A stretch of 62,085 nucleotides of DNA, counting the filler, from Platydemus manokwari (Eukaryota), in assembly GCA_037951405.1 (NCBI GenBank). It is 5 parts of 5 records of this genome, joined end to end, with 100 filler letters (N's around TTAATTAATTAA, not from the genome) between each part and the next. Parts side by side here need not be neighbours in the genome. Positions count along the whole stretch, not along the records: positions 41,241 to 51,225 come from JBBMOY011166657.1; 4 more parts are not named here. One strand, 5' to 3'. The position numbers and the translations under genes were made by a program. Positions 1 through 62,085 of this stretch are shown here, in pieces. Under the pieces are notes generated by a model. It saw only the letters and a program-made list of their open reading frames with translations. It searched no databases and was not told the origin of the DNA. Within the stretch, counting starts at the first letter, position 1; each line of letters starts with the position of its first letter.

Positions 1-1464
1 TAAAATATTAACCCTCATTAAATAGAAATTATATCCTGATAAAAAATTACCAACATCTATTTCACTTAGCAATAAGATCTACAACTGATAAAAATTCTAC
101 TAAATAGAATTAAGTAATAAACCTTAACTGATAATGTCTTTGTATTATGTAGCTTGGCAATAAAATATTCCATAATTAAAATATTCCTTCAAAAGAAATT
201 AAATAATAACCTTTATTAAAAATAAATATACTAAATTCCATGTAATAAAAACACCTATTGTAAACACAATGGACCCAGAGTAAAGAAAACAAACCTATTG
301 AAATAAAATTATACGCCTTCTTAATATGGAAGATACTCCTGAATTAATAATAGTGTTGGAAAAGCATTGACCGGCTTGTGCTCTATTCAGATAGTGAGGA
401 AAGCGAGGAAGAAAGACCTCCCATTACCATTAGTTAATAACGTGAATGGAAAAGCAGAATAGCCCTAGATAAACACGAAAAACACCAAGCAACACCATAC
501 AAATCATCAACATTACAGTAATCACTTAAAGTTAATGAATTTAAAAAGCCAACTGCACCAGTTAGACCAAATCCAGTTAAACTAAACCCAAAGTGGGAGA
601 TTTGGGGCATGAGAAACTGGAGTGTGGATCTGGATGTCTGAGAGTCAGTAAGAATTTCACTAATACTGCTCCGTCAGGAATATCCATTCACTCAACAATC
701 CAAAATCTTCTCAACTGACTGCTCCGCCAGGAATATAATTATTATCTTACAAAAATTTATAATAAAATTTATAACGCAAAATCATAAGTTCTCACGTTCC
801 CGATGAGATCACTTGACAGATTTGTTTGATAAAATGTTTAGTTTGAGATAAACTTTTGCTTTGAGTTAATATTGTTAATCGATTTGTACTATCATAAATA
901 AGGGTAATTTAATCACTTGCTGTTTGATTTGAGTAATAATTTTAAAAATCATATTGAAGAACTCACGCTGTTGAATTGAACCTAACAACAATAAACAACA
1001 ACATACGCAATCCAACAATAGTATAAATACATTGACAACATCAGCTGCCTTGCCCATTAAGAACAGCTAAATTAGTGAAAAGCTCATTAATCAAATATTC
1101 AGTGGAATAAACCATTAGCACAGCCAATTTTCTCAAATCTTCGACATTTGTATGCTCAGTAAATTACTGGAAGATATTGATATTGATATTGCTTTGTGGA
1201 GATATACAATCCAACGTCATTAAAAGATTAGTAAGCTAATTAATTGTAAGATCAGTAACTATTTATTGGATTTGATCAAAAGTCCTTGAATAATTGGTTT
1301 TACTCCTCTCAGGAGTTTATTAACCATTAGCTTTTCCAGAAGTTTTAGCCAAACTCTGTTGTTGAAGTGCATACAAGTACTTGTAAAATCAAAGTTTCGT
1401 ATAAATTGTATAATTGTAATTGGGCGTTATAGTAATAAACGTATTTCAAAACAGAAAACCGTTT

Positions 1465-2142
1465 GAATCAATTGAAGAATCTCCTTCTGAACTAGTCTAA
1501 GGGTGAGATTCTTCAATTCCACATATTCAATAAATCTATTGTGTTTTAAACATCTACTTATATTAAATCATATTTGTTTTAAATATTCTTTAATTTTTAG
1601 GCTTGGATCGAAATACTTTTCAAAATGTACTTTTTCCTCTTTTTTGTGTAGATACTTTACCCGCTATCAATTGGTTAAGACTCGCAATTGGGTATACGGA
1701 AATTGTGCATAAAAGAGATGCGGACACACTTTTAACATTTATTCAAGTAGTTGTACGACCTGGGTCTATCATACACACAAGCGAATGAAGATCATACAAG
1801 AATTTGCAAGGTCTTGGATTAACTCACAGAACAGTTAATTATTCTGTAAACTTCATTCATCCAATTAACAAGGTTTATACACAACATGTTGAGTTTTACT
1901 GGAACAAGTACAATGCTCAAATAAAGAATGTGCGTGGGTGTCGATGAGAATTTTACACTCATACATATCAGAATTTATGTGGAGAAACAGATTTGGTGTA
2001 AATGAATTTGCAAATCTAATTTGACTTATTTTGATTTAATATTTTCTTTATTTTTTATTAATTTTGGGGTGGAGATTGATCAATGTTGGGGAGATTATTC
2101 TTCAATTGATTAATATAGGGGGAGAGATTCTTCAATTGATCC
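1465..2142 (+). mobile_element. Merlin/IS1595-family DNA transposon, internally deleted and degenerate
   Basis: Terminal inverted repeats gaatcaattgaagaatctc (1465-1483) and gagattcttcaattgatcc (2124-2142), with partial internal copies near 1506 and 2091-2110. The interior translates, with stops, as VHKRDADTLLTFIQVVVRPGSIIHTSE*RSYKNL..HRTVNYSVNF..VYTQHVEFYW..YISEFMWR, the IS1595/Merlin transposase C-terminal pattern. No clear TSD. Confidence 0.75.
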
Positions 2143-4629
2143 CATTTGCTTTAATGTTACAATTGGGAAGTGCCATTAGGATTCACGTCTGTTTACCTTT
2201 AAAAATGTGCAATCGATGCAATTAGGAATAGAAGTTTAGCAGATAGTTATAAAATCAATAAAGCAGTGTATTGATCTGTTCATCCCGTAGTTGGATATAC
2301 ATATAATATAGGCATACACATAATATAATTAGATGTACACATAATATAATACAGATAATATAATAACAAAAATTACAAATTAAAATCAAAATTTCAAATG
2401 GAATTAATCTTTAGTACACAAAATTCCATAGCAACATATGGAATTAATCAGCAACTACAATTAGTCAACAGTGACCTCAGTTAGACAGCAATGACTAATT
2501 TAGACTGCTATGACAAAAACACATGTTCCCCAAGAGAACTGAATTATTAATCGACAAAACCATGACAACGGGAGATATCTCCGAGGAAACCTGACTATGT
2601 GTTTTTACGCTTAATCAGCACCTCGTGAGAAACCGTATATAAACAAGTGGAATTTACAAAATAACGCATAAAAAATTTCTCGTACAACAATTCTCACACA
2701 GAAAATTTTATAATTCAATTCGATTACTCCCAGTAACACATATTACTGAACAGCAGAATCTATAATCAGTGGAATATTTATTCAACACATTTGCAATAGT
2801 AATTTTCTATTTGATTGTACCATCCATCAATTGTTGATCAATCTACGATAGGAGATTAGTTGAAAATAATTAATTCATAATCTGCAAAGTCGTAAGAATT
2901 TGTGGATAGTTAAAATTCGCTATTATTTCCATAGTTTACATTCGGAGTAGGGAGCGCGTAGACCCTCCGCCAACTTTTATTTCTTTAGGGTATAAAGCTT
3001 ACCCTTCTAATTTTATCATGTTATCAATTCATATTTGTATAAATGTATCTAAATAAAAGTATTTTTATCATATTCGTTTTTATTTACTGATTCATATTAA
3101 TTATTTATAACCGTAACCTTATTCCGGTGAAGGGTCAGATTTTTGGTGGATATCCATTAATCTGCTTTTGACAAAATATAATTAAATAACATTTGGATCA
3201 CTGAGTTTATCTGATTGATTCAAACTATAAATCATCACTAAACACCCATAATATACATCACCTTCTTCACACGTGAATTACAGTTGAAAGAGGTGATAGA
3301 CTCTCATAATATTAGGTTCGAGATTACAGGTGGGTTTTTAGAATTTCAGAATACTGATAAGACTCAGACGTTGCTCAAAAGGGTTCGTCAATAACAATAA
3401 TAATAACGAAATAATAGACAACAAAATTGAAAATATCTATGTAACCCAAATATTGTTGAGATTCGCAGCTTATCTTAGAGACTTTAACAAAACATATCGA
3501 TGTTTTCTGAACAGATCTGCGATTTTCTGACTTTTATTTAGTGCCAATGTTGGCACACTACTGACCACTATCAACCGCATAGACATTCAAATGCAAATAT
3601 TTTCTGACCTTTAAATGCCAACTCAACTTTTGGATTTTGTTGGTATTTAAAATGCAATTTTTCATTCCTACATTCCACAAAACGGTAGATTAAAATAACT
3701 AGCTTCATTACCAATTAAAATGAAATTTAACAATGTTTTGTTCAAATTACTGTTCAATTCAATAAAATACCAAGGATTAAGTTGAAATATTTAAACTCTA
3801 GAATTTCAGCCAAATAGGATTTTGCATTTATATTTATACGTGCAAAATAATATAAGACTGAAATTCTATTAACCAACAACTTTAGAATAACAATAACAAA
3901 CGATATTGTAATGCCTACAAAAATTTTATATTCTTAATTTTATTTTGTCAATAAAAACCACAATGATAATGAAATCGGTCATGATTGCTATGCAACTCCG
4001 ATATTGTAAGATGAGAAGGTAATAACCTCTTTCGAGGTTTTCATCTTATTGCAAAGCTGATAATAACGTATTACTGAATTAAATGTTTTGATCAATCACT
4101 TCAATCCAAACCGTGAAGCAATACTTCGTTGAATTGGTTTTAAGGCACATACTATCATTTTCATGACCCCACCATATTTTAAAGCAGTTAGCTGATTGTC
4201 CTAATAGTTCCAAGAATTAACATCTTATGAATCTACTCAGAGTAGAAAGAGTTTTATCAAGATCTACATTATAAAATTTATGACAAAAATCTATCACCAA
4301 ATAGAACTATATGAAATCCTCATCAACAAAGACGTGGTTCATCACACATTTTAATAATATTGCAGATGAATATGATCTTAATAAAGTGAAACCTTATATG
4401 TTTCCAATCATTCTCCAGTACTATATGTGCGATCAAACCATGACCTCGGAACTAAATTCAACAATTTGTGTAATCCCGTTCGCATAAATAAAAAATTGGA
4501 TACACTTAGTGCCACTGTAGCTTTCATATTTTGATTCTTACCATCCAGTTTTCCAATCGATATTATTTCATTTAAATTTGAAACATAAAATATACCGAGA
4601 AACCAAATATATACACCAACAACTTATAG

Positions 4630-4866
4630 CAGTAGTTTTCAACCAGTGTTCTGCAATTTCTAAAATAGAACAACGAACAAAACAACACATTAAATTCAAT
4701 TTCGAAAATCTATTTTGTTATTATTTGTATAATTTTATTATTAGTTATTGTTTAAATATACTAAATTTAACATAATTATACTCGCTACATTATTGCACAT
4801 TGGTTCCTCGAGCCAGAGGAATGTTTCCGTGGAGTTCCTCTCCAGCAAAAAGGTTGAAAACCACTG
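4630..4866. mobile_element. hAT (Charlie/Buster-type) MITE
   Basis: TIRs cagtagttttcaacc (4630-4644) and ggttgaaaaccactg (4852-4866); 8-bp TSD acttatag/acttatat. The right subterminal region is the reverse complement of the left end of the element at 19248. Confidence 0.85.
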
Positions 4867-5039
4867 ACTTATATTGTATACCCATGATTTATTGTTTTAA
4901 TCAAATCACAAAATATGGAAACCTATTTTTGCCAGGAACCATAGTAAAATACCCAAAAAACCAATAAAAATTTTAAAAGAAAAAATAAAAAATTTTTAAA
5001 AATAAATAAAAAATTTTAAAAAATAAAAATTAATAAATA

Positions 5040-6552
5040 TTATTTTACACCGACAAGCGCATATCTACGCGGTGATTTGACCTCATCAAACAATTCCAAA
5101 ACTTGAGCATTGGCTATGCCATTCTCTTCTAAAAACATCAAACGATCCCAAATAATGACATTCTCAATAATTGTTGCCATGCAACATTTCAAATAAAAAA
5201 AACACGAAAACCGATGACGTAATCGAGGGAATTGGTTTTCAAATCTTTGGAAATCTTCAGCAGACATCTGAAATTAATCGATAAAAAAAAATGTCCACAC
5301 AACAAATCAATCAATAATCAATCAAAATAATATTTCGATAAACAAAACTTACACTGTCGACAATGGGCTTGAATCCCAATTTATCACATGCTAATCGAGC
5401 ATATTGTTGAAAATTATCAACATCTGTCAATTTCTTACCGATCTTACCCACAATCCAATCATCCGAAACGTAGCCCAACTTGTCAAACAGTAATCTCTGC
5501 AACAGAATCCGATGGAACATACTGGACGGCAATTGGGGCTGGTTTATAATTCGTCGAACACTTTGACTGGCAAACGATTTGGCATTTCGACCCAACAGTA
5601 TTCCGGCATTTTCCAATCGGGAACTCAACGGAAAATCCCAGATTCCCATTTGATCTTTGGGAAAATTTTTGATGAATTTTTCTTGGAGCAAATGATAACA
5701 ACAGCCCACTATGGTGACGGCTTTCGAGTCGGGATTTTTGATGAAATTTCTCAACACCGTCGACGATAAACCACCACAACAATGCAAACCCGTCAACAAA
5801 TAATTCTCACAATCACAACCTTCTTCAATCAAAATCCGACCGATTGTATCTGTCTGTGTGATATTTCGAACAATACTTCGACAATTGCCCACAACAATAC
5901 GATCGTCAACGTTTTGCTTTTTCTTCATGTTTGGCAATTGCAATTGAAATCGCTGACGGCGTTTATGAGCGCCTTCACTGTTGGATTCCTTCGAATCGAG
6001 TTCGATGACATTGAAACCCTTGGAAACGGATAAATCCGTTCCCAGATAACCTTTCCCACTGCCGATATCGACAATGTTTCTGATATTGTATCGATTACAC
6101 ACATCATGACACAAGCTACTCATCTTTTCCACTTCGTAAGATTTCTTGATTTTCATACCGTGATCGAGGAAAACGTCGTCAACAAATTTGGTTTTCACGT
6201 CGGTAAAAGATTTGAAACGTGCGAAATTCGCACAGGTTTTAATATAGTAATCCAAATCATTTGAAACAATTTCCCATTTAGGCAACAATTTACGGTTGAT
6301 AATATAATCATCAGGATCAATCAAATCATTCCAATTAATATTTGCTTTGATATCTTTCGAATCGAATGGTAATGCCACATCAGTATAGTGGATATATTGG
6401 TGTAAAATATTTTCGGGGTTTTCAATTGAATCTAAAGCTAATCGAATTTCATCAGGTAAAAAATTGTTCCACAGATCAATTATTAAAAAATCATTAGAAT
6501 GTGAATTAATTAATGGTAGAAAACTATGTACAAAATCCAATATGTCGATCAT
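5040..6552 (-). CDS. METTL25: Methyltransferase-like protein 25; two exons (5353-6552, 5040-5267), about 475 aa
   Basis: Motifs VDIGSGKGYL, GLHCCGGLS, VGCCYHLL and C-terminal DRLMFLEE..LFDEVKSPRRYAL. An 85-nt GTAAGT...TTTCAG intron (5268-5352) joins the 413-aa and 75-aa ORFs in phase 0. Confidence 0.88.
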
Positions 6553-6875
6553 TTTTTACTGTTTAATATATTTTCAATTTCAAAATCGGTTAGTTCGGTA
6601 CTTTGTGAATCTAAAACTTCGCGACAACTGTCTAAATTTAATCCAGTAACTCCAACTTTTTGATAAGAAATATTATATTTGTCACGATAATAGTTATTGC
6701 AAATTAATAAAATGCTTTTCAATTGATTATCTGAAAATTTGGTAGCTGAATTTGGATTGTTAATATCTCTTTCTATCCTATTTCGTAAGTATTCACCCAG
6801 ATTTTTATTATTTTTATAAATCTTGATTGGCCACTTGCTTAAAACTCTAAGAAATTCAGAATATTGCCTATTCAT
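6549..6875 (-). CDS. UQCC2: Ubiquinol-cytochrome c reductase complex assembly factor 2 (MNF1/Cbp6 family), 108 aa
   Basis: YSEFLRVLSKWP..NLGEYLRNRI..NNYYRDKY..TGLNLDSCREVL matches the UQCC2 pattern (YxxFLxLxxxWP, DLGxYLRxRV, SNYYKxKY, SGLxLE). A TTTTTAG acceptor lies just upstream of the ATG. Confidence 0.8.
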   Translation of the reverse strand: MNRQYSEFLRVLSKWPIKIYKNNKNLGEYLRNRIERDINNPNSATKFSDNQLKSILLICNNYYRDKYNISYQKVGVTGLNLDSCREVLDSQSTELTDFEIENILNSKK

Positions 6876-9369
6876 TAAACTAAAAATAAAAACAAATATT
6901 CAATTAATTTTAAATAGCACCACCATAACATTAAAATATCAAATTATAATTTACTCATTTAAACTATTTATATTGTTATACAAATAATATTTAATTTATC
7001 TATGAATATTTCACTAAGCATGAATAATCTTTGTGATTAAGAGCCTTAGTAAATGGAATTTTTATATTTTATGAAATGAAATTTAATAATATTAGTACAC
7101 ACGTGTTATTTGACATTCATATTTTCGATCCACACTTCTTTAAATATTTAAAATGTTTTATTTAAAAACTTACAATTAAAGTTCATTTGAAAATATGTAA
7201 AGTTCCTTAGTATTCCAACAATATAGCCTGTCATTTTATTGTAAGATTTCAGTCAACAGACTCTAAATTTTAAACATTTTTCTTGGATTCAAAAAATAAA
7301 TCAATCATTACTATTTTTCTATTCAAATATTCTAATTACATCTCCTTTGTGTTCAATAAGTCTATACTATATCATTCTTAAACACTTAAATCTTTTTCAA
7401 CAGAGTCGACGCTCCAATTTTTCTTGCTCCAGGTCTTTTCCTTCTTTTCCTAGTTTTTTAGAATTGGCCATTGCTGCCAAGTATAATGGTCTTGCTTTTC
7501 ATTTCTTTACTCTTTCTTTATCAGATCATACTTCTTTGATATGGTCCGATATCTTAGCGATTCTAATATGGCATTTTTCATTTTCCATGTATCGTGATGA
7601 AGTTTTCTGCAAGGAGAACGTCTCATATAAGTTGGTGGTAAATGCAAGATGTTCGATAGAAACGTATGGCAGCGTGAAATGCATTTAAAAATTTATATCT
7701 TTAATTAATTTTTAATCATAAAGTTAGACATTTATGAAAACATTAAACCAAACTAACTTGTCGAATATTGGAATTTTACATAGCCTGATATAAATAATTT
7801 TTCGTGAATTATCTTGAAAAATGTAATTAATGTTTCATAATTCGAAAATTTTCAATTTATAAACGAGTAAAAATAGGAAAATATTGAAAAATAGGCCAGT
7901 TGGCCAAAAAATTGGCATACAGACAGTTTTAATTCATTACAACTAATACAAAATCTGATTTACAAAGAAAGTAAAAAAATTAAATAATTATTGGCTTAGG
8001 AAGATTAAGCTAAGGAGTATTAATTAATTTAACTGTTAATATAATCAAAATTGAAAAATGATATTCTTAACAAATTAATTGATCATTATAGATAATATCT
8101 GAGAAAATAGAAGCTAATATTTATTGGATATACATTTGAAATAACAACATTTGTTATTTATATTTTTTTAGAGGTTTTGCCAGATCGGCGGTTCTCTAAT
8201 TGATTCTCACTCCTTTTTCGTACGAATCAATTGTGTAATATTTAAATTTGGGCTAAATATACTTTAATCAAATTCCTTTGTTTTTATAATATTACCTAAT
8301 ATTATCAATGTGAATTATATATCAAATCACCCGTTTGGAGTGTATAAAGGAAACACAGATTCTGTTAAAACATCACCGATGACCTAGAAAAATATTTATG
8401 TCGGAATTTCTTCAACAAATTCGATTGAATTCGGCTGCGAAATGAAGTAAATCGATTAGATTCCATGGTTCAAGCTGAAAATTGTCTCCCACCCACTAAA
8501 ACAAAGAGGAACTCCCATTAAATTACTGCTACATTTCAAGATTAACGTTCTCAAGTATATTAGTGTTGAGTGAAGACAAAATCCTGAAAAAGAAAAACGA
8601 TTTCGTACCTTAAGACCCTTGTTTTAGCAATTTAAGCATTGACACACCTACGTAATCATACAAGCGTGACAACCAATGAATCACAGATGACTTAAACAGA
8701 ACAATCATAATTTTACGAGAAACATAACTACACAAGGAGACACGCATTGGGATTGACTAATCCCCACATCTTATGATCGATGGATCCAATGAATATACAA
8801 TAAATAAAACAATCAATTAAAAATGAAACACACAAAACACGAATATAAATACTGAGACCGAGATGGTCAAATGCCAGTGTATTGGAGGTCAGCATAGTTA
8901 GCTGTCAAAGTGTTAGATGTTATTTTGCGTTTATGTTGAACATTTTATTAGATTGTTTGGAGGTAAATTTGTATAATTGTGATTAATAGATTATTTATAA
9001 TTGTTTGCCATTTTTATATTCAACACTACCATACTGAGTACGTATTAACCCAGTCTTTTTAAATAGATTGTGTGCTGAAAAATCAATCCTTTGCTCAAAT
9101 AAACATTATTTCATTTAATTTTAACTCAGCACCCATTTAGTTATAACAAGCATATATAACATTATTTGTTTGTCTAATCATAAATGTCTTTCTGCATTTT
9201 ATTTCATTGTGACTTTTCTGTATCAATTATATTATATTAATGATAATTAATCATTATTCTCACATGACCATTATATTTAAAATGTGCTGCCACAGAAGCA
9301 TCATGTCAGATAGTTTAAAGAAATATTTAATCATGGTCAGATTCTAAAACTAATTGTATAACTAATCAG

Positions 9370-9720
9370 CTGAGATGTTGGAAGAATTTGATACAAAAAT
9401 TTTATTCGAGAGTTCAGAAATCTACTAATCTGACGAAGAATTTGGTTTTCACTTGTTGACATTAGCAGTAAATGCTTTTGATGTAAAAGCTCGATGGACA
9501 GAACAGACAAAACGAATTTTAGAAGACCAATTTTTTGCAGGAGTACAAGGTTTATTAAAACGATATTGAGTCTAGTAGAACATGCGAATTATGATAAATT
9601 AGTTAAATGGGTTGCGCGAGTTGAAATGAATTCAAATATATTACGAAGTCTACCTGGAGTATATGCAACAGGAATAAAGGCTACACATATTAACAAAGTA
9701 AAAAACTACACATAATAATA
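9370..9720 (+). mobile_element. Degenerate Ty3/gypsy gag-like remnant
   Basis: Broken frames read EEFGFHLLTLAVNAF..EQTKRILEDQFFAGV / LVEHANYDKLVKWVARVE, resembling the retrotransposon capsid C-terminal 'L.DQF..G' pattern. Confidence 0.35.
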
Positions 9721-10444
9721 TTAATAAATTGCATCGTCATGGTGAATTAATATATAACCATGGTAATATTAACTCTTTCAATACGACTTTTGGCCAGTAA
9801 AAATATTTTTGTATAACTGAGCTATATGTGCTGCAAATAAATAAAGGAACATATTTACATAATTTCAAATTTTTAGAAAATATGGTTTTTTGAAAAAAGT
9901 CTATAAAGCCTCAAGGGTTTGCAGATGTGAAATTATAAACTAAAGCTAAAATTACATCTCCTTTAGTTTCTCGTCCGAAGTAAGGCGGCACTTAGTTCCT
10001 TATGTCGGTTTGTTTTAAACCTCTTCAAGACACAACACTGCTATCTGTCAAATTATTACATAACACACGTGTTAATTTTTAGTATAATATACGTATTGAA
10101 TTATCATTTTGTTATTGATTATATCATTATTATAATTATCAGTATTATTACACCTGAATTATTACACGCAACCTAATTACTGATTGAAATCGAATTATTA
10201 GTGGAATTTTCATTATTCCGGTTCTAATCATCATCTGAATAGTACACAGACAATTCATCGAGTTTTACTAGTTGAATTACCTCTTATAACTACTCATTAG
10301 ATACTACTTAGCACAGGCTAGTAGGATTCCATCAATAGTCTCTGTGGAATATCGATAGATATCGAATAGATATCACTATGCGCACAAATGCAGATCTAGA
10401 TTAGAATTAGAGCAAACGAATTTAAATGTTAAGAAATTCCTAAT

Positions 10445-10620
10445 AAAATCTTATAATTGCTAACGGATATGTCATTTGGCTTCTAATTGCAGGTCAAGGA
10501 CACCATACAGAACCCTACATCGGGAAAAAGTGAATTCAAGAGGAACCATTAAATGTTTTTCATTTGAAAAATTTAGTCACAGAGACAGATATTATTCTAG
10601 AAAACAAGAAAAATGCAATA
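10445..10620 (+). mobile_element. Degenerate gag zinc-knuckle remnant
   Basis: SYNC*RICHLASNCRS and KCFSFEKFSHRDRYY look like two decayed CCHC knuckles. Confidence 0.3.
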
Positions 10621-12202
10621 AATCTAAAATTAAAAACAAATAAGTTTTAAAGAAACTCCATCTATAATTAATGCAACGTTTCCAAATGATACTGATTTTT
10701 TTGAAAAAATAGCAAGCAAAGATGTAGAAGATTCAAACGAAATTGAGTTTTTAGCTAACAAAATTGAACCCAAAGACGAATGATAGAGTTCAATAATTAT
10801 TAACATAAACGGTACTAAAAAACCATGGTAAGAGAGACATCAGAATTATAACTAGCATATATAACAATATTATATATTTTAAATATAACTTATCTAGTTT
10901 TATTACCACTATTTTGTTTATTGGTGCTTTTGTCTGAGAAAGAATTTCCTGAATAAAAATTCAAGAAAGTATATTTTTAATTTGTAATAAATATCCATAT
11001 ACATTAAAAATAAGAATTAACAAAAGATGAAGCAAATATATAAATATAAAATATAATCAAGATAAACAGAAGCGAAATAGAAGAAAATAAATTTTGCAAA
11101 AAATAAAATTAGAATTAAAAATGTTGAAAATTGAAATCAAAAAGTAAATCTATATAAAATCATAATTAAATTTGAAACAAAATGATCATTATTGTAAAAT
11201 AAAAAATAAAATAGAACAGAATTTTAATAAAAACTTTAAAAAAGATAAGAGGTAGTTTTGCAAGATACACAAAAATATATCATAATAAGCACAAATATGA
11301 CATTAATATTCAAGACGTTATTTAAAAACATGATGCAAAAACAACTTGCAGGTGTAAGCAAAGTTAAGCTTGAAAGAAAATATAGAACATTTATGATAGT
11401 AAGAACAAATGTCTTCATCAATTTCGCTTCAAAAAGCCATTTTAAAAAACAAATGCATTCATCTCGAAATTAACATGTCAAGCTAACTTTAATTCAGCTA
11501 TATGCAATTAAAATAAATCTTAAAAATATAATAAATAAAAATTAATGAAGCATAGGTAGTTAAAAAATCTCAAAATCCATATTCGTTCAATAATACACGT
11601 AATGTTTAAATTCAAATAAATACAAAACATATTTAATTGGTGTTATTAATAATTCAATTTTTGAAAATACAAATAAAAACATCACAGTAAACACCGCAAT
11701 TAAGACGACTCATGAGTTACCATAATAACTTACCTAATTATTATGAGAATGAGATTGGAAAATGAAATTTACAAAATAAACAGACAAACGGAAACAAAAG
11801 TAAACAAAAAATCACCTTAAAAAGAACATAAAATACAGAAAATGGCATAAATAATTTTGGCAATCTCGGAAGAACAAAACTGATAAAACAAAACAGACAT
11901 GAGTAGTTTTTAATTACCATTATTAACTATAATTAATGTTAATATCGACAGAAAGGGAATTATTGAATCATATATTCACCGTGTCAATATTGTCAAAGGG
12001 CATTTATCATCTTTCGAAGTTATTTTCGCAGACCTCTTTTTCACTTGACTTCATCTTCTTCATTTATCGAATGTTAACTTATAATTTTGAATTAATTTAT
12101 TAAAGTAATTATCCATATTTCTTATTAAATAAAGTGAATTCTTCGAAACACATGCGAATCCAAGTTTTACTTTTTAAATTCATATTTCATAAGTATATTA
12201 AA

Positions 12203-12302
12203 NNNNNNNNNNNNNNNNNNNNNNNNNNNNNNNNNNNNNNNNNNNNTTAATTAATTAANNNNNNNNNNNNNNNNNNNNNNNNNNNNNNNNNNNNNNNNNN
12301 NN
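12203..12302. other. Assembly spacer N44-TTAATTAATTAA-N44 (also at 26955-27054, 41141-41240, 51226-51325)
   Basis: The same 100-nt construct occurs four times, with stops in all six frames. Confidence 0.95.
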
Positions 12303-13869
12303 ATAAAAAATTGTAAAATTTAATTTTAGAAGTTCGTTTCTTAACTTTAGCTCATATATTTAATTCCAATAATATCAACTCAAAAAATAAAATTCCTCTA
12401 GCCATGAAATTAGTCTGGATAATTTGCAGCACGTAAATTGGAACCCTTTTCTTCAATTTGCAATTGAAAATCAAAATCTTCATCAGAAGTATTTTGATTG
12501 GATGAACTCAGAAAGATGAATTTTCAAAATTCTCCTCAACATATTTCAGAAGAATTCTTTGCAGAAACATTCGAAACTGATCAAAATCATAATGAAGAGT
12601 ACAAGAGTATCAAGTAACAATTGGTATTGCAATGTTCTTAATAAAAAATTTATTCTTTTCGCCATCTTTGTCGTATGTTTTATGTTAAGTATGACGAGGC
12701 ACATCCTAGACTACGATACCAATTTCCGGATTCTCAAGTGGAATTCAAATTTCAACTAGTAATCGTTAAAGATTTTATCAAGCTTTTAACAATAGACTAT
12801 TTAGATAAAAGCAAAATCTAAAAAGTTTAAAAAATAAATCCACAGCCAACCATTCAGATTTTTAGAAATAACAACGAGGTGCTCCATCTAAGGTTATTTG
12901 GTTTCTTTACAATATACAGAAGATGAAAGACGCGGGAAGAAAGGATACAAGATATATCTTAATTCCACCTAAACGCCATTTAACATAAAATTTAATTATT
13001 TATGATAGGATATGATGTGAAAGAAACAACACTATCCAAATCATATTAACAAAGAAATAGAGTGGAACCCAAAAATGCTCTTAGTTCCACAAAATATTTC
13101 CACAATCATTATGATAGAATCCTATTATCATCAAATTATTCCCTCAATCAAAATCACCTAATTGACAGAGTCCATACAATTATACGGATTAAAAATTCAA
13201 AATATCTAAAGCATGGCAAGTATGCTTCATCAAAAATCCATCAATCACAAGCGATCACACAAGGGAAAGAATCATATTCGTAAATATTATCATGGCCAAT
13301 GAAAAGGTTCGAAATACTTACCAATCACATATTGGGGTGATAAATTATCACAGCTATATATATGTTCTAATTTCAAAGTAATTCCACGAACAAAAAATAT
13401 GGAGTTATGAAATAGAAATAGATGGATTTCATAAGCTTTTAGTGATGGAATGTATTGGCGAATATCGAACCAACAATTATTGCAGGTGGTTTACGGGCTT
13501 AAAGATATATAAGGAATTAATTGGTAACAAAGCCAATATTTAAAGGGAAAACAGAAAAAAAACAGTAGAAAACAGCGATAAATGTCAGATCATTTAATGA
13601 ATTAAAAATGGATATTTTAACGTGTGGAGCAAAACACATGAATTATGCATTGATCGTACAATTTAATTATACATTAAAAGTTTATTAAAAATATAACTAT
13701 AATTATAATTACAAATATTATGTTAGCCATTATTTATATTTTACTATTATTTGATATTAGCATATATGAATTGAATTTCATATTAGGAATGCCATTATCA
13801 TTACAAATAAATCCATAAATCAAACAATAAATTGTGAAATACTATTTATATATTAAAACTGGTTATAAG

Positions 13870-28330: not shown

Positions 28331-31300
28331 TCTATATATAATAAATCTTAGTTGTATCTCAACTAAACATTGTTCATTGACATATTTTAAGACAAGAAGC
28401 AAAGATCTCTGAGTGAGTACCTTTCGATTTGTTAGTCACAAATTAGTCAATAAGAAAAGCTATCCAAACCTCAGAAAATCTATAACACCAGTGACGTAGT
28501 GTAATCATTAGAGTGCGTAATCATTAACATTACACAATACATTGTAAAATAAAAAACAAAATAAAATGGAAATAGAAATTACCAAATCTAACATTATCAT
28601 AAAAATAATTATTTAAAATTATCGAAAATAGAATAAAATTGATGATTTTTAAAAATGATCACTATATTTAGTAAAACCCATGGTATCGATCTTCTCTTAT
28701 CAATTTGGGACTCCACGCCTCATCGAGTGTGTTTTTATAAAACGACATGGCCAATTTAACAAAAGTAAATAAAAGAATGTGATATGTCTGATATTGTATT
28801 GATTATTTTTATCTTATCAATTTGATTTATTCTATTATTTATAATCTTTACTTATAATTATTATCACTTATTGTAAACACTAATGCGAGCCGAAAACCTA
28901 TGAAGTCCTGAAATAACATCCAAAACATATAGAAAATTTAATATGAATAGCAGGACTTATTTTCATGTAATAGTACTTTGACTTAGAAATCACCGATTCA
29001 AAAAATGATCAATAGTATTTTCTGCAATACCAACCATACCTGCCCTGGAATCTAGTGATAAGTATTAAGTATTTGATGATAAGTATTAACAATCACTTCA
29101 GGACCTTATCTGTATTGACATACATATAAACCTTTTCTTTATTAAAAAATGTATTTCTAGACAAATAAAAACAATTCCAAAAATCTAATACACTTGTAAC
29201 AATTTAAGCTAGTAACAGTATTAATTATAAAGGGTAAATTCGAGACAATACACCAATTACATGCTGTGGGAATTTTTAAAAAGATTAATTTAAAAAACAT
29301 GATATTAGAAAATTCTGAAGAATTTTAAAATAACTAATTAATAAAAATATGTTTATATTCATATTTATCGAATTTTATATCTAATACTTTTAAAATTATT
29401 AAGATAGATACAGAAATAACTTAAAATTCTTTTTCATTGAATGTTTGAATATTCATAGAAATGTTTATTAATTTTGTTTAATATCTGTGGATTAAAAATA
29501 TATTCTTTTGGATTTAAATCTTATGGAATCTTTAAATGAAAAAGCTAGTCCTAACATTTATGATACTGGCGAAATGAGGAATAAAATCACAGAAATTGAC
29601 ACAACTTGATGTAATAAACTGGTCATGGATAAATGATGTACTATGAAATACACATAAGCCAAATTAACTAATCAAACGTTTCTAAATAAAGGATAACAAG
29701 TTCCAAATAAAACTCAAATACAAAAAAACAATCCCAATACTACTATAAGTCATAATGTAAAAACACTCACGGAAATTGAGACTCAAGTAATCAACATGGT
29801 CACAAACTTTTGGTTATGCATTAACCACTGTTCCTATAGTTCTCCTACTCTTCAGAGTAACAGAAATTGTAGACATAAATTTTGGTTTTCAATGCTCCAT
29901 GCTACACGCATGTAAATTCAAATGAGCATTGAAAGGATTTATATATTCTGTATAAATTATAGATTTTAATATATATATGATGTTAATAGACATAGAAAAC
30001 TGTTGCTTCCACACACATTTACCTGGAATTCCATATATAACTAACAGAAATAAACAATTCCAGTGGGGTAAAATATCAGTATATTAAATGTGTAATCAAA
30101 ATATATAAATAACATTAATAACAAACCAAGTTACTATGATGTGTGAATAAATCAGAAACGTTAGCAGATAATCTGTTGATATTCAGAAAATACATAGTCA
30201 CATTTGTTCACCAATGAGAATGCAAACCATGTGGTAGAGGAAGCATTTGAACTTAAAACTTTCATGCGGGAAACTAAGAGGATAAAAATCAAACAAAACA
30301 AAATAAAGTTTTAATTATAATCATTGGATTTCAAATATAATCGGATCAATAATTTTCAATTGCATTCCTCGATCAACGAAAATTCAATTTTAGAGTACAA
30401 TACTAGTCGCACCAATAATTTTCAACTGAATTGCCAACCTAAATTACGCAACTATTCACAGTTAATGAGAACCCAATCTAACAGAGGAATTCAAATTTTA
30501 TTTTGTGTATACTATAAAATTTTCTAACAATGGTGTCATTAGTTTCCCCAGTATAATTTTTTTTTGAAAAATATCTTAGTTCAACAGTTTTTATATAATA
30601 ATAATTATATAATAATAACATTTGTTTTTATATTAATTTAATTAATCAATTGCCTTGTTCAATGTTTATCATATTTTGATTTATATACACAACCTAATTT
30701 TTGATAAGTCTCAGATTATGAATAAGATTATAACTCAATAATTTTGTTTCTTTTTAATTAAAGGACCTAAATTAATATTATTGACAATTAATTGTAGATA
30801 AATATTCTATATTTAAGCACCAAATTTACGAATGCACATACCATGATAATATAACAAAAGAAACATATGCAATTAGCAATGCTAGGAAAAGGGAAATAAC
30901 AGGACAATTAAAATATAAATATAAAATAATCCTGAAAGTTGAAAAATACTAGTAAACTTCAATAAGCTCAAATCTTATTTAAATTCTTAGCACTAGATTG
31001 TTACTCTTTTTTGTTACTCAATAGAATTTGATAAATTTTACTATGATGAATTTTACAAAGTGGTTTACAAAAGTATCTGATAAATTTTGAAAAAAGAAAT
31101 TCAAAGAATAAATTAATCAAACTTATTACTCTAAGGATACTAAAAAAACCGAAACTATAATTTAAAGCAGTGACCGAAAAACAAGTGCTAAAGAAAACAT
31201 TATTGTTTGAGTTTCATAAGGTAAAGTAAACATTTGTCATATAATTTAAAAGGATCTGTAATAAGTATAAAAATGTCTAAGCGTGAAATATTTATTAATC

Positions 31301-34300
31301 CACTTTATATAAAAATTACTAGCAATTGGAATAATTATTATGTTAATTATCGAAAAGTTGACCGTAAGAATATTTATTATTTCATATCTCTAAGCACAAA
31401 ACAAACGCATTTCTCTACCAAAATTCAACAAGGTCACTGTACCTTTGTCTAGGTCTAGGGCCAATGCTTCCAGGGCTAATATTTCCTTACTGATAATTCT
31501 TCGGAACCCGACACTTACACCAAAGGTAATTTTTAAATCTATTTTTTCTGAGATAATATTTATTATTTATAAAATATCATTATCAAAATTTATGCAACCA
31601 TTTCACTAATTTGTAGACTAAAGATCAAAAAACTGGATGAAAATTGCGCAATTTCAATAATTCAAATAGTGTTACGTGCAACGACACTTACACGGAAACG
31701 CAAATAAACCCGAAGTCAATATCTGAGAAATTCCAGGACAAAATCAAAAAGCGATTACTGCAATATAAAGATTTAAGTGACTTGAAAGCCAACGAGCAAT
31801 TTGAGAAAGCTTTGATGCTACTGGTCAATTCCAAACAATCAAAAAACCAAGAAATCTACGACGATGACAACGAATAACCAAACAAGAGTACCATAAAAGA
31901 GACGATGTCGAGCAAAGCTTTGATACAAATAAAATCCAACACCTAGTGCAGTGCAGAACTCTTATGGGCAAAAATAGTCTTTTAAAATAAATTTTAATAT
32001 TTTCAATGATAGGAAATGTTTTGAAAGATTAAAAATTCAATTATCAAGTTTTGTCAATGAGATGAATAACCAACTTTAAATTAATTAAAACTTTAATTAT
32101 GGGAAATACGTGCATATGAACGCAGAAATAAAACAATAACAAACATCAAAATTATATATTGAGAAAATATAATAAAGACAAATTTTAACCAGAAAAAGCA
32201 TTTCATATAAAAAAATATTATGTAAAACAAAATTTTAATGAAACCAATAAACACAAAAGACAAAAAATTTCTTAGTAAAATAAAGAAAATATATAGAAAA
32301 AAATATTGTCCATAATTGAAATATAAAGAAAACAATGCTGGTAAATTTTAAAGACACTATAATAACAGACTATGACACCAAACAAGAAATAGCTGAGTAT
32401 AACAAAAGTCAAATAAAGACATGCTAAAAAAGTAACATGTCACGAATCTATTCAAACACAAAAAATAATATAAATAGTTACGCATGAATCATTCACCTTG
32501 CACAATAACTAGCATAAATTGGCATTTTAGTTAACTCATTTTTGATAAATTTGACTTCGGTTTATTTTATTTAAGAGTAATTTGAAAACAATACCTTATT
32601 TTCTGATCTTATATTTTATAAGGATTATTTGAATTGATTTCACTAATTTCCTAGATCATGCAATTAAGTACTTATTTCATTTCTTTTTAATTAACATCAT
32701 ATCCACAATCATTGTTATCTCACAATTGTAAAGATTGGGTCCAACCAATTTATGCGACATGACTGATAATCTCCTTCCTTGAACGATAAAACAATGCATT
32801 ACCGATAAACAAATTGTATTTATTAGTTTTATTACATAAATTGTGAATAAAATTTAATATTGCTATTTAGTGTTTACTTATTTATATAATTTCTATCTGG
32901 TTTACTACGCTTTTATTTCTGAAAAGGAGACAGATTGATAGATAATTTTGGAAAGATTTATACTAACTGTATCAATATTTATTGACGCTATTATCTCAGT
33001 TATTAGGCAATAAATTGTTTTTGCTGTTACTCGATTTTTGCGAACATAATTGCGAGGCACACTTTAAATAGAATAAAGTTTAGCAAAATCAGCTAATCAT
33101 CCAATAAAACAAAGAAAATTGCTGTACAAGAACAAAAGTATTACAATATTATAGACAGTTAATTCAATTTAAATTAACTTATTAATTATTGATTATGTAG
33201 AATTAATTTCCATTGTGTTCATGAATATATGCGATTTTTATTGTAAATATTCATATTTGAACCTTATATATTTTGTAGGCTGTTCCAATGGTTTTGATCA
33301 GGATATTTGGTACTTCTTGTCTCACCCCGCAATATAGTAATGTTAAATTGTTTAAGTATTTTATGACATGCAGTTAAATGAAGAAATTGAATGAATGTAA
33401 GATAACTGACACGTTAAACTATCAAGCCGAGCAAAGAATTCCAAATAAAGTAAATATTTTAAAAAATAAGCTGGTAGTAAATTTAAAATATGAAAATTTT
33501 GTAAATCCGTTCAACAATTAGTACAAATATCATCGCCAGATTAATAGAAAATTAATACTTAATGATACACTACACTGAATATTATGAAGCGTACAAACAG
33601 TATAAAACATTTACCAACATTCGGAAAGCGTACCAATATTACGGTTACCCATACATTGATTTTTTAAATAATATTTATCAAGAAATAAGACTGTCTCATA
33701 AATGACTTTTTCATATTCTTCGGCGGTATTTGAATATTGAATACACTCGATCCATTCGCAAATTTTATTTTTACAAATAAAAGTATAGCACTGAAACTCT
33801 TGATTTATGGATTCGTCAGTAGTATTTAAGTTACAATTACTTAAAGGTTATCATCGACAAGCAGAATGTATATATTATTAAAATATCAAAATCAAAGATA
33901 AATCTCGTAATTTCAACGTAATATTATTATTATTTTAACCTGTAGTCCCGTATTAAGTAACCTTTTGGCGCACACTATCATCCCATTGTCTTTAAATTCA
34001 AAGTCATATTCTATGATTTTTATAAATCATTTTCTTTTCGGACGACAGATATTGGGTAATGTTCGCTGGTTCATAAAATAATCCATAAGCGTTTAATAAT
34101 AGACATAATTATTAATCTACTAAAATTTCCAAGCAGGCATTGATATAACAGATATTTCTAATGTCGTAGTTATATTCGAGTATAAAAATTACAATCATCA
34201 TACAACAATTATGGAGTAAAAATTTAAAACTAGTTCAGGACTATGTGGGAATATAATTTCTGACTTAGTCTTCAAACTATACACATAAGCCCAGTGGGCA

Positions 34301-37300
34301 TGAAAGATCAAATAAACATAAAATTCTGTATTAATAATTTAAAATGTTTCTTTACTTGAAATCGTAGCTATTCAAAAAATAACAGAAGAAACGATTTATT
34401 AGAAAGCTGATAAAAACTTAAAATCATTTATTTAGTATAATTTCGAAATTTGGATTGATACTGATGTTGAAACAGAATAAGTTTTTGAATTTTTTAAATT
34501 CTAATCTGTAAGTCAGAAGACTTGTGGTAGAGCCTTCAACTCAGGTTACCATATTATACAGCCTCATCTAAAAATATTGTAACAGGGCAAACAATATGAA
34601 AAAGAGTATTGAAAGTATTAAAAAAACATAAAGAGAATATCAATTAAAATTTCACTAGAAAAAGTGAATAATGTAAAAATCCACATACAATTATTTAGAC
34701 TAAAAAACCAAAGGGTTTATAATAAATATGTAACAATCACCGCAATTTGTTAGAGTGCAAACAGTAGTTAAAAGACATTAAAACAAAATCCAAGGACCAC
34801 ACCTGCAAATCAAATAACTATCTCATCACGTAACACTGAAAAGAGACAAATGGAATGTAGATTAAACTTATACAAAAATATCTTACAAAAAAGGTGGGAT
34901 CAGGGAAAAGTCAACATGGATGTGACCGAAACTGAATAAAGAATCAAACATTTGACTTTTGTAAATATTCTCTTTAGTAAATGGTTTTTATCTTTATGAT
35001 CAATGAGTATTATTTAATAAACAAATTAGTACATGATTCAATATCTTTGAAATCTTTTGGTAATAAATATTTGCGTTTTCTGTTCAATTTTTGTAATCGA
35101 TATGTAAATAACTTTGGAAGTTGTGTATAACTTGCATTTGATTGATTGTGTAATTATATCAAAAATTTTTAAGGTTCAATTTTTATTCGTAATAAAGACC
35201 ATGTAGTTACATGAAAATACCGATAATAATAAAGCATGTAGAAAAAACTATAATAAAATACCAATACTTAAATAGTTGTACTAAAACCACATTAAAATAA
35301 TATAGCGAAAAATTATCAAGTACAAACTTGAATTTTAACAATTTTTTATCTTACGTTGAGATTGCGAGAGACATCTCATTAACTTAAGTATGAACAATGA
35401 TAATTGATAATTAAACTCTTTGTGTTGACAGTGAATTACAATGTAACACTTTTATTGATTATTTTATGTATTAGATGTATATTTAAAAAAAAATATATTT
35501 GATGTATTTCAATAAAATTGTAATATTTTAACAGCAATCTAGAATTAATATAAAACCAAACCCATGTAGTGATAGTGACCCATTATCACAAAAAAATCAC
35601 TAGCAGAATATTTTTCGACAATCATATTCAATTTAAATTGTCTACGAACTTAAATTACTGTGCGAAATTATGAAATATATACCCTTGAAGTCAACCAATT
35701 TCCGTGAATTATGAGTCGAGCACTATATTTGAAAAATAAATAATCATTTTATTTTTAAAACCTTTTTAACATCATATTTTCAAGTTTCAATACTACGAAG
35801 GAGCAAGTGATCGAAATCTCTTTCAAATTTAGACTCAAAAATTTCCGAATTTTTCAATAGAAAATATATCAATATTGTTGTTTTTATTATTCGAATATTT
35901 TAATCTAATTTTTGCTACCATTTGACTTCGCTGTTTTATGGTATTGTTAATTTTGGTAATTGTAAAAATCAATGATATTGTAATTTGAAAAGATAAGCAA
36001 AGTATTTTGAACAAATTTAAAATATAATAAGCATTATTACACTACGTTTATCTTATCTCCATATAAGCTTGAATGATCAAGGTGAACGAAGTTTATTATT
36101 TATTTTATATTACGACCTAGTAGTCGATCAGAACTCAACAACACTGATTCAATATGCATAGGAAAATACAAACGGATAGCAAAAATATAAACAATATCAT
36201 TATAAAACCAACGAACACGAAATAACATGTATTACAATTATAATATAATGTATTATGATATATAATATAATAAAATCTGTAGTAATAAAAACTAACATAA
36301 TCAGATTTTAATGTGCGTTAATTTTAGATTGGAAATGTATAGAATTATTTGTTAATGTAATCATATTCAAAATTCAAGAATTATTAATAATTGCATGAAA
36401 ATAAATAATCAAAAATAACAAGAACATCAAAACCAGGAAAAGATAAATAATTATTAAATCGATTATTCATTGAATTATAGTGAAATAATTATAAGTAAAT
36501 AAAAATTTACAAAGCAGTGAATTTTCTAGTGGCGAAATACATTTTAAAATCTATAATACATTACATCTATATAAACACAAAGGAGGTGCACTACCTGAGC
36601 CTTACCTTGTTGACTAAATTTTTAACGTGTCTGATTAAGAAAAATTCTCGTATTAGAGTGATTGCAGCAAATTGTTTGCTTGTGTCTTTATTAGAATGTC
36701 TAATACAACCACATTGTTAATAGTAATATAGTTATACATTTTGATATATTATTTGAACATTTGAATTTGAAAGAATCACGTATTCAAAGGTTAATAATTG
36801 TGAAACTCATTATTTATTCATTAAGCAAGCAAGCAAATTTTATTTTGTTTTGATAGACAAGTCTATTTTGAAAATTTTGCATTTCCCTATTTAATAAATA
36901 CAACTACTCTAAAGTCTTTTTGACTAGATGATACATGACATCATTAGCATAACACTTTGAATTTTTCATCTTAGGAAATAATATTTCAACATCATTTGTA
37001 AAATCCTATTTCGAGTTAAGCAAAATTAGATATATTTCTATTAAATATATTTTCAACGGAATTTAACTTGGTGTTTTATGTTAGAAATTGTATCTTAATA
37101 TTTTATAACTACAAAATTGCAGTCAAAACCTAACATTTAAGTTAACCCACTTCAAAAATAATTTTTTTTATCAATCTCTTCTTAAAAAATTTAACATTGC
37201 GTGGAAATCAGGAATGTTCTGCAATGTACCTATAAGAAAGATTGTATGCTGGTAAAATATCCTGAGTTCGATTGAAACTAAAGAATGTTTAGAAATACAA

Positions 37301-40300
37301 TGAAAATGATTATAAAAGATTCATATTTTGGCAAAACAAAGTCACATGACATTACATCAACAGTAGCAACTTAAGTCCTTGAACAAATAAAATTAAATTT
37401 ATGGTAATAAAAATGCAAATAGAGAATTAAAGAAATTAATAGGAAATTATTTAGCAAATGTGCTGCTCAACACAGCATAACCCAATACGTCCAAATTAAC
37501 ATAACTCCAAACGATTTCTACGGACAACGGGGAGCACTTACATCGTCAAATATATTTGTAACATGTGTTTGCTTTTGGATGTCTTAATTTAATTTGCCGT
37601 TTTAATTTTCCGATTATGATTAAGTTGATTTTGTTCACCGGGATTGATAAATCCTCACGTATGTGTTGTTGTGAATTTACGCCCTTTCTATCAAATTGAA
37701 ATCTTCGATTATAATTATAAAAAACAATTCCCTTTATAAAAATAAAAATTTAACCAATCATAATTAAGGCACTATTTATATTTTTTCTAATAAGATTGAT
37801 CAATTAATTAAGTTCATTTTCATTCCGTGCTTTATAAAATAGTAGTGGCTTACAATGATAATAATAACAATAATAATAATAATTGTAATATTAAAATTTT
37901 ACTGATACTTGGTAGTTGCCCCCGTTTCATTAAATACGAATTTGAAACGAATCCAAGGAAATCAACTCAAAAATATTTTTTATTCTAGTATTTAAAACAA
38001 AACTTTTAAAGATATTGTGAGGTTTTGAGTTTTTTTCTAATACGAACATACTTCTTGATTAAATTGATTATTACAAAACCACTTGCTTCGACTCTTTAAG
38101 CTTCACAAATCACTTTATTCAAAATCTTCTATTTTTTCACAGTCCATATGATCGAATCTACAATTTCAAAATTCTCTACATTGATTTCGCTATATTTATT
38201 CCAAACATTTATTCTGGCAAAAAACAGCTAATCTAATAAGACTACTTTAACCCAAAATATCTTGACGAAAATTAATATCACTGCTTAATACATTTGCTCC
38301 AATCCATTCTCTCGATGTAGTAAGTGATTGTTGCAAATCATTCGTTATTTTTCACGGGTGTTTGTTTTCGAAATTCGATCCATTTTATACTTTTATGCTC
38401 TTAACTCTCTTAGGATCAAATCCAATATGTTTTTGTTGCTGTGATATCTGCTTTGATTTCATTAAATATAATCGAAAACCAATGTGAGAATTTCCACCTC
38501 AAAATATATTTTATCACAATATTTAAAGATATTTTTATCATTTAGAAATGTAAAATTAAATATTTTGTCTTTAATTTGATAATTTATATGTTACTTGATA
38601 GGGAATACAATTTATGATAATCACTTCATTGAAATACTGGATAACAATAGTTAAACATAAGTGTATATGATGTTGGGTCTTGAGTCTGAATAACTAAATA
38701 ATTACTGACTCAAAAAATCGAAAGTTGTTAGTTTTATTTCTAATTCTCGCGAATGAGACTCAGAAAATAGCACAAAATTACAGCTAAAACTTGTTTTCCA
38801 ACTACACACATATTATTCAGTACAACTGACAAATTTCGGCTTCCAACTGGCAGTGAGTCTCACAGTTGAGTCTCATATTTGATTAGATCTTTTGTTTTAT
38901 ATGTTTCTACCGGGCTTATTAATTTTTTGTAACCGAGGGATTGGCCAATCTCCATGTGTGTGTTATTATTGTTTTTCATCTACCCCAACTATGATTGGTT
39001 GATGGTAATCTCTATATTATTTTGTAGGCATGCAAATTTTTGAAGTGCTAAAACCAAATTTCAAAGGTGCAAATTCGCTTGTCTTTTGCAAGATTTCGTT
39101 TCACTCAACAATAATATTGGCAGATAAATTAAACATTTCTTATCATCAAACTCAGATACTAACGAGTTTGAATACCTTTTGTTAGTCATTAATTTATCAA
39201 TATCTTCCAAAGGAAAATCAACACAAAAATGTATCTTATGAGAATTTTTAAACAAATTAATTAAAATTTATTTTAATTTATTGACATTATTTTCAATGAT
39301 CATTTAAAAAAATTATTTATCAGAACTTCAAAATCTTCAAATCTTTGATGTACAATTTCATACTGAATTGCAATGTATGTCATCAATCAATCATTGATAT
39401 AAATATTTCATAGAAGCCATTCTTGAATGTCAGAATAGCTCGATTATTATATTCATTGATAATTGATATCAATGAGTTAGGTGTGATTAACCGTGATGAG
39501 AATAATTAAAAGAATCCCTTTCAAGGCTACCTAATTACGTTGATGGGTATCATTTTGGAACCAGATTAGAATTTGAAACAGATTTCTTTCTTGGTGTAAA
39601 TATCAGATTCTACTCTAATGGTTTGGAATTATATTACTTTTAAATCAACAAGACAAACCTCAAAGTATAATCACACAAAATGATAAGGAATAAATAAATA
39701 ATAAATAGTAAGATGATAGAGAATATATAAATGTATATAAGGAGAATATGAAGAAGTTGTTCAGAGAAATTTCGATAAGAAATTTCGAAAATAATTAATG
39801 AATTCGATAACGAGAAGTGTGACGGAGATCAAAGATTTTAAAGAAATTTTGTGTAAGAATTCCGAATCCAAGTTATGTGAAATGAACATTTTCAAGGGAA
39901 ATAAAACTTCTATTAAAAAAATATCAATGATGGTGAGCTAGATAATTCGTTTTCAAATCATTTTCAATCGATAAAGTCACAAATTCAACACAACCTCTAT
40001 AGTTTGGATCTCAAGTATAAAATAGTGACGGACTGAAATAATTCCGATATATATCTAGGACTTGTGATGGAGATGGTTATAAGAAAGAGCATCTCATTAG
40101 CAATAGTTCCACATAAATGGAAAAAACCATTTCTTCTGCAGCAACAAATGACCAGAACGAGAAATAGCTTATGAGACCCGATTTGAAAAGATAAACAAAT
40201 CAAAAATCGCTTTCATTTTATATCGATATTTTCTTGTATTTAATCACAGATAGAATTCCACATAAGACAAAAATGCATTTCTCCAATATTATCTATTTCT

Positions 40301-41654
40301 CTCTCTCTCTCTCATTAAAAGAAACTCATTAATATAAAAGGACGACTAGACAGACATATTGAACATAAATTAGAGTAATGTAACAATTAAAAAACACATT
40401 ATTGCGCCATTTTTTTCTTTTGTTGGAAGGAGAGAATGTTGAATGACTGATGTTCGAATAGAGAAAAATTGCTTTCATTATTAAGGATATTTATTTTGAG
40501 CTTTCGACTTTTTTTTAGCCCATTTAAATAATTTTACAAATTTTCACCGGCATTACAGCTATTGCAGTGAAAGAAAAGACCCGAAAAAAAATCTTGCCTT
40601 CAATTTTTGTTGATTTGATTTGGATTAAAGTTATAAGCATTGCTCAACGATGTGAATCGAAAAGAGAAATTATGATATCAAATATTCTTTATTTCCTTCG
40701 AAAGATCTTTATTGTAACTTGATATTGGTCATTGATACCATTATAAGTGTACTGTCATCGATTTTTCTCAATGAAGTTGGTGAATTTATTATTGATTACA
40801 TCACATGAATGTGTGATATAATCGAACTATATTTTGGATATAAAAACCAAAAGATCGCTATAGTTACTATTAGTTAATTTTCGTAATAATTTTATGAATT
40901 GATTTTATAATTAAAAAAAAACAGAAGAGATGGAGAATGCTGCACCGGAAAATATTATTATTCGTAATAAATCCATACGTAATCAGCTTTTTTGTATTAT
41001 AATCTGATATTTGCTTTATGCGATAGACATTTAATATCAAAAGAAATCTTTTATTCATTCACAGGGATCTGAATTTGATGAAACCTTGTATTTGCATAGA
41101 AATTTGATCAATATTAAAAATATAATAATTTATTGTTATTNNNNNNNNNNNNNNNNNNNNNNNNNNNNNNNNNNNNNNNNNNNNTTAATTAATTAANNNN
41201 NNNNNNNNNNNNNNNNNNNNNNNNNNNNNNNNNNNNNNNNTTATTTTTATAATATTTTTATTGTATTACTTTATTTTTCATTATTGTCTTGGTCACTATT
41301 GTTTATTTTCTCATTTTCTATTATGTATTTTTTAATTTTACATTTATTACTTTAAAATTGACTTTTATTATTGTGCTTATCACAATGTTAAATTTTTATT
41401 GTTAATAATATTATTTCATTGTCTATCATTGCATTGTTTATGCGTGTCTTATTATTTAATGTTTTCTTGTTCCATTTCTTTATATTCTCATTATCGTTCT
41501 TTTTATTATTTCCTTAGTATTAAGACTGTAAGCCGCTCTTTTTTATAAAGCACGCATTAAAAGCGAATTGAAAAGACACGACACCAAATTATGTATTTAA
41601 ATGTGTTAAATTTGAATTAAATATTTGGGACTACTCTAGATTAACTGCTCGACT

Positions 41655-41993
41655 CTACTTATATCTATCAATATCCAAATTAATTCCAGTGCGCAGAGTA
41701 AAAATGAGACTTCCGTTTAAAATACTATTACATGTTAGATTACATTCAGTCAACAAATGTCTAGGTCTTTGAACTTTACTGAAAATACTAGTTAAGAGTT
41801 TCCTTCCGGCTATTATCTTAACATATTTATATACGGTAACGTTAGCTCTGATTCTCTTCAATTGTTATAGTTGCAAAGTGCTACCGATAATACTATAGAC
41901 ATATTTCATCGTCCATATTTCCGGACTGTGGCATCTACTTTCCCATAATTCCTTCATAAATTGCTTTGATGTCATTGCCTGGGTGAACGCCAT
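41655..41993 (-). pseudogene. Unknown ORF remnant (MAFTQAMTSKQFMKELWESRCH...*QLKRIRANV...)
   Basis: ATG at 41993 is in frame with the 68-aa ORF across a single TAA (41865-41867). It lies about 220 nt downstream of the PBS-like motif at 42201-42219. Confidence 0.35.
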
Positions 41994-42200
41994 TTTCTTC
42001 CATTATTTTCTTAACTACCTGGGCTCCTTAGATATCGCGAATTTCCATTATTTCTTCCATAAAAATAGACAACGCATTTAACTTCTATTTTAAGTCATAC
42101 CCGACTGTTGGATTAGTAGATGATATTGATTCTTAGGTTGAGTAATTTTTATTGTCCCAACGTATGCGTGTTTTAATAGTAAATTTTATATTTATGATAT

Positions 42201-42219
42201 ATCGACACCTGACTCCAAA
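42201..42219 (-). promoter_or_regulatory. PBS-like motif TTTGGAGTCAGGTGTCGAT
   Basis: Begins TGG a few nt after ...TGCA and resembles the tRNA-Leu PBS (TGGTGTCAGRAGTGGGAT) used by many gypsy elements. The core recurs at 45377-45387 and 13918-13930. Confidence 0.35.
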
Positions 42220-43579
42220 GGTGCAGTGCATAACTACGACAATAAGGAATAATAAATTATAATAATAACAAATTTAATATATAAAATTTATTAATGGTAT
42301 ATAACATATACACTTGATTAACATAATGAGATGCCGATTAAAGTAACAAATTGAATAACAAATAACCAGGCACTAGATGGGGTTTGTTGGCGCTTAATTA
42401 TTAAATTTTACTGGCTCTATGCAGATAGAGTGTAAATAAATATTCTGGTCTCTTATGGGTAAACCTGTAAGAATCCTTCTTTAAGATTTTTTGGAGGGTA
42501 GGCCTACTTGGCACCGTACCCCCTTTGTGATGAATTTATTTGTTTAGTGAAAGTAATTTCTAGTTGAACTGGGTTCAAACTAGAATTTTTATGTTATTGC
42601 TACTAATTGATTATTCGGTTTAAGTTATCTTTACTCTTTTCCCAAATGATGATGGATCAAATTTTACCAGAACAACAAGGTTTGTTGTTAGGTTTCAATG
42701 GTTAATTATTAATATTTTGGTTAGAATTAAATAGACAGTTACAATAATAACGATAAGAATTACCAAGAAATCAATCTTATGATGTCTTAACAATACAAAT
42801 GAGGTGCAAAGTATTATGACTCAAATTTATGATTATTAAAGATGAAAATATATCAAATTTACAATATTTTTAGAGGTGAAATAAAGAACTCTTACGTTTC
42901 CAGATAGAATAACTGAATTAAGGCAAAAATCGTATACCACAAAGATTATTCGAATTTCTGTTATAGATTTCTCTTGTCCTTTCTTGTGAACTCTTCTAGT
43001 TTATAACTCCTTTTTAATGTTAATTTGTCCGCGGGGTTCTTGCGGAATTTTGCTAATAAATGAGCACTACAAGTGAATAAATTAACTCTTAATTCCGTAC
43101 GAGTAAACTGATAACCGAGAGAAAAATGCAAATGAATTGACTAGAATAAATTAGCTCGTAAGTCCGCAAGAGTGAACTCATTTGCGTTGATAAAGAATTA
43201 TCTTGTAATAAATTGACTCGTTATTAATTCATCTGCGTCCTGTGATTTTTCTTTAGCCTTTTTATATTAATCTTATTTCTTTTCTCTTTTATTTTTAGTT
43301 TTTATTCTTACTATCTTTTGTTCTTACTATCAATTCTTCTTTTACTATTTTTAGACTTGTTTCTATCTTTTCATTTATTTGCAGCTGTTCTTTTATTTAT
43401 TAGGATTTAAGTATTTATTATTAGTTATTTTAATTCCTTTGTTTAGTTTTAGAAAATTGAAAATTTTGGATGGTTTTTGACTAATTTATGTTTTTTTTGA
43501 ACTAATTAATTTTATTGTTATTATTACAATATTGATTAATTGATTAATTTATATTGTTTCAATATTCCTTTTGTTGTTT

Positions 43580-44680
43580 TTTAATTAATTATTTTAATTG
43601 TATAATATTGTTTTCCCAATACGACTATAATTTTTCTGTAAGAAAGCTTGACAATCTTTTGGCTTATTTCTTCCGAATCGACTGCTCAACACAGTTCATA
43701 TTCCTCAAGGGTAGTTTTGTTAGACTTATAATGTCTAATTTCCCCCTGGATCAGGACTTTTGTTCAATCGAAATTTTTGCGCGATAGTCTCTCACACTTA
43801 TCCATATGGGGTAATTTTTATTATTATCATCCAATGCCAGTTTAACGCCTTGATATAAAATAAAGAATTGCTCCTCATATCTATTGATATCGTTGGGTTT
43901 GTGAATGAAGGACATGTTATTTTCTGGCTCACTGAAAGGTATCTTAATTGGGCTATCGGTGACGTATAGATTGGGTATTATAAATTCAACTGGATCGGGC
44001 TGATCGGGTTCAATGAATTCCAACATTAATGTATATGGAATATTTTTTGCTCGAATATTAATTTTTTCATACTGGGTCTGATGTTTTGGGTATCTTTGGA
44101 GTAAAAAATAGATGATTGCCGATGAAAGGCTTCTAAATCAATTTTTTCAAAATGGAATTTAACGCTGATCTCTGTCTGTGCGTTGTGAATTATGATCGAT
44201 GTGGGTACGAAAGGTAAATTCGTGATAACACTCTTGATGTTAAAATTTCCTTGTTCTTGTGAGTGAAGTATCACTATGGCTCTTAACTGTGATGCTGATT
44301 TGAGGTAATTTTGAAGTTGGTTGACCGAATCAAAATGTTTTCTGTCTATTCCGAAGGGTGCTTTTCTTACTTCTGATTGAATGTTTTTATAACATTTTCT
44401 TGGGAAATATTGTATGATGGTGGTAGTGCCTTCCATATCTTTTATAGGGTAATTAATAAATGAGAAAAATAACAAGTACTTATCGACAGTAATTGATTGA
44501 TAGCTTTTGTCACAATAAAATGAATTTTAAAGGGTTGGTACCCGCTTTTATATGTTTTAAGTTCTATGATCCTATTGGTCAGTATTTTATGGGCTTTATT
44601 CTTATTGGTTAAAGATTTTTTCAATGATTTTCTTATTGGTTCACTTATTTTTTTCCAATGTTTTTTTTGAGAAATATTTA
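43580..44680 (-). pseudogene. Accessory ORF of unknown function, probably one gene of about 350 codons broken by frameshifts (track ORFs 44442-44624, 44026-44475, 43751-44026)
   Basis: The three ORFs overlap or abut. The 44026 junction can be bridged by a 1-nt indel in an A run. Protein-like sequence continues in another frame to about 43580. Confidence 0.5.
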
Positions 44681-44721
44681 TTATTTACAAAATTTTTATT
44701 TACAAAAATAATTTATTCTCA

Positions 44722-45097
44722 TCAAACAACAATCTCATTATTTATTCGTATTTTATTTATACAGTAATTGATTTTCCATTCAAAACAAAAATCACTATAG
44801 ACATTCCATATTATTCTATTTTCATAATGATTTCCATTAAATACTATTTCAGAACTTTTTAACTGGTATCTACACTTAACTATATATTCAATTTCTAGCC
44901 TATATTTACAATTAGTTGTTACTAAAAAAATTCCAATTTTAATCAAACATTTATCTATATACAGTCCTATTTTATACAGTAATTGACATGCATTAATCTC
45001 CCATGAGTGTGGATTGTCTTTACAATATTTTTTGTACACTTGGTGACCTATAGTCATTACAATCATTAGTAGTGCTAGATATTAATGCTCCTATCAT
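44722..45097 (-). pseudogene. Small secreted Cys-rich accessory protein with a frameshift in the signal peptide
   Basis: Removing 1 nt near 45079 gives MIGALILALLMIVMTIG-HQVYKKYCKDN..., a signal-peptide-like N-terminus followed by a domain with 7 Cys. Confidence 0.5.
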
Positions 45098-45116
45098 TAC
45101 AATGTTCAATGTTATT

Positions 45117-45320
45117 TAATTTTGGGGATTATATCTGTTTAAAAGGGTCAACTTAGTACTATTTGTTGTTTTAATAGTTTTTGTTGTTTTAGTAATGGTT
45201 CTAATCGTTGTTTTTCTTGTCACGGAAGGTTCTATAACTACCTGTTCTCTATGGATAATGATTTTGGGATTAATACTATAATAATAATAATACCAAAAAT
45301 GTATATTTATTGGTTTTCAT
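45117..45320 (-). pseudogene. Small hydrophobic-leader, Thr-rich (mucin-like) accessory ORF, frameshifted
   Basis: MKTNKYTFLVLLLL then, in a shifted frame, IHREQVVIEPSVTRKTTIRTITKTTKTIKTTNSTKLTLLNRYNPQN*. Confidence 0.4.
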
Positions 45321-45601
45321 ATGTTAACATTTTGTTGGATTTACCGACTGTAGAGCGCATCAATCCTTGTACTGATCTGACTCCAAAAATTAAAACAAAG
45401 TGGTTGATCACTAAGTTATATTTTCACAAATTTACATGATTTAAAAGTTGATTACACAAGGGCCTAACCCCTAATAAAGTTCTGTCAACAAAATACGGAC
45501 CAAGTACGTGCACCAAATTGAATTACCAGCCGAGGACTACTCCTGGCCTATACTACACCACCAGCGTGCGTAAAGTTACGGACGCTCAATACAATCACTC
45601 T

Positions 45602-47346
45602 TCAAACAATACCGATATTCGGGTAGCACTGAGCACGAATATCTCGATACAATTTATAATACTGATATTCGGGATTCACTATACACGAATATTTTATTAC
45701 CAGATACTTGCTACTTACAATATTCGGGACTGCTTCTTCCACGAATATTACTCCCACTAAAATAAAAAAATGTAACCTGTTGTTTTGTCCCTTGAAAAAT
45801 TCAGTTAAATATTCTTTCGCCCTGATATCTGTCTGTTCCTGTGGCTTCGTCTCTTCGTCTTCCGGAGTGAAGTATCTCTCTTCTTCTACCTCTGCGCGAG
45901 TATGCCACTCATAAATGATCTTGGACTCTGGATTGTCCAAATAAAGGCCTTTGGTATATTTCCATAGTTCTTCTTCATCCAGAATCTCTACAGAGTCTGG
46001 AGTGTCCCATAACATTTCTTCTTTGATGTCAATTTCCTCCAATTTAATCCTTTTACTAGTGGAAGGTTGACATTCTTCAGTTTCACTACTTGTGGATGGT
46101 CTGGGTTCTTCGTGGGTTCTCTGTGATAAGCTTTGAATCATCCCAGCATCCTTTTTCTTTGTTGGTTGCTCCCTTTTTTTCGATTGTTCTGCTTCTCTAT
46201 TTCCTTGGACGGGATTCTCACCTTGGTTTCTTCCTCGTCCTTTCTTTCCTCTCGGGTTTCCTTGGGCTCGAATCCCTAATGATCCGTCCACCTGGCTTCT
46301 ACGGCGAGGTAGATTTTCTTTATTATTTCCACTATGTAGCTTTTCTCATACTTCATAAATCTTCTCGGAAACTCGTAATTGATGTATTGGCCTGCTAATC
46401 TTTGGAGAGGGAATTTCTCATTACTCCTTTTGACGCCATCTTCTCCAAATACTGGCGTATTGGATAGTTCCCTTACTCCACATAGGTTTCCATTGGTGAC
46501 TCTCAGAGCTATTAGTCCTTCTAATACTCTGTGGCCGATAACTATTGTTCCTCTCAATAGTTTATTGACTTCCTCTTTAGCCAATAGTTCATCCCTTCTT
46601 CCTTGAACTGTTTCTTCGATTAGGCCATGTTGAGGCGTTCGGTAATCCAAAATCAGGGCTCTGGGGGTAATTACGTTGGAATACATCAATTCTCCTTGAT
46701 AATCTAAAATGTTAACAGCTATCGGAACTAGCCCACTGGCGAATTCCGGTTGTGCTAATGCCACATGGACAAATCGCACTCTTCTTTTAATATCCTTCTC
46801 CGTCATTCTCATTCGCAAAAAGAATCTGTGATTCTCAATTTGCAGGCAATCTTGGTTCAAATCCCCAAATTTTTCTTTAGATTGACGGGGTGCCTTTCCT
46901 CAATTGGGCTGGTTTTTATCAAATATGGTTAGAGATCACATTCCTTTTTTCTCGTGGACATTTCTAATAACTATCTTTTTGAGGTCCTCACTGAATCGTT
47001 CAATCTTCACCGTTGCGTAGGGTATTACTATGGTTTTCCATTCCATCTCCGGATTGGCAACTTCAATGACTGTGAGGACGTTATCAATTTCGATCTCCTC
47101 CTGATCCTCTATCAGCCCTTTTATTGGCAATTCGCCTTCCTGCGGTTCTGCTCTTAAGAACATTCTTCTATTTTCCACCGCTTTTTCCTTGAGGCAATTG
47201 GGTATATCTTGTACTATTGTAATATTGATCTGCCTCCAATGATTTACGTTCATAAAAGCTTCTATTCTGTCGTAGAAGATCCCGGCTTTTACCGTCTTCT
47301 TCAGCGACATTCCTTTTTTCCTTGACAAGGTAGGTTTGTGGCTCAT
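45602..47346 (-). pseudogene. Accessory ORF of about 580 codons: unknown N-terminal domain, ISG20/REXO4-like DEDDh exonuclease fold (catalytic residues absent), charged low-complexity tail
   Basis: ATG 47346 (MSHKPTL) is in frame through TGA 46936-46938, TGA 46900-46902 and TAG 46276-46278, then shifts frame at the A7 run (46174-46180) into the 229-aa ORF. Exonuclease-like segment: AVNILDYQGELMY..ITP..ILDYRTPQHGL..EEVNKLLRGTIVIGH..IYLAVEARW. Confidence 0.7.
45749..45759 (-). promoter_or_regulatory. Candidate polypurine tract (TAGTGGGAGTA) preceded by a T run
   Basis: TTTTTTTATTTTAGTGGGAGTAA-TATTCG resembles gypsy PPT/3'-LTR junctions. The canonical TG LTR start is absent. Confidence 0.3.
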
Positions 47347-47444
47347 TCTAAAATATAAACAATCATTAATACTAGTTAATACTTGTTTAGCAAAAACATT
47401 TAAACGATTGACTTTATACAGTAAATACACTATGTACTGTACTT

Positions 47445-48409
47445 TTAACACCGGGTATCCTGGGTTCTGCTGTTTTTGTTTAAAGTTATTGGTTGCTGAC
47501 GGTAGCTGATTATCACTCTTGATATTAACATCACTATCACTATCAGGATTACAATGATTATCATTGCAAATCCTATCATCATTAAATATTCCACGGATCT
47601 TAAAGATGCTTTGTCTTGTTTTAATTCGTTTCTTCTTTCGGGTCCGGTACCCACTCTCTTTAAATGAGTACCTGGAAGCCGAAAAACCGACTCCTTAGTT
47701 GTTTTCTTCCTCATTCTCTTCCAATTCCTTTGAGCAATCATGGCTTTCATACATCTCCTGAGTGACTGCCAGTCTCTGGTTGTCGTAGGTTTTATTGTCG
47801 TAGTCGTAGGTAATGGTGGTGGCATTTTCTGAATAGGTTTGAAATTAAATCCTGGTGCTATTATTTCTACTTCCTCGTATTGCTCGATCCAAAATTTAGC
47901 TGACTCTCTATTCCACCGATCATACCTTATATAAGCTTTTATGGGTCTCCTTTCTCCCAGTGTCATATCATATCTCCTATTTTACTCATCCAACGTAAGC
48001 GCAATATTCTCCATTTGAATATGTACTGAGTTATTTCTCTCTGGGTTCCAAATCCAGATTACGTTTTCTCTTGACACATGTATCTTTACTGGTGCGCGTT
48101 TGCACCTTTTCTGCACTCTGTATTTCTGTCTTGTTTTCCGCCTACGATCACTTTCACTTGAAACTACTGCTTCAAACCAGTAAACTCGTGACGATCTTAA
48201 ATTATTATATGAAACCTTATTCCTATATTTTCCAAGATATATTTCGGCTCTATTTCTTCCTCTTAATAATAAGGCCATTGACACCAGCGGATCACTGTCG
48301 CAATCGCAATGCGCGGTGATTCTTTGTGCTTCTATTCGGTCATTTTTGGGTTCTCTACATCCTTTTTCACTTCCGTAGTTAGTATCAATTCCAATATACA
48401 CAATGGCAT
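47445..48409 (-). pseudogene. Type I membrane protein (env-position ORF): signal peptide, Cys-containing FN3-like ectodomain, Pro/Thr stalk, TM helix, short tail
   Basis: The 145-aa and 173-aa ORFs are in frame across a single TAA (47982-47984). The leader MPLCILELILTTEVK sits in the integrase frame and joins by a -1 shift at GAAAAAG (48362-48368). Also VSYNNLRSSRVYWFEAVV (FN3-like), PPPLPTTTTIKPTTT, and TM LMMIGFAMIIIVILIVIVMLI. Confidence 0.65.
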
Positions 48410-49230
48410 CCAAAACCATTTGTGTAACTTCACTCCTTTTCCGGAAATTACTATTGCTACTGTTCTTGTCCTGGAACGTAGCGCATGTTGGCTTGGTTCT
48501 ACTTCTGTTACTTGTTTACATCTATTTGCATGGACTATCAATGGTCCAGCCGGTCCTTTTCTCTTTAATTGTAAATTAGTAGGCGTCACTTTCTCCACAG
48601 TGTACGGGCTTTTAAATGTTCCCTGCAATTTTGAAGAGAGTCCTTTTACCGGTTGAGGGGTATCTACTAATACCCGATCCACTACCTTGAACTGGTGAGG
48701 CTTCGCCTTTTTATCGTAAGCTTCCTTATAGCTCTCCTGACTATATTTGATTTGTAATCCGGCTCTCTTCCAAGCGGTTTGCATCCTCTCCTGCATTTCC
48801 GTCTTTTAATATTTTTCATCCATATACTGAGATGAAGGCTGAACATACTCCAAGTCTATGTGCATGTTATTATCCCTTAGATACATTAGATAAAACGGTG
48901 TCTCATTCGTAGTACTGTGCACCGTATTCCTATATGCATATAGGCACGATCCTATGTGCATGTCCCAATCTCTCTGATTTGTGCTCGTATAAGAGGCTAA
49001 CATATTTCTCAAAGTGTTATTGAATCTTTCTACCAGGCCATCTGTTTGAGTTCTATATGACGATGTATTCAACTTCATTACGTGGAATAATTTACAGATC
49101 TCCGCAATTATATTGCTCAGGAAATCCTTTCCTCTATCTGTCAGTATTTTCCTCGGTGCTCCATACCGGAACACTATTTCTTCCACGAATATCTGGGCAA
49201 TCGTTGCTGCCTTATGGTTTGGCATTGCAT
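48332..49230 (-). pseudogene. Ty3/gypsy integrase (core plus C-terminal GPY/F-SH3-like region), 5'-truncated, one in-frame stop
   Basis: RYGAPRKILTDRGKDF, SSYRTQTDGLVERFNNTL, AYRNTVHSTTNETPFYLMY and FKVVDRVLV..KLQGTFKSPYTV..IVHANRCK. The 139-aa and 154-aa ORFs are in frame across TAA 48806-48808. The zinc finger and first catalytic Asp are missing. Confidence 0.92.
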
Positions 49231-49231
49231 T

Positions 49232-49560
49232 GACAGTATTCGTATGATTCTTATAGCATTTTCAGTCAGGCTCACATGTTCAAGTATTGTGAACATCCGA
49301 TGTGAACGTTATCGATATTTTTCTTACTGTGTTCTTCTATAATGGCTCGAAGTAAAAAGTTGCTTTCGATACACCCGTCATTTGGACCTGGAATATTCTG
49401 GAGTGAGTGTATTAAGTTGTTTTCAACAACCCAATTCTTTAGTTGTTTGCACAGAATAGTTGTGAAAATTTTATAGCTGCAGTCTAACAGAACAATATGA
49501 CACCGGGAGCTTACTTTATGATAGTGGCCCTCTTTCATGGGTTTCGGTATCATCCATGTT
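49232..49560 (-). mobile_element. Non-LTR (NeSL/R2-like) reverse transcriptase fragment
   Basis: MIPK..SRCHIVLLDCSYKIFTTIL..LQ..DGCIESNFLLRAIIEE..NVHIG corresponds to LINE RT subdomains 1-3. Confidence 0.75.
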
Positions 49561-50351
49561 TAGCAAAATATTTGAATATTGATTTTCTTAAGTCCCTTAA
49601 TTTAATTTATTTTTCAATGCAATGATTTTTTGAATTCCCCAATTATTTTATTGATGTTGAAACGATTCTTCGCCATTTTTGAAACCTAAAATTTTGAAAA
49701 TTTTGCTTATAGTTATTTATGAAATTTTTTATATGAGATTTCAAATTAAAATAGCTAACATTCGTCTTTATGATCAATATCACATCTTACTTTTTTTTTG
49801 TTTTTTCACCTGTGTCGTGGAAATACTAAGGGTCATGCAATTATTTTTTAATTGTTACAAATACCTAAAGTATATTTGACAATGATATCCGTATTTATTG
49901 CGTATCTTGGTAAAATAGACAAGAGTTTCTGATCTGGTATTGCAGTAGAAGTGCCGGGACGAAATCCTTAATTATTTTTAACAGTTGCTAAGTTATTACT
50001 GCTGCATATGTATATTGATATATATCTGGATGTTTGTATTTGGTAAAAATCAGTGTCCTGATATACCAAAAGGTTGCTTTTCTAAAATTCTTTAATATTT
50101 AATACATTCGATTTAACTCGATCAGCTGGTAATGACTTAAAAGGGGCATGTTTAATTATTTTTTATCATCTTCGATAAGAAGTTATTCGATTATTTAAAT
50201 ATTATTTTACTAAATACTTTACTAGAAATGGGTCAGTAGAAATTAATCATAGAGTTATTTTATATAATTATATTATTTAATCAAATCAAATTCGAAATTT
50301 AGATCATTAACATTGTTTATAATATTGATTTTATATCATATTTCATATTTC

Positions 50352-50822
50352 ATGACTGAAAAACATCCACAAAAAATCAAGAAAGGTCAAGTTGATGAGT
50401 TGCGAGAAGTATTTTGCTTATTTGATAAAGACGGTGACGGTCAAATTACATTTACTGAATTGCGACATGCGTTACGAAGTTTCGAACACAACATGACTGA
50501 AGATCAAGTACAAGATTTAATGGTGACATTAGATCGAAACCGTAATGGTGTAATCGATTATGAAGAATTCGTTGATCTCATGAAACCCAGAAGTGGTGAT
50601 AAAGTCGTGATGGAATCTGATCTTAATGAAATGTATAAATTTTTTGACAAAGACAATAGTGGAGGTATTACGATACAGGATTTGCGATTAGTTCTAAAAA
50701 AGCTACACGTTAAATTATCTGATAATGAAATAATGGACATGATGAAAGAAGCTGACATTAATTGTGATGGACAGATTACTTTTGATGAATTTAAATACAT
50801 GATGATGAAGGAGAAACCTTAG
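50352..50822 (+). CDS. Calmodulin-like four-EF-hand protein, intronless, 156 aa
   Basis: EF loops DKDGDGQITFTE, DRNRNGVIDYEE, DKDNSGGITIQD and DINCDGQITFDE. First ATG at 50352; AATAAA near 50895. Too divergent to be canonical calmodulin. Confidence 0.92.
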   Translation: MTEKHPQKIKKGQVDELREVFCLFDKDGDGQITFTELRHALRSFEHNMTEDQVQDLMVTLDRNRNGVIDYEEFVDLMKPRSGDKVVMESDLNEMYKFFDKDNSGGITIQDLRLVLKKLHVKLSDNEIMDMMKEADINCDGQITFDEFKYMMMKEKP

Positions 50823-52707
50823 AAAAATATGAATATCTTGCATCCACTCTCATTTTGAAAATTTCAGAACACACTAACAATTATATTTTTTAAAAATAAA
50901 GAGAAGTGCCTTAAGAACTTTTTTTAATGATAATGTTATGAATTTAAGGCATTAAATATACGTCTTGTCCAAACTTTGAATGAATAATAAATAAGGTTTA
51001 TCAAGTGAAATTGCAAGATTACTATAATACATTCTATTTGTCTTTAGTCTCTTACCACTGTAAGATTTCGTGAGAAATGTTTTTATAAACGATTATTGAG
51101 AATAAGATTAAATTATATTACCATGTCTTTGGCTTGAATTAAGAAATAGAATCCTTTGACCTACTTTCCTAATAATGAATTTTCGCTTATGAGGCATTTT
51201 CATGACTTAATTTTATATATAAATGNNNNNNNNNNNNNNNNNNNNNNNNNNNNNNNNNNNNNNNNNNNNTTAATTAATTAANNNNNNNNNNNNNNNNNNN
51301 NNNNNNNNNNNNNNNNNNNNNNNNNAATCCCATTGTTTTTGTGAAACAATAACTCTATGATCGAAAAATTGGATTCGTTTTTGCCAAATATGAAATCAAA
51401 TCGTGATGAAATGTTGGATAAAATCAACAAAAATACTAACACGAAATTATGTTCATGTAATTAAATGTAAATTTATCCATTAAATTTCTCATTCATTCCA
51501 CAAATCAATCTGTTGGCGCCATGCCATTTCATCAATAATGCATATAATGAAGTTCCTATTAATAGATAAAAATCAAGTTTTTCTTCAACGTTTCCAGTGA
51601 AACTTACTGAATCTATTCTGTTTTTAGTCGATGAATAATTTACACCGTCAGCACTTGATGTTTCCAATGTTGCTGTTGAATGTAACTGGTTTTGATAAAG
51701 CTGTTTTTCATTTATCGATAAATATATGTAAGCATAAATTATCATTTCTTTCCATTTAACGAAAGAGAAACAACGGGAAATACGTTTTATTAAATTGATG
51801 ATTTGATGGGATAGGTCAGTGGTCTTCACACTGTTTGTGTTGCGATCCACTTTACGAGTCCAAATTTTTTCACGATCTTTATTTTGTCTTAATATAAGTC
51901 AGTGTCGAAAATGAAATCCCCCTCTTTTGAAATACACTGGGATAGAATATTGATCACATTAATTGATCATTTAATATTATTATTACGGATATCATTACTC
52001 AAATAAAAAAACGAAAACACAATTCAAAGTCTTAGTGGCCATTTCTGAACGCATCAAACACACATGGACATTGTTTTAAATTATTATTATAAATTTCCTA
52101 ACCGGTTATGTTTGGGAATAATTTCGTGTTACTTTATGGTTGGAATTTGAAATTGTTTCAGTCTTATCTGTTCCATTGAATCATTGATAACGGAATAATA
52201 ATAATAATATCATCTGATGTATCGGAATCTATCATGTTTCCATTAATTAATCGTGAGTGTTACTTGCACGATGATAATAGATATATCTACAGGTCATCTA
52301 ACTGATATGGCACCTAATATATTAAATTTGAGAGTTAATTGGGTTTACATTTAATCACTTAATGAAGTATTGTTGAAGGCATCACCAAACACCATTGATA
52401 ATGAATTCATTTTAATAGATTATCTTTTTATCATATTCATCTGTATTCAGTGGAATTTTCATGACATCACAAGACTTTGACTAGTAGTATATACTTCTCA
52501 TGTCTTTATTAAAGTGTTCGTTATGAAAAGATTTNNNNNNNNNNNNNNNNNNNNNNNNNNNNNNNNNNNNNNNNNNNNNNNNNNNNNNNNNNNNNNNNNN
52601 NNNNNNNNNNNNNNNNNNNNNNNNNNNNNNNNNNNNNNNNNNNNNNNNNNNNNNNNNNNNNNNNCAAATTCATGTTTAAAAAGTGAAAAATCAAAATAAT
52701 AAATTAC

Positions 52708-54781
52708 TTTTAAAAGCTTTTATTGCATTTTTCCCTTGATGTTTCTGAACATAATTAAGAATGGGTTGTTTGAGAGCGCGCTAAAAAAAACTCTATTAAT
52801 GTTTGACAGAAATCTAAATAAGCAACTCTGGTCCAATAAATATTTTTCGAATGATTCAAAGAAAAAGTAGTCAAAAAATCGTTCCAGCAATTGATGGTTT
52901 GGTAACTGTTCGGTCTCACAATAGGTTCAACTGATAAATAATCCGTATTGGAAAACGATTCGAATTGATTGGCTTTGTGGTTCCGTTGTGAGTCTATTGG
53001 AGCAGTCAGTGGTTCGTTATTGACTAAATCATTACAACTAAATGACGATAACAAACCGAATACGATCACATACTAAAGGGTGAATATAAATATCGTTTAT
53101 TATCTAGGGATTGTAAATTCAAATCCGACGGTTTCTTGCGAACACCTGGAAACGGAATTAATTAAAACAAATTATATATATGAAAAATTTAGCAAATAAT
53201 TGAGTAATGCCAATGATAATTATCAAGACATGAAATACGAAGGAAATCTTGAGAAGACATTCCTTGCAATTTAGTGGTCATTTAATTTTTCCAACCTAAA
53301 TGAATCACATCCTCCAAATTAATATCATAAACTTGGTTGCTAATAATCCAAAAGCGCATATCGACGAGTACTACTTCTGTAAGCCAAGAAGAATCTTTCG
53401 TACCAACTCAATCATCTTTCCAATTATTGAAGAAAAATCAATACGAAGATCACAATATAGCGATGTATAATTGTTGGTCTATGCTACTAGTATGATGATA
53501 TCAAATGATAATGTAATCATAACAATACTGAAGAAAACATGAAATGAAATAGCCTTGAATATGAACTCTCCAATCCGTTATTTCTAGAGAAAGGTAGACT
53601 GTAATTGTCAATGGTAAAATCAGCATACTCATGAAACATTTATAAAATTATTAGATCATCAATCATGAACTCAGTGATTCTGGTAAATGATTTGACCAAC
53701 ACTGTTCTCAAATAAATTCAACTTCAAAACAGAAAGATTTCCTGTCATCCACACACCTGCACACACACACATTTTATGATTATTCATAGGTCTTCCATTG
53801 ATAATATTAAAAACTACGATTCTCTAAATATAATCATTAAGGACAAGTTGATTTCAAAATCTGACATCATTCTTCGAACAGCCTGATGTATAATTATCGA
53901 TAAACAAATAAATTTACCTTTGATAACGATATAAATAAATGATCATCAATATTTGAACAAATTCATGTTGAATGATTATTTACAAAATCATTACGAAAGT
54001 TTACGCCGGTTGTTTGTATATAAATATTCCATAAATCTCACCAATAATGGTGATAACATCAACAAATTATATATGTCCTCGATTGAGATGAACTTTCACC
54101 ATTGTTGACCTGGAGATTTCATCAGTCTCGACATTAAAACGTTAAAACACTGGAGACAGGGTAGACTTGGATTTTTAAACTTTTTATTTTGAAAAAAAAT
54201 CTAAACGTTTCCTTGTTTTATTATCATTTTTATTTGGAATCATTTTTCAGAAATTTTATCACCAGACTGACGAGCAATAATACCATCTCGATTAGTGTCA
54301 GACTCGATCATAGAACATGAAATTATAATTTCACTTTCCAAAGTCATTTCTGATCATGAAATGAAGCTGATCTTATAATATTAACAGTTCTACATTATCT
54401 TTACATTTCAAAGAAAATTAGCAAAGGTGATATTTCATCTCATTTTCAAAACAAGCAGTAATATGAATCCCATAGAAGCCCACTATTTCATTTAATTCAT
54501 CTTAGTGCCTTAAACAGATGCATTTGAGGTCGAATCGACAGCATAATGATAGACAAATTGGCATTACTCATTCGGTCCACATATTGGCATTACTCATATT
54601 AGCACACACACAATCACAAACACTCGATACTCCATTGCATTAGCTCATCGTTATTAAATATTCAAAAATATCTACTACTACTACTATTACTACTACTTAC
54701 GAACGGATTGACTCGGATTCGTAGATTTCTCTTTGTCGAGGTTTTCTGCTGGCGGAACATCATAAATACTGTACGTGGATT
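52708..54781 (-). CDS. Internal exons of a probable MyTH4-domain protein (54701-54781, 53074-53145, 52827-53023, 52708-52780)
   Basis: GT-AG boundaries give one open, phase-consistent frame: STYSIYDVPP..VRKKPSDLNL..INNEPL..KNIYWTR|RALKQPILNYVQKHQGKNAIKAFK. The end resembles the MyTH4 start (W..I..P.L...A...FK) of myosin VII/X/XV, PLEKHH and ARHGAP39. One donor (GTTGCT) is weak. The gene runs toward an assembly gap. Confidence 0.55.
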
Positions 54782-57700
54782 CTGAAAATGTATGAAATCA
54801 TTTTAATCTATTATCTAAAACGAAACAGGTGTTGATATGCAATCTTATCAGTTGATATCTCATCAAACACCACCAACTCAATGCTTGTTTATTAGTCACA
54901 GCAAAATCGTTCTCAAATGTTAGTATCGATCAATGATTTAAACAAATTTATCATCACAAATTGTATTGATTAAAACACTTGCCAATGATGATTAAGCTGA
55001 GAAAACTACAGAAATTATCAACTTTGATTTCATGGTGATATTTAAAAATGGATTCGTTTTTCGTCAAACATAGAACTGCACTCTCTATGGTTCGTAGCGA
55101 ATGACTAACAGATATTGGTAGACCGAAAAACAAAATTTTGTCTAGTTATTGATTTATGTAAATATCAATATAATGTTTCGTCCCAACATAAAACCAAAAC
55201 ATCGTAAACGATGATGGGAAACTCCGAAAGTCATTGTTTGTTGAAAACAATTATAATTTCTAAAAATCCAAACCGGACCAATCAAAAAATACCTTTATAA
55301 TAATAATAAAAAATAAAATCCAAATAAATCATCGGGTAAAGATTCGAGAATTATAGAAATGTTGCTATCAGATGTAGATACCATATTAGCATCGATATAT
55401 GTCGGGTTTTATACATTTTGTCTTAAAGAAATAGTCCAAAATTGCTATCAAAGTATTTTTATTAGAGAGATTGCACATCGCATTAAAGTCGGAACCTTAA
55501 ATAACTGAATTTAAAATATTCTGGGATACTAAAATTGCAGTCTTACATTCTAAGTAAGTCGACATGTTAAAGTCTCCTGGAGATATTTTATTAAATACTA
55601 CAACATTATTTTGGGAATTTATATAAATCAAAGGGGCTTGTAGATATACATTCCTGGTATGAGTTGAGATTAGAAATGAAGAATATTCGTTATAAACAGG
55701 AAACTATTCTCACACTTAATTCCTGATTTGTTTCCATCTTTGTTTGGAGAATAGTTTATGAGTAATGGAATCCAAAATCAATCAGATCGCGTTTCCACAA
55801 ACAGTAATAAGTTATAATGAAGTTGGGTGAGCTCTCATTGGGTTCGAAAACACGACTGAGAGCATTATAAAATGATAGATTTGATATCATATCAGATATC
55901 GAGCAGCAGTCTATTGGTGGACTGTCAGTTGGAATTATCTCATGTCCATTCAAATCATCACCATCATAATCATAGGCCATATTAATATGTTCAATACCAT
56001 ACGATATGTTTCATTTACATTTCACAGCTTTTCTAAACCAATCAGCGGATTGAGTTCGTGAATAATTTTATCACGGGAAAAGACTCAAGCAATACGATAA
56101 ATATTTATAAGCATTATAAATGAATGAGAAAATAAATATCAAATACAGGTTAGCAGTTGTCATAATATCTGAATTATGAATGCGATTTAATAATGTCGCG
56201 CAAAACCGAAGAAGTCAATAAATAAAAATAATTAAAGATGGTTTTATTGATTATGCGATCATTCTCAACGTAAATTGGCATTATTATAACTATCTCAATG
56301 ATAACCGTTCCATATCAATTGATCAATAAGTTATGTGGTATGAAGTGATGAATATATATATTTGCTATTGTAGAACAGTTCTACCAGACCAATAATTGTC
56401 TACAATAATTGCATTGGTGCTGTTTAAAGATTGAGGCGCCATTTACAATGAAACGTTTCAACAATGCTTTGAAATTAGATCTGAATTTTTAACGATAAAT
56501 TGGATTTATTTTCAAGATTTCAATGAGATTATTGTTTATCAAACTTAACATAATAATAATCAATAATAATTACGCAATAAATAAAACAAAAAATAAAATA
56601 ATAATGTTGATAATAATAAAGGAATAAATTATATGAAAAATAAAACGAATAGAAATAAAGTTAAGAAGNNNNNNNNNNNNNNNNNNNNNNNNNNNNNNNN
56701 NNNNNNNNNNNNNNNNNNNNNNNNNNNNNNNNNNNNNNNNNNNNNNNNNNNNNNNNNNNNNNNNNNNNNNNNNNNNNNNNNNNNNNNNNNNNNNNNNNNN
56801 NNNNNNNNNNNNNNNNNNNNNNNNNNNNNNNNNNNNNNNNNNNNNNNNNNNNNNNNNNNNNNNNNNNNNNNNNNNNNNNNNNNNNNNNNNNNNNNNNNNN
56901 NNNNNNNNNNNNNNNNNNNNNNNNNNNNNNNNNNNNNNNNNNNNNNNNNNNNNNNNNNNNNNNNNNNNNNNNNNNNNNNNNNNNNNNNNNNNNNNNNNNN
57001 NNNNNNNNNNNNNNNNNNNNNNNNNNNNNNNNNNNNNNNNNNNNNNNNNNNNNNNNNNNNNNNNNNNNNNNNNNNNNNNNNNNNNNNNNNNNNNNNNNNN
57101 NNNNNNNNNNNNNNNNNNNNNNNNNNNNNNNNNNNNNNNNNNNNNNNNNNNNNNNNNNNNNNNNNNNNNNNNNNNNNNNNNNNNNNNNNNNNNNNNNNNN
57201 NNNNNNNNNNNNNNNNNNNNNNNNNNNNNNNNNNNNNNNNNNNNNNNNNNNNNNNNNNNNAAACAAAAATCAAGCTAATTATATAAATCTTAACATTCTT
57301 ATGCTTTCTTCAATCTTGAAGAAAATTGTGACTCATATATTGAACACCACTAAGATTTGGTAAAGAGGAAATCAGCTGGTTAAGCGAATAATAACAAATT
57401 TTATTTTCGAAGACACTCGAGTTCTATTTTGACAGTTTTAGTCGGATATAGAGCGTCTTAAGCAGCAAAATTTAATTAAATAAGGCCAACATGTTTTATT
57501 ATAAATTTATTATTGCTCGATCAGCTCATATATTGATTTTTTTTCAATCGAATTGTCTTTTAAGATTTGGAAGAAAGTGATTTCATCAATTTTAGTCCTT
57601 ATCAGTCCATTTCAGTCCATTTATAGCGATCAGGAAATTATTATTTTTAAGCTATGTCTAAAATTCGAATTGTGTCTAATGTAAAACCATAGAAACAAAA

Positions 57701-60700
57701 TCCCGATGTAATAATATAATAATAATAATAACCAGCTTCAATGACTAAATCAATATTATGTAAGACNNNNNNNNNNNNNNNNNNNNNNNNNNNNNNNNNN
57801 NNNNNNNNNNNNNNNNNNNNNNNNNNNNNNNNNNNNNNNNNNNNNNNNNNNNNNNNNNNNNNNNNNNNNNNNNNNNNNNNNNNNNNNNNNNNNNNNNNNN
57901 NNNNNNNNNNNNNNNNNNNNTTATTAAGATAAAATTTTATATTTTCAGTAAATAATGTCATCAAATATATCTCAGAACATTTACCATATTTATATAAATA
58001 ATAAAAAATAATTATTATTGGATAATTATTAAGGGTATAATATAATTAATTATTAAATCGTCGATATCGAAATATCAATTTTATTGTGATTCCCGTTATT
58101 GGAATATCTAAACTCTAAAATTCAGATCTAATATTTTTTGATAACAGCCAGTGAAAATGAATTCGATAACTCAACGGAACAATTTCTGTTTGTAAATAAC
58201 TGGTTACCATCAGTCTGTTTCGATGTTATTTCCAGACAATTTTCTACTGCTAGATAATTCTAGGCTAATTCGTGAAAAATTTTCAATTAGTTTTCCCTTC
58301 TTTTACAGCGACGACTAGAAATATCTGCCCAAAACTGCAAAACTAGGTCAGAAATAATTATGATTGTCGTCATCATTATTATGTTATCCGAACTATTGCT
58401 CAATCATCGCTGGTGAAGTTATTATAAAAAATGAGTTTAATAATAATAAATTAAATAATTAATTAAATAAACGTCATTGTAATCGCAATAATATAAAATG
58501 ATTAAATTAACGAAAATTAAGACAACAAAAAATACAAAATAAATTATAGATCTGCTTAATATATTATCTGGAATTTATTCACTCTCTACTTTGGATGACT
58601 TGTATTTTAAATCACTTGATATGGCATCGTTTGAATATCACTAAAATATTTTAAAATTTCGTTTTCTGCAATTCTTAATATCAATTTAACAAACGCAGTC
58701 AAATTTGATTGGCTGGATCGATGAAAAGTCCATATGACGTAATTGGCATGAAATTACAATGAAATTTAAAAGAAACCGGTAAATTAGACTGCCACAAAAC
58801 CACTAGTAATTATAGGCGAGTTTAAGATGGCCAATTGCTTGTATGGGAGTTCTAATCGAACTCTTAATTTAATTTTTACATGTTTATTAATATTATTACT
58901 CGAGTTAAGGTGATGTAAATAAATCCGTATATCGCATGAAAATATTATTATTTATTTATTTATTGATAAATAATATTAAGTTAGTGTTTCATTTCATTGA
59001 AAAACACTACAAAAATTCCAATCTGCCAACCTATCAATGGCTTTCAGTATATAATAACTTCATCAATATACAACGGAATCACACCTGTTAAGTAATTCCA
59101 CCAATGTTCTGACTTGTCAAATAAAAATCCGATAGCTATTTAAGCAATGACAAACATCCCAATAGAAAATGAAAACCATACGAAGAATGCCGGGACGATA
59201 TGTTATTTATATGGGCTTTTATTTATCTCATTGAGACAATATATTTTGACAGCCAATTTCATGTAGGACATCATAGTTGGCACCATTAAATGGCATTATA
59301 ATTTATCGATTTTTTCATTCATGGCTAAAACATATTTGCTCATGATCTCACAAACGAATATTTGCAAAATCGATAAATAGAATTTATACATTAACACTTG
59401 ATAAGCTTCAAACTCAACTTCCATTTGAGAACGATTAGATATCGATATTTGAAATCAATAAAGCAAATTTATCAATGTTCTGTCATCAGTCTTTAATTCC
59501 ATTGGATAAAAAATAAAAATAATAATAATTAATTTTTGAAAATATCTTTTTTAGTAGCGTTAATTTGATTTATTAATGTTATGAATCGGTAAACCGAAAA
59601 ACAATAATTTCCACAAATATTTGTTTTATTGAATTGGTTGATGTTATCAATTGAATTCTATCCATTATTATATATTCTCGGATGAATTGCAAATCGATGA
59701 TTGTTAAGTGGAGTTGAAAGATTAAATTTGATTTTAGTAGGAAAGAGAAAGATATTAATTCAATGACGAAATAAAGAAAAAGTAAAACTCCCGAAAATGA
59801 CAACCAAAAATTGGTGACAATTTTAAAATTTGAATTCCCGCAGTTTTTAATACGGACAGAATTACAGCTATATATGTATATATATATTAGAAGATATTTA
59901 TCGTCATATATGAACTGTAAATCGATCATGAATTTATCGGTCGATGTTCCGATAAGACGGACTGATTGACTAATATTGGTATTAAATACAAAACATTTTT
60001 CATCGACAACTTAAAGTGCACGCTTAATAAATCAAGCTATTTTGATGTCATGAAAAGTTGGTGACGTAATAAGATGTGGAGGTGTATCAATTCGATTCAT
60101 ATTACTGATTGCACGGTAACGAATATAATTTCAATGAACAAAAAACATGTCCCCTTTCATATTTCCATGTTCCTTATCTGTTTATGAACCACTCAAAGTA
60201 CGATGAAAATCCTTGTTATAAAGCCTGATGCTCAGAGCCCAATAGCTGACGATATTTTATAATAATTTTTCACAAACGCAATAGCTAGTTTGATTTGGTT
60301 CCCTAGCTATGATAAACAGGTTCAAGTTAGACTCTCGATGTTTTTAATGATAACGCTGTTATATGGTATCAAAGAATTGCGATTCATTTGTTCCATATGT
60401 GGGGGAAATTTTGGACATCCATATTTTTGAATAAAAGCAAAGTATTAAAACAATCCCAATTGATTTAAATCGTGCATCATTATTATTATAAAGATTATTT
60501 TAATACGCAACCATTAAACGGTCTCGCATGAATATTGATGCTTACAAAGATAAGAAAACCAATGATGAAAATATAATATATCAAGATTAATGGCTATTGT
60601 ATCAATATATTAGAAACACATACTCTTCATACAATCTTTGATAAATGGACAAAATAATCAACAAGGTAACAGATATAAGGTACATAATTATGTCAAGTAT

Positions 60701-61619
60701 TTTGGGTAGGAGGGGGGGTTAGCAATACTTTAACCATACCACTTGCAGTGACAAGTTTTGTGAATTAGAATCGATAATTTTAATAGTGCAATATCAGACG
60801 AGAAATTATATTGAGTTGAATAAAACTGATGGCCATTAGTCGACTAAACGTAAAATACAAACATGAAAAAAACCTTTGGAAACAAAGTTCAATTGGATAC
60901 CGATCAATACAATTATCGTTTGATACAATATAGATAAAACCTGTTGGATAACATGATAATAAGTGGATATGTTATACCTAATAATTGTTGACCTAATACC
61001 AATGACCGAATATATATTGGTGTATTCAATGCCCTTCTCATGTACCGTGATTAGTGGGGAGAACTACGAAAATGCAAATAACAAAGGTATAATAATATAT
61101 AATTATTGTTTCGACAGCTTTAATAGTGTGATTATTAATACGACTTAATTGTTGTGCAAGTCGAAAAGTGCATAAGCACACACCAAGTTTTATTCATCGG
61201 TCACTGAATAATTTGAAAATTTAACAACAACTTGTTTAAATCAAATACAGCTCTATTAATTGCGAGATATTTCTTGCGATAAACAAAACACAAACATTGT
61301 GAATATGAATTCCAATGTGAGATATCATCACAAAAATTCCATGAATATTTTTTATCTTTATATGGATAATGAAATTCAATAATAAAGTTCACACCTACAC
61401 ATATAGTGGCGAATATAAACAAGAATTCACGTGGTGGTTTTCGCTGAAGAATTTCATGATAAATTCTTTGATAAAAATGTTCAGGTATTTTATATGTCAC
61501 TCTGTTGCATCATCGGGTAGGATGATTCCAAAATGTATAGGATTGGAATGAATATTTATTTAACCAATAAAGATAATGTGTAAATTGAGAAATATAGGCA
61601 AGACAGTTTTGAAAAGTTC

Positions 61620-62036
61620 CATTTCATTCACGATAACACTCGACTGCATACGGCACGTTTAATTCAAAATAAGCTCGTTGAGATCGGTTTTACAGTAATA
61701 TCGCATCCACCATACTCTCCAGACCTTGCCCCTTTCAGACCATTACCTGATTCTCTTATGAAAAACTCACTTCTTGTGAAAACATATCATTCGCAGAAGA
61801 GGTTAACAATGATTTGGAAAAGTGGTTCGTTTAAAACATGCGGAATTCTGTGAAAATGGAATAAAACAACTTCCAGAACGCTGGCAAGAGTGTATGGACC
61901 TTAAAGAGGACTATTTTCTACATTTCAGATTTGCAGACGAATGATGTTTTGTTTATATTTCTCAATTTATATGTTGTCTTTATTGGCTAAATAAATATTA
62001 TTTTCTATCGGACAAGACTTTCGTTCCAATCCTATA
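61620..62036 (+). mobile_element. Mariner transposon 3' remnant with probable right TIR
   Basis: FIHDNTRLHTAR..SHPPYSPDLAP..ENGIKQLPERWQECMDLKEDYF, with frameshifts. TIR-like cggacaagactttcgttccaatcctata at 62009-62036. Confidence 0.85.
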
Positions 62037-62085
62037 TTTGTGATCTCACGTGTCTCTGAGAGAATTGATTATCATTACCAGATAT

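Follow-up and report, generated by a model that had tools for sequence, protein, structure and literature searches.

In the gypsy-like LTR retrotransposons Juno and Vesta of bdelloid rotifers, a third ORF (ORF3) after pol encodes either a 3′-5′ exonuclease or a small transmembrane protein (PMC5408684). The lineage revealed by the locus described here is like them in having nuclease or membrane cargo after pol, but it carries a membrane protein and a nuclease together; whereas the rotifer nuclease is RNase D-like and of the DEDDy type, the present one is, by its motifs, of the DEDDh type, nearest to ISG20L2 and ISG20, with an extra N-terminal domain. Neither an FN3 protein nor a Pol fusion is described for Juno and Vesta in the sections of that paper drawn on here. 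Errantiviruses and rotifer elements generally have a separate ORF3 (PMC5408684).

In errantiviruses and other env-carrying Ty3/gypsy elements, Env is a fusion protein of the F or HSV gB type (PMC13524379). Like the present lineage, they have a signal, an ectodomain and a membrane helix after the integrase, in the env position, but the membrane protein at our locus is small, appears FN3-like and gave no fusogen match among those listed; we do not class the element as an errantivirus. The main text of PMC13524379 makes no mention of fibronectin, of a fused or in-frame arrangement, or of a nuclease. The planarian element Burro encodes a giant polyprotein with an internal region of up to 25 kb, in which a fusion-glycoprotein-like Env lies in frame between gag and pol, more precisely between Gag and protease, and its cargo includes RING, MATH/TRAF and ankyrin domains (PMC6431247). 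Burro-like cargo occurs in relatives of our element, with RING and TRAF-MATH ORFs at locus L015 and ankyrin in P0151. Compared by description only, Burro differs in that its Env precedes the protease, whereas the membrane protein follows the integrase in 7 of 10 relatives; neither an exonuclease nor FN3 is listed for it in the parts of PMC6431247 used. Env-less gypsy elements of the MDG1 group pass between cells via a non-Env membrane protein, sORF2 (PMC11952523). This protein is the model for the transfer mechanism proposed below, but it is a short FAST-like fusogen (PMC11952523), whereas proteins of the present lineage have ectodomains of 170-270 residues.

Layout of the array

The locus lies in a stretch of Platydemus manokwari DNA of 62,085 nucleotides, filler included, which we call the window. 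The host is AT-rich and carries genes of animal type. Its minus strand carries an integrase, a membrane-protein ORF, a broken ORF with an exonuclease fold, and then Thr-rich, Cys-rich and further coding pieces. This array very probably represents two adjacent dead Ty3/gypsy relatives, A and B, each with two cargo genes, and it is most likely one two-gene module (membrane protein and exonuclease) occurring twice, rather than a six-gene cassette. Element A most likely spans 49.26-45.27 kb, in the order integrase, FN3-like membrane protein, exonuclease ORF and LTR-like repeat. Element B, likely an older second relative that again bears both kinds of cargo gene, would span 45.27-41.65 kb. The features are, in order along the minus strand:

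49272-49559, minus strand: reverse transcriptase fragment, which we take from its motif to be of LINE type (weak RVT_1 match, E 0.053); not part of A, it marks A's 5′ truncation
48335-49261, minus strand: A, 5′-truncated Ty3/gypsy integrase that retains the core and the C-terminal domain (rve, E 0.0013)
48380-48415, minus strand: A, hydrophobic segment resembling a signal, read in the frame of the integrase (mean hydropathy 2.1)
47445-48419, minus strand: A, predicted membrane protein of type I, in which two FN3-like domains are followed by a Pro/Thr stalk, a helix at ~47579-47523 and a short tail
45602-47346, minus strand: A, exonuclease-family ORF of ~580 codons, broken by several stops and by a change of frame (family profile match at 47307-46153, E 5e-61)
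45275-45758, minus strand: LTR-like repeat of high depth that contains three hairpin units of 28-29 nt, together with a purine tract at 45758-45751
44722-45274, minus strand: B, putative membrane-protein remnant made up of a Thr-rich stalk, a membrane helix and a tail that contains Cys, ectodomain absent, with a stop and a frame change
43622-44436, minus strand: B, frameshifted 5′ part of an exonuclease-family ORF, which encodes the N-terminal domain and the nuclease domain's first half
42106-43621, plus strand: solo-LTR-like insertion of 1,516 bp, flanked by a CGAC duplication, that splits B's exonuclease gene
41655-42105, minus strand: B, 3′ part of the exonuclease-family ORF, decayed (family profile positions 266-324, E 6e-8)

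The boundary between the two elements is marked by the repeat at 45.75-45.27 kb, which is likely the 3′ LTR of A. Its hairpin units lie at 45748, 45692 and 45642; LTR termini were not found in it, with no TG..CA ends resolved. Summed contig depth, which comes from one run that is possibly the assembly's source and is not a copy number, was 9406 in the bin 45241-45573 against 14-24 in the unique flank, 919-2002 in A, and 292-356 and 286 in the two halves of B's nuclease gene, the latter two being similar. The GC content drops from ~0.40 to 0.28 at 45.4 kb. Furthermore, the nuclease pieces of B scored at background level against A's ORF (30-34) and higher against other family members, the 5′ part reaching 93 against P0019 and 30 against A. 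Conceivably, all genes could belong to a single complex element with an internally duplicated membrane/nuclease module, the 45.3-45.7 kb repeat being an inserted SINE or MITE. This would suit the almost gapless arrangement on one strand, an LTR-like segment without resolved ends and the failure to find a 3′ LTR of B, and relatives with long accessory arrays ahead of the exonuclease do exist (L012, L015 and L018). We nevertheless regard it as very improbable, given that the depth of B is about one third to one seventh of that of A, that composition steps at 45.4 kb, that a purine tract follows immediately past A's nuclease ORF, that B's nuclease pieces fit other members better than A's, and that B's membrane protein lacks an ectodomain.

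The sequence-only reading had described a six-ORF array on one strand; the ORFs are real, the integrase reaching 60% identity to its relatives, but a single cassette is not supported, and the five or six different accessory genes that it assigned to a single element most likely reduce to the same two genes twice. Its own caveat, that a second element might lie below 45.4 kb, fits the depth steps, the fall in GC and the B nuclease being no closer to A's than background. Its proposal of secreted factors is not supported. In the Thr-rich ORF and the Cys-rich ORF, the latter described as secreted, two hydrophobic stretches (hydropathy 2.4 and 2.6) lie end to end and jointly have the length of a membrane helix, and the two ORFs are therefore likely the stalk, helix and tail of one membrane protein. 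The stalk-helix order matches A, L010 and L014, and the pieces had no database match. What had been called an unknown ORF of 350 codons is identified by the family profile as a second exonuclease homologue (44409-44086, E 6e-4; 44086-43772, E 2e-10), and the supposedly separate ORF remnant is the 3′ half of the same gene (profile match at 42105-41926). The 1.5 kb between them, previously listed as non-coding, is an insertion with the 4-bp direct repeat CGAC at 42102-42105 and 43622-43625 and with ends TGTTGG and CCAATA. It resembles the 1,582-bp LTR of locus L016 in size and end type; when aligned, the two are only faintly alike (50 against a shuffle maximum of 43), and the insertion was therefore left without family assignment. 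The stretch at 42.52-42.25 kb, considered as a possible 3′ LTR of B, was rejected, as it is part of the insertion and as its resemblance to A's LTR-like repeat (score 50) did not exceed that of shuffles (up to 63). A contig joint between 45292 and 42248 was set aside, as it falls in AT-rich runs. No tRNA or Rfam match was obtained.

Pol extension and membrane protein

The integrase of the window is of the Ty3/gypsy (Metaviridae) type: it has a GPY-like motif in a GPY/F-type C-terminal module, and its closest relatives are ordered PR-RT-RH-IN, with the gypsy-type integrase last. It is 50-60% identical to 10 Pol proteins (best E 7e-93) and is interrupted by a single in-frame stop at 48806-48808. 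These relatives align to the window only from 49243 downward; the 5′ part of the integrase is replaced by the LINE-RT-like fragment, and the reverse transcriptase is absent. The A copy is dead and decayed, as had been stated before, with stops, frame changes and a 5′ truncation. In the integrase tree A falls in an 11-row clade with an SH-aLRT support of 100, and judging from these proteins the lineage exists beyond the window's own genome.

In this clade, Pol continues in frame past the integrase, where a hydrophobic segment is followed by an ectodomain, then by a stalk and finally by a membrane helix. A long in-frame extension was present in 9 of the 10 relatives, and in 7 it reached a membrane helix inside the same protein. 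For P0127, reading past the stop leads to a hydrophobic helix in L020. The C-terminal end of P0129 is identical in 22 of 22 residues to the start of the membrane ORF of L014, a link that consists of an overlap between two assemblies, and in L014 the membrane ORF is followed by an exonuclease. P0131 has a membrane segment upstream of the protease as well. No plus-strand ORF of at least 110 aa matching the window integrase was found in L001-L018, and outside the window no reverse transcriptase or integrase lay on the same contig as an exonuclease; all but one of the 19 loci (18) derive from just two assemblies. Complex multi-gene cassettes occur in relatives, with RING, TRAF-MATH and coiled-coil ORFs at L015 and L018, but not in the window.

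The membrane-protein ORF of A lies in a different frame from the integrase, has one stop at 47982-47984 and an ATG at 48419. The signal-like segment, located in the integrase frame, is found 36-47 residues past the conserved VHANRC motif; a comparable segment begins 39-61 residues past this motif in seven of the eight relatives examined, and 113 residues past it in the eighth. We therefore consider that the membrane protein was probably the C-terminal part of Pol in origin, and not the separately captured ORF proposed earlier. Its frame and its ATG would suit a separate ORF3 with its own start or splice, as is usual in errantiviruses and rotifer elements (PMC5408684), the frame difference then being native. 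This is quite unlikely, as the ORF itself lacks a signal peptide, the signal-like segment in the integrase frame is placed as in the fused relatives, and the A copy has many other breaks.

An AF2 model of the membrane protein (pLDDT 61, pTM 0.35) contained two modules of about seven strands each, and the helix at ~47579-47523 had a hydropathy of 3.5. The best Foldseek match of the model was fibronectin FN4-7 (E 3.4e-5), and in VIA fibronectin also came first (Z 11.8, rmsd 4.0, 158 aligned), with bacterial phospholipase beta-sandwich domains tying with it (Z 11.0 and 10.8). An ectodomain profile searched against PDB sequences gave 19 matches, all 19 to FN3-domain proteins by name and each weak (E 0.0067 or worse), and Pfam returned no fn3 match for the protein. 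On the model, an FN3-like fold of the ectodomain (~170 aa) can be proposed with good confidence. Similarity between this ectodomain and the Pol extensions of relatives was not significant, 3 of 500 shuffles reaching the score. The ectodomains vary within the clade, being Cys-rich in L010 and L014 and of another kind in P0136, and FN3 is thus not universal there. A profile search for stand-alone relatives of the ectodomain returned only two proteins, whose loci had both contributed to the profile, and the ESM Atlas gave no usable match for its first part. No fusogen, including the F and HSV gB types, was listed among the fold or sequence matches.

In the mechanism that we propose, the hydrophobic segment after the integrase would act as an internal signal that threads the surface protein into the ER, the protein being cut from Pol. 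It may then serve in attachment or adhesion, for the particle or for cell-to-cell transfer, rather than as a classical fusogen; the case for such an adhesion role is evenly balanced. In-frame fusion to Pol would imply low, Pol-level expression, as opposed to that of a spliced env. This, together with fold matches that lack a fusogen and ectodomains that are exchangeable within the clade, would also suit a protein that does not act in intercellular spread but tethers Pol or the assembly of capsids to membranes, or is a surface decoy or superinfection block. We find such a role rather unlikely: a signal-like segment, a multi-domain ectodomain, a stalk and a C-terminal helix form the layout of a type I surface protein in the env position, and two or three FN3-like domains would seem superfluous for a plain anchor.

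The exonuclease family

The exonuclease ORF of A comprises an N-terminal domain without assignment, an ISG20/REXO4-like domain at ~46821-46279 and a charged tail. The nuclease domain matched ISG20L2 (E 1.2e-8), and its AF2 model (pLDDT 89) gave a Foldseek E-value of 1.6e-10. The family was recovered by a HMMER library search, in which 48 of 121 matches, the 48 diverged members, share the N-terminal domain; L019, a bacterial DEDDh neighbour, was left out of all counts. A word-indexed database yielded no longer homologue of the nuclease domain among 729 candidates, and IMG/VR scans with queries A3, A4 and the integrase gave no match. The N-terminal domain had no consistent Pfam family, no PDB sequence match and no usable ESM Atlas match, and its pattern looks cupin-like by eye. 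A weak and doubtful family match was also seen at 13.2-13.5 kb of the window (E 0.035 and 5e-4).

Motif III of the family reads H-x4-D and the best matches are ISG20L2, ISG20 and SDN1; by these sequence features the family is DEDDh, and not of the rotifer RNase D-like DEDDy type, which has a Tyr in motif III. The cellular DEDDh exonucleases ISG20, ISG20L2, REXO4 and SDN1 share the fold, and the complete set of five catalytic residues is retained in 28 of 46 family members. The element-borne proteins, in contrast, form a branch split from the 44 cellular-type rows (support 99); they bear an extra N-terminal domain, and the sub-lineage of A among them is catalytically degenerate. At the catalytic positions A has H, A, G, Y and I instead of the DEDDh set D, E, D/E, H, D, and its sub-lineage lacks the catalytic residues. 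The set is lost in 16 of 46 members, A's sub-lineage included, which persist as long ORFs. Among 7 pairs, dN/dS was 0.03-0.18 wherever measurable, which indicates that the family is under purifying selection. The earlier term 'nuclease mimic' suits A's sub-lineage, although 28 members have all five residues. At L016, the order is exonuclease, the LTR with ends TGTT..AACA, the TGGCGCCCGAACAG primer site and gag with a zinc knuckle. The Pol extensions of the integrase clade and this exonuclease beside LTR, PBS and gag support the membrane and nuclease genes being cargo of a Ty3/gypsy lineage, as had been suggested from the sequence, and not chance neighbours.

The exonuclease would be translated from its own ORF and might trim small RNAs or replication by-products at their 3′ ends, thereby blunting host silencing; in A's sub-lineage it may have turned into a catalytically dead nucleic-acid-binding protein. 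This counter-silencing role is a tentative proposal. The enzyme might instead serve replication of the element, by trimming RNA or cDNA 3′ ends or clearing primers, as was proposed for the rotifer DEDDy ORF3 (PMC5408684). Strong purifying selection would agree with this. We hold it to be somewhat doubtful, since the long ORFs that have lost the catalytic set fit a binding or decoy function better than essential catalysis, and ordinary gypsy elements, to our knowledge, replicate without such an exonuclease.

Implications for Ty3/gypsy elements

The explanation that we favour, with some reservation, is that the array holds the dead 3′ end of A and a second relative, from a lineage with a surface protein for attachment and a nuclease against silencing. 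A literature search, with Repbase, subscription journals and supplements outside its scope, found no FN3 and no ISG20/DEDDh cargo in gypsy elements and no Pol-fused FN3 protein. This agrees with the earlier suggestion of an undescribed lineage: a Ty3/gypsy lineage with an FN3-like membrane protein and an ISG20-related gene after the integrase is apparently new. A bolder version, which we think unlikely to hold, is a widespread, undescribed and complex invertebrate retrovirus-like lineage in which an FN3 adhesion protein of host type, released by cleavage from the C-terminal end of Pol, would replace the fusion Env, a captured ISG20-type nuclease would act against small-RNA defence, and RING/TRAF-MATH immune-signalling cargo would be exchangeable.

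What the window offers is no more than a decayed, nested example, and its value is the lineage that it reveals. Known routes of gypsy elements out of the cell use captured viral fusogens of the F and gB types (PMC13524379) or short FAST-like proteins (PMC11952523). If our reading is true, a Pol-fused FN3 surface protein would be a further solution to this exit, borrowed from host adhesion or receptor proteins. Likewise, the ISG20-type nuclease would add to the DEDDy type of rotifers another independent capture of a 3′ exonuclease in the place of ORF3. As judged from its catalytic residues, this family holds both naturally active and naturally dead versions, and the role of nucleases for retrotransposons may therefore be approached by comparing intact natural proteins.

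Gene order and the probable presence of two elements

The finding lies within one gap-free contig (41241-51225) of a window that consists of AT-rich eukaryotic DNA (GC mostly 0.23-0.32) and includes host genes, among them a methyltransferase gene, UQCC2 and a calmodulin-like gene. Minus-strand translation recovered all pieces listed in the sequence-only reading, which had described a single complex Ty3/gypsy element with a multi-gene accessory cassette downstream of the integrase. The main features are:

49261-48335, minus strand: integrase with one stop, its 5′ end truncated by a LINE-like RT fragment
Following the integrase, minus strand: membrane-protein ORF of 324 codons, interrupted by one stop, with a strong C-terminal helix
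47346-45602, minus strand: exonuclease ORF, broken
42106-43621, plus strand: insertion of 1,516 bp with a CGAC duplication and the ends TGTTGG and CCAATA

The exonuclease-family profile matched the window three times, at 47307-46153 (5e-61), 44409-43772 (6e-4, 2e-10) and 42105-41926 (6e-8). The second match is the ORF of 350 codons previously regarded as unknown, and the third is the supposed ORF remnant. The 1.5 kb between them, formerly taken as non-coding, is the insertion, which carries the CGAC duplication at both borders, interrupts the family's IIVGHDL-type motif in the exonuclease of element B (45.27-41.65 kb) and resembles a plus-strand solo LTR. The Thr-rich and secreted Cys-rich ORFs are likely not separate: the Thr-rich frame has a hydrophobic end that adjoins a hydrophobic stretch opening the Cys-rich frame, giving one layout of stalk, helix and tail as in element A (49.26-45.27 kb). 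GC content falls at 45.45 kb, from about 0.40 above this position to about 0.28 below it. Depth, summed over contigs of one public run that is possibly the assembly's own source and not to be read as a copy number, was 14-24 in the unique flank, 919-2002 over the genes of A, 9406 at 45241-45573, 292-356 over the 5′ coding part of B and 286 over its remnant. The exonuclease pieces of B scored 29-34 against the ORF of A, and two of the three scored 77-93 against P0019, a match from the exonuclease search. Together, the profile matches, depth steps and scores indicate that the appearance of a six-gene cassette arises largely from two decayed relatives lying side by side and from a solo-LTR-like insertion. 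Among the contig joints listed (15 of 116), several join nuclease to membrane-ORF or integrase sequence (46766-47452, side 70; 46671-47541, side 36; 47301-48813, side 26), which lends modest support to this linkage in other copies.

The otherwise low-depth insertion contains a very high-depth short repeat at 42460-42560 (17,376 at 42498). A calmodulin-like ORF in a single frame with four EF-hands (50268-50822, unique depth) adjoins the truncated element. Both borders of the region carry a short high-copy SINE- or MITE-like repeat (41541-41602 and 51152-51193), and a similar piece occurs at 37818-37882. At 18269-20247 there are diverged direct repeats (252 nt at 85% and 109 nt at 83%) whose inverted partners lie near 4.7-4.9 kb; they probably represent a separate repeat family.

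Integrase clade, Pol extension and ectodomain

Ten Pol proteins were 50-60% identical to the window integrase (258-329 bits; next-best 208). In a tree covering 63 of the 66 matches they formed with it an 11-row clade (SH-aLRT 100), and several neighbouring rows carry chromodomains. Pol was extended in frame past the integrase by 338-455 residues in eight of these ten relatives, and the extension reached a membrane helix in seven. It ran for 208 residues to a stop in P0127, beyond which the contig continues to a hydrophobic helix, and ended after 145 residues in P0134. Outside the clade, where the motif was locatable, extensions measured 19-171 residues and had no helix. A signal-like hydrophobic segment begins 39-61 residues past the VHANRC motif in seven of the eight relatives examined and at residue 36 past it in the window integrase frame, while the window's membrane ORF itself lacks a signal. 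Because of the in-frame extensions in relatives, this segment and the missing signal, we infer that the window membrane protein is the broken C-terminal part of Pol. Two protease-like domains lie in the extension of P0129, which ends in 22 residues identical to those that open the membrane ORF of locus L014, where the exonuclease comes next. No ORF matching the window's integrase was found in the exonuclease-family contigs from the metagenome scan.

Extra retropepsin-like domains occur in P0129, which has two after the integrase, in P0133, which has two upstream of RT, and in locus L010; P0131 has a second membrane segment ahead of the protease. The NCBI entry of P0127, the closest Pol relative, is a Turicibacter MAG protein; its contig is a gypsy element, so this is likely eukaryotic contamination.

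When a nine-row ectodomain profile was searched against PDB sequences (E up to 10), all 19 matches were FN3-domain proteins by name (best E 0.0067), including Tie2, fibronectin, tenascin, Dscam, integrin beta-4, titin and sevenless. The AF2 model of the membrane protein (pLDDT 61) comprises two beta-sandwich modules, a disordered stalk and helices, and its top Foldseek match was fibronectin FN4-7 (E 3.4e-5). By VIA, fibronectin reached Z 11.8 (rmsd 4.0, 158 aligned; background near 5-7), and two bacterial phospholipase-type beta-sandwich pairs tied with it (Z 11.0 and 10.8). The window ectodomain alone gave no significant score against the profile of relatives (3 of 500 shuffles as high). The modelled ectodomain is likely, not proven, to be FN3-like.

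The exonuclease family and its genomic settings

Among human proteins, 46899-46279 matched ISG20L2 (E 1.2e-8) and ISG20 (E 1.4e-5), which were also the top Foldseek matches of the exonuclease AF2 model (pLDDT 89). In a full HMMER search, 121 proteins matched at E ≤0.001. A common N-terminal domain was present in 48 of them, a partly circular count, since the profile was made from 47 of the same matches. All 20 matches looked up (ENA, Logan, JGI, MetaClust) lacked a functional name, and most were singletons. In a tree including 110 of 122 rows, the family was separate (support 99) from 44 rows labelled cellular-type from inspection of a few sequences. The catalytic set D, E, D/E, H, D was retained in 28 of 46 family rows and lost in 16, two being truncated. 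In element A these columns read H, A, G, Y, I, and the ORF falls into a group of degenerate members (13 rows, support 93, with long-branch attraction possible); the catalytic residues were therefore likely lost before this copy decayed. Wherever dS was unsaturated, dN/dS was 0.03-0.18 (seven pairs of exonuclease relatives). P0014, P0037, P0049 and P0066 are proteins of 730-800 aa placed among the cellular-type rows; they start with a signal-like segment and contain several REXO4-like domains in tandem, many of which are degenerate. A weak family match at 13193-13525 (E 0.035, profile; 5e-4, tblastn) is possibly due to chance.

Of the 19 loci from the metagenome scan, 18 are family members, all from two assemblies, and the remaining one is a bacterial false neighbour. 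Ahead of the exonuclease, L010 encodes a Cys-rich, Thr-rich membrane protein with a fused retropepsin-like domain; the membrane part also precedes the exonuclease in L009 and L014; L012 has a 504-aa membrane protein and coiled-coil ORFs, and L015 and L018 have RING, RING-TRAF-MATH and coiled-coil ORFs. L016 shows the order exonuclease, 1,582-bp LTR (TGTTAGGG..CCCCAACA), TGGCGCCCGAACAG primer-binding site, which we take to be of the tRNA-Lys type, and gag with a zinc knuckle, as expected where an LTR element has been assembled across its LTR. The array in L015 (1-5150) and L018 (54-2995) runs RING, RING, coiled-coil, RING, RING-TRAF-MATH, two coiled-coil and exonuclease, a complete TRAF-like gene within an LTR element that recalls the Burro cargo. 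Just before the LTR, in the polypurine-tract position, L015, L016, L017 and L018 carry a C-run (AAACCCCCCGAGATA then TG), to all appearance an unusual plus-strand primer site.

Possible functions and known systems

Gene content, gene order, conservation and catalytic state were observed here. Mechanistically, the C-terminal part of Pol would enter the ER by way of an internal signal and be cut off there to become a type I surface protein. Its FN3-like domains may bind the host cell surface and aid transfer, with no classical fusogen involved, on the model of MDG1-group elements, the spread of which is described as independent of Env (PMC11952523). The nuclease could counter small-RNA silencing or clear nucleic-acid by-products, and its catalytically dead form might bind without cutting, as noted for Maelstrom and EXD1 in the rotifer-element paper (PMC5408684).

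According to the latter paper, ORF3 of the rotifer Juno and Vesta elements encodes a DEDDy exonuclease, a GDSL esterase or a small membrane protein. Burro has RING, MATH/TRAF and ankyrin cargo, and its Env is encoded in frame between gag and pol (PMC6431247). In the pan-metazoan survey of errantiviruses, the Env proteins treated are F and gB, and the main text contains neither 'fibronectin' nor 'nuclease' (PMC13524379). In the text consulted, the rotifer exonuclease is the only one cited in PMC6338049, and PMC11410931 holds nothing further for comparison. FN3 or ISG20-type cargo in gypsy elements was not found in a literature search that had Repbase, subscription journals and supplements outside its scope. 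The earlier proposal of an undescribed lineage appears to hold for one in which a surface protein, probably of FN3 type, is fused to Pol and an ISG20-type nuclease evolves under selection, and this combination adds to the cargo-carrying Ty3/gypsy elements.
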